Source of the DNA: Nitrospirota bacterium
GTDB lineage: Bacteria > Nitrospirota > Nitrospiria > Nitrospirales > Nitrospiraceae
Assembly: GCA_963701855.1 (NCBI GenBank)
Contig: CAVPBK010000006.1
Span: 1 to 64,000 of the forward strand
Length of the DNA stretch: 64,000 bases
Direction of reading: 5' to 3'
Numbering within the stretch: the first letter of the stretch is position 1; each line of letters opens with the position of its first letter. Of this stretch, positions 1-64,000 are shown piece after piece. A program made the position numbers and the translations under genes. Under the pieces are notes generated by a model. It worked only from the letters and a program-made list of their open reading frames with translations. It had not been told where the DNA came from and did not search any database.

Positions 1-758
1 AGAATCACTTCCCAGAGCCTTTCGCGTTGAATCGAATTCCCAGAGTGGTTCCCAGAGAGCTGCAGGAATTCGGCTCAGAACGACAAACGACAGTTGGTCA
101 CCCGGAAAATCGCGCAGTATTTCAGAAAGAGGGCGATGCCTTGTTCTCCAAACTTGGTATTTATCAGAACCTTGTGGAAGAGAATAAAAGTCTCTTGCGC
201 GAACTCCGTCTTGCATAAGCCAATGTTCATATTCGCATGCAATTTCTTGAGCAAGCCCCCGGATATCGTCATGATTCACTTTCTTGCGATAACGATAGAA
301 TTCATTCGGCTCCGCTTTTCGTCCGAGGAGTATTGATACAAGATCAGCGGATAAGGGAACTTACTGCTTCGCGATTTGAATTGACTGAGGAAATTGTCAA
401 TAAGAAAGCCTGCCACCCATGCACCTCGATTCTTCGGTGGTGCTCCTTTTCTACTCACATGAGTTCCTTCTGGCCAACCTCTTAGCCAACCACGAGCCTC
501 AATCGCTCGAACCATCCCGGGGCCTATGGCCTCTATAACAAGTTCAGCAAGCTCAGGGTTCATGTCCTGGGGATGTTGCCTCAACCATCTCCAGAGGTCT
601 CCCATTGCCGCCTGAACCTCGGGATGTTTGATACGAAACTGGGCACCGCATAGGAGAGCAGCGAAGAGCAACACTTCTGGCTCGGCCGAGGTTTCTCTTA
701 TGACATTGTCAATCCAGCGCTCCAGTTTCCTGGGGTTGGCATCAGGGAAGACTTGCAT
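1..758 (-). CDS. Hypothetical protein, frameshifted near 361, continues off the window
   Basis: ORF 276-758; adding one A near 361 continues it as SKVPLSADLVSILLGRK...HDDIRGLAQEIACEYEHW, open to position 1. Confidence 0.5.
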
Positions 759-948
759 GAGGCAGGTCTGCAGCGTCGAGGCTCTGCTTTTTGGGCTTCT
801 GATTTCGTCGAAGCCAGGGTGTTTTGGAATATTCAGGGAGCCGTCCTCTTTTTATTGAGGCTGATCCGGAAGAAGGTGATGGAAATGTGGCCTTATCTCG
901 ATTTCTGTCACTAGGAAGCATCGGAGGAATACCTATATAGATTGTTGC

Positions 949-1236
949 ATGGAGACTGAGGGTACCACCGAGCCAACGGCGAATCAACGCAAGGACCTAC
1001 GAACGCGGTGTCCATTTTGTATCGCTATGATCGATGTGAACTTGGATAAACGAGACCGCCCCTACTGGGTCTGCGTGTCATGTCAGACGCGCACCTTTGC
1101 CACACGCATCACGCTCGAGCGTTTCATGGACTGGGGCTGGATTTGGAGGGATGAGCCCCCACTTGAGGCATTGCGAGAGTGGATAGATCAAGTCGCCATT
1201 GCCGCAGGACTGAAAAAGATAAAAGGAAAAGCACTC
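949..1236 (+). CDS. Small Zn-finger protein (CPFC...CVSC); fused to the primase N-terminus in this assembly
   Basis: Two CxxC motifs; AAGGA RBS-like sequence before GTG at ~1237 suggests the primase starts separately. Confidence 0.5.
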
Positions 1237-3571
1237 GTGGCTGACTCTGTGATCACAAAAGTCTTGGCCCATCTGAGTCAGGTTAAGCAGACCGGTCATG
1301 GATGGACCGCACAATGCCCAGGCCACGACGACCGCCAGAATAGTTTGTCGATCGCCGAAGGACAGGAGGGCCGGGTCCTCCTCAAGTGTTTTGCGGGTTG
1401 TGACGTGACTCAGATCGTGACGGCTCTTGGCCTCATGATGCAGGATCTATTTCCCGATCGGAGGCAGAGAGAGGAGCAGCCCCTCTCGAACGGGTCAACC
1501 GTGCAACAGGGATGGGTTGCACCCTGATCCAGTACTCTGAGGCTAAACAACTACCGGTAGAATTCCTTCGTGGTCTTGGGCTGAGTGACATGGTCTATCA
1601 AGGTCGGCCTGCGATCCGTATTCCATATCGAAACGGGCAGGGGAAAGAGGTTGCAGTCCGCTACCGTACTGCCCTCACTAAGTCCGATCAGGGCGATCAC
1701 CGATTTCGGTGGAAACAAGGCGCAAAGCCCTGCCTTTACGGATTGTGGTGGCTTGAGCTGATTCGATCTGCTGAGTCTGTAGTCTTAGTTGAGGGTGAAT
1801 CAGACGCGCAGACCTTGTGGCTACATGGCATACGAGCGCTCGGGTTGCCGGGGGCGGCGTTGTGGCAAGAGGCATGGGCGCAACACTTTGAAGGGGTCAC
1901 CACGATCTATGTGGTGGTCGAGCCGGATACTGGTGGGCAGGCGGTGCAGAAATGGCTGAGAAGCTCGGTGATCCGTGATCGAGTGCGGCTGCTGGATTTC
2001 AAAGATTCCAAAGACCCTCTCAACTCTACCTCAGTGATCCCCTGCGATTTCTGAAACCTGGCAATCCATTCAAGCTCAGGCGGTCCCCTACCGCGAAGTC
2101 ATACAACGCGAGGTGGAGGCCGAACAACAAGAGGCTTCGGCCTGCTGTAACGCCCTCGCACAGCATCCACACCTGCTCGATGCCTTTGTCGAGACCCTTC
2201 CCCAACTTGGAGTGGCCGGCGAGGAGCGAGCTGCAAAACTCCTCTATTTGGTCCTAACAAGCCGCGTCCTGAAGAAGCCGGTCTCGGCCATCGTGAAAGG
2301 CCCATCGTCGGCAGGAAAATCCTATCTCGTGGAACGAGTCTTGGAGTTTTTCCCCCCGAGTGCGTCATACGCCCTCTCGGCCATGTCCGAACGAGCCTTG
2401 GCCTATTCCAAAGAACCGTTGGTGCATCGGGTGCTGGTCTTGTATGAAGCCACCGCGCTGCAGGGGGAGCTTGGAACCTATCTCATACGTTCCCTATTGA
2501 GTGAAGGCTGCATTCGCTATGAGACCGTCGAAAGAACCAAGAACGGCATGGAACCCCGACTCATTTTCCGTGAGGGCCCGACGGTCTCTTAGTCACAACT
2601 ACGGCGATCAAGCTCCACCCGGAAACGAAACACGAATGCTCTCTATCCCTGTCTGCGATACGACCGGCAACCCGTCACGTTCTGTTGGCTCAAGCCGAAG
2701 GAACAAACCCCTGTAGTCGATCTCATCAGCTTGGCAGGCACTGCAAACCTGGATAGCCTGCGACACACCCCCCGTCACCATTCCATATGCGAAGCGCTGG
2801 CCAAGAGCAATCCCCCCAGTAGCCGTGCGGTTACGGCGAGACTTTGGGGCACTCCTCAACCTCATTCGTGCCCATACGCTGCTCCATCGGGCAACGCGAG
2901 CCTACATGGCAGACGGGACATTGGTTGCCTCCTTCGAGGACTATGCGGTCGTGCGTGAGTTGATCGCCGATCTGGTGGCAGACGGAGTGGATTCAAGCGT
3001 GTCTCCGCAGATTCGCGAAACCGTCGAGGCCGTGCGGATTCTCCAAGGTGATAGTGGCAAAGACATTTCGCAGGCAGCGGTCGCGACTCATCTCAAGCTA
3101 GACAAAGGGGCGACTTCTCGCCGGATTCGAGCGGCCGTTGACCGTGGCTATCTGAAAAACCTTGAAGACCGGAAAGGACGTCCTGCCAGGTTACAACCGG
3201 GAGAAGCTCTCTCCCCAGACGTGGACCTATTGCCTACTCCAAAAGCCATCGAGCGAGACTGTTGCACCGTTGCGCAGCAAACCGAAAGCAATACCCTCCC
3301 TTCTGAGGCAAGGGACTTTAGTCAGCACGAGACAGACCGCAACACCGGGGACACCGAGATCATTTTCCCCGACTCTCCAGATCTGGAGTCAACCGGCTGG
3401 CCAATTGCGTTGCCAAGATTTGGACCTGGAGAGCATACCGAGTTCGAGCAATGCCATGCCTGTCCGCAAGGGACATGGCAACGATATGGCGGAGTGCCAA
3501 TCTGTAATGCATCATGCGCTCGAACACTGGGAGAAACAGGGAGGTCCAAAAACGTTGTCTACGAATTGTGA
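1237..3571 (+). CDS. Primase-helicase: CHC2-like Zn finger, Toprim, P-loop AAA+ and wHTH; split by several frameshifts
   Basis: AQCPGHDD...LKCFAGC; VLVEGESD and EPD Toprim motifs; Walker A GPSSAGKS; single-base fixes join the ORF pieces (e.g. PTGLLVTTTAIKLHPENETRML). Confidence 0.8.
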
Positions 3572-3625
3572 CGGGCTGACCGATGGTGAGGACAAGGGAA
3601 ACCACACACAAGGAGAAAACGAATC

Positions 3626-4112
3626 ATGAACGAACCACGAGACAACCACGCTCGGGCCACTCCCGACCCCCCGTTTTCCGTGGAAACAAGTGCTGTTCAC
3701 AGCCGTAGCGGTGCTCGCCGTGGTGGGGCTCATCATCCTCATACGCAAGGGCGGCGGAGCAGCCTTAGCGACAGCTGCACCCGCTGTCGCGTTGAGTATG
3801 GTCCAGGCTCACAGGAGAGGACCGAGCGCTAGGGTCGAGCCCAAAGAACCGATCGACATGGAGTTTTTGAAGGCCCAGCTGCGACAGGGCGCGAGCGAGA
3901 AGGTGGTGGCCACTCCAACCGAGTTAAAAATTGTGCTGAACGGATTTTTTGAAGAGCACAATCTGCCTCCGCCGTTCGAATCGGAGCAGCAGATGGCGAA
4001 AATTCTCGCACCGCTGGGCCTGCAGTCGAAGGTCCGATCGATGCCAGGGCGATCGGAACGGCGGTGGTATGACCTAGCCGGTATGGAGGCCCATGAAACT
4101 CCAGCGCAGTAA
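3626..4112 (+). CDS. Hypothetical protein with one TM helix (frameshift near 3689)
   Basis: AAGGAG RBS before ATG 3626; hydrophobic stretch LFTAVAVLAVVGLIILI. Confidence 0.55.
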
Positions 4113-4905
4113 GCGTCAACACGAACAAGACGCTCGACAGCGGCTGATACGAGAAGCACTGGGTTTCGTGCGATCGGGTCAGTCTGTTGCCGAAGTGGCG
4201 CAGAAGACGGGTCTGCATCGCTTGGCGATCGAGCGAGGGCTCCGAGAAGGCTTCGATCGGCAACATGTGATCCGTCAGCATCTTCAAGCACGTGCAGGAC
4301 TGACCTCCCTCTTGCGCTATCCCGATCGGGGGCCGTGGGGGCAAAGCGGCTATATGGGTAATTGTCCTGGCTTCCTGATCGTAGATCTCCTCGACTACTT
4401 TAACCCCACCTCGGTGTTCGATCCCATGGAAGGGTCTGGCACAACTGGCCAAGTCTGCGCGGATCTCAACGTGGACTATGAAGGCCGCGACTTGCGAACG
4501 GGATTTGATCTGCTGTCAGGACTACTCCCCGATCGACAGTTCGATCTGGTGTTCTGGCATCCGCCCTATTGGCCGGGATTTCGGTACAGCGAACACCCCA
4601 ATGACTTCTCCACGGCCCGGACGATCACAGACTACCTCGATCGCGTTAAGGCAGGCTTCCAGCGACTGGCTGGACTGCTCACGCCGAACGGAAAGCTGGT
4701 GATCCTGATCGGCGATGGACGGAAGAGCGGCATGTTTTACCCGATTCATAGTGACGTCATCCGCTGGGGGGTGCTGCCTCTGGAGGCGATGCTGATCAAA
4801 GAAGGTGATCATGCCCGCCGTGCCCGACATTTTCGCTATGGTCCCACCCGCTTTATTCCCACCCTGCATGAATATGTGCTGATCTTCACACGAGGTGCCG
4901 GATGA
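4093..4905 (+). CDS. N-terminal HTH fused to an amino-type (N4/N6) DNA methyltransferase
   Basis: SVAEVAQKTGL HTH; SAM motif DPMEGSGTT; catalytic motif FDLVFWHPPYW. Confidence 0.8.
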   Translation: MKLQRSKRQHEQDARQRLIREALGFVRSGQSVAEVAQKTGLHRLAIERGLREGFDRQHVIRQHLQARAGLTSLLRYPDRGPWGQSGYMGNCPGFLIVDLLDYFNPTSVFDPMEGSGTTGQVCADLNVDYEGRDLRTGFDLLSGLLPDRQFDLVFWHPPYWPGFRYSEHPNDFSTARTITDYLDRVKAGFQRLAGLLTPNGKLVILIGDGRKSGMFYPIHSDVIRWGVLPLEAMLIKEGDHARRARHFRYGPTRFIPTLHEYVLIFTRGAG

Positions 4906-5488
4906 ACGTGGCACTGTATGCCCGTGTGAGTACCGATGGGCAAGATCCGGAATTGCAGCTCTCAGCCTTACGGGCCCATGCGGCCAATCGTGGTTGGGTG
5001 ATTACCGAGGAATTCATCGATCAGGGCTATTCCGGGTCAAAAGAAACACGTCCGGCGCTGCATCGGCTCATGAAGGCGGCCTGGACCGGGGGCCTACAGG
5101 CGGTGCTCGTCTGGCGGTTCGATCGGTTTGCCCGATCGGTCAAACACTTGATCAAAGCTCTGGAGGAGTTTCGCTCTCTCAACCTCAATTTCATTTCCTT
5201 GCAGGAACAGTTTGATACCTCGACGCCGATCGGGCAGGCCATGTTCACCATCATCGGGGTCATGGCCCAGCTCGAACGGGACATCATCCGCGAACGGGTT
5301 CGTGCGGGGTTGGCCCTTGCGGAGGCTCGCGGGATAAAGCTGGACGGCCGAAAGTCCGAATGAATCAAGAAGAGTTGATGTCCCTTAAGAGCAGCGGCCT
5401 GAGTCTCCACGACATGGCTCGACAGCTCCGCTGTAGCCGATCGACGGTTCGACGCCGCTTGAAAGAGGCTCAGCATGACACAGCCTAG
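4902..5488 (+). CDS. Serine recombinase (resolvase/invertase) with C-terminal HTH; frameshift near 5342
   Basis: YARVST and DRFARS motifs; one added G gives KLGRPK...GLSLHDMARQLRCSRSTVRR ending at TAG 5486-5488. Confidence 0.9.
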
Positions 5489-5675
5489 CGTGATCGAACC
5501 GCGCTTACTCTCCCAACACGAAGCCGCCCGTTACCTTGGGATTTCGTACTGGACCGTTCGAGACCTGGTGTTTCAACGGGAGATCCCGTTTATCAAGATC
5601 AGACGGCGAATCCTGGTAGACCGCCTTGATCTCGATGCCTACCTGGACCGGTCCAAAATCCACGCAGGCGCTTGA
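5475..5675 (+). CDS. Excisionase-like HTH DNA-binding protein
   Basis: LLSQHEAARYLGISYWTVRDLV...IPFIKIRRRILV; directly upstream of the integrase. Confidence 0.85.
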   Translation: MTQPSVIEPRLLSQHEAARYLGISYWTVRDLVFQREIPFIKIRRRILVDRLDLDAYLDRSKIHAGA

Positions 5676-5716
5676 CTATTGGCCCCCTGCGGAGCGATCG
5701 ATCAGGAAAGGTGGGT

Positions 5717-6795
5717 ATGGGACGAACCTATCAGCGCGGGAACATCTGGTGGATTCAGTACTACGGACAGGGACAACTGTTCCGCGAGAGCACCCGATCC
5801 AACCTCAAGTCCGCGGCAACTTCGCTCCTCAAACTGAGAGAGGGAGAGATCGGACAGGGTCGAATTCCAGCCCTGATGGCTGAGAGAACAACCTTTGAGG
5901 AACTCGCCGCCCTGTTTCTGCAGGACTATCAGATCAATGGGCGGAAAACCCTGCAGCGTGCCCAGGAACTGACGGCGCGATTACGGAAGACGTTTGGCCG
6001 GTTCCGAGCTTGCCGCATACATCGATCACATCCGCGGCTATATCGCTCCGCCGTCAATCGGAGGGGCTAGCCAATGGCACAATCAACCGCGAACTTGCAG
6101 CCCTCAAGCGGATGTTTCGGCTTGCCAGTCAGCAAACCCCTCCGCTAGTGGTCACCACGCCGCATATTCCCCATCTCCAGGAAAACAATGTGCGCCAGGG
6201 ATTCTTTACCGAGGACGAATTCAAAGTGCTCAGAGCCATCCTCCCTGATTATGTGAAGATGCCGCTGATCATGGCCTACTGGACCGGGATGCGGGCGGGA
6301 GAAATTCTCAAGTTGAAGTGGGATCAACTTGACCTGGAACAGGGTCTGCTTCGGTTGGAACCTGGAACGACAAAAAACAATCAAGGCAGGCTTATACCGT
6401 TGGTCAAGGAATTGACCGCAGCATTGTGGCAGTGGAAACAGCGGACATTGCACCGTTATCCCTCATGTTCGTGGGTATGCCACTACCGAGGGAAGCGGCT
6501 ACTCAACATACCGACGAAATCCTGGAGGAAAGCTTGCAAGCGGGTTGGGCTTGAGGGGAAACTGTTTCATGATCTGCGCCGAACGGCTATTCGCAATATG
6601 GTGCGAGCCGGGATTAGCGAACGAGTCGCGATGGTGATTTCTGGGCACAAGACAAGATCAGTATTCGATCGATACAATATTGTATGTAGTGCTGATCTAA
6701 TCGAAGCAAGGCAAAGAATTGAAAAGAGAGCTACGAATGGCTTTACTGAAAATGCTTCAGGAGAAGCTCTTGTACAAATGCCAACACGCTGTTAA
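5717..6795 (+). CDS. Tyrosine integrase, frameshifted at ~6015-6050
   Basis: Arm-binding-like N-terminus RGNIWWIQYY; TINRELAALKRMF; TGMRAGE, TKN, HDLRRT, SGHKT, RYNI catalytic motifs. Confidence 0.92.
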
Positions 6796-7399
6796 CGGAT
6801 GCCCGGTCAATCTTATCCCAATTGGCATGTAAAGCGTGATTCCTAAAACTCAGGTAACTGATCGCTATTCCAAGTTGAGGCGCAACAAGAATTCCTTTCG
6901 TTTTCAAAACATCGATAACATGGCTTAAATCGTCTTTCCCCATTATGCCAGCAAAACTCGTCCCCATTCTGCGAATAGTATCCTCGTATGCCGCAGCGGC
7001 AAGGACAGCAGCAACGTTCTTTGCGCTGTCTCCTGATTCATCAAGAACGATACGCGCAAGTTGAACCAAGTCAGTCAGAACCTCGCTTGTCAGCCGCCGT
7101 TGCAGACTACCAGTAAGACCTGAATCTAATTCCTGCTTGAGATTCCGAAGTGCTCCTCGTACAGCATGAATAAGCGTACCCATATTGTGCTGATAATTAT
7201 AAAGCTTGCTGTTTCGCAGTTCGTTGGCGACATCCTGCAGCGTTCTTGCTTGAGGGCTGTCTGGCCCATAGACGGCGGATAAAAGGGTTAGTGCCCCGCT
7301 GAACATTTGACTAGATACAGCGACCGCATCTGCTCGTGAACCTTGCTCACCGAGGGCGAGTAACGCTTCGATCCGGTCCTTTAAGGTCTGTAAATCCAT
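6743..7399 (-). CDS. HEPN-domain (DUF4145-like) protein
   Basis: AAVLAAAAYED helix and RNHALH (RxxxxH) motif; ATG 7399 chosen because the longer ORF overlaps the tRNA. Confidence 0.75.
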   Translation of the reverse strand: MDLQTLKDRIEALLALGEQGSRADAVAVSSQMFSGALTLLSAVYGPDSPQARTLQDVANELRNSKLYNYQHNMGTLIHAVRGALRNLKQELDSGLTGSLQRRLTSEVLTDLVQLARIVLDESGDSAKNVAAVLAAAAYEDTIRRMGTSFAGIMGKDDLSHVIDVLKTKGILVAPQLGIAISYLSFRNHALHANWDKIDRASVNSVLAFVQELLLKHFQ

Positions 7400-7417
7400 G
7401 AGTGTCTTCGTAACCTT

Positions 7418-7436
7418 GAGCACACTTTCGAGCACA
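7418..7436 (+). repeat. GAGCACA direct repeat with 12-bp period; putative integrase arm site
   Basis: GAGCACA-ctttc-GAGCACA about 50 bp from the tRNA 3' end; similar pair at 9167-9185. Confidence 0.55.
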
Positions 7437-7483
7437 GTACGGATACCAGAGGCAATGAGAAGCAAGCTAACTAATTGAATAAT

Positions 7484-7560
7484 TGGTGCCCCCGATACGA
7501 ATTGAACGTACGACAAACGGTTTAGGAAACCGCTGCTCTATCCAACTGAGCTACGGGGGC
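7484..7560 (-). tRNA. tRNA-Arg(CCT)
   Basis: GCCCCCGTAGCTCAGTTGGATAGAGCAGCGGTTTCCTAAACCGTTTGTCGTACGTTCAATTCGTATCGGGGGCACCA folds as a full cloverleaf with encoded CCA; anticodon at 7524-7526. Confidence 0.95.
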
Positions 7561-7635
7561 GTGGCGTGAATTTAGCGCACTTAGGGGTGGATTGGAAGCG
7601 GAGATTGAGGGCCCTGTGCCCATATCATCCCTATG

Positions 7636-7716
7636 AAGCTCGCGGTCGGCGCTATGACGGAAATCGTACCGGATGATCCCCGTCAAGCCAGCGTTCGAAC
7701 ATGCGATTCGCCAAGA
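7636..7716 (-). pseudogene. Tyrosine integrase C-terminal remnant
   Basis: SWRIACSNAGLTGIIRYDFRHSADREL aligns with SWRKACKRVGLEGKLFHDLRRTAIRNM of the neighbouring integrase. Confidence 0.7.
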
Positions 7717-7747
7717 GGCCGATTCTGTCATCGCCTTAGCCGGGACG

Positions 7748-8968
7748 TTAATTATTCACGGAAAGATACATTGTGACCCGCCCACTCTTCTTCACGTCAA
7801 TGAAATACACCCTGATCGCCGAATTCGCTCCTGGCTTAGTTGCCATGAATTTGTCTGTCTTGGTGTACAACTCTGTGTCAGAATCCTGATCGAGATCCGT
7901 TCCTGTCCAACCATCAGGCAGGCTGTTGCGCAACCGCTTCATGATATCCTTCACCGCTTCGTCGGCTTCAGACCTGTCGGAAAACTTGAATGTGCAGTTC
8001 CACCTGGCTCCATCAGAATCGTCTTTGTCTCTCACCAGACATTGCTTGGCACCGGCAAAGGCAACTTTCGACCGCCATGTTGTCCCGGTAGTATCCACAA
8101 CTTTATGTCCAGTGCGTAACGTTTTGAAGTCTCCGGGGGATGCCGTGAGAACGGCTTGAATCACTTCACGGTCGTCTTTCCCAGCGACGCTATCCCCCAC
8201 TTGATGGTTGTCGGACGGACAACCCTGCCCGGTGCAGGTAATCCGGTACATCGTCTGGTTCCACTTCATCTTTGAGAGAAATCTCTTGAAACTGACTTCA
8301 TATTGACCATCATTTTCTCCTGACATATCCATGTTTGGTTGATAGGGGTTCCCGATCCAGAGGAAGCGATCGTCTTCGAAGGGGAACGGATCATTCACGG
8401 TCAGCATCAGGTTTCCGGAGCGATCGTCGTAGCCCACGATGAGAGCCATATGTTGAGAGATGCCATTTACCTTGAATCCAGACGGGGAAACTCCAACAAT
8501 AATTGGGTGGCCTTCATTGAGCTCTTTTTTTACCTCTTCTTCGGAAAGGCTGCCGGCCTTCAATTGGACTGTCAGCGTGATATCTCCGGCCGCACCACCC
8601 CGTGTAGCCATTACAGGATACTGTTGAAGCATGCTCACCACGGTGGCTTCATTGCCAGCCGGGAGATCGCATTCAACGCAATTCGGCATCCCTGTGCAAA
8701 GGTTTCTACCCTGCACGACTCCACACTGATAGTCTGTCCGATGAGCAGCTGGCACGTAATAGTATTTGAAGACCATCTCCCCAACGGCTGCCCAACACCA
8801 ACTAGGGCGTTCCTGAAACACCGGAGAAATATGTAATTTAACCTCCGCTGCCATGGCCGGAATGACTGGCGCCAAGAGAACAAGCAACAGCCCGACTCCG
8901 AATGCCGTCAGTCTGTTTATCACTGCTTTCCTCTCCCCCACCCTTGATATCTCTCGATCAAGTTTCAA
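7748..8968 (-). CDS. Secreted papain-fold (C39-like) cysteine protease with extra C-terminal domain
   Basis: Signal peptide; QERPSWCWAA, QHMALIVGYD and VNDP give a Cys-His-Asp triad. Confidence 0.75.
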   Translation of the reverse strand: MKLDREISRVGERKAVINRLTAFGVGLLLVLLAPVIPAMAAEVKLHISPVFQERPSWCWAAVGEMVFKYYYVPAAHRTDYQCGVVQGRNLCTGMPNCVECDLPAGNEATVVSMLQQYPVMATRGGAAGDITLTVQLKAGSLSEEEVKKELNEGHPIIVGVSPSGFKVNGISQHMALIVGYDDRSGNLMLTVNDPFPFEDDRFLWIGNPYQPNMDMSGENDGQYEVSFKRFLSKMKWNQTMYRITCTGQGCPSDNHQVGDSVAGKDDREVIQAVLTASPGDFKTLRTGHKVVDTTGTTWRSKVAFAGAKQCLVRDKDDSDGARWNCTFKFSDRSEADEAVKDIMKRLRNSLPDGWTGTDLDQDSDTELYTKTDKFMATKPGANSAIRVYFIDVKKSGRVTMYLSVNN

Positions 8969-9287
8969 GCTCCCTCCTCAAAAAACTCATTGACCAAGTC
9001 TCCTTATAAAAGCGTCGTCCCCTTCAACATTCGATACCCCATCCACGTTATATGTTATATGGGAGAAGGGCATTGCTTCAATAGATATGGGTCCGCGTGG
9101 GTGGGCGTTGATCGCTCATGGACATCCCCTGAACTGTGCGACCAACGCCAAAAAGCCTCTTCTGGGTGTGCCCTTCTCTGTGTCCGTGAGGGGGCTTTAT
9201 ACCAACACCCACCACCCCCGTCATCCAACGAGATAACAAAAAACCCCTTGTAACCAGTGATGATCACAAGAGGCCTCTATTCTAAGC

Positions 9288-9329
9288 CAGTTTAGAAAAC
9301 CACTGCTCTATCTAATTGAGCTACGGGGC
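9288..9329 (-). pseudogene. Decayed 5' half of tRNA-Arg (att remnant)
   Basis: GCCCCGTAGCTCAATTAGATAGAGCAGTGGTTTTCTAAACTG; differs from the intact 5' half by transitions and one missing C; no T-arm follows. Confidence 0.85.
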
Positions 9330-9335
9330 ATGAAG

Positions 9336-9842
9336 TTAGCCATACCACCGATCGTCTTGTTTGCCGATTGACGTGGTGGCGGAGTCGTCGTAGGAAAGCG
9401 GTGCCGAGGCAAGCACCTCGTGAACCAACTGCATCAAGGCCTCAACGGAGAAGGGCTTCTGGAGAAAGGGCACGTGATCGATGACAGTTTGATACGCCTT
9501 GCGATCATGGTATGAGAAGCTCGACATTAAGATCACTCGAAACGACTTCTTCATGGCCAGGGCGCGTTGGATGATGTCCTGACCATGGACCCGTGGGTAC
9601 GGATTTTTTGTGGCGGCAAATTGAAAGCCCGGCGGAGGCAACATGAGATCGGTCAACAAAAGATCGATTGGCTCTTGGTGGGTGGACAAGATCTGTAACG
9701 CCTCCGGACTGCCTTCTGCTTCAAGGACAGTAAACCCTTCGGCACGGAGCGTCTTCACGCAGATCAACATCGTTGATGGGTCATCGTCGACGACCAAGAT
9801 CGTTTTTGCGAGGGATGAGCGCATAGGTACGGGGGTGTCCAT
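9336..9842 (-). CDS. Single-domain response regulator (receiver)
   Basis: ILVVDDD, DLLLTDLMLP and FLQKPF motifs. Confidence 0.9.
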   Translation of the reverse strand: MDTPVPMRSSLAKTILVVDDDPSTMLICVKTLRAEGFTVLEAEGSPEALQILSTHQEPIDLLLTDLMLPPPGFQFAATKNPYPRVHGQDIIQRALAMKKSFRVILMSSFSYHDRKAYQTVIDHVPFLQKPFSVEALMQLVHEVLASAPLSYDDSATTSIGKQDDRWYG

Positions 9843-10132
9843 TAAGACCTCCGGGCTCGGACAGATACTGGACTGTCTGAGCCGACCGTCATGTCCATAT
9901 GTAGACGATGCTCTGCGTCTGTATCGGTCTGAGCCTTAGAAACTTAAATGAGGAGATTTAGCAGGATGTTCTCTCTTAGCTGTTAGAGAGCAGGGACAGG
10001 CTTCTGGTGATACCTAATAAATAGGTGGGCCGGTGAGGCGTACTTCAGTTTCCTGGCTCCAGACAATGTGGCGCGTGACAATCAATCGGAATGGCTACAT
10101 CGAAGTGAGAGGGCTAGACCAACCGGGTCTGG

Positions 10133-11509
10133 CTAATGTCCGGAGGATGTCTTCTCTGCTTGGGAAGCCAAGAGGTCGTTCTTTATAGGGATCTGTGTGA
10201 GTAGGTCGGCACGAATCTGGAAAATGCCTGGGATTCGTTGCCCCATGGCATAGGCCAATCCGTTGGCATGGCTCCCAATCGAAAGTTTCCCTGCGATTTT
10301 TCCATCCCTTCCTGTAGCAATAAATTCTGCTGCCGGTGTCACAAGGCCATAGGGGGCCAGCGGTCCGGCCTGTTTGACCACTCGTTCCTCGGCTGGGACA
10401 TTGGCGACACGGCTGACAAACAAGTCAGTGGCCTGCTGGTCTAACTTCTCCGTCGGCTGATCCTCTAAAACCCATTCGTTCTGTTGGTTGATCAAGACAT
10501 ATTGCTCGGTCGGGGTTGTGACGGAGAGTATGGCGATGTCGGTATAGTCGATACCAAGTAGCCGCTTGTCTTGGAACGAAAAGAGTTCTCTGGTCAGGTC
10601 TCTGATTGTGGTCGGATTGACGCGATAGAGAGGACCGGTGGAACTCGTTTCTGCAAAGGCTTCACCGCTAGCCTGGTCCGGTTGGTACAGCTTGACTGTC
10701 TGGTCGCCTTCGGCCGTATGAATGGTGACTTTCACTTTCGGCACAGTGAGCACTTTGGCCAGAGCGTCGCGTTCGGGCCCTGGGTCAACGATGCCCAGTG
10801 CCTTGAGGTCTTCGAGCCTAAACAAAATAGTCCGTACCTCCGTTTGATCGGCTTCGCCTTCAATCGGGTAGCGAAGCTTCCATTTGCTTTTTGGTTTCTC
10901 CTGTCCTTGATAGAGCACAATTTCTGTGGTCGCATAGGTGAGACGGATGCGATCGACATCGCCTTGTGACACACGCAAAAGGTCTTTGCGGCGAAAGGTC
11001 ATCAACGTCTTGTTCACGAAATCTTTGGGAGCCAGATTGGTGAGCAGAACCTTGCGATCCGATTCACGAAGGACATACAGGGTAGAGGTAAGGGGACCGC
11101 TATTCCCGATAGAAAACGTCTCCCGTGCAGCACCGGCAGTAACGGTGATGGTCGTTACCGGGGTGTCGAGGCCAAAGGGACTCAGGTTAGTCGGATGGTC
11201 TTCGACGGAGCGGGTCACGGTACCTGTGACCAATGCTCGGATAAGACTTTGTACTTCCCGCTGATCGGCTTCGGTGCTGAGAGGCGCGGTCAACATCCAT
11301 CTTTTCTCAGGAGTCCGAGCGAACACGAGTTCGTGTTGGTCGGTCTTGATGGTAAGCCCGGAGAGAGTGTCCTGGTCAAAAAGCAACACCTTCTTGTCGG
11401 CCGTGTCTTGTCGCTCGTCCGATTCCTTCTGCGGAAGTTCAATGGCATAGAGGTACAAGCCGAGTCCGGCCAGTACGAGTGCCATGACGAGTGTGGGCCA
11501 ATAACGCAT
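10133..11509 (-). CDS. DUF4340-type protein
   Basis: N-terminal TM; repeated FGL/YGLxxP domains; last gene of the Gld-like ABC operon. Confidence 0.8.
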   Translation of the reverse strand: MRYWPTLVMALVLAGLGLYLYAIELPQKESDERQDTADKKVLLFDQDTLSGLTIKTDQHELVFARTPEKRWMLTAPLSTEADQREVQSLIRALVTGTVTRSVEDHPTNLSPFGLDTPVTTITVTAGAARETFSIGNSGPLTSTLYVLRESDRKVLLTNLAPKDFVNKTLMTFRRKDLLRVSQGDVDRIRLTYATTEIVLYQGQEKPKSKWKLRYPIEGEADQTEVRTILFRLEDLKALGIVDPGPERDALAKVLTVPKVKVTIHTAEGDQTVKLYQPDQASGEAFAETSSTGPLYRVNPTTIRDLTRELFSFQDKRLLGIDYTDIAILSVTTPTEQYVLINQQNEWVLEDQPTEKLDQQATDLFVSRVANVPAEERVVKQAGPLAPYGLVTPAAEFIATGRDGKIAGKLSIGSHANGLAYAMGQRIPGIFQIRADLLTQIPIKNDLLASQAEKTSSGH

Positions 11510-11512
11510 GAG

Positions 11513-13036
11513 CTAAAGGCGCCGGCGTCTGCGCCAGACCATGATGCCGGAAAAAAACATGGTGGCCGGCAGAAGGATGACTTGCAGATACAGCAGGGCC
11601 CGTTCCTGCAAGGGGTTGGGAGTAAACGGCCGAAGCGCGGAATCTTTTGGGACGATCGCCAGAATATTCCGTTCTTCTGCCAACCACCCGGCTGAGTGGA
11701 GGAAAAAGTCGCTGTTGCCTGGAAAATTCACGAAAGCATTGGTCGCGAACGTGGAATTACCAATGACGACGATCGCTGGACGAGGCTTGCCTTCCTCCGG
11801 TGCGAGCTTTGGCGCGAGGGCCGCGGCCATCGGTAAGGGGCCTTTGATGTCTTCCTTTTCATCGAGGTTGACGACACGGCCCCTCAGATCGGTTTCTGCC
11901 CAACTGTTCGGCGATGTTCGGGCAAGCGGCACAAAGTCCCATGCGCTGCCGGCCTGTTCATCGAAGGTGATATGTCGCGCGAGGGGAAACAGCACGGCAG
12001 CGGTAAGGTCCTGTGTAATTTCATGTTCTGTGAACGTGCGGACAAGCAGGGACGTCAGGTCGCCTTGGGCTAATCGATCTTGCACATCGACCAGGGCTCC
12101 AGGACCGACCCCCAGGCCCCACCGTTTGAGCAAAGGATTCAGATCGGCCTGCGTGTCCGGATCGATGAGCAACAAAAGATGGCCGCCCTTTTCCACATAG
12201 GCATAAATTCGTTCTTGCTCCTCGGCGATCACAGGCCTACGGGGGCCGGCTAAGACAAGGATGGCGGTATGATCCGGCACGGCTGCCTCTTTCAGCAAGC
12301 TGAGGGTGCCGACATCGTAACCCTGCTTGAACAAGATTTCTCTGGCGGCAGACAGTCCAGTTCGCTCCCGATCGTCTAAACTCGGCTCCCCGTGCCCTTC
12401 GAGAAAGAGCACACGTTTCTTGCTGTCTTGAGAGACACGGATCAGCGCCCCTGTCAGTTCCACTTCAGAGGGAGCGTTGACTCGGACGCTGTGCCCGGCG
12501 CTTTCGAACACAGCCGTATCGGTTCTTGTAATACCGTAGTTTTGGGCGATTTTCGGCTGTCGTTCCGGATCGACGAACTCCACGGAAACCTTCGGACTGG
12601 CTTGCCGATAACTATCGAGCCGTTCTTTGTAGGATTGATAGCCGGGATCCTTCTCTCTCGTAAAAACGGTGATGGTCACCTCGCGCGGAAGACTCCTCAA
12701 CACGCGATACGTTTGCGGAGCGAGAGAGAAGTTCTGATTCTCCGACAGGTCCCAACGAACGGAATGGCGCGCGGCCAGAAAGTTGACAATGACGAGAATG
12801 CCGACGAAGAGGAGGATCATCAACAGACTGTTGGCCCCTACGCGCGTAGAGCGGCGGGTGGAAAAGGCTTTCAGGCCGCTGAAATGAACGATGAAAAAAG
12901 TAATGAGACAGAGGAGGGCCGATCCTTCCAGGAGGGCCGCCAGCCAAAGGTTCTCCGGGGCGACGCTATAGCCGATCGCTCCGGCCACAGCCAGAACCGC
13001 ACCGATCACGCCAAGGGGAATTGTCTTGAGGTTCAT
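11513..13036 (-). CDS. GldG-family ABC auxiliary component
   Basis: RWDLSENQNFSL, FVDP and FLEGHGE motifs; ATG 13036 overlaps the upstream stop. Confidence 0.85.
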   Translation of the reverse strand: MNLKTIPLGVIGAVLAVAGAIGYSVAPENLWLAALLEGSALLCLITFFIVHFSGLKAFSTRRSTRVGANSLLMILLFVGILVIVNFLAARHSVRWDLSENQNFSLAPQTYRVLRSLPREVTITVFTREKDPGYQSYKERLDSYRQASPKVSVEFVDPERQPKIAQNYGITRTDTAVFESAGHSVRVNAPSEVELTGALIRVSQDSKKRVLFLEGHGEPSLDDRERTGLSAAREILFKQGYDVGTLSLLKEAAVPDHTAILVLAGPRRPVIAEEQERIYAYVEKGGHLLLLIDPDTQADLNPLLKRWGLGVGPGALVDVQDRLAQGDLTSLLVRTFTEHEITQDLTAAVLFPLARHITFDEQAGSAWDFVPLARTSPNSWAETDLRGRVVNLDEKEDIKGPLPMAAALAPKLAPEEGKPRPAIVVIGNSTFATNAFVNFPGNSDFFLHSAGWLAEERNILAIVPKDSALRPFTPNPLQERALLYLQVILLPATMFFSGIMVWRRRRRL

Positions 13037-13800
13037 TTCCACCGCGCCGAGTCCACAACTCGATGAGACAAAAAGAGCATCAAGGCCAACCCGCTGAAAA
13101 AGTACACCAGGTCTTTCGTATCGACCAACCCCCGCACCAAGTGGTCGTAGTGCTCCATGAATGATAGATACGAGACGGCCTGTCCGATGGCCGTATCCCC
13201 GAGCAGTGAACCCAATCCGGCGAGAAGCCACAGAACCAATAGTAGGCCAATACTCACAAAGGCCGCGACGATCTGATTTTCGGTCAGTGCCGAAGCCAGC
13301 ACACCGACGGAGAGAAAGAGGGCGCCGAGTAGGACGAGTCCCAGGTACCCGGTCAGGATGGGATACCAGTCAAAATCACAGAAGAGGGCGAGCATGAGCG
13401 GCATGAGACCGGTCAGCCCGAGTAACCCCAGAAAAACAAGAAATACACTCATGAACTTCCCCGCCACGATTTCGTTGATGCCGACCGGAGAGGTCAATAA
13501 GAATTCAAAGGTGCGGAGTTTGCGTTCTTCGGCGAAGAGCCGCATCGTCAGGATCGGCAGAATAATCAGAAGGATAAATCGCGTGCTGGCAAACAGATTG
13601 CGGAAGACCAGGTCATTTAAATTGATCTGGGCGCTTCCCTGCACCTGCATCAGCTGGATTGCTTGGGCTCCGGCAAAGACCATGTAGAGGTAGGCGAGCA
13701 GTCCCACGGTCAGGAGAAACACGAATCCCACGGCATACACCACCGGCGAGACAAAGTACGAACGCAGCTCTTTTGCAATGATGGCTTGGACTGGTGTCAT
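13033..13800 (-). CDS. ABC-2 permease (GldF-like)
   Basis: KELRSYFVSP and TMRLFAEERK; multiple TM helices. Confidence 0.9.
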   Translation of the reverse strand: MTPVQAIIAKELRSYFVSPVVYAVGFVFLLTVGLLAYLYMVFAGAQAIQLMQVQGSAQINLNDLVFRNLFASTRFILLIILPILTMRLFAEERKLRTFEFLLTSPVGINEIVAGKFMSVFLVFLGLLGLTGLMPLMLALFCDFDWYPILTGYLGLVLLGALFLSVGVLASALTENQIVAAFVSIGLLLVLWLLAGLGSLLGDTAIGQAVSYLSFMEHYDHLVRGLVDTKDLVYFFSGLALMLFLSHRVVDSARWK

Positions 13801-14777
13801 ACTGGCTGGCCTGCCGGTTCTGCTGAGGCAACCCCTGTCTCTGTCGCGAGGCCTTCCTCATGTCGGGTCAGTTGGAGGAATACGTCTTCCAATGTCATAG
13901 AAATCGCTTTCAGTTCGAGCAGCCCCCACCCGCTGGTGACCGCCAGCCGCGCCACCTCTTCCCGCACATCCCGGCCAAGTTCGCATTCCAGGAGAAAGGT
14001 GCCGAAGGCGCCGCTCGCAAACACATTCTGGACCCCCTGCACCGCCTTCAAGCGGCTGTCGGTATCCATGGCTGGAGATTTGAGGGTCAGCGAGATTTTT
14101 TCGGACTGTCGCAGACGCGCAGAGAGCTGATCGGGTGTGTCTTCAGCCACAATACGCCCGCCGCTGATGATGACGACGCGCTGGCACACGGCGGTCGCTT
14201 CAGGAAGGATGTGAGTGCTCAGAATGACGGAATGAGAGCCGGCCAGGTTCTTGATCAACTCTCGGATCTCGATAATCTGTTTCGGATCGAGTCCAACGGT
14301 CGGTTCATCCAGGATTAAGATCTGGGGATCGTGCAGCAGCGCTTGGGCCAGCCCGACGCGTTGGCGATATCCGCGAGACAGATTCCCGATGAGCCGGTGT
14401 TGCACCGAACCAAGTCCTAGCCGCTCGATTTCACGCTGCATGGACGAGGTCAGGATTTTTCCACTCAGACCGCGAAGGCGGCCCACGAACCGAAGATATT
14501 CTGTGACTGTCAATTCCTGGTAGACCGGCGGAGTCTCCGGCAAATAGCCGATCCGGCGTTTCACCTCCATCGGTTGGTCCGCACAATCGAATCCCGCCAC
14601 CCGTGCTGTGCCTTCGGTAGCCGGCATAAAGCAGGTCAGGATGCGCATGGTGGTGGTTTTACCCGCCCCATTCGGGCCCAGAAATGCCAATACTTCGCCC
14701 TTGGCGACTGAGAAACTGACGCGATCGAGAGCGGTATGTTGGCCATACCGCTTCGTGATCTGTTGGACTTCAATCAT
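13797..14777 (-). CDS. ABC transporter ATP-binding protein (GldA-like)
   Basis: GPNGAGKTT, LSRGYRQR and ILDEPT motifs. Confidence 0.93.
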   Translation of the reverse strand: MIEVQQITKRYGQHTALDRVSFSVAKGEVLAFLGPNGAGKTTTMRILTCFMPATEGTARVAGFDCADQPMEVKRRIGYLPETPPVYQELTVTEYLRFVGRLRGLSGKILTSSMQREIERLGLGSVQHRLIGNLSRGYRQRVGLAQALLHDPQILILDEPTVGLDPKQIIEIRELIKNLAGSHSVILSTHILPEATAVCQRVVIISGGRIVAEDTPDQLSARLRQSEKISLTLKSPAMDTDSRLKAVQGVQNVFASGAFGTFLLECELGRDVREEVARLAVTSGWGLLELKAISMTLEDVFLQLTRHEEGLATETGVASAEPAGQPV

Positions 14778-14977
14778 ATGTGGTGATTGGATCGATTACG
14801 TTGGGGAGTACTGCCAGCGGGGTGGTCGTTGCACCCTAACACGGCAACACATGGGCATCTTACTCAGTCGGATTGGGGCAGTCAATATCGAGTTCCAGCC
14901 GTTGTAACTTTACACGTTTTCTCCATCCTGCTAGAGTCCGCTCGCGCTTAGAGAGGCCTGCCTGAAGGGATTGATCG

Positions 14978-15322
14978 ATGATCACGGTACGCCGAGCAAA
15001 GGGGGCGCTATTCGCAATCGCTGCGTTGATGATGCTGCTCTGCATTCTGCCAGACAGTGAGGCAGCCAGCGGACGAACCTATCGAGCCCATGGCCTGGTG
15101 ATGGCAGTGAACGTCGCCCAAGTCCCCCCTATGATTGTCGTCAAGACACCGTTGACCAAGCATAACGACATGATCGTGGGAGCCAAGGTGACAGCCCAAA
15201 CCAGGATTGTGCGAAAAGGGAAGCGGGTCGCGCTTCAGACCATCAGGGTGGGTGAAACAGTGTGGTTGACCTATGTCAAACAGCAGGATGGGGTATTCGC
15301 TCGGAACATTCAAGTCCAATAG
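14978..15322 (+). CDS. Secreted beta-rich (OB-fold-like) hypothetical protein
   Basis: Signal peptide; TRIVRKGKRVALQTIRVGETV pattern. Confidence 0.65.
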   Translation: MITVRRAKGALFAIAALMMLLCILPDSEAASGRTYRAHGLVMAVNVAQVPPMIVVKTPLTKHNDMIVGAKVTAQTRIVRKGKRVALQTIRVGETVWLTYVKQQDGVFARNIQVQ

Positions 15323-15695
15323 CGCTAATCATTCATGCTCCCATGAGAATAATGAGTTGGGTCGTTACTGGCCCCGATGGTTCCCCTTGAAGTATCGGCA
15401 GTATGACAGTTTCAAACCTGCCCCCATCAAGCCGACCGCGTCCGTACCGATCGTGGGTTGACTGGCCCAAGTACTTTCTTCTATATATATGGTCATCTGG
15501 GTTGCCAGCCAAGCAAGATTGTTGGTCCGTTATTGAACAGTTCCTTATCCATCTCCCCTTTCCCCTTCATCCTAAAGTGGGGGTCCAGACTACGCTTTCG
15601 GTATTGTAGGACTCTCGGTCGGACCGTACTGTGAGGGCACACAGGCCATGATCCTGTGTGACAGCGGTTCCACCAAGAACAAGAGGTGATACTAG

Positions 15696-16364
15696 ATGAC
15701 CCGCCGAACGCATGGAAGCAGCCGACAACTGTTATGGGCGCTGAGTCTCAGCCTGGGAATGCTCCTGAGTGCCTGTTCGTGGGTTCCTAAGGGGGCTTCT
15801 CAATTGGACGTGGGGATTGAGGATCGTGGGGTGGCCTCCTGGTATGGCGAGTCGTTTCATGGCAAACAGGCGGCCAACGGCGAACTGTTCGACATGGAAG
15901 CATTGACCGCAGCCCATCGGACTCTTCCGCTCGGCAGCGTGGTCAGAGTCGTGAACTTAGCGAACGGGAAATATCTCCACGTACGGATCACCGATCGGGG
16001 TCCCTATGTCAACAATCGGATCCTGGATCTTTCCCGTGGTGCAGCGGCTCGGTTAGGGATGATGGAAGAGGGCCTATCCCATGTACGGATTCAGCTGGTT
16101 GGGGAACGCCGGCCCGCCGCTCTGCTCTCTTCTGAGGCTATGAAAAACGCATCGGTCGCCCTCATTCTCGGGCTAGAACAGGCCCCATCAGAAACCACTG
16201 AGCCTCTCTCCTCAACATGGGAAAAGCCGGATCCTCTAATGACCTATCCCCTTCGACTGCCTCCTGGTGATATCTGGATCCAGCAACGCACACGACGTTT
16301 GACAGGGATGCAGGCGGCAGATCATACCGACCGTACCGAAGTTGCAACCGTCGTTTTCACCTAA
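15696..16364 (+). CDS. rlpA: Septal ring lytic transglycosylase RlpA family lipoprotein
   Basis: Lipobox LSAC; GVASWYG, TAAHRTLP, DRGPY and ILDLS motifs. Confidence 0.9.
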   Translation: MTRRTHGSSRQLLWALSLSLGMLLSACSWVPKGASQLDVGIEDRGVASWYGESFHGKQAANGELFDMEALTAAHRTLPLGSVVRVVNLANGKYLHVRITDRGPYVNNRILDLSRGAAARLGMMEEGLSHVRIQLVGERRPAALLSSEAMKNASVALILGLEQAPSETTEPLSSTWEKPDPLMTYPLRLPPGDIWIQQRTRRLTGMQAADHTDRTEVATVVFT

Positions 16365-16457
16365 AACTCGATTCGAAAGACGCCCTTCGACAGGCTCAGG
16401 CCTTCTTGAGCCTGCTGAGGGACGCTTCGCGAGGCACGAGAGACAGTTTCTAAGCCA

Positions 16458-16925
16458 CTACACCCACTCCGTGGGCTCCTGGATCGACCGTTCAGTCACC
16501 TGCCCAACGAGCGCCTCACGAATCGTTCGACTCACCCGATCGATCTCTCCCATCTCTGATACAGGAACAATCCAAGCCTCTCCCGGCTCCAGTTCGATAC
16601 GATAGTGATTCTTCCTCGCCGAGAACCATTCGATATACGGATGAGGAGCGAGGTTCGGATGAGGGTCGAACGAGATCAAGTTCACATCCCCAATCTGAGG
16701 GTTTTCCATGTCACCAATCACCTGCCCAGCCAGATCCTCGTCCTCAAACCTGCGATTCCGAAACTGAATGACTTGCCCCGCGATATCGGGCTTGAAGTTT
16801 CCCTGTAAATACAGATCGACAGGACCGACCACCGCAAACACAATCCGCCCCACGATCGTTCCGTCAATGCGATTGTCCAAAAACCCCTCCTGCACCCAAC
16901 GTCCATTAGCAAATTTTTGTGCCAT
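16458..16925 (-). CDS. Hypothetical protein
   Basis: GGGAG RBS before ATG 16925; protein-like ORF. Confidence 0.65.
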   Translation of the reverse strand: MAQKFANGRWVQEGFLDNRIDGTIVGRIVFAVVGPVDLYLQGNFKPDIAGQVIQFRNRRFEDEDLAGQVIGDMENPQIGDVNLISFDPHPNLAPHPYIEWFSARKNHYRIELEPGEAWIVPVSEMGEIDRVSRTIREALVGQVTERSIQEPTEWV

Positions 16926-16946
16926 CTGACTCCCTATAAGAAGTTT

Positions 16947-17118
16947 GCTCACATTGTTTATGACGGTTCGTCGCGAACTGGCGGAGTGGCGCGCAACAAG
17001 CGCGAGGAGCAAGACTTGCGTGACCTGTACGCCCTGTCCCTGCTAGTTGTACTTTTCCCACCAGTCTTGCCCGTCTCGCTTGAGTCAGGCATCGGCGATT
17101 GCTACAGATGCGTTCATG
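16947..17118. repeat. Family C MITE-like repeat (degenerate)
   Basis: Left end CATTGTTTATGACGGTTCGTCGC resembles 30681 and 59535; right end GGCGATTGCTACAGATGCGTTCATG resembles 59761-59785. Confidence 0.55.
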
Positions 17119-17129
17119 TCTAGTCCACG

Positions 17130-18011
17130 CTAGACCGGCTGGACTGTGCTGATTACGGGCGATGACGACCGAGGGCCGCTCCCGTAAGCACCCACCACCA
17201 CCGCCACCAATATGAGGCCACTTCCAATCCACCCCTGAGTATCCAGCGTTTCCCCCAGAAAATACCAGGATAGCCAGGCCGCATAAGCCGGCTCCGATGC
17301 AAAAATCAATGCCACCTGTTGCGCGGGCACAATGCGTTGCACCCACATCTGAACGGCAAAGGCCCCGGTCGCAAGCCCTCCCGTCACCCCAAGACCGACG
17401 AGCAACAACGCCGTCGGCGCAAAAGCCTGAACCGGCGCCTGCTCAATCAGCATGGTAGGAAGCAATAAGACGACCGAGGCCATCATCTGCCAGGCAAACA
17501 AAGACGGCGCATCGACCTCGCGGGTAAACCGCTCCAGGCAGGCAATGTGCGCGGCAAACGAGACCGCACAGCCAAGCGTCAAGAGATCGCCAAGATTCCC
17601 GGATGCGCTGGGCTTCACCAGCAGCCAGAGTCCCGCCGTGGCGATCCCAGTGGCCAGCCACACCCGCCGGTCGAATCGACGCAGGATCAATGGCACAATG
17701 ACGACATACAGCGCCGTAATAAAGGCGGAATTTGATGCGGTGGTATAGTGGAGCCCGACCGTTTGGAGAACATAGCCGAGGAACAGCCAGCAGGTAGCGA
17801 TCGCACTCGCTCGCAAGACCGCCGGCTCGCGGTGCAAGCGAAGTCTCCAGAGCAGAAACCCGCCCCCGACCAGCACGACCCCTAGGAAAAATCTGAGAAA
17901 CAGAAACGAGAACGGAGGAATTTGCTCCAACGCCGCTTTGGTAGCGGGGAACGTCGCGCCCCAGATAAGCGTTGTCAGTAGGAGCGCAAGTCGTGGCATC
18001 AGGTCAGACAA
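17130..18011 (-). CDS. DMT/EamA family transporter
   Basis: IWGATF, TTASNSAFIT and EPAYAA; about 10 TM helices. Confidence 0.9.
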   Translation of the reverse strand: MSDLMPRLALLLTTLIWGATFPATKAALEQIPPFSFLFLRFFLGVVLVGGGFLLWRLRLHREPAVLRASAIATCWLFLGYVLQTVGLHYTTASNSAFITALYVVIVPLILRRFDRRVWLATGIATAGLWLLVKPSASGNLGDLLTLGCAVSFAAHIACLERFTREVDAPSLFAWQMMASVVLLLPTMLIEQAPVQAFAPTALLLVGLGVTGGLATGAFAVQMWVQRIVPAQQVALIFASEPAYAAWLSWYFLGETLDTQGWIGSGLILVAVVVGAYGSGPRSSSPVISTVQPV

Positions 18012-18076
18012 GTGCTGAGAACTGAGTGCTGAGTAACGAGATCCCTTTCGCCCTACTCAGAACTCAGCACTCAGCA
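18011..18076. repeat. Heptamer (AGTGCTG)n...(CTCAGCA)n hairpin
   Basis: Tandem 7-mers followed by their reverse complement. Confidence 0.8.
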
Positions 18077-18077
18077 A

Positions 18078-18287
18078 TTAGGCCTTGCACAGCGCACACC
18101 GGCGCTGTTCGGTCGTCCCGGCCTGCTCCATCGCCGCTAGCGCTCGCGCCTTATCGGGGTAATCGAACCACCCGCCTTCCCAAAAGTCGCTTGAGGAGCC
18201 GATCGACGTAGACGGCACCTCGGAACAACGATCTTTGTGGAGCGTGACCCGATCGATTGAACGCGCGATGTGAATCCAGTAGCTCAC
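18078..18287 (-). CDS. Small Cys/His-containing hypothetical protein
   Basis: LHKDRC...RCALC pattern. Confidence 0.55.
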   Translation of the reverse strand: MSYWIHIARSIDRVTLHKDRCSEVPSTSIGSSSDFWEGGWFDYPDKARALAAMEQAGTTEQRRCALCKA

Positions 18288-18424
18288 AGAAACAGCACCT
18301 CATAGGCAGACCACGGCATCGCCATTTCCTCGTAATTGTGGGCTGGACACAATCCTGACCAGCGATCGGATTCCGATTCAATCTACGATGGGATCTTGCC
18401 GATGATTGAGTCGTGCGACACAAC

Positions 18425-18601
18425 TTAGGGCAGGAGTTGCCACTCATCCTTCTCGATGAAGACCTTGACGCCTGTCTCAAGCTTCTTAATATCATCCTTG
18501 TCGAAAAGCTTCATGTACCGTTCGATCCGATTCGGATCGTCGATCCGCTCTTCCTGCATCATTCCACCGACACTTTTGTACTTACGAATCAACAGGGACA
18601 T
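18425..18601 (-). CDS. 58-aa hypothetical protein absent from the ORF track
   Basis: GAGGAGG RBS; MSLLIRKYKSVGGMMQEERIDDPNRIERYMKLFDKDDIKKLETGVKVFIEKDEWQLLP. Confidence 0.75.
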   Translation of the reverse strand: MSLLIRKYKSVGGMMQEERIDDPNRIERYMKLFDKDDIKKLETGVKVFIEKDEWQLLP

Positions 18602-18613
18602 CAAAATCCTCCT

Positions 18614-18953
18614 CTAACAGGATGCTGAAAAAGTCGCTCGTCTCACCCGCCCAACCCCGGCGCGCCGAGACGCGCCTTTTCCCATGCATCGTTCTCGCCT
18701 CGCTTAGGCCCTCCACGTACCAAATGAGATTCCCGGAGATCGGAAACGCTGGAGGGGCTTTTCCGTTCGCCAAGATCCATTGTACGGGCGAACGGCCCAC
18801 ACGAAGTGCGGCCTATACCTCGTCGGCCTTTCACTCGCTGCAGCCTCGCTGGCCGCCTTTTTGAGCATCCTGCGCGCTGTTCTTCTTCTAGCCCCAGATG
18901 TGTAGGCTAATGAATGTTTACCGTGTCACACTAGTTTTTCCGCAGACTGCTAG
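18614..18953 (+). mobile_element. Family A composite MITE (340 bp including 4-bp flanks)
   Basis: CTAA-CAGGATGCTGAAAAAG...TTTTTGAGCATCCTG...TTTTTCCGCAGACTG-CTAG; inverted homolog at 38846-39185. Confidence 0.85.
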
Positions 18954-19064
18954 CCCACTAGAAGTCATATCAACGAGATGTGTAGAATAAGGCAAAGCTC
19001 AACGGTCGGTCAAGAGCGCTTTCTCTCTCTGTGTAGCTTTCATCTGACGTGAAAGATACGAACC

Positions 19065-19379
19065 ATGCCAATCTATGAATATCATTGTGGGCAATGCGAG
19101 AAGCACTTTGACGCCACTCAGTCCGTCCATGCCAGAGTGGAAGACACCGTATGCCCTCACTGTAATGCCCAGAGCGCCACGCGGTTACTGTCTGCCTGCA
19201 CGACACAAGTGAAAGGGACTCACAAAACCGGCTTCGCCGAAATGAAGGCCTACAGTATGTTGGACGAACGGATGGAAAAGTTCGCCAAGCTCCCTCCGCT
19301 GATGGGTAAACGCGCAACGCCCGACTCGTCTCCACCGTCTGATCCTTCAGCCGGAACCGGTGGCACAACGGAGAACTGA
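19065..19379 (+). CDS. FmdB-family zinc-ribbon protein
   Basis: MPIYEYHCGQC...CPHC. Confidence 0.88.
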   Translation: MPIYEYHCGQCEKHFDATQSVHARVEDTVCPHCNAQSATRLLSACTTQVKGTHKTGFAEMKAYSMLDERMEKFAKLPPLMGKRATPDSSPPSDPSAGTGGTTEN

Positions 19380-19471
19380 ATTAGAAGCCTGTCTGACATT
19401 GACCGTGACCGGCATGTGTACGAGTGTTGTCCTTTTCTTCCCAATACCCACCCCAACCCTATGGAGATCCC

Positions 19472-20294
19472 ATGATCGCGAGACTCATGCTCTCGCTAGG
19501 CCTTAGCCTTCTGTTCAGCTGGGGAATGGCTCTTGTCACCTTTGCGGACGTCGCCGGGAGCCTGACCATTGTCGGCAACGGACCGGAACTGACGACCATC
19601 GAACCCCTCGCGCGTGCCTTTGAAAAAGCCAACCCGAGGGCCTATCTCGATGTCCTGTGGGATACCAATTCGAAACCGGTTGAGATGGTCAAATCGGGCC
19701 AAGCCCACATCGCCGTTACCGGGACTGAAGCCCCAGGCCTTTCGGCAACGCCCATTGCGTGGGACGGGATCGGCGTGCTCGTCCATCTCTCCAATTTCAC
19801 GAAAGACGTCACGACGCAACAAGTCGCAGACATTTTCTCCGGCAAGACTACATTATGGTCCGACGTCGGGGGACCCGAGACGAAAATATTGGTGATCGAC
19901 CGGCCTCGCAACCAAAATATCCGCGATGCGTTTGAGTCTGCAGCTCGGCATCACCGGCAAGATCACCGGTGCTGCCAAGACGATTGGCCCCGATGAACAG
20001 GTCGTGAAAACCGTCGTGGGAACACTTCCCCCTCTGTCTGCGGTCACCTACCTGTCCCTGAGCCAGGGATTGTCCGTCGTCTCAGGAGGCGTCCCCGTCA
20101 GACTCTTGCCTATCGACAGGGTCGAACCGGAAGGCCCTACCGTCAAAGATGGCCGCTATCCGCTCCGACGCCCCGTTCTTCTCTTATTCAAGAAAGAGCC
20201 GTATCCCCTGGCTGAGGCATTCATCCAATTCGCCCTGTCTCTGGCTGGTCAACAACTTATTGCCGAAACATACATACCAATCAAAGAGAAATAA
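19472..20294 (+). CDS. PstS-like substrate-binding protein (frameshift near 19938)
   Basis: IAWDGIGVLVH, IFSGKTTLWSDVGG and GRYPLRRP spread over two frames. Confidence 0.8.
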
Positions 20295-20325
20295 TCGTGC
20301 ATTGTCGTGGTTGATGGAGGCGCCC

Positions 20326-20784
20326 ATGAAGATATGGCAATTGTCGGTGTTCTTGCTACTGGGACTCATTGGATACATCGCTTCACCCATGACGGCCTCC
20401 TACGGAGAAGAGCCAGGCGCGATGGTTGATGGCGCCGGATTTACCCTCTACGGTACCGAATCAATCAAGGGGTCCGATGCCGAAAAAGTCGAACGAGACC
20501 CTATCTGCGACCGAACCAAACACCCACGGATCGCCAAGTTAGAACCGGATGAGGCCAAACCTGGCGACAAAGTTGTTATTACTGGCGAAAATTTCGGGAC
20601 GAAGGAATGCTTTCATACAGTGACCTTCAGCGCGGCCTCAAACATCCCCGTAGCCTTCAAATTCATGAGCGATTCGTCGATTGAAGCCATCGTGCCAGAT
20701 GCGAAAGCAGGAATGTCCTTTGTCATCATCGTCACGGGCGGCGGAAGCGCCCAGTCAAAACCCGTCTTGATTAAGTCTAAGTAG
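20326..20784 (+). CDS. Secreted IPT/TIG domain protein
   Basis: Signal peptide; PDEAKPGDKVVITGENFG. Confidence 0.8.
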   Translation: MKIWQLSVFLLLGLIGYIASPMTASYGEEPGAMVDGAGFTLYGTESIKGSDAEKVERDPICDRTKHPRIAKLEPDEAKPGDKVVITGENFGTKECFHTVTFSAASNIPVAFKFMSDSSIEAIVPDAKAGMSFVIIVTGGGSAQSKPVLIKSK

Positions 20785-20818
20785 GCCGGTTCCCCCGAGA
20801 AAGTCGACTGGGGTGAGG

Positions 20819-20880
20819 TTTATCTGGTTGTCTGGTTTGTCTGGTTTCTTTTGTTCTTCGGAGCAAACAAACAAGGCAAA
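20819..20880. repeat. 9-mer-like (TTTGTCTGG) tandem repeat/hairpin
   Basis: TTTATCTGG TTGTCTGG TTTGTCTGG; related array at 22518-22593. Confidence 0.6.
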
Positions 20881-21059
20881 CGGTCTCACGCACCACGGCA
20901 AGGACCACCGGGAAACTGTATCAATATCCCCCTAAGAAGCGGCCCATTCTACCACTGCCCTCCCTCGACAGGACTCCTGATCCTATGCTAGCTTACGCGC
21001 TCATTTTCGTCTGATAGCTCTCGCAGAATCGTGATCGATCTGAGGGGGAAGGGACTGGT

Positions 21060-22478
21060 ATGTTCAAGAAAATTCTGGTGGCCAATCGTGGTGAAATCGC
21101 CATGCGGATTATCCGCGCCTGCCGCGAATTGAACATCGCGACCGCCGCCATATACTCCGAAGCCGATTCGACCGGGATCTATGTCAAGAAGGCGGACGAG
21201 GCCTACATAGTTGGCCCGGGACCGGTCAAAGGCTTTCTGGACAGCCAACAGATCGTCAACCTGGCACAACGAATCGGCGCTGATGCCATCCATCCAGGCT
21301 ATGGATTTCTCTCAGAAAACTCGCAATTTGCGCAGCTGTGCCACATCTCCGGCATTACCTTCATCGGCCCATCGCCGCGAGCCATCGACTTGATGGGAAG
21401 CAAGGTCAAAGCCCGCGATCTAGCCAAACGAGTCGGCATTCCAATCGTCCCCGGAACCGAAGGAGGCATCACCGACGTGAAGGATGCCTTGTCCTTTGCA
21501 AAAGATACCGGGTACCCTGTCATCATTAAAGCCAGCGCAGGCGGGGGAGGTCGTGGTCTCCGGGTGGTGCGATCTGATTCCGAACTTCACGAGAACATGG
21601 CCGTCGCATCACGGGAGGCCCAGGCTGCCTTCGGCGACGGAAGCATCTTCCTCGAAAAGTATATCGCTCGGCCGCATCATATCGAATTCCAAATCCTGGC
21701 CGACCGGCATGGCAACATCATCCATCTGGGTGAGCGGGATTGCTCGATTCAGCGCCGACATCAAAAGCTCATCGAGATTGCGCCATCTTTGATTCTCACG
21801 CCACAGCTTCGCGCCGAGATGGGTGAAGCAGCCATCGCCATCGCCAAGGCGGTCGATTATGACAATGCCGGCACCGTCGAGTTCCTCCTTGATCAGGATA
21901 ACCGCTATTACTTCATGGAGATGAACCCGCGCCTCCAAGTCGAGCATACGGTGACCGAGCAGATCACGGCGATCGATATCGTGCGCAATCAGATCGCCAT
22001 TGCAGCCGGCCTTCCTCTTGAGATCACGCAACAGGAGGTCACGCTTCAAGGCCATGCCATCCAGTGCCGCATCAACGCGGAAGACCCGAAGAACAACTTC
22101 CGGCCTTGCACCGGCACCGTCACGGCCTATCTCTCACCGGGCGGGATCGGGGTGCGCATCGACGGAGCGGTATACAAGGACTACACGGTGCCGCCCTACT
22201 ACGATGCCCTCTTGGCCAAACTCACCGTGCGCGGCCGTACGTGGGAAGAAACTGTCAGCCGCATGAGACGCTCGCTCGAAGAGTATGTCTTGCGCGGGGT
22301 GAAAACGACGATCCCCTTTATGATGGAGATCATGCAGGATCCGGACTTCATGGCAGGTCATTTCGACACCTCCTACCTGGAGACGCATCCTGAGCTGTTC
22401 AACTACGACGATTTTGAGGAGCCGGAGGATCTGGTGTTGGCGCTTTCCGCTGCCATCGCCGCCTACGAAGGGCTGTAG
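21060..22478 (+). CDS. pycA: Biotin carboxylase subunit, pyruvate carboxylase A type
   Basis: ANRGEIA, HPGYGFLSEN, ERDCSIQRRHQK and RLQVEH; adjacent to the carboxyltransferase gene. 2-oxoglutarate carboxylase cannot be excluded. Confidence 0.8.
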   Translation: MFKKILVANRGEIAMRIIRACRELNIATAAIYSEADSTGIYVKKADEAYIVGPGPVKGFLDSQQIVNLAQRIGADAIHPGYGFLSENSQFAQLCHISGITFIGPSPRAIDLMGSKVKARDLAKRVGIPIVPGTEGGITDVKDALSFAKDTGYPVIIKASAGGGGRGLRVVRSDSELHENMAVASREAQAAFGDGSIFLEKYIARPHHIEFQILADRHGNIIHLGERDCSIQRRHQKLIEIAPSLILTPQLRAEMGEAAIAIAKAVDYDNAGTVEFLLDQDNRYYFMEMNPRLQVEHTVTEQITAIDIVRNQIAIAAGLPLEITQQEVTLQGHAIQCRINAEDPKNNFRPCTGTVTAYLSPGGIGVRIDGAVYKDYTVPPYYDALLAKLTVRGRTWEETVSRMRRSLEEYVLRGVKTTIPFMMEIMQDPDFMAGHFDTSYLETHPELFNYDDFEEPEDLVLALSAAIAAYEGL

Positions 22479-22593
22479 CAGGATGCTAAAAAAATCCGCC
22501 GGCACAAAACGCCCGTTATTTGATTTGTTTGGTTTGTCTCGTTGGTCTGGTTGAACCAGACCATCCGGATCAACCAAAGAATCCAGATAAACC
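22479..22593. repeat. Family A left end followed by a 9-mer repeat hairpin
   Basis: CAGGATGCTAAAAAAATCCGCC, then TTTGTTTGG/TTGGTCTGG...CCAGATAAACC. Confidence 0.65.
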
Positions 22594-22605
22594 ACTCAAA
22601 GCAAC

Positions 22606-24558
22606 ATGGCGACACGACGACCCTCACGAACACAGCCCCCCAAGAAACGGGCAGCTGGGCCAGCCGTCCGGACGTCAAAGACACGCACCCGCAGCGGCCA
22701 AGATCTGACGATCCAACCGGCTGCGGGCAAGCCTATCCTGATCACCGATGTCGCCTTGCGCGACGGCCATCAGTCGCTCTTGGCCACGCGCATGCGGACG
22801 GAAGATATGCTACCCATTGCCCAAAAGCTCGACGCCATCGGCTATTGGTCACTCGAAGTCTGGGGTGGCGCCACGTTTGATACATGTCTCCGCTTCCTCA
22901 AAGAGGACCCCTGGGAGCGGCTCCGCGCGCTGCGCGCCGCCATGCCCAACACCAAGCTCCAAATGCTGCTCCGCGGGCAGAATCTGGTCGGTTACCGGCA
23001 CTATGCCGATGATGTGCTGGGACGGTTTATCGAACGATCCGCCGCTAATGGCATCAACGTCTTCCGCATCTTTGACGCCCTGAATGATGTCCGCAACGTC
23101 GAACAGGCCATGCGAGAAGTAAAAGCCTGCGGCAAACATGTCGAAGCTGCCATCAGCTATACCGTCAGTCCTGTCCACAGCATCGACCGTTTTGTCGACA
23201 TGGCGAAACAGCTGGAGGATTTGGGAACCGACACACTCTGTATTAAAGACATGGCCGGGCTCTTGAAGCCGCTTGATGCCTACCACCTCATACACCGTAT
23301 CAAAGCGGCGGTGCAGGTCCCGATACATTTGCATTCACACTACACCTCGGGGATGGCCTCGATGACCTCCCTCATGGCAATCTTGGGCGGTCTGGACATG
23401 CTGGATACATCCATCTCGCCGTTGGCCGGCGGCACCTCACATCCGCCAACGGAAACGCTGGTGGCCTCCTTGCGCAACACCCCATACGACACGGGCTTGG
23501 ATCCCGCCGCGTTCCTCCCGATCACCGAATATTTCCGCACCGTTCGGCGAAAGTACCGGCAGTTCGAAAGCGAGTTCACTGGTGTCGATGCTGAGATCCT
23601 CACCTCGCAGATTCCCGGCGGCATGCTCTCGAATCTTGCCGCACAATTGACCGAACAGAATGCGATCGATCGGATCAAAGAAGTCCTGGATGAAGTGCCT
23701 CGCGTCCGAAAGGAGATGGGCTATCCCCCACTTGTCACCCCGACCAGTCAGATCGTGGGCACCCAAGCCACGCTCAACGTCTTGACGGGAGAGCGGTACA
23801 AAGTCATCACCACGGAAACCAAGAACTACTTTCTCGGACTCTACGGGCGGGCTCCGGGGCCCCTCGATCACGACATCATGGCACGTGCGATCGGGGACGA
23901 CCATCCGATCAAGACAAGGCCCGCCGATCGGTTGGAGCCTGAACTGGAGGCAACCAGAAAAGATCTGCCCACCTCTGCCGCCACGATAGAAGATCAGCTT
24001 TCGTTCACCCTCTTCCCCACAATCGCACGAGACTTCTTCGAGGCACGCGAGAAGGGGGAGTTGACGCTGGAGCCGCTCGAGAGCTTCTTGCCCAGCGGAC
24101 CGGCTGCGGCCACTGAGCTCCATTTGGCCCCGGCTGAATTCAACGTCACGGTCCACGGCGAAACCTACCATGTACAGGTATCCGGTTCAGGACGGAAGGT
24201 GGACGGACGCAAGCCCTATTACATCCGGGTCAACGACAAACTCGAAGAAGTCTCGTTAGAACCGATCCAGGAAATCCTGGCCGGCGTGCCGGAAGCTCCC
24301 GGCGCTGGGCCCAACGCCAAACCCAAACGGCCCAGACCATCCAAGCCAGGAGACGTAGCCCCCCCGATGCCGGGCCGCGTCGTCAAATTACTCGTCGCAA
24401 TCAATGCCATCGTCAAAGCCGGCTCCCCCCTCCTGATCATCGAAGCGATGAAGATGGAAAGTCAGGTCCCGGCGCCGATCGACGGGAAAGTCACCGCCAT
24501 CCTGGTCGCCGAAGGCGACAACGTGAAAACGGATGAAACAGTCATCCAGCTGGAGTAA
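22606..24558 (+). CDS. pycB: Carboxyltransferase plus biotin carrier subunit, pyruvate carboxylase B type
   Basis: LRDGHQSLLATR, WGGATFD, IKDMAG, HLHSH and EAMKME biotinylation motif. Confidence 0.82.
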   Translation: MATRRPSRTQPPKKRAAGPAVRTSKTRTRSGQDLTIQPAAGKPILITDVALRDGHQSLLATRMRTEDMLPIAQKLDAIGYWSLEVWGGATFDTCLRFLKEDPWERLRALRAAMPNTKLQMLLRGQNLVGYRHYADDVLGRFIERSAANGINVFRIFDALNDVRNVEQAMREVKACGKHVEAAISYTVSPVHSIDRFVDMAKQLEDLGTDTLCIKDMAGLLKPLDAYHLIHRIKAAVQVPIHLHSHYTSGMASMTSLMAILGGLDMLDTSISPLAGGTSHPPTETLVASLRNTPYDTGLDPAAFLPITEYFRTVRRKYRQFESEFTGVDAEILTSQIPGGMLSNLAAQLTEQNAIDRIKEVLDEVPRVRKEMGYPPLVTPTSQIVGTQATLNVLTGERYKVITTETKNYFLGLYGRAPGPLDHDIMARAIGDDHPIKTRPADRLEPELEATRKDLPTSAATIEDQLSFTLFPTIARDFFEAREKGELTLEPLESFLPSGPAAATELHLAPAEFNVTVHGETYHVQVSGSGRKVDGRKPYYIRVNDKLEEVSLEPIQEILAGVPEAPGAGPNAKPKRPRPSKPGDVAPPMPGRVVKLLVAINAIVKAGSPLLIIEAMKMESQVPAPIDGKVTAILVAEGDNVKTDETVIQLE

Positions 24559-25525
24559 TCCGGTTGACCTGCGTACTCCCGGTCCTGCGTGCAGACAGCC
24601 GCATATTGCGCTGCTCATCTTCACCCTGTTGTGTCACCTCATGACCGCCTGCTCGTCTCCTTCGTCGATTCCGGCGCAGTTCGACGCCATTGAGCGCATG
24701 CCCGTTCACAGCGTCCTCGTCCACGGCCAGCGGATCGCCTATCTGGATGTAGGCAAAGGCCCACCGGTCATCCTCATCCACGGCTTCGGGGGATCGATGT
24801 GGCAATGGGAATATCAGCAACATGCGCTATCGCAGCACTTCCGCGTCCTCACACCCGACTTGCCGGGCGCCGGGCTGTCCGATAAACCTGAGATCGACTA
24901 TAGTCCGGATCAGATGCTGGACTTCTTTGTCGGATTCATGGACGCTGTGAAAACCCCGCAGGCCACGTTAGTCGGCAATTCCATGGGCGCCGGCTTAGCC
25001 ATCGGCATGGCGCTGGCACATCCCGCACGCGTCGCCAACCTCGTCCTTATCGACGGGCTGCCACAACACGTCATGGAGAAACTCACCAGCCCGTCGGTCA
25101 GGCGTGCCCTGGAAACCGGTGCGCCGTCCTGGCTCGTCTCATTCGGCAACATGCTGTTCGGCGGACTGATGATCAAATCCATGTTACAAGAAATCATACA
25201 TGACCCGGCACTCCTCACACCGGCCGTCATCGAGCGATCCAATCGCAACCGTCAGCGTCCTGGACTCATCAAACCTATTATGGCCGTCAGAGAGAACCTT
25301 CCATTATGGGAGTCCGGTTTTGCCACGCGCCTCGGTGAGATCACCCATCCGACGATGGTGCTCTGGGGGGAAGAAGATCGGGTATTCCCAATCGCTGTAG
25401 GCAAAGAACTCCATCAGACCATCAAGGGGTCACAATTCATCCGAATCCCCAAGGCCGGACATATCCCGCAGTGGGAACAACCGGATATGGTCAACCAGGA
25501 ACTCATCACCTTTATTCGTCCCTAG
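24533..25525 (+). CDS. Alpha/beta hydrolase (start uncertain)
   Basis: LIHGFGG, GNSMG and AGHIPQWE. Confidence 0.88.
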   Translation: MKQSSSWSNPVDLRTPGPACRQPHIALLIFTLLCHLMTACSSPSSIPAQFDAIERMPVHSVLVHGQRIAYLDVGKGPPVILIHGFGGSMWQWEYQQHALSQHFRVLTPDLPGAGLSDKPEIDYSPDQMLDFFVGFMDAVKTPQATLVGNSMGAGLAIGMALAHPARVANLVLIDGLPQHVMEKLTSPSVRRALETGAPSWLVSFGNMLFGGLMIKSMLQEIIHDPALLTPAVIERSNRNRQRPGLIKPIMAVRENLPLWESGFATRLGEITHPTMVLWGEEDRVFPIAVGKELHQTIKGSQFIRIPKAGHIPQWEQPDMVNQELITFIRP

Positions 25526-25669
25526 CAAAGATGTTATTCTCCTGCCCGCACAGGCAACCCATCGAGGTTCTCCGATGCAGGCATAGGTGTTCCAATGCCC
25601 GCCGGCGGCACAAGCACGACACTATATTCATGGTCGAATGGTCATCATCGATCCACCAAGGAGGGCAGT

Positions 25670-26326
25670 ATGAGGGCAGCACATCGAATGATCGTCGGAG
25701 CCACACTCAGCATGGCGATCGGGTTGGCCGGATGCGCAAGCACTGGCAGCCCCAGCTTTCTCTACAAGAACTACCCCGTCGCCGATGGCAGTGCGGTGGC
25801 TGGTGAGGGCCGCACCGTCCTCTTCAAGGGAAGCCCTCTTGCGTTATCGGGAGCCGGCATTAAAGTCGGCGACTCCCTCAGGGAAGTGACGCTGACACAG
25901 ACGGACCTGTCGCTGATCGCCCTCACCGACACAACGGGCAAGGGCAAAGTCCGGATCATCAGCGTCGTGCCGTCGCTCGACACCCCAGTGTGCGAAGAAC
26001 AGACTCACTATCTGAGCGAAAAAAATAAGGGCCTCGACAAGATGGTCGAATTGGTGACCGTGAGCGTCGACACTCCATTTGCACAAAAACGATTCGCAGA
26101 AATAGCCCATATCACCAACGTCACGTTCCTCTCTGACTATAAGGATGCTGAATTCGGGAAGGCCTATGGACTACTTCTCAAGGGCCCTCACATCCTGGCT
26201 CGTACAATCATGGTGGTTGATGCCCACAATACTGTGCGGCATCTGCAAGTTACCCCTGAATTGACCCAGTTACCGAACCTCGATGAGGCCTTCGCCGTGG
26301 CCAAGTCATTGATCACCGCAAACTAG
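25670..26326 (+). CDS. tpx: Thiol peroxidase Tpx-family lipoprotein
   Basis: Lipobox LAGC; VPSLDTPVC; DTPFAQKRF. Confidence 0.85.
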   Translation: MRAAHRMIVGATLSMAIGLAGCASTGSPSFLYKNYPVADGSAVAGEGRTVLFKGSPLALSGAGIKVGDSLREVTLTQTDLSLIALTDTTGKGKVRIISVVPSLDTPVCEEQTHYLSEKNKGLDKMVELVTVSVDTPFAQKRFAEIAHITNVTFLSDYKDAEFGKAYGLLLKGPHILARTIMVVDAHNTVRHLQVTPELTQLPNLDEAFAVAKSLITAN

Positions 26327-26336
26327 ATCAAGAAAA

Positions 26337-26405
26337 AGGCTGAGGGAGAGGTTGAGTCTAAGGAGAGGGGGGCGCATACTTCTTCTTAACCTTAGCCTTA
26401 ACCTC
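26337..26405. repeat. Hexamer-repeat hairpin
   Basis: GGCTGAGG/GGTTGAG...TTAACCTTAGCCTTAACCTC; similar array at 37415-37470. Confidence 0.6.
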
Positions 26406-26427
26406 ATCCTTCCTTTAAAATGAAGAG

Positions 26428-27852
26428 ATGGCCCAATACGATCTTCTCGTCATAGGGAGCGGGCCGGCCGGCCAGAAAGCCGCGGTCCAGGCTGCCAAGC
26501 TCGGTAAAACCGTCGGCATCGTCGAGCGCAGGAAAGTCGTCGGCGGCGTCTCCACCAACACCGGCACTATCCCCAGCAAAGCCCTCCGAGAAGCAGTTCT
26601 CTATCTCTCGGGATTCCGCCAACGCAACCTGTATGGAACCGCCTATCGTCTGAAAAAGACGGTCACGATTGAAGACCTTGCGTTTCGCTCAAACCACATC
26701 ATCAGAAACGAAATTGGGATCGTGGAAGATCAGATGGCGCGTAACCGCATCGATCTAATCTATGGAGAGGCCCACTTCGTCGATCCTCACCGGCTCCTCA
26801 TTCAACAGGCCGACACGTCGACCGAACATTATGCCCACGTGATCGTCATTGCAGTGGGGACAGTGCCGACCAGACCGGCCAACATTCCATTCGACGGTCA
26901 CACCATCATCGATACCGACGGCCTCCTCACGCTCAAACGCCTTCCGACCTCGATCGTCATTGTCGGCGGAGGGGTGATCGGCACAGAGTACGCATCGATC
27001 TTAGCCATGATCGGTGTGCAGGTCGTTCTGATCGACAAGCGGCCGCGTTTGCTTGAATTTGTCGACGCTCAGATCATCGACGCCTTGCAACGTCAGATGA
27101 CAGACATCGGCGTCACGCTCTGCCATGAGGAAGAAGTCGTCGCGATTCTGAAAGAGCCCAATGGGCAAATTACGGTCTCGCTGACACACCAGCCACCGAT
27201 CACCACCACGACACTCATGTATGCCATCGGACGCATCGGCGCCACGAAGCGCCTGAACCTGGAGACCGTCGGGCTCACGCCGGATGCACGAGGCCGCATG
27301 ACCGTCAACAACCATTTCCAAACAGCAATTCCCCATATCTACGCCGTAGGCGACGTCATCGGCTTTCCCGCCTTGGCTTCCACATCCATGCAGCAAGGGC
27401 GCCATGCTGCCTGCCATGCCTTTGGCCATCCCGACCACATAGACACAGACCTCCTGCCCTACGGCATCTATGCCATTCCTGAAATCTCCACGGTGGGACG
27501 GAATGAGGAAGAGCTGGCCAAGGCAGGGATCCACTATGCGGTCGGCATCGCCCGCTATCGGGAAATCGCCCGCGGGCAGCTGAGCGGCGATGAAACCGGC
27601 ATGCTCAAACTACTATTTAATCAACACACCCGTATGCTCCTGGGTGTCCATATCATCGGAGAAGGCGCCACGGAGCTCATTCATATAGGCCAGGCCGTCA
27701 TGGCCTACAAGGGAAACATCGATTACTTCATCGATACGGTCTTCAACTACCCGACCCTTGCGGAATGTTATAAAGTCGCGGCGCTCGACGGGATCAATCG
27801 TTTGCCGAGACCATGGCCTGAGCAGACGACAGACGTGAGACATGAGGCGTGA
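26428..27852 (+). CDS. sthA: Soluble pyridine nucleotide transhydrogenase
   Basis: GSGPAG, GTIPSKALREA, GGGVIG and FNYPTLAECYKVAALDGINR. Confidence 0.9.
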   Translation: MAQYDLLVIGSGPAGQKAAVQAAKLGKTVGIVERRKVVGGVSTNTGTIPSKALREAVLYLSGFRQRNLYGTAYRLKKTVTIEDLAFRSNHIIRNEIGIVEDQMARNRIDLIYGEAHFVDPHRLLIQQADTSTEHYAHVIVIAVGTVPTRPANIPFDGHTIIDTDGLLTLKRLPTSIVIVGGGVIGTEYASILAMIGVQVVLIDKRPRLLEFVDAQIIDALQRQMTDIGVTLCHEEEVVAILKEPNGQITVSLTHQPPITTTTLMYAIGRIGATKRLNLETVGLTPDARGRMTVNNHFQTAIPHIYAVGDVIGFPALASTSMQQGRHAACHAFGHPDHIDTDLLPYGIYAIPEISTVGRNEEELAKAGIHYAVGIARYREIARGQLSGDETGMLKLLFNQHTRMLLGVHIIGEGATELIHIGQAVMAYKGNIDYFIDTVFNYPTLAECYKVAALDGINRLPRPWPEQTTDVRHEA

Positions 27853-28002
27853 AACGTGTCTCGTTCAAGCGTTTCAGGTTGCAAGTTTTTAGTTGCAAGT
27901 TTTCAGAGAGTGGCCCGATAACTTGAAATCTGAGATTAGAAACCAGTACCTCCACTCCCGAACGACGATCCACGAACGACGCTCTATATCGAAAGGGCTC
28001 AC

Positions 28003-28671
28003 ATGTCGTTTACAAATCACTTGAGGCAACTCGCTAAATCCATCTGGAACGCTCAGATCACTCATCCCTTCGTCCTGGCGTTGGGCAACGGAACCTTGCC
28101 GGAACGTAAGTTCAAGTACTACATCCTGCAAGACGCACGGTTTCTCGGCGACCTCGCCCGTGTGTTTTCTGCCGGAGCGTTAAGAGCGCCGGATTCTGAT
28201 TCCGCACTGCGCTTCGCCAAACTCGCGGAAGAAACCATCACCGTGGAGCGGAGCCTGCACGAGAATTATGGAAGGCGCTGGAAGATGACCGCGAAGGAAA
28301 TGTCGTCTGTGCCGATGGCGCCGACGAACTACGCCTACACCAGGCACATGCTCACCGTCGCCCATACAGGCTCGGCAGCGGAGATCACAGTTGTCGCCCT
28401 CCCTTGCGCCTGGATCTACTGCGTCATCGGCCAGCATCTCTTGAAACATGGCACGCCAAAAAAGAATCATCCCTATCGGAACTGGCTTATGCTCTATGCC
28501 TCACCGGAGTTCGCCGAAGTGCAGGAATGGATGCGCGGAAAAGTGGACCTGTGGGCTAAGACGGCGGGCAAGGAAGAAAAGCAACGGATGGAAGAATCGT
28601 TCGTCATCAGCTCACGGTATGAGTGGATGTTTTGGGAGATGGCGTGGAAGGAGGAAACCTGGCCCGTGTGA
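28003..28671 (+). CDS. tenA: Thiaminase II
   Basis: HPFV, YILQD, ALPCAWIY and EWMFW. Confidence 0.92.
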   Translation: MSFTNHLRQLAKSIWNAQITHPFVLALGNGTLPERKFKYYILQDARFLGDLARVFSAGALRAPDSDSALRFAKLAEETITVERSLHENYGRRWKMTAKEMSSVPMAPTNYAYTRHMLTVAHTGSAAEITVVALPCAWIYCVIGQHLLKHGTPKKNHPYRNWLMLYASPEFAEVQEWMRGKVDLWAKTAGKEEKQRMEESFVISSRYEWMFWEMAWKEETWPV

Positions 28672-28821
28672 ACTGACGGGTCCTGTCGCTGACCAGCCCG
28701 TCCGTCCTCGCACCCCGCCAGGTGTAGGGACCCCGCTGCGGGCGGACGGGCGCCCAGGTCAGCGCCACCCGTCAAGTCACGACGGGCCAGATTGGGAAGA
28801 GACAGAAAGACCGAAGACCGA

Positions 28822-28903
28822 GGGTGGGGTGCCCTTGTGCTCGCAGAACGCGCACAATAAAGCAGTGCTCGTCCGATGCGCGCACTATGGGGCATCCCAC
28901 CCC
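28822..28903 (+). repeat. Family B hairpin repeat
   Basis: Core TGCTCGCAGAACGCGCAC...GTGCTCGTCCGATGCGCGCA inside a GGGTGGGGTGCCC/GGGCATCCCACCC stem. Confidence 0.85.
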
Positions 28904-29139
28904 CGACTCAGGGGACACACGGCCACGGATTAGAAAGAAAAGTAAGGAAAGGAACAGGCGGTGGTCGCTCGATGAGCGCAGTTCGAGACAATCTTCCCCC
29001 TCGCCCTAAATTCTAGACTGGCCACAGGAATGGGGCCGACGCTCCATGTGATTGGCCACAAACCTACGGACTTTGTACCGTTCCCGTACAGACAAACCAG
29101 CCCAAGGCGAATCGATACCTAACCAGGCATGCGGGCTTC

Positions 29140-29472
29140 ATGACTTCAGGAGGTAGTAACGTGCTCAATATAGCTGGTCTAGTGTTTGATATCGTTGGGG
29201 CTTTTTTTCTGATGTGGGGAGAGCTACATCAAAACGCGGCTTTTCTGAAGTATCAGGGAAAGGGCGAAGGCCAAACCTGGTTTGACAGCCAGGTGAAAAA
29301 GCTTACTTGGTGGAAACAATGGCCGCTTAAATTTGCGAGAGCTTGGGGTTCAACAAATTCAGCCGATATGGGGCAAGAATCCCTTCTTGACTCTTTTCCG
29401 CTGAAAGCATGGGGGATCATTCTCTTGACTCTCTGTTTTGGCCTACAAGCTTTGGCAAGCCTAATTCGTTAG
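29140..29472 (+). CDS. Hypothetical membrane protein with two TM helices
   Basis: LNIAGLVFDIVGAFFL and WGIILLTLCFGLQ; more AT-rich than flanks. Confidence 0.65.
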   Translation: MTSGGSNVLNIAGLVFDIVGAFFLMWGELHQNAAFLKYQGKGEGQTWFDSQVKKLTWWKQWPLKFARAWGSTNSADMGQESLLDSFPLKAWGIILLTLCFGLQALASLIR

Positions 29473-29565
29473 AAGCGACGGAGCGCCCAAATCAGGGGGA
29501 CGAAACTGGTCATGATGAAGTCACATGGCTCCGGCGAAATGTGGCACGGTGGTAGCAGCTACGCC

Positions 29566-30555
29566 TCTCAGCTTCTCATGATTTCAAATGCCTGATCTAC
29601 TACAAGGGCGAAATCATTTTTCAATTCCCGGAGCCGGTCGTGGACCTGCTCGAGCCTCTGAACTGAAAGCATGGCGTTCTTAGCTAATCCCGTTAAGGCC
29701 ACTTTGTCCGCTCCCTTGAGTACCTCCAAGAACTATTTTGACAACTCTTTGCTATCCATGCGGCTTTTTGGAAAGTGCAATTTCACGGCAATGTTCGTCG
29801 GCATCTTTCATGCCGAGTCTGAGCGTATCGATGTCCCGTTCGGTAGAGTTCTTGAGGATGCATTGCCTAAACACAGGCTCATTGCAACCCTGGTAAACCT
29901 TGGCTTTTGTCCCATCGCTTGCCTCTAAGAAGAGGTACACAAGGGCCTGCGGACTCCCTGGAAATATTGGCCACTTGGAGATGAGCTCCCAGAGTTTGGA
30001 TATTTGGAAACTCTGCCGAATACTTTCTGCATTTGTGAGGTAGGCTTTTACCAACTCTGAACGCTCATTTATCCCGATCCCCAGCTCCGTGTCTCCCGGA
30101 TCAAAAATTGGCTCAATCAATTTGTCAGCCACATTTGGATTCCGCACTAAGGCCAACCGCTCAAGATGGGTGGATTCCTGAAAATATTCTTGCCAGTGAT
30201 ATATGAAATCGAAAACACCAAAAACCTCCGGGTTCTCTCGCAAGCACGCACGGACGAAGGGATCAGGATCATTTCTCAGCCGATCTTCCAGATTTCTTTC
30301 AGGTGGTCCGATCTTTTCACCTGGATTATCTGGATCCCAGTCCCTGTAATCCAGCCGTATAGCATGCCGAGCCATCCATTGGCGGAGTTCGGCATCTTCG
30401 AGGGCAAGCAGTGCAATTTCATAGGGAGCGTAGTAACCCTTTTTTTGCAGTCTCTTAAAAAGGCGGATCCGCCCCTTGATATCGGAGTTCCTGTATTCAT
30501 GCCGAAGTTCTTCCAAAGTGTACGCATCAATGGCTGCATACCGATAGAGTGCCAT
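29566..30555 (-). pseudogene. HEAT/LRV-like repeat protein, disrupted near the C-terminus
   Basis: DPDPFVRACLRENP and RLALVRNPNV repeats; frameshift near 29765 and in-frame TAG near 29733 before FLEVLKGADKVALTGLAKN. Confidence 0.55.
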
Positions 30556-30859
30556 TGTGTGAGATCCTTTCCAAGCATTGTATCAACAGGAGGCGTCGGG
30601 CGATATCGTATCAACGGTTCTGCTGAAGGCAAAACGTTTTCGACGAAACTGCGGGCCGCATGAATCCCGACCCTAGCCTGCATTGCTCATGACGGTTCGT
30701 CGCAAATAATGAGAAAATCAACTGTGCCGCGTGATGCAGTAGCGATCTGACTGAGTCTTAGTGCGCGCGAGTGTTGATTGGCCTGCTGAAATTGGTCTAT
30801 TGGTAGCGTACGAGGCAAGGATGACGTGACTAGAAGCTGTGTGGATGCTATAAAAGAGC

Positions 30860-31174
30860 GTGGCTACCGTCCGGTTTGAGATTCATACACCGCTCGGCTT
30901 CACTGTTCGGACGACCGATGAATATTGGGAGCGCATCGTCAGTGAGAAGCACCGGAACATGCGGGGCCATGAAGACGAGGTCAAGAATACATTGGGCGAG
31001 CCCGATGTGGTCAAACAGAGCATCGCTGACCCCAATGTCTTGCTCTTTTACCGACCACGCCAAGAAGGTTGGACAGTCGCGGTTGCTCGCCGCTTGAATG
31101 GAGAGGGGTTTTTGATCACCTGTTACCTGACAGCCGTCATCAAGAAAGGGACGGAGATATGGAAACGAAAATAA
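30860..31174 (+). CDS. Putative RelE-fold (DUF4258-like) toxin
   Basis: WERIVSEKH...VKNTLGEPD...GFLITCY; overlaps the next gene. Confidence 0.7.
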   Translation: MATVRFEIHTPLGFTVRTTDEYWERIVSEKHRNMRGHEDEVKNTLGEPDVVKQSIADPNVLLFYRPRQEGWTVAVARRLNGEGFLITCYLTAVIKKGTEIWKRK

Positions 31175-31389
31175 AGCTGTTCTTCGATCCAGTCGGAAAT
31201 ACACTGACGGTGTGGTTCGGAGACCCCGATCAAGAGCACCTGTGCGAAGAAACTGGCAATGATGTCATCCTCATGAAGGATCGCAAGGGTCAGGTCATCG
31301 GTTTCGAAAAGTTGAACTTCGTCCCATTGGGAACAGAGATGCCGCTCGTCAGCTTCGAAACCATGGCAACGCCCGCCTCGATAAAATAG
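31159..31389 (+). CDS. DUF2283-type putative antitoxin
   Basis: FDPVGNTLTVWF...VILMKDRKGQVIGFE. Confidence 0.78.
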   Translation: METKIKLFFDPVGNTLTVWFGDPDQEHLCEETGNDVILMKDRKGQVIGFEKLNFVPLGTEMPLVSFETMATPASIK

Positions 31390-31396
31390 AGCACCC

Positions 31397-31624
31397 ATGA
31401 TCTGCAATATCTGTAAAAGCAAGGATGCGCTGGTTCGAAAAGTCACTCGGAGCTACAGCAAGGGCCGGAAACTTCTGGTGATCGAAAACGTGCCGGTTGT
31501 GACCTGTCCAAGCTGTGGAGAAAGCTACCTCACGGCAGACGCATTGCATGAGATTGAACGCATCAAGCTTCAGCGCAAGCGTGTCGCCCATCAACGTCCA
31601 GTCGCTGTGGCTTCGTTTGGCTGA
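31397..31624 (+). CDS. YgiT-type (MqsA-like) zinc-finger protein
   Basis: CNIC...VIENVPVVTCPSCGESY. Confidence 0.85.
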   Translation: MICNICKSKDALVRKVTRSYSKGRKLLVIENVPVVTCPSCGESYLTADALHEIERIKLQRKRVAHQRPVAVASFG

Positions 31625-31666
31625 ATCTCTCCTTCTCCTTTTACACTCGCATATTAATTCTCCCGC

Positions 31667-31694
31667 TGGACAGGCCTGGGATGCTGAGTATAAT
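31667..31694 (+). promoter_or_regulatory. Sigma70-like promoter of thiD
   Basis: TGGACA-16bp-TATAAT; AGGAG RBS downstream. Confidence 0.5.
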
Positions 31695-31729
31695 CTGCGC
31701 ATCTGAGCAACGGTGATTCAGGAGCACTC

Positions 31730-32524
31730 ATGATATTGAAGCAGGTCTTGACGATCGCGGGTTCGGATTCTGGCGGAGGCGCGGGGATTCAGGCCGATAT
31801 CAAAGCTATGTCGGCCAATGGCGTGTTTGCGATGTCGGCGATCACTGCCATCACTGCGCAAAATACGGAAGAGGTCACCGATGTTTTGGAATTGCCGATC
31901 TCGATCATCGCGGCACAAATCGATGCCGTGTTCGACGACTTCGATGTCGCTGCGGTGAAGACCGGGATGTTATCCTCGACGGCCATCGTCGAGGTCGTCG
32001 CCAAACTTCTGAAGCCTCAGAATGTCACAAATCTCGTGGTGGATCCGGTCATGATCTCAAAGACCGGCCATGCGCTGCTCAAACCGGAGGCGATCGACGC
32101 CATGAAGACACAGCTCTTCCCCCTGGCACTGCTCGTCACGCCGAACATCCATGAGGCCCAGCAACTGTCCGGTATTGAGATCAAGACACTCGCGGACGCA
32201 CGCCGCGCCGCCAAAATCATTCACGGATTTGGCTGCAAGCATGTGTTGATCAAGGGCGGTCATTTGGCGGCAGAGCGAGCCACCGATCTGCTCTATGACG
32301 GCCGGTTCTTTAACGTGTTCAAGGGAGAGTTCATCGATACTCCTCATACGCATGGCACCGGCTGCACGTTCGCCTCGGCCATCGCGGCCCATCTTGCACG
32401 AGGCAAATCCATGAACGACGCCGTTCAGGCCGGCAAGACCTATCTTACCGAGGCTATTCGCCATAGCCTTGCGATCGGTCACGGAACTGGACCGACGAAT
32501 CATTTCTACTTTCTCCATACATAG
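31730..32524 (+). CDS. thiD: Hydroxymethylpyrimidine/phosphomethylpyrimidine kinase
   Basis: LTIAGSDSGGGAGIQAD, VDPVM and THGTGCT. Confidence 0.95.
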   Translation: MILKQVLTIAGSDSGGGAGIQADIKAMSANGVFAMSAITAITAQNTEEVTDVLELPISIIAAQIDAVFDDFDVAAVKTGMLSSTAIVEVVAKLLKPQNVTNLVVDPVMISKTGHALLKPEAIDAMKTQLFPLALLVTPNIHEAQQLSGIEIKTLADARRAAKIIHGFGCKHVLIKGGHLAAERATDLLYDGRFFNVFKGEFIDTPHTHGTGCTFASAIAAHLARGKSMNDAVQAGKTYLTEAIRHSLAIGHGTGPTNHFYFLHT

Positions 32525-32526
32525 AT

Positions 32527-32718
32527 CAGGATGCTGAAAAAGTCCGCCAGCAGCGTTCTCGACTCATCGAAATCCTCAACGGGGACCCGGCCGCCTCACC
32601 GACTCGGCGGCGCGCACAGACGTGGTGCTCCTTATTCGTCGCACCGTGCGCCCCAGAGGGTACGCCTCCGGTTTCGACTCGCCTGCGGCCTTGCTGAACG
32701 GACTTTTTGAGCATCCTG
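32527..32718 (+). mobile_element. Family A MITE
   Basis: CAGGATGCTGAAAAAGTCCG...CGGACTTTTTGAGCATCCTG inverted ends. Confidence 0.85.
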
Positions 32719-32738
32719 TTTGACTGAAAGACCATCCC

Positions 32739-33521
32739 ATGGAAGAAGCGCTGTTATTTCACGATCACCATGGCCACGGCATCGCTGCGATTCTGAGCAC
32801 ACCTGACGGACCAACGACGCGTCTCGCCGTGTTGTGCCATGGATTTCTCTCCAGCAAAAATAGCACGACCAATAAGACCTTAACCCGCCTCCTCAATGCA
32901 CAGGGCCTGGCGACCTTTCGGTTCGACTTTTTCGGTCAAGGAGACAGTGACGGACCGTTTGAAGAAATCACGACAACCCTGGCCGTGCAGCAAACCCAAT
33001 CCGTACTGGATCTGGTGGCCGCCAGAGGCTATGACCGAATCGGAATCGTCGGCTCAAGCTTTGGAGGGCTCGTCGCCATTCTCACGGCAGCCCAACGTCG
33101 TGATATCGCCTGTTTGGCTCTCAAATGTCCTGTCGTGGACTTTGCAGAAGAGCTTCGCTTAACTTTCGAACCAGAAGAGTTGGCGCGGTGGCAAGCCACG
33201 GACACAATTCAGAACATTATGGGAGGGCCGGATCGGGTCCGTTTGCGGTATGCCTTTTACGAAGACTGCCTCAGACAGATCGCCTATGAGCCGGCTGAAC
33301 GAATCACCATACCCACACTGATTGTCCAGGGTGAAAAGGATGAATGTGTCCCTCTTCATCAAAGCCGTCGATTACATGATGCGCTGAGAGGACCAAAGAG
33401 GTTGGATCTTCTGCCAGGCGCCGATCACCAATTCACTCGTGGGGAAGATTTTCACCAGATGACGACATCGATCAGTGATTGGCTCTTCACCCATCTCACA
33501 GCAAAACCTAGCGGCGACTGA
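32739..33521 (+). CDS. Alpha/beta hydrolase
   Basis: LCHGF, GSSFGG and GADH. Confidence 0.88.
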   Translation: MEEALLFHDHHGHGIAAILSTPDGPTTRLAVLCHGFLSSKNSTTNKTLTRLLNAQGLATFRFDFFGQGDSDGPFEEITTTLAVQQTQSVLDLVAARGYDRIGIVGSSFGGLVAILTAAQRRDIACLALKCPVVDFAEELRLTFEPEELARWQATDTIQNIMGGPDRVRLRYAFYEDCLRQIAYEPAERITIPTLIVQGEKDECVPLHQSRRLHDALRGPKRLDLLPGADHQFTRGEDFHQMTTSISDWLFTHLTAKPSGD

Positions 33522-33804
33522 AACTGCCTTCCAACTTCGTTCTCAGTCGTGCGTCTCCTTGAGACGTACCCCAAGGGTACGCCTCAGTCGCCTCACTCCC
33601 TGCGGCCTTGCTGGAAGGCAGTTTGAGCCGCCGCTTTGCCCACACCCAGCCTCGGCGCCGAGACGCGCCTTTCTCCATACGGCCTTCTCGCATCGCTCTC
33701 AAGAGCCGTGAGAGGTAAAACGTGTGACTGCCGAATGCTCTTTCTCCGAAACGTTTCACGATTCACGTCTTACGGATCGCTGAACGGTCTTGTTGAGCAT
33801 CCTG
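33508..33804 (+). mobile_element. Tandem/nested family A MITE variants
   Basis: CTAG-CGGCGACTGAAACTGCCTTCC...GGAAGGCAGTTTGAGCCGCCGC, then GCGCCGAGACGCGCC...TTGAGCATCCTG. Confidence 0.7.
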
Positions 33805-34007
33805 CCGTACCCTACTCCTCTCATAATTCTGATCACCTGCAGTTTCCTCACATTCGAACTTTTCAGGATGCGAGTCTGTTTCCCGCTCACCGTTGCACGC
33901 TATTATGAGGTATTCGGCGAAGGAGAAAAAATTGATATTTTCCTGGCGCAACAGGCACCTCCGAGACACAATGCAACGGAGCCACAGACAACTGAGTTCT
34001 ATAAGAC

Positions 34008-35033
34008 TTGCCACGAATGATTCCCGCGACAAACATCGTGCCCCCCCGGCTCCAGCTTGCAGCCCTTGCGGCAATACTCTGCCAGAGCCTGCATCCTGTA
34101 GCGATGTCCACAATCGTCTCAGCGGCAGAACAAGAGCCGCCATCCCGTCATAGCTTGATTCACCGTTCAGCTGCTGAATCTGCCGCTCCACCTGCCACGA
34201 CTCATGGAACCATACTTCAGCCATCCAGCACTGAGTCCACTCACATCACGAGCCCGATCGAACCGCACCAGCCATCGATATCGGTATCACCAGTACCTGT
34301 CCCAGCGCCACATCATCGGACATTGACCAAGCGTCCGGCCATTGCCACGATAACCGCTCCTGCGATTTCATCCCAGACTCCCCCTGCAGCATCGGTATCA
34401 AGCATCGCAGATGGAAAGGCCACACAAGCGACAGTCGATACCGCCAAGAGCGCAACCCCCACGGCAACGGCGCCCATTATAAAGGCAACGGCTGCGACTC
34501 TTCTTGGAACAGCCCCGGCTGCCTCTGCTACGGTGGCTCCGACCGGTTCCTCTCCGCTGGCAGGAGCTACAGGCGTTCATTCTGCAGCCTCAGCGGGTAG
34601 CGGCTCAACTCCTATGTCTGGCGGTTCGAGATCGGCAGCGAACGTGCTCAAGAACTCTGCGATCACGCGCCTGTTGCAACCCGCGACTCCTGTTGTCACA
34701 GCAGCTCCGCCATCGACTCCACCCTCACCTCCGCCTTCGACTCCGCCGTCAACCCCACCACCATCTCCGCCTCCTGCTAGCCCATCGACAGGGAACGTGA
34801 CACTTACATGGTCGGCGAATGTAGAGCCTGATCTGGCCGGTTACAAAATTTACGTCGGTACGAATTCCGGCATGTACAGTTTCCCTGGATCTCCCTTCGT
34901 GACAGGAAAAGTCACGAGCTATACGATCTCCAATCTCCCCAAGGGCCAGACCTACTACTTTGCGATCTCTGCTTACGATAGTGCCGGCAACGAAAGTGTG
35001 ATGTCGTCCGAAGTCAGCAAGAGCCTCTACTAG
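34008..35033 (+). CDS. Pro/Thr/Ala-rich exported protein with C-terminal fibronectin type III domain
   Basis: VTLTWSANVEPDLAGYKIYVG...YYFAISAYDSAGNES. Confidence 0.8.
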   Translation: MPRMIPATNIVPPRLQLAALAAILCQSLHPVAMSTIVSAAEQEPPSRHSLIHRSAAESAAPPATTHGTILQPSSTESTHITSPIEPHQPSISVSPVPVPAPHHRTLTKRPAIATITAPAISSQTPPAASVSSIADGKATQATVDTAKSATPTATAPIIKATAATLLGTAPAASATVAPTGSSPLAGATGVHSAASAGSGSTPMSGGSRSAANVLKNSAITRLLQPATPVVTAAPPSTPPSPPPSTPPSTPPPSPPPASPSTGNVTLTWSANVEPDLAGYKIYVGTNSGMYSFPGSPFVTGKVTSYTISNLPKGQTYYFAISAYDSAGNESVMSSEVSKSLY

Positions 35034-35600
35034 CGGCTGCTGAAAAATGGAGCAGGGGAGCGGCCAGGTGCCCTTCTTGCTCGCAGAACGCGCACGATGA
35101 AACTGTGCTCGTTCGATGCGCGCAGTAAAGGGCAGCCTTGGCCACTCCCCTTAAGAGAGGGTATAAGGAATCGGACGGCCCTCCCTGTGGCCTCGTTGGA
35201 AACCAGTTTGAGCAGCCGCTTATGAATACGAAAACGATGAAGCGTGCTCTCTGTAGCAGGATGCTCAAATAGACGATCCAACAAGGCCGCAGGGAGTCCG
35301 GCGACTGAGGCGTACATTTCTCACCCACCCACCCCGAGCTGCCAAGACAGCTCTTTCACCAGTGGGTACGTCGCAAGGAGACGGGCGACTGAGAACAAAA
35401 CTGGAATACAGCTAGAGCCGCCGCTTTGATGAGGCAAGTTGTATGGGGTCATTGTGCTAAAGAAATCCCGGCAGGATGCTCAAAACGGTCATCCAGCAAG
35501 GCCGCAGGAGAGAAATAACCGGAGGCGTACCCTCTGGGGTACGTTGAGGATTATTTCGACCCGAGAACGACGCTGGGGACTGTTTTCAGCATCCTGCTAA
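35030..35600. mobile_element. Cluster of three family A elements, the first containing a family B hairpin
   Basis: 35030-35220 (GCGGCTGCTGAAAAA...TTTGAGCAGCCGC, B at 35054-35151), 35257-35428 and 35472-35596. Confidence 0.8.
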
Positions 35601-36466
35601 GATTTGGCGCAGCGGAAGCCCGTATAGCTATTGCGCGTCTCGGGTGAGAGCTTGAAGCGGCCATAGGTGAGGAGATACTTCGGCAGGTCTGACCAAGATC
35701 CACCGCGCAGCACTTTGAATTGCCCCTGTTCTGGTCCCTGCGGATTTTGTTCCGGCGAGACTTCGTAATAGTTCGCGGCATACCAATCCTGCACCCACTC
35801 CCAGACATTCCCAGCCATTTGATAGAGCCCGTATGGACTCTTGCCTTGCTCATAGGACTGCACGGGCATCAAGACCTGGCTGTAGCTGAAGCGCGCACCC
35901 AACCCGAAATTCGCCAGATCTTTACTTGGAACCCAATTGCCCCAGGGATATAATTTTCCGTCTGTTCCCCTGGCCGACTTCTCCCATTCCGCTTCGGTGG
36001 GAAGCCGCTTTCCCATCCACTGACAATAGGCATCAGCGTCCGACCAGTCCACTCCAATCACCGGCCGATCACTATGCTGCGACAGATCGACCATGTCCCA
36101 TTGCCAGGGCGCAGGGCGGTTTGTCGCAGTAAAAAACGAAGCGTACTGTCCTGTCGTGACCTCGTAGAGATCGATAAAGAAAGCAGGCAGCCAGATCTGA
36201 TGTTTTGGCCGCTCATCCTCTAAGGCCTGCATCCCATCCATTCCCATTCTAAACTCACCGGCTTGAATCTCGGCCATAGGAGTTCCAGCAACAGCCATCG
36301 TGTCCAAAGCCTTGGACTTCCTGAGCCGGTCAAGCTGAGCGGTTGCATTAGTATCGGGCACAAGAAGGAGAAGGATAGTCAAAACGATCAATGCTCTCAC
36401 GCACCCAACCCCGGCGGCTATTCCACCCTCCCGCCCTGAGGCTACCAAGATAGCCTCTTTGCCCAT
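35597..36466 (-). CDS. Formylglycine-generating enzyme (SUMF1/EgtB/PvdO) family protein
   Basis: RLPTEAEWEK, MAGNVWEW, RGGSW and GFRCA; the longer ORF start runs through a MITE. Confidence 0.88.
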   Translation of the reverse strand: MGKEAILVASGREGGIAAGVGCVRALIVLTILLLLVPDTNATAQLDRLRKSKALDTMAVAGTPMAEIQAGEFRMGMDGMQALEDERPKHQIWLPAFFIDLYEVTTGQYASFFTATNRPAPWQWDMVDLSQHSDRPVIGVDWSDADAYCQWMGKRLPTEAEWEKSARGTDGKLYPWGNWVPSKDLANFGLGARFSYSQVLMPVQSYEQGKSPYGLYQMAGNVWEWVQDWYAANYYEVSPEQNPQGPEQGQFKVLRGGSWSDLPKYLLTYGRFKLSPETRNSYTGFRCAKS

Positions 36467-36524
36467 GGGCGCGCCTTTCACCTTACAAGGCCGCAGGAAG
36501 TTTGAACGCCGAGGTGTACGCGGA

Positions 36525-36734
36525 AGGATGCTCAAAAAGGTCATCCAACGTGGCCGCAGGCGAGAGAAAACAGGAAACGTAATATTCTCACCCGCCCGCT
36601 CCGAGCCGGACGAACAGCTCTTATCCGATGGGCTATGTTGAGAATTTTGTCGAGCCGAAAACCAACCCTGGGTCAGGCGCGTCCCGGCGCGCCGGGGTTG
36701 GGCGGGTGAGAAGATGACCTTTTTCAGCATCCTG
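36525..36734 (-). mobile_element. Family A MITE
   Basis: AGGATGCTCAAAAAGGTCATC...GATGACCTTTTTCAGCATCCTG. Confidence 0.85.
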
Positions 36735-36737
36735 CTG

Positions 36738-37397
36738 TCAATGGAGGATTCCACTGACCACCCAATGCCGATCATCGATGACGTCGATGAGCAGGCGGCT
36801 GAGGTTCAGTTCGGCTAACTGCGCCGCTACTTCATCTTCGGTGAACGCCGCCAACAGCGAATTATAAAAATCACGCCGCAACACCTCTGGCTCCTTTGCC
36901 GCGTAACGATCCACGATGGCCTGCGCCTCTTCGGGCGAATCCGGTCTGAGCAGATCCATCACGAGCACAGAGGAGCCTGGCTTCACCAGTTGCCGCAGCC
37001 GATACCAGAACTGCAAGGGATTGGGCACATGATGCAACAGGCTGTTGGAGACTGCGGCATCGGCCGGTTCAACCAGCGAAACCGCTTGAAAACGCTCGCA
37101 GCGAAAGGTAATCCGGTCGGCCAGACCTGCCAGCGTCACAGACGCGCCAGCGAGGCCAATCATCGGCTCCGACGCATCGACCGCGGTGATGCGACAAGCG
37201 GGATAGGCCTGAGCGAAGCGGATAGGAATATCGCCGGGACCACAACCCAGGTCGAGCAGATGCCCCTCGGAAAAATCGGGAAAGTATTCACGGAAACGAT
37301 CGACGAAACCTTGATTCTCTTTTTCAAAATCCGCCTTTGCATAGACAAGCGCCTGCTCAGGATCGTCCATGAGTTCTGGTTCAAGGGTACGGTTCAT
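36738..37397 (-). CDS. Class I SAM-dependent methyltransferase
   Basis: LDLGCGPG and SNSLLHH. Confidence 0.9.
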   Translation of the reverse strand: MNRTLEPELMDDPEQALVYAKADFEKENQGFVDRFREYFPDFSEGHLLDLGCGPGDIPIRFAQAYPACRITAVDASEPMIGLAGASVTLAGLADRITFRCERFQAVSLVEPADAAVSNSLLHHVPNPLQFWYRLRQLVKPGSSVLVMDLLRPDSPEEAQAIVDRYAAKEPEVLRRDFYNSLLAAFTEDEVAAQLAELNLSRLLIDVIDDRHWVVSGILH

Positions 37398-37466
37398 GGC
37401 TTTCCTCGCGTAGACTGAGGCTGAGGTTAAGGCTAAGTTCGATCAAACGTGACCTCAGCCTTGACC

Positions 37467-37955
37467 TTAGTCTGCTTCTACTATGACTTCGTCGCCCGGT
37501 CTCACCACGCCCTCACGCAGCACTCTCGCATAGAGCCGACTCCATCCTGGGTTCAATTTCTGAGACACGCGTTTGTAGTCTCTGTCCCGGAACCACTGTG
37601 CATTTTTATCGCAGGGACTCGTATAACTCATGATCTCTATCTGCACCTCTGGCCCGACTTGGAGCCTGTCCCCTGGTTTCAGCTTTTCCCACTCAAGCCC
37701 GGCGAGCGTCAGGTTCTCTCCGGAAAAGCCGGCCTCGATTGAATGGCCCTCGTCCTGCAACCGCTCGATCAGCTCTTGCGAATACAGACAAACCGCACGA
37801 TCGGGTCCGCCATGGAATTTGAGGTTCTGTTGCCGGTCGCCCTCGACTCCGGTTTTTGAGATAACGGCCTCCAGCACCGGATGTTTCGGCACACCTCCAT
37901 CCGACACATTAATCTGGTACACGTGGGAATAGGGTGGCCATCCATTCTCAGTCAT
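37467..37955 (-). CDS. MOSC domain protein
   Basis: HGGPDRAV, GENLT and PC motifs. Confidence 0.9.
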   Translation of the reverse strand: MTENGWPPYSHVYQINVSDGGVPKHPVLEAVISKTGVEGDRQQNLKFHGGPDRAVCLYSQELIERLQDEGHSIEAGFSGENLTLAGLEWEKLKPGDRLQVGPEVQIEIMSYTSPCDKNAQWFRDRDYKRVSQKLNPGWSRLYARVLREGVVRPGDEVIVEAD

Positions 37956-38839
37956 CAGCTCACTCCTTCACAGGATTCCGCCACTAGCAACTCCAACGCC
38001 ACCCAGCCCTCTTGTTCACGCCGCTGAACCAACAGGGCGCCGACCTTGGAGAATGCCTCGATAATCTCTTGTTCTTGATCAAGCAGAATGCCGGACAGTA
38101 AGAGCTTCGCACCGTGGCTTACGTACTGCGCCAATTCATCGCGCAGCAGGAGCAGCGTCTGGCGATCGAGATTGGCGAGCACCAGATCTGGCCGCAGCTC
38201 GCCATGCGGGTCAACATCTTCCAGAGTTCCGCACCGGAATTCGAGATGGCCCCCAAACCCGTTCTCTGTGGCATAGTCTCGCGCGCAATTTACCGCAACA
38301 GGATCGCACTCCACTCCGATGGCGGAGGCTGCCCCGAGCCGCAGCGCAGCCATCGCCAGAATGCCGCTCCCCGCCCCCACATCCAGCACGGATTCACCAC
38401 CGTGAACGAGGTCTTCAAGCCATTCCAACAACATCCGTGTCGTCGCATGATGACCCGTGCCGAATGCCTGCTTCGGATCGAGTACGATCTCAATGTCCCG
38501 TGTCTGCAACGCCACCGGTTCCCAACTCGGCCTGACCACAATCCGCTTACCGATCCGAATCGGTCTGACCGACTGAGCCCACTGCCGATTCCAATCCTGA
38601 TCGGGCAATTCCTCAACACGGATATCGCTCTCGGACGAAACGTCCGGATCGAGTTCCTGCAGAGTCCTGCTCAGGCGAGCACGTGCCTCCATGCTCCACT
38701 GTGGTTTCGGCCAATAGAGATGGACCACCCCGTCCTCATCCCATCCGCCTTGAATCGAGGGATCAGACAGCATGCCGAGCAACTCTGCCGCATCGACCAC
38801 GGTCCGAATCTGGACATCGATCCACCCCTCTGAGTTCAT
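37955..38839 (-). CDS. prmA: Ribosomal protein L11 methyltransferase
   Basis: DPKQAFGTGHHATT, DVGAGSGILA and LSGIL. Confidence 0.92.
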   Translation of the reverse strand: MNSEGWIDVQIRTVVDAAELLGMLSDPSIQGGWDEDGVVHLYWPKPQWSMEARARLSRTLQELDPDVSSESDIRVEELPDQDWNRQWAQSVRPIRIGKRIVVRPSWEPVALQTRDIEIVLDPKQAFGTGHHATTRMLLEWLEDLVHGGESVLDVGAGSGILAMAALRLGAASAIGVECDPVAVNCARDYATENGFGGHLEFRCGTLEDVDPHGELRPDLVLANLDRQTLLLLRDELAQYVSHGAKLLLSGILLDQEQEIIEAFSKVGALLVQRREQEGWVALELLVAESCEGVS

Positions 38840-38845
38840 AATGGC

Positions 38846-39185
38846 CTAGGAGCCTGCGGAAAACTCTCAAGGCACGCCGAAGTTTCATTTTTCAGCACGC
38901 TTGGAATACCGATGGTGCACCACACAGGATGCTCAAAATGGCCGCCAGCGAAGCCGCAACGAGCAAAAAGGCGAAGGAGGTACGTACCGCACTTCGTGTG
39001 GGCCGTTCGCCCGTCGAATGAATCTTGGCGAACGGAAAAGCCCCTCCAGTAATTCCGACATCCGAGAGGCTCTGTTCGGTATGTTGAGCTTCTGAGCGAT
39101 GCGAGAACAAAGCATGGGAAAAGGCGCGTCTCGGCGCGCTGGGGTTGGGCGGGTGAGAAGGGTGACTTTTTCAGCATCCTGCTAG
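38846..39185 (-). mobile_element. Family A composite MITE with CTAG on both flanks
   Basis: CTAG at 38846-38849 and 39182-39185; inverted homolog of 18614-18953. Confidence 0.88.
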
Positions 39186-39187
39186 AG

Positions 39188-41083
39188 TTGACGCACTCTT
39201 CCCCATCCAGTAAGGTCGGCGCTATGCTCCAAGACCAACCTGTCACGCCCATGACGAAAGCCCATACACTGACACGCCTGGTGGCGAAACTCGACCGTGT
39301 AATCGCCTTGGCCACCGCATCGAGTTCCGCACTCACCCGTTGGCGTCTCATCCTGTTCATCGTCGGAGCGATCTGCACGGTAGCCCTGTACAAAATGGGA
39401 TGGTATCAAGCCGGCAATGGGGCGCTTCTCATCTTCGTCGCCCTGTTTTTAACTGTGGCCGCCTATCATAACAGGCTCGAAAGTCGCTTGCACCGCCTTC
39501 GCCTCTGGAAGCAGATCAAGCTCGTGCACTTGGCACGTCTCCGGCTGGATTGGCCTCATATTCCCACTCGTCCGTCGAGCGCTCCCGAGCACCATCCCTA
39601 TGCCAAAGACTTGGACCTGGTCGGCCCCCACTCGCTCCTTCATCTGCTCGACACCACGGTCTCCTCACACGGACAGGCGCGGCTGGCGTCGTGGCTGCTT
39701 GAGCAACCGCCGAAACCGGACCAGTGGCTCAAGCGTCGCCGCCTGGTGCAGGAACTCATTCCGCGATCGCTGTTTCGGGATCGGCTGGGGCTTGAAGCTC
39801 AGCTCATCGGCGAACAGGAAATCAACGGGCGACGACTGGAAGCCGTTCTTCAGCATACAGTTGGATTCCCTCGCCTCACGACGATCTTAGCGATTCAAAC
39901 CCTGCTGGCCGCCGCCACCATCGGACTCGGCTTGAGTGCGCTACTTGACTGGCTGCCGAATTATTGGATGTGGTCCTTTGCACCCTATGCCTTGATCTAT
40001 TTCTGGACCGATCAGGGCGAAGAGCTATTGGAACATGCGGTGGGCGTGCACTTCGAACTGGAGAAGCTGGGAGCCGTACTGGGGTTTGTCGAACGACATG
40101 CACGGCCTAGCCACACGACGCTCACCGACTTGTGGGCACCGCTGCTTACGCCGGGGATGAATCCGCCTAAGCTCGTCCGGCAAGCGGCCCGCACCCTGCA
40201 TGCGATCAGCGTCAAAGCCCATCCGCTCATCCATCTGGCCGCCAACGCGTTCTGCCCATGGGATCTGTGGTTCACCTACCGGCTCCAACAGATTCAGGCT
40301 CAGGTAGCCGACCACCTGCCGACCTGGCTGGATCGACTGGCCGAGGTCGAGGCCGCCTCGGCACTCGCCACCTTTGCCGCGCTCCATCCATCGTATCGCT
40401 GGCCGGATCCATTTACCGCCGATCCGCAGCGTAACGGAGCGCAGGCCAGGCTGTCGGCCAAAAGCCTCGCCCATCCGCTGATTCCTGAGACTCACCGGGT
40501 CTCAAACGATCTTGCCCTCGAAACAGGGGGAACCGTACTCCTGATGACCGGGTCCAACATGTCGGGGAAGAGCACCTTCTTACGAACCCTGGGCATCAAT
40601 CTCTGCCTCGCTCAGGCAGGCGCCCCGGTCTGCGCCGATCTTTTCGAATGGACCTGGGCGCGCCTCGCCACCTGTATCCGCGTGGACGACTCGCTCGAAG
40701 CGGGCTTGTCTTTTTTCTATGCCGAGGTGAAACGCCTCAAGAGCCTGCTCGACGCGACGGCCGATCGATCCAGCGTACCGGTGGTATTCCTGATCGACGA
40801 GATATTCAAAGGCACCAACAATCGTGAACGGTTGATTGGGAGCCGTTCCTTCATTACCGCTCTCTCGCAAGGCAATGGATTTGGCTTAGTGACCACCCAT
40901 GATCTGGAATTGACCGATCTCGACAAGACGGTGCCAGGATTGCGGAACGCCCACTTTCAGGAAACCGTGGCAGCCGGCGCGCTGCAATTCGACTACAAGC
41001 TCAGACCCGGTCCCTGCGCCACAACCAACGCTCTGCGAATTATGGAACTGGAAGGGTTGCCGGTGCCTTCGCCTCAGGCCTGA
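39188..41083 (+). CDS. Membrane-anchored MutS-family ATPase
   Basis: TM segments; TGSNMSGKSTFLR, FYAEVKRLK, IDEIFKGTN and TTHDLEL; no mismatch-binding domain evident. Confidence 0.88.
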   Translation: MTHSSPSSKVGAMLQDQPVTPMTKAHTLTRLVAKLDRVIALATASSSALTRWRLILFIVGAICTVALYKMGWYQAGNGALLIFVALFLTVAAYHNRLESRLHRLRLWKQIKLVHLARLRLDWPHIPTRPSSAPEHHPYAKDLDLVGPHSLLHLLDTTVSSHGQARLASWLLEQPPKPDQWLKRRRLVQELIPRSLFRDRLGLEAQLIGEQEINGRRLEAVLQHTVGFPRLTTILAIQTLLAAATIGLGLSALLDWLPNYWMWSFAPYALIYFWTDQGEELLEHAVGVHFELEKLGAVLGFVERHARPSHTTLTDLWAPLLTPGMNPPKLVRQAARTLHAISVKAHPLIHLAANAFCPWDLWFTYRLQQIQAQVADHLPTWLDRLAEVEAASALATFAALHPSYRWPDPFTADPQRNGAQARLSAKSLAHPLIPETHRVSNDLALETGGTVLLMTGSNMSGKSTFLRTLGINLCLAQAGAPVCADLFEWTWARLATCIRVDDSLEAGLSFFYAEVKRLKSLLDATADRSSVPVVFLIDEIFKGTNNRERLIGSRSFITALSQGNGFGLVTTHDLELTDLDKTVPGLRNAHFQETVAAGALQFDYKLRPGPCATTNALRIMELEGLPVPSPQA

Positions 41084-41164
41084 CCGTTGCCACCTTTTTA
41101 TTCCGTCCCTGCTGTGCTAAGACTCCGGCACGATTCGGGCGCATTCACCTGCTTGAGAGGCGCC

Positions 41165-43366
41165 ATGACCATCCAACCCTGGATCACCTGCCTGCAAAGC
41201 GGGATACTCATCCATCATCTCGAAGCTCGCTACCCTGAAGAGGCATCGAAAGTCGATCTCCAGCGGGTTATGGGAGCAGCCGAATCGTTCCAAGAGATTC
41301 AGGATGCCCGTGCGTTCCTCACCGATACAAGCAATTGGATTCCCCATTCGGTCTTTCGTGAATTGATCAAGACCTGTGAGCTGGCATCCGGCGAGAAAGA
41401 CTTCACCTATCTGGCCGCCCTGGCCTATTACGAAACCGTCAAGACACAGACCCCGACACTAATTGAAACAATTGCGATCCTCCTCAACGACGTCGAATCG
41501 GTCTTTCGTTCTGTCGGCAACTGGGCCTCAGCCTATACGAACTATCTTCAGCTTCAGTCGTTCGTCTGTCCGGATGAACCACGGACCTTGCACATTCTGT
41601 CCCGAAACTTACCGCCGGTCGATCCTGGATTGGGAAATATGCGTCTGGTGCAGGGCAATCTCGAAGGCACTGCGAAACTGGATCCCTCCGTCGAAACTGC
41701 TGCCTGCGAAGAAGCCTACTCACAACTCCGCTTAGAAACCCTGGTCAATGAGTTTGGCGACGCCTACGACATGACCACGAAGAACGATCGGATCACTGTG
41801 GCCCGCCGATCGACGGGCGACGTCGTGATCACAGGACGAACGATTCGTCTCATTCAGACGCTGATCCCCATCAAAACCGATCGCATTCCCGCTCCGCATG
41901 GTTCAGACGCACAACTTGTCGCCGCACTTGAAGGGCAGGACCATCTCTCGGTCTGGACAGCTGAAGAGCCGGTTCGAAGATCCAAGACACACCTCCCCAA
42001 GCAGGACGATCATTGCACCGCTCTCCGCATCGAGCGCGGCGGCACCCTCTCGACTGGATCACTCAGTACCACGATCAAAGCCGGCTCGATCTACAACGCG
42101 CCGTATACTCATTATCGCCTGCATTGGGCGATCCGCTCTCCACACGCAAGCAACGCCGCTGCCGCCGCCCGCTCGCAACACGTGACGGACCGGCGCGCCT
42201 TCGCCTATCAGCTCTTTACCCATTTGAAAAACCTACAGGCGACGCATCGACACATGCTCACCATGTTCCTTCGCAATGTGGAGCTGGCGCAGGAGAATAT
42301 CCAACTGAAGCAGGAGCTGTCTGCGCAGCAAAAAACCGGCGGCATTATCGGCAAGAGCGCTCTCCTTCAAGATCTTCTTTCCCTGGTTAGAACCATCGCT
42401 CCTTCGGACACAACCGTTTTAGTGACCGGAGAAACAGGGACGGGGAAAGAACTCGCCGCCCGTTTAATCCATCAACTCAGCCGACGCAAGGACCGCCGTT
42501 TTGTCGCCGTGAATTGTGGAGCACTGCCTGAAACACTCTTGGAAAGCGAGCTGTTCGGTCACGAGAAAGGGTCGTTCACCGGCGCGATAGCCCAGAAGAA
42601 AGGGAAATTCGAGCTCGCCGAGGGAGGCACACTGTTTCTCGACGAGATCGGCGACATTTCGCCCGCGGTGCAGGTGAAATTGCTACGAGTGCTTCAAGAA
42701 CGAGAGTTTCAGCGCGTCGGAGGAACGAGTGATCTTAAAGCGAATATCCGGCTGATCGCTGCCACGAATCGAGACCTCCTGGCAATGATGGAGCAGAACC
42801 AGTTTCGACAAGACCTGTTCTATCGTTTGAATGTCATCCAGCTCTATGTCCCGGCCTTGCGAGAACGTCCAGAGGATATTGCTGAACTCGCCCAGCATTT
42901 CGTCCAGCGATTCGCCGAGAAAACCGGAAAATCCATCGCTGGCTTGACGCCGGACGCACTGAAGCTCTGCCTGGCTTACAAATGGCCCGGTAACATCCGC
43001 GAGCTGGAGAATGTCATGGAGCGCGCCGTGACGTTGGCGCCGGAAGGCAAGAAATGGATTGCTCCTGACCTGCTCCCGAGCAATCTACGTTCGACGACGG
43101 AATCGGCACCCTCGCTCGATCTTGCCGAGTTGGTGGACCATGTTGACTGGAGTGCGCTGCTTAAAACCCTAGAGACACGAGGATCGCTCACCGGACTCTT
43201 GAACTACCTCGAATGGACCATCACGCGCCGCGCCGTCGCCGAATATGGCGGCAACAAGAGCCGCGCCGCGAAAGTCCTCGGGCGCACCTATCGCTGGTTG
43301 CGAAAACTCGAGACGGAAATGACTCATCGAGAGACTCCACCCCCCAATCCCGACTCACATTCCTGA
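41165..43366 (+). CDS. Sigma54-dependent enhancer-binding protein with large N-terminal sensor region
   Basis: [29 protein letters not shown] and [10 protein letters not shown]; Fis-type HTH. Confidence 0.92.
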
Positions 43367-43724
43367 TTCCCCGATCATCTTGCCAGCACTCGGTTCCACC
43401 CCCAAGGATGAACGCCGGCTCCGCCCTATGAATAACAATTCATAGTTCAGCCCGCTGAGCTCATCTTTGGATAGCAACGACAGGGAGGCATTGGTGATCC
43501 TTTTGACCTAGCTTGTCACTCAAGCAATTGTTCTATGATTTGAACTGACTAGTCTCTACAAAGAAAAGATGCCTTGTGCTTCCTTCATAGACTGCCCCTT
43601 GACCAGATTTCGCATCCCATCTGATTCAGCCTTGAATCGAATTTGATACACAGAGTAGGGCTGCCTCGTATGAACTGACTGCGTAACATTCCATCCAGCC
43701 CAACAATTGATTTCATTCTCTATC

Positions 43725-43740
43725 TGGCATTGCGATTGCA
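43725..43740 (+). promoter_or_regulatory. Sigma54 (-24/-12) promoter
   Basis: TGGCATTGCGATTGCA has GG-N10-GC spacing and lies 37 bp before ATG 43777, with an AAGGAG RBS. Confidence 0.7.
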
Positions 43741-43776
43741 CAAACCTGATCAGGACACCGGGCAAGGAGCCGCACA

Positions 43777-44478
43777 ATGATGCGTACAGTTCATCAATTT
43801 TTCGTTCAACATCTAAGAAGTGTTGTTTGTATCGCAATTACGGCGACCCTCGTATCATGCGCCTCAACGACCGGGACAAAAACCACTCTTACATCCGCAG
43901 ACCTTTCGAAGATCACAAAAACGGGTATCATCGTCGAATCCAAACACTCCCTCTCGGTTCGTGTTGCCCGAGAGCAGATGACAAATACGGGGGCTGTTCT
44001 CTTTGGCTTGATTGGCGCTGCTGTGGAGGCAGGATATAAGTCTTCAAAAGACTCTGGTCATGAGGAAGAGATTGGTCGCGTCCTTGGCGACTTCGATCCG
44101 GCGAAAGACAGCGCTGCCGCGTTTCGCGAAAAGTTCCTAGCAGGAAAAGTATTTCCTATTGTCGAGGTCGTTCAAACAGAAAATGCCCGTGGCCTGAAAG
44201 AGCAGGGGTTCGATGCCGTGTTTAAAGAAACGATCGAAGAATGGGGGTTACGGCTGTGTTCGGGAGAGGAAAATGTACAAGTGGGATTTGACATACATGC
44301 GCAGCTTGTCTCGCTCCAGAATGATAGGACGATTTGGGAACGCGATGAGTTGTTTATGGAAGGCCCCTGTCGTCCCTTGAGAGATTTTCGGAGTGATCGA
44401 GAATTGCTTCGAGCCAGCCTTAAGCAAGCATCCGAGACCATAGCGGGAAGAATCGCGAACGAGATTGCCTTTCCGTAA
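43777..44478 (+). CDS. Hypothetical lipoprotein
   Basis: Lipobox LVSC; glycine-zipper-like GAVLFGLIGAAV. Confidence 0.75.
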   Translation: MMRTVHQFFVQHLRSVVCIAITATLVSCASTTGTKTTLTSADLSKITKTGIIVESKHSLSVRVAREQMTNTGAVLFGLIGAAVEAGYKSSKDSGHEEEIGRVLGDFDPAKDSAAAFREKFLAGKVFPIVEVVQTENARGLKEQGFDAVFKETIEEWGLRLCSGEENVQVGFDIHAQLVSLQNDRTIWERDELFMEGPCRPLRDFRSDRELLRASLKQASETIAGRIANEIAFP

Positions 44479-44495
44479 ATACAGTGGAGGCTTTT

Positions 44496-45137
44496 ATGAA
44501 TACACACTGGCATAAGCTCGCAGTCCTATCACTTCTCTTCTCTGTCGCTCTACCTGGATGCGCGCTAACGGACGCTCACGTGAATCCAGGGTTCACACCG
44601 GAGCCTGGGAAGAAAAGTCCGTTAAGTACAATAAACTCTCTAGCAATCTCAATTCAGGTCGAGGATCAGCGGAATCCAGCCGAGCAGGACAGAGTGGGCG
44701 ATAAGAAAAATGGCTTCGGTTCAGTGACAGCAAAAGTGTTGTCGGACAAGGTGCCCACAACCATTCTTTACGACGCTCTGAAGGCTGAGTTTGAGAACAA
44801 TGCGCACAAGATTGTTCAGGCAGAAGATCGTAAGGCTGATGCACTGATCAAGATCGGGCTCAAGAGATACTGGAGTGACTTCGCTATCCACTTCTTCGAT
44901 ATTGAGATGAAAGGGACGTTGGATGCCAATATCGCGATTTCGAACGGGATCGATCAAAACCGATTAGCGTCCAAGCCACTCAATAGTACATTTCGTGAGA
45001 GTCGACAGATTGCTCTCGAGGGGGCCTTCGAAAGCGCCTTAAATGGAGCTCTTTTCGAGTTTATACGGAGCTTTTCTCGTGATCCCATCGTCTTGGATGC
45101 CCTTAGAATAGTCGCTTTACAGAAAGAAAAAAGATAA
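44496..45137 (+). CDS. YajG-like lipoprotein
   Basis: Lipobox LPGC; VEDQR...VGDKKNGFG. Confidence 0.7.
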   Translation: MNTHWHKLAVLSLLFSVALPGCALTDAHVNPGFTPEPGKKSPLSTINSLAISIQVEDQRNPAEQDRVGDKKNGFGSVTAKVLSDKVPTTILYDALKAEFENNAHKIVQAEDRKADALIKIGLKRYWSDFAIHFFDIEMKGTLDANIAISNGIDQNRLASKPLNSTFRESRQIALEGAFESALNGALFEFIRSFSRDPIVLDALRIVALQKEKR

Positions 45138-45874
45138 CAGCTGCCAGTTCGATTCCCTCCAAGGTTCAATAGCTTGAGTCCCTTCAGGCGACAGCCGGTC
45201 GGGCGGAACAGCCCCCGTTTCAGTAACACGAGGAACTAGAGTTACATACACGAGTAGTCTATTAATCTTTCCAACGAGGGCGTCGCCGCCACTGCCGTCC
45301 AAGACTAACTCGAAAATAACTTATCAGGTACAAGAGTGTAACAATTCTGCTTCCCCATCAAATGCTCGTGATCATGATTTGGAATTCGACTCGTCTTCAT
45401 TGAGAACTCCCGTTCAGGTGCTCTGAACCGCCGTTCATAGTCCGGGCTTGATGATCCCGCCACCCTGGTTGCCTTCCGATCCGGCCAATCGCGCAAAGTC
45501 CTGCCCACCAAGCACTGCGACGAAATCACCAAGCCTGACCATTCTCGGCGTGCTCCTTGCTCATGCGACAGAGTGAACCTGAACTGAGCGCTCTCAAGGA
45601 GGTGCCTCATGCTCGGACGTTGGCGAGACTCGGAGTTGTTCACATCCATTGAAACACGTTCCAAAGATTTCACGTCACGAACTTCCCACAGATACTGCCC
45701 CTTGCTCACTCTAGATTCGACAGTTACTGGTCGAGCTCAAGAGGCAGGCTGGAGTTTTAGTCCTCCCAGCTTCTATATGGTTCGGTGTCAATCTGGCAGG
45801 CAACTTTGGACACATGCATCAGGGCATAGATTTGGCCATTTACATGACAGAAAGAAGTAAAAAGGAGGCTTATC

Positions 45875-46666
45875 ATGAAAAGCAACGGTATGAAGAATGT
45901 TGTATTACTTGGCGCCATCGTCCTGGGAATCATTCCGCTGTCAGGCTGTGGACACTACACGACACAGCGGACAAGTAACGTTCTGACCTATCTCAATCCA
46001 GGCGACATGCAGCCTATGGAAGTCTCCAAGGATATCGCCAAGACTTCTCTGCCTAATATCCCGGTTCCCATAACACTCGGTATTGCGTTTGTGCCTGAGT
46101 CCAGAACAATTACGGGCGGACGGGACATCAAGATTGAGCCATTGACCGAGAAGGTCAAAATGGAAATGATGCAAGAATTGACCGCGCAGCTTCGCCAGTA
46201 TTCAATCTTTGCAAAAATCGAAGAGATCCCTTCGACCTATCTGAAGATCGGGGGCGGCTTTGCGAACTTAGATCAGATTCACACGATGACGGGAGTCGAT
46301 GTCATTGGTCTTGTGTCCTATGACCAAGTCCAGTTCACCGATAGAGGGCTCGTCTCGCTGCTGTATTGGACCGGAATTGGGTGGTACTTCGTGCCTGGAG
46401 AAAAAAACGATACGAACACGATGATCGATGCGGCCCTGTATCACATTCCCACTCGGAAACCCCTGCTGCGAGCCACGGGTCAAAGCGGGGTATACCATTA
46501 CTCCACCCCGATGAATCAAAGCCAGAATTTGAGAGATGACAGTGAACATGGGTTCAAAGACGCGCTCCATATGCTGGCCGCAAACTTCAAAGAGCAGCTG
46601 AACCTTCTCACGCCCAAGTTAGTCCACGCAGCAACTGGTAGCCCGAGCGCTGGCTCAGGCAAATGA
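45875..46666 (+). CDS. Rhombotarget-lipoprotein-like protein
   Basis: Lipobox LSGC; LGIAFVP, GGFANLDQ, LVSYDQVQF, YWT and GEKNDT. Confidence 0.7.
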   Translation: MKSNGMKNVVLLGAIVLGIIPLSGCGHYTTQRTSNVLTYLNPGDMQPMEVSKDIAKTSLPNIPVPITLGIAFVPESRTITGGRDIKIEPLTEKVKMEMMQELTAQLRQYSIFAKIEEIPSTYLKIGGGFANLDQIHTMTGVDVIGLVSYDQVQFTDRGLVSLLYWTGIGWYFVPGEKNDTNTMIDAALYHIPTRKPLLRATGQSGVYHYSTPMNQSQNLRDDSEHGFKDALHMLAANFKEQLNLLTPKLVHAATGSPSAGSGK

Positions 46667-46725
46667 CGGAAGCTACTCTCCCCCTGTATGGTTTGCGAAC
46701 CTCTCTAGCAGAAAGGGGTGGAAAC

Positions 46726-47208
46726 GTGACGGCCAAGACGTGGATAACAGCCTTAGTAGCAGCCTATGTCCTTGCCGCCAATACAGGCTGCGCCGTGTAT
46801 CTGGCAGGAAAGGGACAGCCAGGAACAAATCTTGAGGCGCTTGGAGTCGGAACCTCGGAACAAGAAGTTGAACGCCAGCTCGGAACTCCTTCTAGTATTG
46901 AACCGGTGGGCGCAGGCAAGCGACTCTCTAGATATCGCATTGAACTTGCAAAGCAGCCAAATTACGCACGATCAGCGGTTCACATCCTTCTTGATCTCGT
47001 AACCTATGGTATCTGGGAGTTGCCGGGAAGCATATATGAACTGAGGAGCGAGCACAGAAAGGGAGAAGTGGGATTTGTGTTTGGACCCGACGACCATGTC
47101 CTTGAGGTACAAGACTACCAGGCTAGACGAGTACAACCTCCGAGTACCGATGAACTGCAGACGCCAAATGAGCAAGTAACGGCGTTCTGGAATGCTATGA
47201 ACAAATAA
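46726..47208 (+). CDS. Hypothetical lipoprotein (SmpA/BamE-like pattern)
   Basis: NTGC; VGTSEQEVERQLGTP. Confidence 0.65.
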   Translation: MTAKTWITALVAAYVLAANTGCAVYLAGKGQPGTNLEALGVGTSEQEVERQLGTPSSIEPVGAGKRLSRYRIELAKQPNYARSAVHILLDLVTYGIWELPGSIYELRSEHRKGEVGFVFGPDDHVLEVQDYQARRVQPPSTDELQTPNEQVTAFWNAMNK

Positions 47209-47528
47209 AAGCTTCAGCCTGTCGAGAAAGTGTGTGCCGTGCTCATGCTCATCATGTGTTGTGGTGGCTGGTCTCATACGAGCATTCAGACGCAGTCATT
47301 CTTACTTCCATTGCCTCGGAGCGTCAAAGCTGGCTCTGGTCCGTCGCATGACCTCGCCCAAAGAGTCGGTCTTTGAATTCAACCCGATCATCCCGCTGTA
47401 CCAGTACCGACATGAGACGGAGAGGGGAACCTCCTGGGATCTCTTCAAGAGGGCCGGTGGGAATGGACAAAGCCAAGCAACAGACTCGTATCAAGCTGTT
47501 CTGGCTGTCTCTGTGAAGACACGTCGTT

Positions 47529-50500
47529 GTGCGATTCATACAAACTGCAGGGAAGGAAACATTTGCCTCCGACTCCAAACACTGGCACACTGCAGCCGAT
47601 ACGAGGCCTTTTCTGGTGGACAGTCTTCAGCACAAACCTTCAGATATCAGCCCTATTTCGCATCCCCTTCGCGGCCTTCTCATTGCGCAATTCTTCGGCG
47701 CGTTCAACGACAACGCCTGGAAGCTCATGGTGGCCTTGCTGGCCATCCGGCAAGCGACCGCAGGGATGGCACCAGGCCCTGAGCTGGAAACTGCGGCACA
47801 GACGCAAACCGCGCTCACCTATATTATCTTCACCTTGCCGCTGGTATTGCTGTCGTTAATCGGCGGCACCTTGGCCGATCGCCTGAGCAAGCGCACAGTC
47901 ATCATCGCAATCAAAGTCGTCGAGGTGCTCCTCATGAGCGCCGGCGCCGTGGCGCTCTGGCTAAACCCCGCCGGTGGCATTCTGCCCTTGATCGTCTTAT
48001 GCGGGATGGGCGCGCACAGCGCGCTCTTCGGCCCATCAAAATATGGCATTCTCCCCGAATTGATTCCGCATGAACGTCTCGCCGCCGGCAACGGCCTGTT
48101 GGAGATGTGGACCTTTGCCGCCATCCTGGCAGGCACGGCAGCCGGAGGCTTTCTCTTGCAGACCGCCGGCGACTTGCTTTGGATGGCCCCGCTCACCTTG
48201 GCCGCCTTGTCGGTCGCGGGTCTGGTTGCAGCCTTCACCGTTCCCCACGTCTCGCCTGCGCGCGCGACCGGCGGCGTAGGCTCAACGATCCTCGTCGCCT
48301 GGGCTGCCATTCAGACAGAACGCCTGTTGCGCCTTGCCATTCCAGGAGAGATCTTTTTCTGGACGATTGCGAGCCTCTTCGCTCAAAACATACTCGTCTA
48401 TGCCAAAACTGTTCTGCATCTCTCTGATGCAATGTCGGGACTCCCGCTCACGTTGTTGTCCGTCGGTATCGGCGTCGGCGCCATGCTGGTCGGGCGACTG
48501 TCTCAAAACCGGATTGAGTACGGACTAGTCCCCCTGGGAGCCATGGGCGCGTCCATCGCACTGTCCTTGCTCGGCGCTCTGACACCACCATTGTTTGGAA
48601 CATTCCTGGTGTTGGGTCTCCTCGGAGTCTGTTGCTCCTTCATCTTCGTACCCCTGAATGCCATTCTCCAGTGGAGATCGCCACCCGATCGGCGCGGCGC
48701 CGTCATCTCGTTTTCCAACACCTGCGTCTTCACCGGAATTCTATTGGGCTCGCTCGCCGGTGGCTCGCTCGCCAATGCCGGTTTTTCGACGAGCAACATT
48801 TTCCTCGTCACCGCCGGAGTGACCATAGGCGGTACGCTGTGGGCCCTCCGGCTGATGCCGGATGTATTTCTACGGCTCGTGCTCGTCATCTTGACGAACA
48901 CGTTCTATCGCCTCCGCATTGTCGGCCAGCAGCATGTTCCCCAATCCGGCGGGGCACTGCTCGTCCCAAACCATATGTCGTTCGTCGATGGCTTCATACT
49001 CATGGCCAGCGTCGATCGATCCATACGATTCGTTGTGGATGCCGCCTATGCCACACACCCGCTGTTCAAATGGCTGATGACCACCATGAAGGTCATTCCG
49101 ATTACGTCTGCAGGCGACACCCGCATGATCCTCCGGGCGCTGCGCAGCGCGGGGCAAGCCCTCGACGACGGAGAGATCGTCTGCATCTTCCCTGAAGGGC
49201 AGATTACCCGTACTGGCACGCTGTTGCCATTCCGTCGCGGCTTCGAACGGATTGTGAAGGGGCGGCAGGTGCCGGTCATCCCCGTACACTTGGATCGCCT
49301 GTGGGGCAGCATCTTCAGTTTTGAAGGCGGTCGTTTCCTCCGGAAATGGCCTGAGCGGATTCCCTATCCATTGACGGTGTCCTTCGGTGCGCCGCTGCCA
49401 TCGGATACGCCGGCGCACAAGCTTCGCGACGCGGTCTGCACACTCGGAGAGGAGGCCTGGCGTCTTCGCAAATCCTATCGCCGCCCGCTGCACCGTGAAT
49501 TCATCCACGCCATGAGGCGGCATCCCTTCCGTTTCGCCATGGCGGACCAGAAGCGCCCACGTGTGACATCGCTCCAAGCCCTGATCGGATCCATCGTCCT
49601 CGCCAGAGTGCTTCGGCCACATTGGGAAGGTCAGCGTCATATCGGCATCCTCCTTCCGCCGACCGTCGCCGGCGCATTAGTCAACGTGGCCGCTCCACTC
49701 TGTGGGAAAACCAGCGTGAATCTAAACTACACAGTCGGCAAATCCGGTCTCGAAGCAGCCGTGCGACTCGCCGGCCTTCGCACAATCGTCACCAGCCGAG
49801 TCTTCGTCGAGAAGGCCAAGTTGGAGTTGCCTGATGGGCCGTCGATCGTATGGCTGGAGGACGTGGCCCGTACCATCGGCACAGGACAGAAGCTCGCCGC
49901 GAGTCTCCTCGCCCTCTGCGCCCCTGCGCGCCTGATCGAACAGGCCTGCGGACAGGACACCCCCCTGACAATGGATGACCTGGCCACCATCATCTTCAGC
50001 AGCGGCAGCACCGGTGAACCGAAGGGCGTGATGCTCTCTCACTTCAACATCGACGCCAATGCGCAGGGGGCCAACCAAGTTCTCCATCTCTACCGGGACG
50101 AACGAGTGCTTGGCATCCTTCCATTTTTCCATTCGTTCGGCTATCTCGTCTTCTGGTTGGCCATTTTCAAGAATGTGGGCATAGTCTTTCATCCCTCCCC
50201 GCTCGACGTCACCGCCATCGGCGAACTCGTGCATCGCTACCGCGTCACGTTCCTCGTCACCACACCAACCTTTCTCCAGCTATATCTGCGCCGTTGTACA
50301 CCGGAACAATTCAGCTCGTTGCGCGTGGTCTTGACCGGCGCTGAGAAGCTTCAGCCCAGGCTCGCGCAGGCCTTTGAAGATCGGTTCGGAATCGGACCGA
50401 TTGAGGGCTACGGCGTTACCGAATGCGCTCCCGTCGTCGCCGTCAATTGTCCGGACTTCCGAGCAGCCGGATACTTCCAACCGGCCTCACGACGTGGCAC

Positions 50501-51068
50501 TGTTGGTCAACCGCTACCCGGCGTATCTGTGCAGATCGTCGATCCCGACAACTTCGCCTCATTGCCCCCCGACACTCCAGGCATGTTGCTGGTCAAGGGT
50601 CCCAACGTCATGAGTGGGTACCTAGGACGTGAAGATCTAACGGCCAACGCCCTGCACGATGGCTGGTACATTACGGGCGACATCGCGAAGTTGGACGAAG
50701 ACGGGTTCCTGACGATCACCGACCGACTTTCGCGCTTCTCCAAAATTGGCGGAGAAATGGTCCCGCATGGCCGCGTAGAAGAGGCGCTGCAGCAAGCCGC
50801 CGGCGCCGATACGCAAGTCTTCGCTGTCACAGGCATTCCAGACGAACGTAAGGGTGAGCAACTCGCGGTCCTTCATACCCTGGATGAGTCACAGATTCCA
50901 GGCATCGTAAGCAAGCTCGCAGCAAACGGCCTGCCGAACCTCTATATTCCACCACGCCCGAATTTCATTAAAGTCGATGCCCTCCCGATGTTGGGCACTG
51001 GGAAAATGGATCTACGGAGCCTGAAACGGATTGCGATGGAACGGCTCGCCCAGATCAATGAGGGCTGA
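47529..51068 (+). CDS. aas: Aas-type fusion: MFS (LplT-like), acyltransferase and acyl-ACP synthetase (start uncertain)
   Basis: QFFGAFNDN, GPSKYG, NHMSFVD, FPEG, FSSGSTGEPKG and GYGVTE. Confidence 0.88.
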   Translation: MRFIQTAGKETFASDSKHWHTAADTRPFLVDSLQHKPSDISPISHPLRGLLIAQFFGAFNDNAWKLMVALLAIRQATAGMAPGPELETAAQTQTALTYIIFTLPLVLLSLIGGTLADRLSKRTVIIAIKVVEVLLMSAGAVALWLNPAGGILPLIVLCGMGAHSALFGPSKYGILPELIPHERLAAGNGLLEMWTFAAILAGTAAGGFLLQTAGDLLWMAPLTLAALSVAGLVAAFTVPHVSPARATGGVGSTILVAWAAIQTERLLRLAIPGEIFFWTIASLFAQNILVYAKTVLHLSDAMSGLPLTLLSVGIGVGAMLVGRLSQNRIEYGLVPLGAMGASIALSLLGALTPPLFGTFLVLGLLGVCCSFIFVPLNAILQWRSPPDRRGAVISFSNTCVFTGILLGSLAGGSLANAGFSTSNIFLVTAGVTIGGTLWALRLMPDVFLRLVLVILTNTFYRLRIVGQQHVPQSGGALLVPNHMSFVDGFILMASVDRSIRFVVDAAYATHPLFKWLMTTMKVIPITSAGDTRMILRALRSAGQALDDGEIVCIFPEGQITRTGTLLPFRRGFERIVKGRQVPVIPVHLDRLWGSIFSFEGGRFLRKWPERIPYPLTVSFGAPLPSDTPAHKLRDAVCTLGEEAWRLRKSYRRPLHREFIHAMRRHPFRFAMADQKRPRVTSLQALIGSIVLARVLRPHWEGQRHIGILLPPTVAGALVNVAAPLCGKTSVNLNYTVGKSGLEAAVRLAGLRTIVTSRVFVEKAKLELPDGPSIVWLEDVARTIGTGQKLAASLLALCAPARLIEQACGQDTPLTMDDLATIIFSSGSTGEPKGVMLSHFNIDANAQGANQVLHLYRDERVLGILPFFHSFGYLVFWLAIFKNVGIVFHPSPLDVTAIGELVHRYRVTFLVTTPTFLQLYLRRCTPEQFSSLRVVLTGAEKLQPRLAQAFEDRFGIGPIEGYGVTECAPVVAVNCPDFRAAGYFQPASRRGTVGQPLPGVSVQIVDPDNFASLPPDTPGMLLVKGPNVMSGYLGREDLTANALHDGWYITGDIAKLDEDGFLTITDRLSRFSKIGGEMVPHGRVEEALQQAAGADTQVFAVTGIPDERKGEQLAVLHTLDESQIPGIVSKLAANGLPNLYIPPRPNFIKVDALPMLGTGKMDLRSLKRIAMERLAQINEG

Positions 51069-51706
51069 TGACATCTCCCATCGCTGAACGCCGAGTGCTG
51101 CTCACCGCCATAGTCATTGGACTTGTCCTATCAGGGATTAGCCCCAGAGACCGCCTGACTTGGTTCCTGGAAGCCGCACCAGTACTGATCGGGATTCCCA
51201 TCCTCGTGGCAACCCACACCCGGTTCCCTCTTACGCCATTGATATACCGGCTGTTTGTCGTGCATGCAGTCATCCTCATGGTCGGCGCACATTACACCTA
51301 TGCCGAAGTCCCCCTGGGTCGTTGGGTCCAAGACGCCTTCGGCCTCGCCCGAAACCACTACGATCGCCTCGGCCATTTTGCCCAAGGCTTCGTGCCGGCA
51401 ATGCTGGCGCGGGAGCTCCTTCTACGAACGTCTTCGTTGCAACAGGGACGCTGGCTCTTCTTCCTTGTTACCTCAGTGTGTCTCGCGTTCAGCGCAAGCT
51501 ATGAACTCTTCGAATGGGGAACTGCGCGTACGCTCGGTCAATCCGCCACCGCCTTTCTCGGTACCCAAGGCGATGAATGGGACACTCAGTGGGATATGTT
51601 TCTCGCACTCCTCGGTTCAGTCATCGCTCAGATATGTTTATCCAGCACACATGATCGCCAATTAGAGGCTCTGCATCTCCGCCCTTTGCAGAGAGGCCGC
51701 TTGTGA
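51068..51706 (+). CDS. DUF2238/YjdF-like inner membrane protein
   Basis: HYTYAEVP, RNHYDRLGHFAQG and QGDEWDTQWDM. Confidence 0.88.
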   Translation: MTSPIAERRVLLTAIVIGLVLSGISPRDRLTWFLEAAPVLIGIPILVATHTRFPLTPLIYRLFVVHAVILMVGAHYTYAEVPLGRWVQDAFGLARNHYDRLGHFAQGFVPAMLARELLLRTSSLQQGRWLFFLVTSVCLAFSASYELFEWGTARTLGQSATAFLGTQGDEWDTQWDMFLALLGSVIAQICLSSTHDRQLEALHLRPLQRGRL

Positions 51707-52683
51707 AAGAGGCAGCTAAGAAAATTCTGATCGACTGCCATGTCCACCTGGCCGCTCTGCCGGACGGCGACAACGGCTGCTACATCTCCCCGAAGATGCT
51801 ACGAAGCCCGCTGTTTCGCTATCTCCTATGGAAACACCAACTGTCTCCGGCAAACCCACGGGAAGCGAACCGGAAATATCTCGACGATCTGCTCACCGAA
51901 TTGCGCGCCTCCCTCCATGTTCAACGAGCCGTACTCCTTGGTATGGACGGCGTGTACGACCAAAACGGCCGCCTCAACCAGGCGCACACAGACTTTCTCA
52001 TCAGCAACAACTATGTACTCAACATTGCAAGGGCCTACCCGAATGAGTTCCTCGCCGGCGTCTCGATCAATCCTCAACGACGTGACGCCGTCGAAGAGGT
52101 CCATCGTTGCGCCGATGCCGACGCCGCATTGGTGAAGGTCCTCCCGAACGCGCAGCAGTTCAACCCGGCCGATCTGCGCTACAAAGCGTTCTACCGAGCA
52201 CTCGCAGAACGGAAGCTGCCGTTCCTGAGTCACGTCGGGTATGAATTCAGCCTCATCGGAAAGGACCAGTCCGTCGGAGACCCGAATCGCCTCAGGCCGG
52301 CGCTGGAAGAAGGCGCTACCGTGATTGCCGCGCATGCCTGCAGTTACGGATTGATCATCTATGAAAAGTTTCTTCCGACTCTGCGCGACTTCGTACAACG
52401 GTACCCGAATTTTTATGCGGACATCTCCGCCCTCACGCTGCCCACGCGGGTCCAGATGCTGCTCCACCTACGTCGCTACCCCGAAATTCATGACCGCCTG
52501 CTCTTCGGGACCGACTATCCCCTGTCCGTCTTTCATCTGGCAGCCTGGGGGCGCGTCTCGCTCGCCACACTCTACGACATCCTTCGAACGAAGAATCGTT
52601 TCGATCGGCAAGTGTCAGTCTGTCGTGGATTAGGGCTCGGCTTTCGATCGCTGGGCGACATTGTGGCCCAGCATACGTTGTAA
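51703..52683 (+). CDS. Amidohydrolase family protein
   Basis: IDCHVH, IAAH and LFGTDYP. Confidence 0.88.
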   Translation: MKEAAKKILIDCHVHLAALPDGDNGCYISPKMLRSPLFRYLLWKHQLSPANPREANRKYLDDLLTELRASLHVQRAVLLGMDGVYDQNGRLNQAHTDFLISNNYVLNIARAYPNEFLAGVSINPQRRDAVEEVHRCADADAALVKVLPNAQQFNPADLRYKAFYRALAERKLPFLSHVGYEFSLIGKDQSVGDPNRLRPALEEGATVIAAHACSYGLIIYEKFLPTLRDFVQRYPNFYADISALTLPTRVQMLLHLRRYPEIHDRLLFGTDYPLSVFHLAAWGRVSLATLYDILRTKNRFDRQVSVCRGLGLGFRSLGDIVAQHTL

Positions 52684-52697
52684 CATCCCGCGACACT

Positions 52698-53195
52698 ATG
52701 AACCGAGACCAGATACTGACCAGCCTCAGAGAAAGGATTCTCGCCTTCGCGACATTACGAGTATCGAGGGCACAGGCCGAGGATTTGGCTCAAGAGGTGC
52801 TGGCGGTCCTCCATGAGAAGTATGCGTGCGTCACAGAACTGACCGAGCTGGTTCCCCTGGCCTTTCAAGTCCTGCGATTCAAGATGCTGGATACCCATCG
52901 CAAGTCGCTCAGACGAGGTGAGTATAATCAGGCATCGGTCGATGACCTCCCGCTCGCCGATCCCAACGACGACCCGGCGACGCAACTCGACCAGAGACAG
53001 CGGGTAGACCGGTTACTGGCTGCCATGGCTCAGCTCGGCGAACGCTGCCGCGAACTCTTCAAGTGGAAGTTGGAAGGGAACAGCTTTCCAGAAATCCAGA
53101 AGCTCATGGGACAAACCTCGATCAATACGATCTACACCTGGGACCTACGCTGCCGAAAGCAGCTATTAGCCCTCATGGGCGGATCATGGGAATGA
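52698..53195 (+). CDS. ECF-type RNA polymerase sigma factor
   Basis: AEDLAQE region 2; LGERCRELF...SFPEI region 4. Confidence 0.85.
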   Translation: MNRDQILTSLRERILAFATLRVSRAQAEDLAQEVLAVLHEKYACVTELTELVPLAFQVLRFKMLDTHRKSLRRGEYNQASVDDLPLADPNDDPATQLDQRQRVDRLLAAMAQLGERCRELFKWKLEGNSFPEIQKLMGQTSINTIYTWDLRCRKQLLALMGGSWE

Positions 53196-53199
53196 AGTG

Positions 53200-53297
53200 G
53201 GGAGCGACAGGCAGACTGGCCCTTTGCTCGCAGAACGCGCACGATAAGACTGTGCTCGTTCGATGCGCGCAGTAGGCCCAATCTGCCTGCCGCTCCC
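53200..53297 (+). repeat. Family B hairpin repeat
   Basis: Same core inside a GGGAGCG.CAGGCAGA/TCTGCCTG.CGCTCCC stem. Confidence 0.85.
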
Positions 53298-53326
53298 GGG
53301 TGGAAGGGTACAAACGTAGAAGAACG

Positions 53327-54739
53327 ATGTCTGAACACGATCTCGAAAAACTACTGGGTGGATTCGCAGCCAATACGCTGACACCGGAGGAGAAACAGAC
53401 GCTCTATATCGCCGCGCTGCAAGACCAACAACTGTTCAATACGCTGGCAGATGAGCAGGCGTTGAAAGAGTTGCTCTCCGATCCAGACGTGCGTCGCAAA
53501 CTCCTGGCTTCATTGGAACAGAAGAGCGCCTCAGGCGCCGGCAGTTCTCTATCATGGCTGGATTGGTTCCGCCGTCCAGCAGGCCTGGCCCTCGCCGGAG
53601 GGCTTTCGGCAGCTGCCCTCGCAGTAGTGCTGGGCGTCAGAATTTATCAGGACAGCCTGAGATATGCGGCAGAATCGACCGCAACCGAAGACACAGAGCC
53701 CGCGCCTCCATCAGCTCCGATGCCTCAAGCCGTTGAGCCACAAGCGAAAACGAAAGAGAGCCTCGCTCCAGCGATCAACCGCCAGAAGAAGGACACGTTG
53801 ATCGACAAGCCAGCCCTACAGGAACAATCCATGCCGCCTCCTTCAAAGAACGAACGAGTTTCCGATGTTGCCCGAGACAGTCTGAAACAGCGAAGCCGGC
53901 AAGAAGAGGTCCGCAGCCAAGCCGAAACGCCCGTGGCTGCGCTCAGCAGGTCCGCGGAAGGAGTGACATCGTCTGCAGATCAAAAACCCGCAGCAAGCGC
54001 TGCACTACCAGCCACCACACCGGAGCCCGAGCAGATACAAACACCGGCCGCTGGGCGAGTCGCTGCCACCTTCACACCTGCGCTCGGCGCGCGGGCCCTG
54101 TTCTATGGAAAAGAACCAGGCCGAGCCGACACGCGCTCGATGGCCAAAGAGCAAGAGCAGGCCATCAAACCCCTGGCCGAGTCTGCGCCACAAGCGAACC
54201 AGCCCGAACGAAAACCGGAAAGGCTTTCACATCTGGGCAAAGCAGCGGGCACGATCGCTCAACTCAAACCTCTAGGACTCCGCTACAGCTTTGTGGTTCG
54301 GGAAATAGATGGGCAGGAGCGAGAAGTGGATACGGCGACGGCGTCGAAGAGTACACATCCGGTATTTCTCACAGCGGAAGCCAATCAGAACGCCCATCTG
54401 CAAGTTTGGAAAACGGTTGGCTCCTCAACGCCGCAACTGCTCTGGCCTGGGAAAGAAACTGGTCAAATCTCCCTGAAGCTGACCGCTGGTCAGCGTGAAC
54501 AGATTCCTCTGCAGAGGGAGGACGGACCCATCACCCTGACGGCTCGTCTCTCCCTAGTCCCGTTCGAACCAACCATGAAGCACGAAACCGCCATGTTCGA
54601 CCGGCTCTCTCCTAACCAACTCCAAGAATCTATCACCGCAAGCAATCGAACCGGCACACAAGAACACGCCACCTACGTCGTCAACCAAGATACTTCCAGC
54701 GGCGCACAGGTCACCATCAACATTACCCTCGGTCAGTAG
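53327..54739 (+). CDS. Putative anti-sigma factor (single TM)
   Basis: Follows the ECF sigma; N-terminal EKLLGGFAANTL; TM helix; long low-complexity periplasmic part. Confidence 0.65.
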   Translation: MSEHDLEKLLGGFAANTLTPEEKQTLYIAALQDQQLFNTLADEQALKELLSDPDVRRKLLASLEQKSASGAGSSLSWLDWFRRPAGLALAGGLSAAALAVVLGVRIYQDSLRYAAESTATEDTEPAPPSAPMPQAVEPQAKTKESLAPAINRQKKDTLIDKPALQEQSMPPPSKNERVSDVARDSLKQRSRQEEVRSQAETPVAALSRSAEGVTSSADQKPAASAALPATTPEPEQIQTPAAGRVAATFTPALGARALFYGKEPGRADTRSMAKEQEQAIKPLAESAPQANQPERKPERLSHLGKAAGTIAQLKPLGLRYSFVVREIDGQEREVDTATASKSTHPVFLTAEANQNAHLQVWKTVGSSTPQLLWPGKETGQISLKLTAGQREQIPLQREDGPITLTARLSLVPFEPTMKHETAMFDRLSPNQLQESITASNRTGTQEHATYVVNQDTSSGAQVTINITLGQ

Positions 54740-54760
54740 CCTCAAGCGTCAGGCAGGCTC

Positions 54761-55063
54761 CTAGCCTGGTAGCTTTGCCGCGAGGACATCGACTTTCTCG
54801 ATGGACGGCGGTTTAGCCAACAGCTCACCGGCCTTTGCCATAAGCGCCGCTGCAACCCGGCCCGTCAGATGGGCCTGACGGCCCGCCTCATCAGGGAAAG
54901 CGTCAAAGATGCCGAACGTGGATGGCCCCAAGCGGATCCCAAACCACGCCGTGGTGGCCGGCTCTGCCTGTACGATTGGAAGACCGGATAAAAGAAAATT
55001 TTCTACATCTTTCTCTTTCCCGGGCTTTGCTTCTAGACGAACGAACAACGCGACCTTGACCAT
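54761..55063 (-). CDS. ABM-family putative monooxygenase
   Basis: LEAKPGKE...FGIFDAFPDEAGRQAHL. Confidence 0.85.
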   Translation of the reverse strand: MVKVALFVRLEAKPGKEKDVENFLLSGLPIVQAEPATTAWFGIRLGPSTFGIFDAFPDEAGRQAHLTGRVAAALMAKAGELLAKPPSIEKVDVLAAKLPG

Positions 55064-55207
55064 GAGGTGCCTCCCCTTTACGCGGGACTTGCGAAAAACG
55101 CGCGACGGGTCGGAAGTTTCATCTCCTCGAGTCACGCCTGTCGCGCACGTTTAGCTTGTCTCGCTCATGAATAATTCTGGCTGGGCTTCCATATTTCTGC
55201 TCGCAAT

Positions 55208-55453
55208 TTACTCTCCACAGGCTTTTAGCTTCCGTTCTTCTATTGCCGCGAGTGACTCCTTTCGAATTTTCACATCCGACGCTTTCTCACCCTCAGGAGA
55301 GTGCACGTCCGTGTCGACTGCTTCTGCGTATAAACGGGCGGCCTCAACACATGCCTTACTGGGAGGCGATTTTGAGTCACATGCCGCAATAAAGATTGTG
55401 CAAGCGAGAGCAGCGGTAATAGGTATGACAAAACGTGTGGTCATTGTGTACAT
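55208..55453 (-). CDS. Small lipoprotein
   Basis: GGAGG RBS; lipobox IAAC. Confidence 0.6.
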   Translation of the reverse strand: MYTMTTRFVIPITAALACTIFIAACDSKSPPSKACVEAARLYAEAVDTDVHSPEGEKASDVKIRKESLAAIEERKLKACGE

Positions 55454-55648
55454 CCTCCAAATATTAGGCACCCAACCACTGCGTATACCGACCGCAATAG
55501 TACGCAAAGTAGGGTGAAAAATTCCACTGTGATTGTCGTGCCGATTCAAAGGCCCCTCAACACTATCCACACAGCCGGTTTGGCGTGCGATACGGGTCGG
55601 TGTACCGCTTTAAATTGAGGAGGGTATTCTGAATTCACGTCGACAGCC

Positions 55649-55857
55649 AGCCTGCATTACTCATGCAGGTTGGTCGCCCCCCACCCCATCCCTCCCCATA
55701 ATATGGGGAGGGATGAAGGAGGGGAGCGAGACGGGAACCCGGAACCGTAAAGCCCTGAGGCATACTCGTGCAGTATGTCGAAGGGCTGAACGGCGAGACT
55801 GCCCGTCGCAGCCGCGTATCCACGCTTGTAGCAGAAGCTTCACGAATATTGCGGGCT
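55649..55857. mobile_element. Family C MITE-like element with a nested hairpin
   Basis: AGCCTGCATTACTCATG...CACGAATATTGCGGGCT imperfect inverted ends; CATCCCTCCCCATA/TATGGGGAGGGATG hairpin inside. Confidence 0.7.
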
Positions 55858-55885
55858 AAAGCCCTCACGACCACCTCGCACAGCC

Positions 55886-56200
55886 CTATCGATCTTGGAT
55901 CCGTCCAATTTTACTTTCGATCGCCCGTTGTAGTTTGTCTGCGGCTTCAGTCACGGCGATCTCGATGGTCGCTGCCTCATGGCTCACCGCGAAAGGCTGG
56001 AGACCGGCCAGTCTGGCTTCGAGCAAACACCGTTTGTCGTCACCCTTTGATTTGTGACTGTTAGTGTCACTGAGGTGAGCCTCCACGCGGGTAATCCGGT
56101 CTCCAAACCGGCCAACAGCCCCCTCTACAGTGGACTGGACGAGGCTCACGACATCTTCACGCCCTGTAATGTTGTTGTCTGTATGAACCTGAATCTGCAT
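55886..56200 (-). CDS. HPF/RaiA (S30EA) family ribosome-associated protein
   Basis: MQIQVHTD...ITRVEAHLSD...DKRC. Confidence 0.85.
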   Translation of the reverse strand: MQIQVHTDNNITGREDVVSLVQSTVEGAVGRFGDRITRVEAHLSDTNSHKSKGDDKRCLLEARLAGLQPFAVSHEAATIEIAVTEAADKLQRAIESKIGRIQDR

Positions 56201-56365
56201 CAATCCACCCTCCTCGTAGCGACCATTCACTCTATAGACCGGAACCTAACGACAAGCCTGAGAAATGTCAATCGGATGAACGCAGAGGGTCCAGACTCCG
56301 ATGTTTCCTTCCATGGCTATGGCTTTTGCGCCTATAGTTCAAATGGCACTACCAGTCGGCTGTCA

Positions 56366-56968
56366 TCACTTAGTCTTCTTAGCTACAAGATAGACATGAT
56401 TCTCCGGGTATTGATCATATTCAACATGTTGAATGGCGCAGCCAAAACGCCAGAGGAGCTGGACAAAATCTGGAACCCCTAGCGAGCTATATTCAAATCG
56501 CTTTCCGCCAAATTCGCCTTGAACTCTCCCCCGTTCTTCACCGCCACCACAGGAAAACAGGATCACCCCGTTCTTGGACAGCCCGTCACATAACTTCAGC
56601 AGGACCGGTTCATGACTTTCCAGTGGAAGGTGGAACGTGCTGTCCCAGGCCGTGATCAAATCGTACTTGCGTGGAAGCTGCCATGTGCACATATCGCCCA
56701 CCAAAAAATCAGCGTCTGGATATCGTGTACTCGCTAAGGCGACCATCGCATCCGAGATATCCAGCCCGGTGCAGTGGAACCCGCGCTCCTGAAGAATTCT
56801 TATAAATCGCCCTTCACACCCACAGCCAACATCCAGTGCATGACGGCGGTTCTCCACAAATGTGAGCGCGCGCTCAAGAGCCGCGACTCCGTACGTCGAC
56901 TCCTTCATTTGCTCGAGCCACCACGACGCCATCGCATCGTAGTTCTTTCCGGTTTCTTCTGGATTCAT
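56366..56968 (-). CDS. Class I SAM-dependent methyltransferase
   Basis: LDVGCG, GLDISDAM and AWDSTFH. Confidence 0.88.
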   Translation of the reverse strand: MNPEETGKNYDAMASWWLEQMKESTYGVAALERALTFVENRRHALDVGCGCEGRFIRILQERGFHCTGLDISDAMVALASTRYPDADFLVGDMCTWQLPRKYDLITAWDSTFHLPLESHEPVLLKLCDGLSKNGVILFSCGGGEERGRVQGEFGGKRFEYSSLGVPDFVQLLWRFGCAIQHVEYDQYPENHVYLVAKKTK

Positions 56969-57061
56969 CTATCTATCGTATTGAATCAAACGAGGTAGTC
57001 CGCAAAGAAACAATTAAAAGGGTCTAAGAAAGCCTTTTTCTCTCCCTTATTTGCAGAATCG

Positions 57062-57358
57062 TCAATTACGGTTCTTCCACATGTCAGGTTCTCGGTGCAG
57101 ATGCAGAACAGCCAGAACGTTGATGTCCTCCGACGTTGCGAGGAAATACACGCCATAAGGAAAATGGCGAAGGAGGGCTCGGTGAATGTCTCCTTCCACA
57201 CGCGGGAATTGTCGAGGATTGTCCGTGATACGTTGAAACACCACATCGAGTTCGTCAAGGAACCGCGAACCTAAGCCGGACCGCTGATCCTCATACCACA
57301 CGGTGGCTGCTTGGATGTCGAGGTCAGACTGAGGGAGGACAACGAGTTGCCATGCCAT
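57062..57358 (-). CDS. ParE/RelE family toxin
   Basis: WYEDQRSGLGSRF...FPYGVYF...LAVLHLHREP. Confidence 0.88.
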   Translation of the reverse strand: MAWQLVVLPQSDLDIQAATVWYEDQRSGLGSRFLDELDVVFQRITDNPRQFPRVEGDIHRALLRHFPYGVYFLATSEDINVLAVLHLHREPDMWKNRN

Positions 57359-57366
57359 TCGTCAGA

Positions 57367-57606
57367 TCAACGATCTCGCAACTTGCGCTCGATGTCTGTG
57401 CGGACATCTGTCCAGAGTCGGCCGGCGCTGGGGTTCGCATTGTATGCCGCCAAGCGCTCGCGAATGATCTGTCGGTGCCACTCGGGCACAGGAACTTGCT
57501 CAGCGGTCGCCGCAATCCGGTCCCAGAGAGATTGCACGAAGTCGATCTGCTCATCGACTGAGAGATCGTCGAACCCTGGAGGAGGAATGGGGACCATCTT
57601 GGACAT
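57367..57606 (-). CDS. Addiction module antitoxin
   Basis: LSVDEQIDFVQSLWDRI...PEWHRQIIRERL; upstream of the toxin. Confidence 0.85.
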   Translation of the reverse strand: MSKMVPIPPPGFDDLSVDEQIDFVQSLWDRIAATAEQVPVPEWHRQIIRERLAAYNANPSAGRLWTDVRTDIERKLRDR

Positions 57607-57897
57607 GGAGAGAACTCCTACGATCGGAAGTATATCGTAAACGGACGGTTAAGAAAACCTGACAAAGTCAGCCCCGATAGTGGCAATCAATAGTTTCTGG
57701 AACCTTTTTCGGCTCGATTCATCTGATGATCTCAATTCCGCTGCGGGCCGGACGCCTTACATGTCAGAAAAACCAGAATGTCCCCGTTTTTTCGTCCAAC
57801 GTTCCTTCTACGCTTGCTCCTTACCGCCTAGCACGGGAAGCTGCTCAGTCTCCCACTGCGCTTGTTTGGCAAGACTCAACTCTTTCACCTGCACTCA

Positions 57898-58168
57898 GCG
57901 AGGTGGCTGGTGTGGTCTCCACTGCGCGCATCGAGCGACCACCGCTTTATCGTGGGGGCTCTGCGAGCAAAGAGACCATACCAGCCACCTCGCCACCCTC
58001 TTCCCAGACCGCGCGTTGCACGAGCACAGGAAACTACCAGCTTGCTTTATCGATCCCATCCACCTCTCCTAGGGGAGTGGGCAGATTGTCCTTCACTGCG
58101 CGCATTGGACGAGCACAGTTTCATCGTGCGCGTTCTGCGAGCAAGAAGGACGGCCTGCCCACTCCCCT
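57898..58168 (-). repeat. Two family B hairpins plus a fragment
   Basis: Stems at 57898-57993 and 58071-58168 enclose the inverted core. Confidence 0.85.
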
Positions 58169-58257
58169 CATCGCTGAAACGACAACGGCGAGGCGTGGGA
58201 TACCCACGCCTCGCCGTATCTACACTCGACGCCAGCCAGGCGGCTGACGCTGTTGCC

Positions 58258-58467
58258 CTAACAGGGTGCTGAAAAAGTCCGCCAGCGGCGTTCTCGCATC
58301 GTTCAGACCCTCAACGTACCTCAGAGGGTACGCCTCGGCCCTTCACTCGTTGCAGCCTTGCTGGACGGCCATTTTGAGCGCCCTGCAAAAACGCTCTTCT
58401 GCTTTGCTAACCATGCAGGCTATTGAAGTTCTGACATCCGTAATTGTTTTTCCCCGCTGCCTGCTAA
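58258..58467 (+). mobile_element. Family A composite MITE with CTAA on both flanks
   Basis: CTAA-CAGGGTGCTGAAAAAG...TTTTGAGCGCCCTG...TTTTTCCCCGCTGCCTG-CTAA. Confidence 0.85.
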
Positions 58468-59471
58468 CTTCGGATTGAAAGAGATATCGACGTCTGGCTC
58501 AACGCCTGATACGCAAAAGCCACGTTGGTGCTCATAGTCGCCGGTGCCTGCACCTGGGTTGCGGGCTGATCCTGATCGTGCTCCCGCTCACCTTGCAATT
58601 CCTTCCCCAGATCCTCTCGGAGCTTCTCAAAGAAGTCCGGCAGATACTTCTGAACCTTGTGCAACGCCACCTTTGATTCCTTTAGCGCATCCAACACTTG
58701 CTGAACTAGCGACGCAGGCCGCTGCATCTCCTGCGCAGGGGCACTGAGGTGTGTGATGTCAGCTGAACTCGCAACAGGCCCTGCGGACGATAACGGGGTG
58801 GGCGCCGTGGTACCAGTGGACGGTTGCGGGATCGCCGCAGCCGCCGAAGGCGCCCCACCCGGGGTAGCTGTTTGAGATGTCGTGGCAGAAGTCTGTGGCT
58901 GTTGGCTCGCCGGCAACATGGGAGGACCGGTCAACTCAGAGGCAACCTGTGCAGCGAGAACCGTGACGGACTGTTCCACATCCACACTGAGGTTCAGGTC
59001 TGAGAGAGATGCCAGCGGTCCAAACCGCTCGGCCAGCTTCGCAGTCTTGGCCAGAGCCGCGTCATCCTGTCCGTTCAAGTACTTCTGGAAGATGTTGGCG
59101 ATTTTCCTGAACAGCTTCGCCAGATCCTTAACCTCTTCTTCGTTCAGATCGCCTTCGACCGTCACGCCGAACTCTTGTTTCAGTGAATACTCGGCATACT
59201 TCGCTTCAACATCCACCGTCTTGCCATCGCCTTCGACATGGGACTTGTAGTTCACGGCGCGGAAATCGGATTCAAGATCCGCCGAGAGGGTGATGGTATC
59301 CCCTTCCGCCGTCGTCACACTCAATCGACCGGAGAAGTCGTTGGAGACTGCGACCCCGCTGACCTTGGTATCCAATCGCTGGATTCCCGTGCCATTCGTA
59401 GAGGGCAGGTTAAAGAATTGCTTGGGATCGACTTGAGTCAGACTTTGGACGGACATGAGGTGTTTCCTCAA
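58464..59471 (-). CDS. Hypothetical protein with a low-complexity linker
   Basis: 335-aa ORF; LSVTTAEGDTITLS and VEGDLNEEE patterns. Confidence 0.7.
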   Translation of the reverse strand: MRKHLMSVQSLTQVDPKQFFNLPSTNGTGIQRLDTKVSGVAVSNDFSGRLSVTTAEGDTITLSADLESDFRAVNYKSHVEGDGKTVDVEAKYAEYSLKQEFGVTVEGDLNEEEVKDLAKLFRKIANIFQKYLNGQDDAALAKTAKLAERFGPLASLSDLNLSVDVEQSVTVLAAQVASELTGPPMLPASQQPQTSATTSQTATPGGAPSAAAAIPQPSTGTTAPTPLSSAGPVASSADITHLSAPAQEMQRPASLVQQVLDALKESKVALHKVQKYLPDFFEKLREDLGKELQGEREHDQDQPATQVQAPATMSTNVAFAYQALSQTSISLSIRS

Positions 59472-59534
59472 TTATTAGGCTTGTTGCAACGTACCGCGTA
59501 GCTCTCCTATCGGCACACATTTGGCTGAACTTAA

Positions 59535-59797
59535 ACCCGCATTATTCACGAGGGTTCGTGACGAAACCGCCAAGACGCCAAGCGAGATGGGCGCGCGGAG
59601 CCGTGAGGGAGGGAGGCATACTTGAAACAGTATGTTGACCGACCGAGCGGCGAGCCCGCCCGCCGTCAGGTGCGTCGCCACCGCGCTTGCGAGGTCGAGC
59701 GCCCTTTGTATGATCCTGGCGCGAAGAAAGAATACTGCAATGAATTCTGATTTTCGTATCGGCGGTTGCAGTAGAAGCCTTCGTGAATGATGCGGGT
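59535..59797. mobile_element. Family C MITE-like element
   Basis: ACCCGCATTATTCACGA...TCGTGAATGATGCGGGT inverted ends. Confidence 0.8.
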
Positions 59798-59868
59798 GAG
59801 TACGGTTGTGATATAGTGGAGCCACCGATGAAGGAAGCCGTTCCCTTCCACACCGAGGAGGTACATAA

Positions 59869-60276
59869 ATGAAACAAGTCTCTGTTTGGACCATATTACC
59901 GGCGCTCCTGTTATTGGCGTCAGGCTGCACACTCAAGGCCACGATCAAAGAGACCACGGATACCACCTCCAACGTGACAGGCACGACCTCCGGCCGCACC
60001 TGGTTCACCGAAGACGGTCTTTTGCAACCCGACTTCAAAGTCACGGCCTTCGTCGCATTGAATGCGGAGAATCTCCGCCATGACATGGCCAGGGGGCAAG
60101 GTGAATATCTCTCCTCTGTCGGCAGTTTGCTGAACGTGCCGGCAAATCGGCAACCCGAGTTCTTCGCCTTGATTCAAGCACGCTACCCAGCGTTCGCCGC
60201 CATGGACTTCACGGCAACACAGCAAGTCGTCGCTACTCTGCGCGACGTATCCACCCCCTTGGCGTCTGAACAATAG
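59869..60276 (+). CDS. DUF3015-like lipoprotein
   Basis: GAGGAGG RBS; lipobox ASGC; DMARGQGEYLSSVGSLL. Confidence 0.75.
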   Translation: MKQVSVWTILPALLLLASGCTLKATIKETTDTTSNVTGTTSGRTWFTEDGLLQPDFKVTAFVALNAENLRHDMARGQGEYLSSVGSLLNVPANRQPEFFALIQARYPAFAAMDFTATQQVVATLRDVSTPLASEQ

Positions 60277-60280
60277 CCGC

Positions 60281-63200
60281 CTATTTCGAACGAGCCACGG
60301 CGGGGAGGTTGGCACGAAGGTCACCCTCCCCGCTTCTCGAATCCCGTCCGATCATAGACCGCACCACCGCCCCATCGCGAAACACCACGAAATTCGACGG
60401 CACCGCAGGCACGCGCGGACCCGGCAAGATGACTCCTGCGAGATTCAACGGATCGCTGGCAGACAGTTTGATGTCGTGAGAGGCAGCACCCAACGCGTTC
60501 CGTTTTCTCGCCGCCCGTAATGATTCGACGGCTTCCGGCAACGCGAATTGCTCCCCTGTAAAGCCGCTCACAAACCTCCCCCCACGGATCTCACCTTGCA
60601 ACTCCATCCGACGATACTGCACCAGCAGATCGCGCCAGGACTGAACCAGAGACTCACGTGCCAGCAGATCACGGAAGACGACTCCGTAACGACGCAACAA
60701 TTGGCGCGCGACGGGCTCAGCAGGGAAGTGCTGAGTACTGAGTGCTGAGAGCGGACGGTCAATGACATTTCGGAGCAGCGACCAACGGCCGGCGGCATGG
60801 CGAGGCCGGCGCGACCGCTCTCGTCCTTCCGCACGGCGGCGACGCGGGTCCATGAGGGCACGGAGATTGTCGAAACCGTCGGCCGTAACCAAGCCGGCGG
60901 CCACGAGTTCCCAGAGTCCTTCTTCTACTTCTGTCGGAAGATGGCTGGTCATCCGCACGAGGTCGGCAAAGAAGCTCGCACCTCGCTCGTGTAAGGCACG
61001 ACGCAGGTCTTGCGCCACGGAACTCAACTGGGCAAACGGGTCAGGCCCATGCGGTGTTGCGTCATCGTGGAAAACAGCCCTCAACCATTCGCTCTCTTCT
61101 CGTGGAAAGATACTAATTGGGGCCACACTCGTCGGGATAATCCGGCGTCGTTCAAGCTCGCCACCGTGCGCAAGCCGTGGATGAGGAGACAGCCTGCCCC
61201 AGCTGACTGCCCCGCTCAGACAGAGTCGGTCCAAAAACTCCGGTTCATACTTTGCCAGCCTCGCCCGGAGCAGATGCGGCTCCCAGGCCGAGGCGGCCGC
61301 TTCAAAACCGGCCAGTTGCGCGACGACGTCCAAGAGACCGGCCTCGCCATGCAGACGCGACCCAGGTGAAACATGTTGCCATTGAAATAAAAATTGCATG
61401 AACTCGGCCGCAGTCACCGGCTCAACGTCTTTTCGCAGTCTGCCAATGGTCAGGCGATGAATCCGCGCCAGCAGTCGACGGTGGCAAAATTCGGGCGCTC
61501 CAGCGCCCGACAGTGCTGAGTGCTGAGTTCTGAGTGCTGAGTTAGGTCGAAAACTGGCCACGGAGGATTTGACCTGATGCTTCGAGGCGAATTAATGATT
61601 GATCAATCGCCTGAGTCGGACAATGCAATCGCGTCGCGAGTTCGATCGCCGTCGTCGGCCCGATGCTTTCCATCCAGCCAAGCACAACGGCATCGAGCGT
61701 CGTATCATCGCCAGACACAAACATCGATTGAATTTGGACCCGATGCTCCGTCGCCACCCATCCTCGTACTTCTTGCGCCTCACCTCTCACGTTGAGTTCA
61801 ACCGCACGCCCCTCCTCGATCAAGGGCGGCAGGTGGATCGCCCAGTCCTGTACTTCCTCGACCGGCAGCCAGAGCAACGTCAGCAAGGCATCGTGCAATT
61901 CATCCGGATCGCGCACGACGGGCCAGGACTCCCTCAGCACTTCCTCAATCGCTGCTGGGTCCAGCGCCCCGACCTCGCCGGCCAATTGAGCCGGAAGCGT
62001 ACGCCGCATCTCCACCGCCCGCGCCCGCCGCTCTTCCAACGGCGCATCGTCGAGAAACGCATAGGGGTTGGCATTCAAGATCTCGTGCGAGAACGGAGAC
62101 GGCATCGGCGTATCGACCGCCACACAGCTGATGGCCCCAGCTTCAATCCGCTTGAGGAGCGCGGTCAGCCCATCGAGATCCATCGCCTCGGTGAAACAGT
62201 CCCTCAACGTCTCATTCACGAGCGGATGATCCGGAATCTGGCGAGTCCGTTCGCCGACAATATTGTCCTGACAGGCCATCGCGTCAGGGAAGACGGCGCC
62301 AAGCAGATCCTCCGCCTTCATCCGTTGAATCTGTGGGGGAACCTTTTTGCCATGAGAGAATCGCAGCAAGACCAACGAACGGCTGACATTCCAGCGCCAG
62401 CGCGTCATAAACATCGGGGCCTGGAGCACGGCGGGAAGCAAGACCTCACGAAGCGTATGGCTGTGCAAGAACCCGAACACCGAATCGAGCGGGAAACTGT
62501 GCTTCTCGCCCAGCGAAATCACGATCCCGTTGTCGGTCGCCGCAGCCTGCAGTTCGAAATCGAAGGTCACGCAGAACCTCTTCCGCAAGGCGAGGCCCCA
62601 GGCCCGGTTGATCCGCCCCCCGAACGGCGTATGCAAGACCAGTTGCATCCCGCCGCTTTCATCGAAGAACCGTTCTGCGACGATTGTCTCCTGCGTCGGC
62701 AGGGTTCCCAGAACCGCGATACCGGCGGCGATGTAGGCGACAGCTTGCTCCGCGCCACGTTGATCCAGCGCGCATTCACTTTTGAGCCAGCTGATCGCTG
62801 ATCGCTGATGGCTGATAGACGGATCAGAAGAAGATAACCGCTCGGCAATCGCTTGCCGCAATGTTGCCACCTCCAGAGAGAGTTCCGCCGTGCGCGACGG
62901 AGCTTCGCCACGCCAGAAGGGAATGTTGGGTGGTGCGCCATGAGCGTCTTCCACCCGCACCTTGCCCATCTCTACGCCCTTAATCCGCCAGGAAGTATTC
63001 CCCAGCAACATGATGTCGCCGGCCAGACTCTCTACCGCAAAGTCTTCGTCGACCGATCCCACGACCGTGCCTTCAGGCTCTGCGACCACGGCATAGTTCG
63101 CTGTGTCTGGGATGGCCCCACCGGACGTGATCGCCGCCAGTCGCGCCCCTCGCCGACCTTTGATCCGACGATTGATCCGATCGTGATGCAGATAGGCCAG

Positions 63201-64000
63201 ACCCCGCCCGCGATTGGTCGCAATTCCATCCGCCAACATCCGCACCACCTGATCGAACTCAGAACGAGCCAAGGCCCGATAGGGATCGGCCCGGCGGCAG
63301 AGATCGAACAGGTCGTCTTCCTGCCAGGTCTGCGTCGCTGCCGCTGCTACCAATTGCTGCGCCAAAATATCGAGCGGCGCCGACGGCACGGCAATGCGGT
63401 CCAAGACTCCTGTTCGAATCGCGCGCATCAGCGCCGCACATTCGAGCAGGTCATCCCTCGTCATTGCGAAGAGACGGCCCTTGGGAATGGCTTTGATCCA
63501 GTGACCGGCCCGGCCAACCCGCTGCAGACAGGTGGCAATCGCGCGAGGTGAACCGATCTGACAAACGAGATCCACGGCGCCGATATCGATGCCGAGTTCC
63601 AGCGAGGCCGTGGCGACAACGACGCGCGTCTTGCCGCTCTTGAGCCGTTCTTCCGCCGACAGGCGAATCTGGCGCGAAAGGCTGCCATGGTGCGCCGCGA
63701 CGGCATCGAAGCCTAAGTCCCGCAGCCGCTCTTCCAGGGAGTGCGATACTCGCTCAGCAAGACGCCTCGTATTGACGAAGACCAAGGTCGAGCGATGCTG
63801 CCGGACCAGTTCGGCGACGCGATCATAGACATCAGCCCAAATGGCGTTCGTGGCCACGGCACTGAGTTCGTCTTTCGGTACTTCCACGGCCAGATCCATC
63901 TCACGCTTATGGCCCACGTCGATGATGGTGCAAGGGGTAGAGCTGCTAGCCAACGGAAAGTGCTGAGTGCTGAGTGCTGAGCTAAGGACGCTTGCCGGTT
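60281..64000 (-). CDS. lhr: Lhr-family ATP-dependent helicase (5' end off window; one extra base at 61551-61554)
   Basis: FVNTRRLAE, HHGSLS, TASLELGIDIG and QRVGRAGH; removing one T gives GQFRP...EFCHRRLLARIHR and joins the two ORFs. Confidence 0.92.

Follow-up and report, generated by a model that had tools for sequence, protein, structure and literature searches.

A tRNA-Arg(CCT) gene in Nitrospira whose predicted promoter, 5' part and 3' part probably trace to two integrative elements

The window, the whole stretch of 64,000 nucleotides analysed here, carries a single tRNA gene, a tRNA-Arg(CCT) at 7484-7560 on the minus strand (ARAGORN, whole window). Comparison of its surroundings with those of relatives confirms that, by DNA descent as read from the alignments, the predicted promoter, the 5' part and the 3' part of this working gene are all element-derived, because relatives keep the ancestral gene order and the original 3' part sits on another contig (C5) before a conserved flank. 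Two elements of opposite polarity most likely struck the gene at the same anticodon-loop core. A sequence-only reading had attributed the 5' half and promoter to an upstream island (island 2) and the 3' half to a downstream one (island 1), and this attribution is supported by synteny, by empty sites and by both displaced halves. The locus offers a fully traced example: both halves of a working tRNA gene and its predicted promoter come from elements, and the two native halves can still be recognised.

The tRNA gene and its ancestral surroundings

The genome (G000) has 45 tRNA genes, of which this one alone is an Arg(CCT) gene. It scores 65.2 bits against the Rfam tRNA family RF00005 (gathering score 29) with no non-standard pairs flagged, in agreement with its earlier description as intact. 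The anticodon loop occupies positions 33-39 of the 77-nt gene, and the limits of the identity blocks assign positions 1 to ~41 to island 2 and positions 33-77 to island 1. The sequence of the gene is identical in G009, which is without the downstream island, so the chimerism is one of DNA descent and not of sequence; the replacement left no trace in the tRNA itself. Alignment with island-free relatives had been put forward earlier as a check; the sequence of the gene is unchanged. G-U pairs and the T-loop TTCAATT had also been taken as marks of a mosaic origin; this argument fails because the same features occur across the order, G28-U44 and the T-loop TTCAATT being present in other families and the T-stem G-U pair lying wholly within the 3' part.

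The ancestral order is orf11513, DUF4340, (response regulator), promoter B and tRNA, which is conserved in the genus and in one genome of another family. Empty sites, in which the native promoter directly precedes the gene, are found at the type-B loci of G021, G017, G016, G013, G008, G011:C48 and G029, so the proposed synteny comparison returned neighbour, native promoter and tRNA in that order. In G000, G015 and G009 the neighbour still has the native 5' half beside it, with element DNA beyond; in G009 a decayed promoter B survives in front of the displaced half. The conserved chromosomal neighbour in the window is the response-regulator gene at 9336-9842 (minus strand; PF00072, synteny), and since its stop codon is only 6 nt from the displaced half, promoter B has been deleted in G000. 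The island-2 arrangement is shared by G015 and G009, two other species, and by contigs from four soil studies. Most of the relatives are metagenome-assembled genomes, and G011 has 7% contamination. In a tree built from the two genes that flank the locus, the element-derived upstream state (type A, below) is unclustered, with 4 changes needed, at least 2 of them forced, and a shuffle mean of 4.6, so a single ancient insertion is unsupported.

Two islands of opposite polarity

Comparison with relatives and with a recent element in the same genome supports the view that the 1.7 kb at 7561-9289 is what remains of a "reversed", or 5'-replacing, integrative element. The original chromosomal 5' half, displaced and decayed, lies at 9290-9328 on the minus strand as a direct repeat of 7520-7558 (35/39 identical; E=2.4e-8 against the whole genome), close to where it had been noted (9288-9329). 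It spans tRNA positions ~3-41, and its homology is gone by positions 43-44, just past the anticodon loop; it is thus an upstream fragment in direct orientation that ends at the crossover region. Its four differences are all transitions, and its anticodon now reads TCT. Directly after it, at 9233-9278 on the minus strand, the left end of island 2 forms a terminator-like hairpin of 18 pairs with a T-run, a putative terminator; homologous hairpins follow the displaced 5' copies in G015, G009 and G002 and occur at tRNA-Thr(TGT) on C11, and G002 has a second 5' copy, 100% identical, with the same left-end hairpin. A likeness of the DNA after the 9290 copy to the reverse complement of the canonical P arm, seen by eye, was discarded (score 16-18, shuffle mean 16).

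Within island 2, alignment places a remnant of an integrase on the minus strand at ~7630-7722, comprising ~31 codons around the HxLR box, without N-terminal and C-terminal parts and aimed at the 5' end of the tRNA. Translated 7522-7731 matches the plus-strand integrase of island 1 at 13/31 residues (E=9e-7), and the orthologous remnant in G015 matches the alpha integrase at E=1e-11, which upholds the earlier report of a related integrase remnant pointing at the 5' end and puts an integrase inside the 5'-replacing element. Island-2 integrase remnants are short, 31-56 residues, and the window holds no intact island-2 integrase. The alpha family, to which the remnant belongs, shares 44% identity with the island-1 integrase across 155 aa, as expected from the suggestion that both islands belong to one family. 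The cargo of island 2 is a C39-like/papain-like peptidase gene of 406 aa at 7748-8968 on the minus strand (PF13529, E=9e-6; PF12385, E=1e-5). The gene lies upstream of the tRNA in the genomes of eight relatives, with 74-93% aa identity and the frame kept open; the type-B genomes examined showed no such gene at the locus.

The DNA immediately upstream of the tRNA, 7561-7621 on the minus strand, is an element-derived "type A" block with TAAATT at 7569-7574, a TAAGTG box, TTCCAA at 7592-7597 and GGGCACA at 7615-7621. It is conserved in 11 of 18 loci of the genus. Its homologue in alpha elements is the attP block next to the integrase, in which the -35 is TTGACA (TTGACA-17-GATATT). A simple sigma-70 scan called neither the type-A nor the type-B promoter, and the RNA runs searched contained almost nothing of the stretch. 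From the homology, the restored tRNA-Arg(CCT) would be transcribed from the predicted element promoter.

Closely related structures occur elsewhere in the genome. At tRNA-Thr(TGT) on C11 there is a recent 14.5-kb alpha element, to which island 2 is homologous both at its left end (hairpin and T-run) and in its tRNA-proximal block (GGGCACA repeat, promoter and TAAGTG box). The alpha integrase piece on C11 scores 55 bits against PF00589, and the integrase is frameshifted. The empty site of this element, the native upstream flank followed by the full tRNA-Thr(TGT), is present at 10 of 14 loci of relatives, with a match of 96% over 264 nt in G015.

Downstream of the tRNA, island 1 (1-7483) reaches the contig start and is assigned as the tRNA-proximal member of a canonical 3'-replacing array. 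Canonical anticodon-loop tRNA islands and tandem arrays were reportedly described by Williams in 2002. Island 1 resembles such islands, of the kind treated in Islander (PMC4383910), in that island 1 and the 33-77 copies hold a block from the first anticodon-loop base to the 3' end, the restored gene has an integrase next to it and the array is marked by several fragments; it differs in that its integrase is broken, with a paralogue of 80-87% aa identity in the tRNA-Thr(CGT) array. Pfam matches identify a CHC2 zinc-finger protein (949-1527), a DNA methylase (4093-4905) and a resolvase (4902-5363), and 3342-6683 matches an element of the tRNA-Thr(CGT) array (C6:415586-418436) at 82-85% identity. 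The tyrosine integrase (5717-6795, plus strand) points at the 3' end of the tRNA, as had been noted, and its second piece (6010-6795) matches PF00589 with E=3.5e-22 and 79.4 bits (cutoff 27.1); its reading frame, however, is not uninterrupted, and as assembled it is a frameshifted pseudogene of two frames, 5717-6070 and 6010-6795. Against the intact 350-aa paralogue at C6:417466-418515 (822/1041 nt identical) the break is a net -1 nt shift at ~6019-6047. Between integrase and tRNA lies an ORF of 219-257 aa on the minus strand (6743-7400/7516) with a weak DUF4145 match (E=0.0011, under the Pfam cutoff); the listed TTG start of the 6743-7516 form overlaps the 3' end of the tRNA, and the ATG at 7400 is the likelier start. 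Two direct GAGCACA repeats at 7418-7437 (plus strand, read from the sequence) lie in the island-1 arm beside the 3' part of the tRNA and are candidate arm-type integrase sites. Their sequence is close to that of the GGGCACA repeats in alpha elements, GRGCACA repeats beside the tRNA part being common to both elements.

The displaced native 3' part, for which a search to the left of the window had been proposed, does exist on another contig. No second copy of the tRNA 3' part lies within the window; the genome has three copies of positions 33-77, at C12:100021, C12:24891 and C5:91532, and the one at C5:91532-91576 is the original, a block that begins in the anticodon loop, runs through the 3' end and abuts the native flank. 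The conserved downstream flank starts at C5:91577 and is the flank found directly after the tRNA in G009, G012 and G018; the G009 alignment extends to the base right after the C5 copy, and in G017 and G021 the aligned flank comes within ~80 nt of it. In one soil run, contigs join the tRNA 3' end to a C5-type flank, by eye and from a loose end at 7483. Contigs of the four soil runs, which cannot show absence, yielded only one small piece, in run X2, of island 1 (5500-7410). Window position 1 is the contig end, no contig-end overlap linking the window start to another contig was found, and because the contig breaks there, island 1 is not physically joined to any of the three candidate displaced copies.

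Proposed history and other readings

We propose that an alpha-type element integrated first, its attP consisting of GGGCACA repeats, promoter and tRNA positions 1 to ~41 beside the 3' end of its integrase gene. This integration would have displaced the native promoter and 5' half (now 9290-9328, capped by the terminator hairpin) and set the element promoter and 5' part before the native 3' part, after which the element would have decayed to 1.7 kb, leaving an integrase stub, a kept peptidase gene and the promoter. Canonical elements, with tRNA positions 33-77 in attP and an integrase aimed at the 3' end, would later have integrated at the same core. As the island array grew, the native 3' part would have been pushed off to C5:91532-91576, so that the tRNA-proximal island 1 would now provide the 3' part. 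Strand exchange probably took place inside the 7-nt anticodon loop, and the insertion of island 2 probably preceded that of the canonical elements.

It might be argued that the 9290 copy is what is left of another tRNA gene, whether a tandem duplicate or a tRNA-Arg(TCT), whose 3' half was deleted, and that the C39-like gene and the upstream block are ordinary chromosome. The TCT anticodon of the G000 copy and the want of an intact island-2 integrase in the window would suit this; the G015 orthologue, however, still reads CCT, which excludes an origin from tRNA-Arg(TCT), and the true tRNA-Arg(TCT) at C3:164058 has a clearly different 5' half. The copy also occupies exactly the place of the single tRNA in ancestral-type relatives, behind promoter B; like four further 5' copies in this genome, it loses homology at the anticodon stem-loop, and a shared element end comes next. 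A separate gene is therefore highly improbable, and largely refuted. An inversion or rearrangement between opposed att sites, following canonical integration, could mimic 5' replacement in a genome rich in related att copies and element ends, and integrase-driven inversions have been described in archaea (PMC8371274). Any exchange between tRNA-type att sites, however, links a 5' half with a 3' part and cannot leave the 5' half attached to non-tRNA DNA, recent elements with the same ends show clean insertion and empty sites, and intact integrases lie 12-58 nt upstream of full tRNAs at 51 of 80 GTDB loci, so we consider this history very unlikely.

A chimeric join through repeated tRNA sequence would be conceivable in a draft genome of 15 contigs in which tRNA parts are repeated, but the same order and junctions recur in the G015 and G009 assemblies, and contigs of four soil studies span 7558-9900. 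With 4 of 39 positions changed relative to the intact gene, the decayed copy is not a collapsed repeat; an assembly artefact is hardly credible. Two successive integrations of opposite polarity remain the preferred account.

5'-replacing integration in Nitrospira

Integration with replacement of the 5' part is known and rare in bacteria; in the Nitrospira genomes studied here it is common. In G000, a 5' copy (positions 1-39/41) with a same-strand integrase or its fragments directly upstream accompanies five of the 45 tRNA genes. The 40 reversed-orientation members of one Nitrospira integrase lineage form a single clade beside canonical relatives; the beta integrases were placed by a quick tree. 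No description of 5'-replacing integrases in Nitrospira was found in the part of the literature covered. By a narrow balance we favour a wider reading, in which at least two tyrosine-integrase lineages would have inherited 5' replacement as their dominant mode, each descended from canonical ancestors in which the polarity of attP had flipped, a rare event; the tRNA-Arg(CCT) core would be used in opposite orientations by integrases sharing up to 73% identity, element promoters would permanently drive single-copy tRNAs in many species, and a tRNA would be replaceable piecewise until no native DNA is left.

A mode of integration held to be rare in bacteria is common and clade-specific in an environmentally important nitrite-oxidising genus, and pairs of close integrases that act on one target with opposite polarity provide a natural means of asking what determines the direction of site-specific integration. 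Annotation is affected as well: island borders and tRNA promoters will be misplaced here by island finders and promoter predictions built on the assumption of 3' replacement.

Reversed-orientation tRNA elements in which the 5' part is replaced were reported by Zhao & Williams (2002, J Bacteriol 184:859), as summarised in PMC6563490. In the features given there, island 2 resembles them: an element with a tyrosine integrase replaces the 5' part and leaves the displaced 5' fragment, in direct orientation, upstream, and transcription of the restored gene has to start from the element promoter, here a predicted one. Unlike those elements, the present ones involve at least two integrase lineages (alpha and beta) and five of 45 tRNA genes in one genome, and the relic studied is fixed and decayed in a gene that was also struck from the 3' side. 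The pTN3-like integrases of Thermococcales (Cossu et al. 2017), as described in PMC8371274, likewise have the tRNA 5' half as attB, with the recombinant tRNA expressed from the element side; these archaeal enzymes are "suicidal", their gene being split by integration. In contrast, the integrase ORF in Nitrospira ends 12-58 nt before the tRNA and stays whole when integrated, as in G011:C50, where an intact beta integrase of 374 aa lies directly upstream of the tRNA, so attP is not inside the integrase gene.

Displaced native halves of tRNA-Arg(CCT)

The only tRNA that ARAGORN detects in the window is tRNA-Arg(CCT) (7484-7560, minus strand), which scores 65.2 bits against Rfam with zero non-standard pairs flagged and is single-copy in the genome under study (G000; 4.3 Mb in 15 contigs, C-numbered here, with 45 tRNA genes). 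A sequence-only reading had taken its G-U pairs and T-loop as signs of a mosaic origin. This does not hold: G28-U44 and the TTCAATT T-loop are present in other families of the order, and the T-stem G-U pair has both bases inside the 3' part, so all three features are uninformative on this point. The relative G009 has the same tRNA-Arg(CCT) sequence as G000 although it lacks the downstream island; the replacement is thus traceless in the gene sequence itself.

On the 5' side, a direct repeat (9290-9328 versus 7520-7558; 35/39 identical, approximately tRNA positions 3-41) loses its homology by tRNA position 43-44. All four base differences in the 9290 copy are transitions, one of which changes the anticodon to TCT. 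Derivation of this copy from a tRNA-Arg(TCT) gene, an alternative raised by the sequence-only reading itself, is contradicted by the G015 orthologue, which reads CCT, and by the real tRNA-Arg(TCT) 5' half, which differs. A synteny search across 41 genomes, G000 among them, revealed that the gene order orf11513, DUF4340, (response regulator), tRNA is conserved, also in a genome of another family. A complete tRNA-Arg(CCT) is present at 18 loci of the genus; the sequence upstream of it is the native promoter B (type B: TAGACT/TGGACT, 17 nt, TATCGT) in five, an element-derived block as in G000 (type A) in 11, and other sequence in two; type B is also present in the other-family genome. In G021 and G017 it lies about 130 nt past the response regulator, which is the site of the decayed 5' half in G000, G015 and G009. 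In G000 and G015, 6 nt separate the displaced 5' copy from the end of the response-regulator gene at its stop codon, and in G009 a decayed -10 region of promoter B still precedes that copy. This occupation of the type-B site, together with the promoter remnant in G009, indicates that the 9290 copy is the native 5' half, supporting the earlier proposal that the promoter and 5' part of the working gene are imports. A tree built from both flanking genes does not cluster the type-A state (four changes needed, at least two forced), which could reflect repeated gains, recombinational exchange or poor tree resolution.

The canonical (3'-replacing) island downstream of the gene, island 1, carries a tyrosine integrase pointing at the tRNA 3' end (5717-6795, plus strand; PF00589, E=3.5e-22 for the second piece). 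It lies in two frames with a net -1 nt break at about 6019-6047 relative to an intact 350-aa paralogue (C6:417466-418515). An ORF with a weak DUF4145 match (6743-7400/7516, minus strand) lies between integrase and tRNA, and a resolvase, a DNA methylase and a CHC2 zinc-finger protein are encoded to the left of the integrase. Window positions 3342-6683 are 82-85% identical to an element within the tRNA-Thr(CGT) island array of G000, from which the island-1 resolvase (4902-5363) is missing. In this paralogue (C6:415586-419117) the integrase is intact, with 80-87% amino acid identity to that of island 1; near-identical island-1-type integrases are therefore seen at two different tRNAs, and the genes of these two tRNAs are 85% similar across positions 6-77.

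The 64-kb window, which opens contig C6 so that DNA further left lies beyond the contig end, contains the tRNA 3' part only once. Genome-wide, tRNA positions 33-77 (from the first anticodon-loop base) have three copies, at C12:100021-100065 (100% identical), C12:24891-24935 (96%) and C5:91532-91576 (96%). The chromosomal flank directly after the tRNA in G009, G012 and G018 corresponds to C5 from position 91577 on; with G009 the alignment extends to the base immediately after the C5 copy, and with G017 and G021 it ends at a distance of about 80 nt from the tRNA. Because the relatives' post-tRNA flank begins right after it, the C5 copy is the native 3' part, probably pushed off by an island array spanning contig breaks; the displaced original 3' half that had been predicted is thus located. 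No contig-end overlaps joining the window start to the displaced 3' copies were found among the G000 contigs. In one soil-metagenome run the tRNA 3' end is joined straight to the native flank (loose end at 7483 compared with the C5 flank by eye). Two of the three 33-77 copies have in common an element-side arm of about 200 nt (alignment score 130; shuffle mean 17), which is the shared end of a canonical-element family. The arm recurs beside displaced 3' parts of different tRNAs (C12:100066-100260, C5:91335-91531, C6:419118-419271, C6:613025-613218 and C6:1036545-1036694).

The alpha element family and the upstream block

Island 2, the decayed 5'-replacing ("reversed") element upstream, comprises on the tRNA's strand (minus) an integrase fragment (about 7630-7722; aligned with the island-1 integrase at E=9e-7, 13 of 31 residues being identical), a gene for a 406-aa C39/papain-like peptidase (7748-8968) and an 18-pair hairpin with a T-run (9278-9239). 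The peptidase frame is open over about 405 aa in eight relatives' genomes (74-93% identity) while the adjacent integrase is decayed, which suggests that it is retained cargo of island 2. In G018, G024 and G002 the C39-like gene runs to within about 41 nt of the tRNA, overlapping the type-A block.

Sequence comparison places island 2 in a living family with its own integrase lineage, alpha. Its hairpin and about 80 nt beyond are homologous to DNA after two other 5' copies, each 100% identical: one in G002 (positions 1-43), located behind the C39 gene and type-A block and therefore the mark of another insertion at tRNA-Arg(CCT), and one of tRNA-Thr(TGT) on C11 of G000 (positions 1-40). The C11 alpha element (C11:258524-273153, 14.5 kb) encodes a DUF3854/AAA_25 protein, a small terminase and an integrase-GerE fusion, and its frameshifted integrase ends 12 nt before tRNA-Thr(TGT). 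Its native upstream flank followed by the complete tRNA occurs at 10 of 14 relatives' loci (G015 match: 96% over 264 nt), and these loci are clean empty sites of the element. The G015 island-2 remnant best matches the C11 integrase (E=1e-11), then the island-1 integrase (2e-7) and an integrase of a second lineage, beta (9e-5).

The 60 nt upstream of the G000 tRNA align to the attP block that lies next to the integrase in alpha elements and consists of GGGCACA direct repeats, TTGACA, 17 nt with a TAAGTG box, GATATT/TAATTT and 7-8 nt to the tRNA +1. The predicted promoter hexamers in G000 are TTCCAA and TAAATT, and a simple sigma-70 scan leaves the type-A promoter of this genome uncalled; the promoter and terminator functions at island 2 are putative. 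The island-1 and alpha integrases are 44% identical over 155 aa, and island 1 has two GAGCACA repeats, read from the sequence, in the arm equivalent to the alpha GGGCACA block, supporting the suggestion that related integrases struck the gene in opposite orientations. Alpha homologues at 30 loci are reversed in 10 and canonical in seven, with 12 lacking a nearby tRNA and one at a contig end. In soil runs X1 and X4 (7519-7560 and 9256-9274), contigs connect an intact tRNA 5' part with a left end of alpha type, the two being separated by 15-35 other letters; these junctions resemble the fresh G002 insertion, so alpha elements appear to be present now at tRNA-Arg(CCT) in soil populations.

Polarity in the beta integrase lineage

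The tRNA-Arg(CCT) on contig C50 of G011 is a second, fresher gene hit from both ends. An intact 374-aa beta integrase, preceded by Rep_trans, RadC and an HTH_17 excisionase-like gene, stops 16 nt short of the full tRNA, and a matching displaced 5' half lies behind promoter B on a different contig. At this locus (L050, 4061-4320) the beta integrase stands upstream of the tRNA and the conserved arm of a canonical element, starting ATTTTACAACAGCTTGCAGG, downstream.

Thirty genus loci with beta homologues comprise 21 reversed, six canonical and three unclassifiable; the 80 loci taken from public genomes that represent species divide into 51 reversed and 10 canonical ones, 13 without a nearby tRNA and six at contig ends. 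A quick maximum-likelihood tree covered 52 of 61 classifiable loci, leaving out the partial integrases L165, L166, L168 and L171 and, by a 230-aa filter, L150, L154, L158, L162 and L163. In this tree all 40 Nitrospira rows of reversed orientation fall into a single clade (SH-aLRT 99) with five canonical rows basal, and label changes number two against a shuffle mean of 8.6, with 0 of 500 shuffles as low. The canonical integrase of G016:C128 (L052, 1092-2291) and the reversed one of G011 (L050, 2921-4137) are 73% identical over residues 118-362 and share tRNA-Arg(CCT) as their site, with opposite polarities; their DNA homology stops about 50 nt before the tRNA, and the L052 integrase has its stop at 8 nt from the 3' end of the tRNA. 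In G000 a canonical-form integrase remnant (C12:24727-24867) adjoins a 3' copy.

Known systems and further 5'-replaced tRNA genes

The literature contains both 5' replacement and upstream 5' fragments, and the kind of event is therefore already known: a passage of PMC6563490 on 5' replacement refers to Zhao & Williams 2002 and to examples from archaea, a passage of PMC8371274 has archaeal pTN3-like integrases using the tRNA 5' half, and the Islander configuration filter, as described in part of PMC4383910, accepts 5' fragments that lie upstream. Bacterial recombinant tRNA genes, by the same passage of PMC8371274, keep the original promoter with very few exceptions. What is new is a doubly replaced tRNA gene with both native halves traced, an element promoter (its function predicted from sequence) fixed in many species, and the abundance of reversed integrases, with their clade structure, in Nitrospira, for which a literature search of partial coverage found no description of 5'-replacing integrases.

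Displaced 5' copies ending at position 39-41 belong to five of the 45 G000 tRNA genes (Arg-CCT, Arg-TCT, Arg-ACG, Thr-TGT and Ser-TGA), and each of the five is immediately preceded, on its own strand, by an integrase or pieces of one. The four copies besides that of Arg-CCT are 92-100% identical over positions 1-39/41. Apart from the C11 element at Thr-TGT, the corresponding elements lie at C3:155770-164134 (Arg-TCT, 8.2 kb), C9:482153-490020 (Ser-TGA, 7.7 kb) and, split across two contigs, C14:109746-110947 and C10:10229-10267 (Arg-ACG). Many other G000 tRNAs have canonical 3' copies, which start at positions 29-33. Two neighbouring tRNA genes were struck from opposite sides: at tRNA-Pro(TGG) (C3:150835-155810) a canonical 4.7-kb island ends at its 3' copy (155629-155675), and the displaced tRNA-Arg(TCT) 5' half follows about 95 nt past that copy. 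In G012 (contig C37, locus L043), a 5'-half-like fragment with anticodon CGT (8787-8822) lies 13.6 kb from tRNA-Thr(CGT) and may represent a 5'-replacing insertion at a further tRNA.
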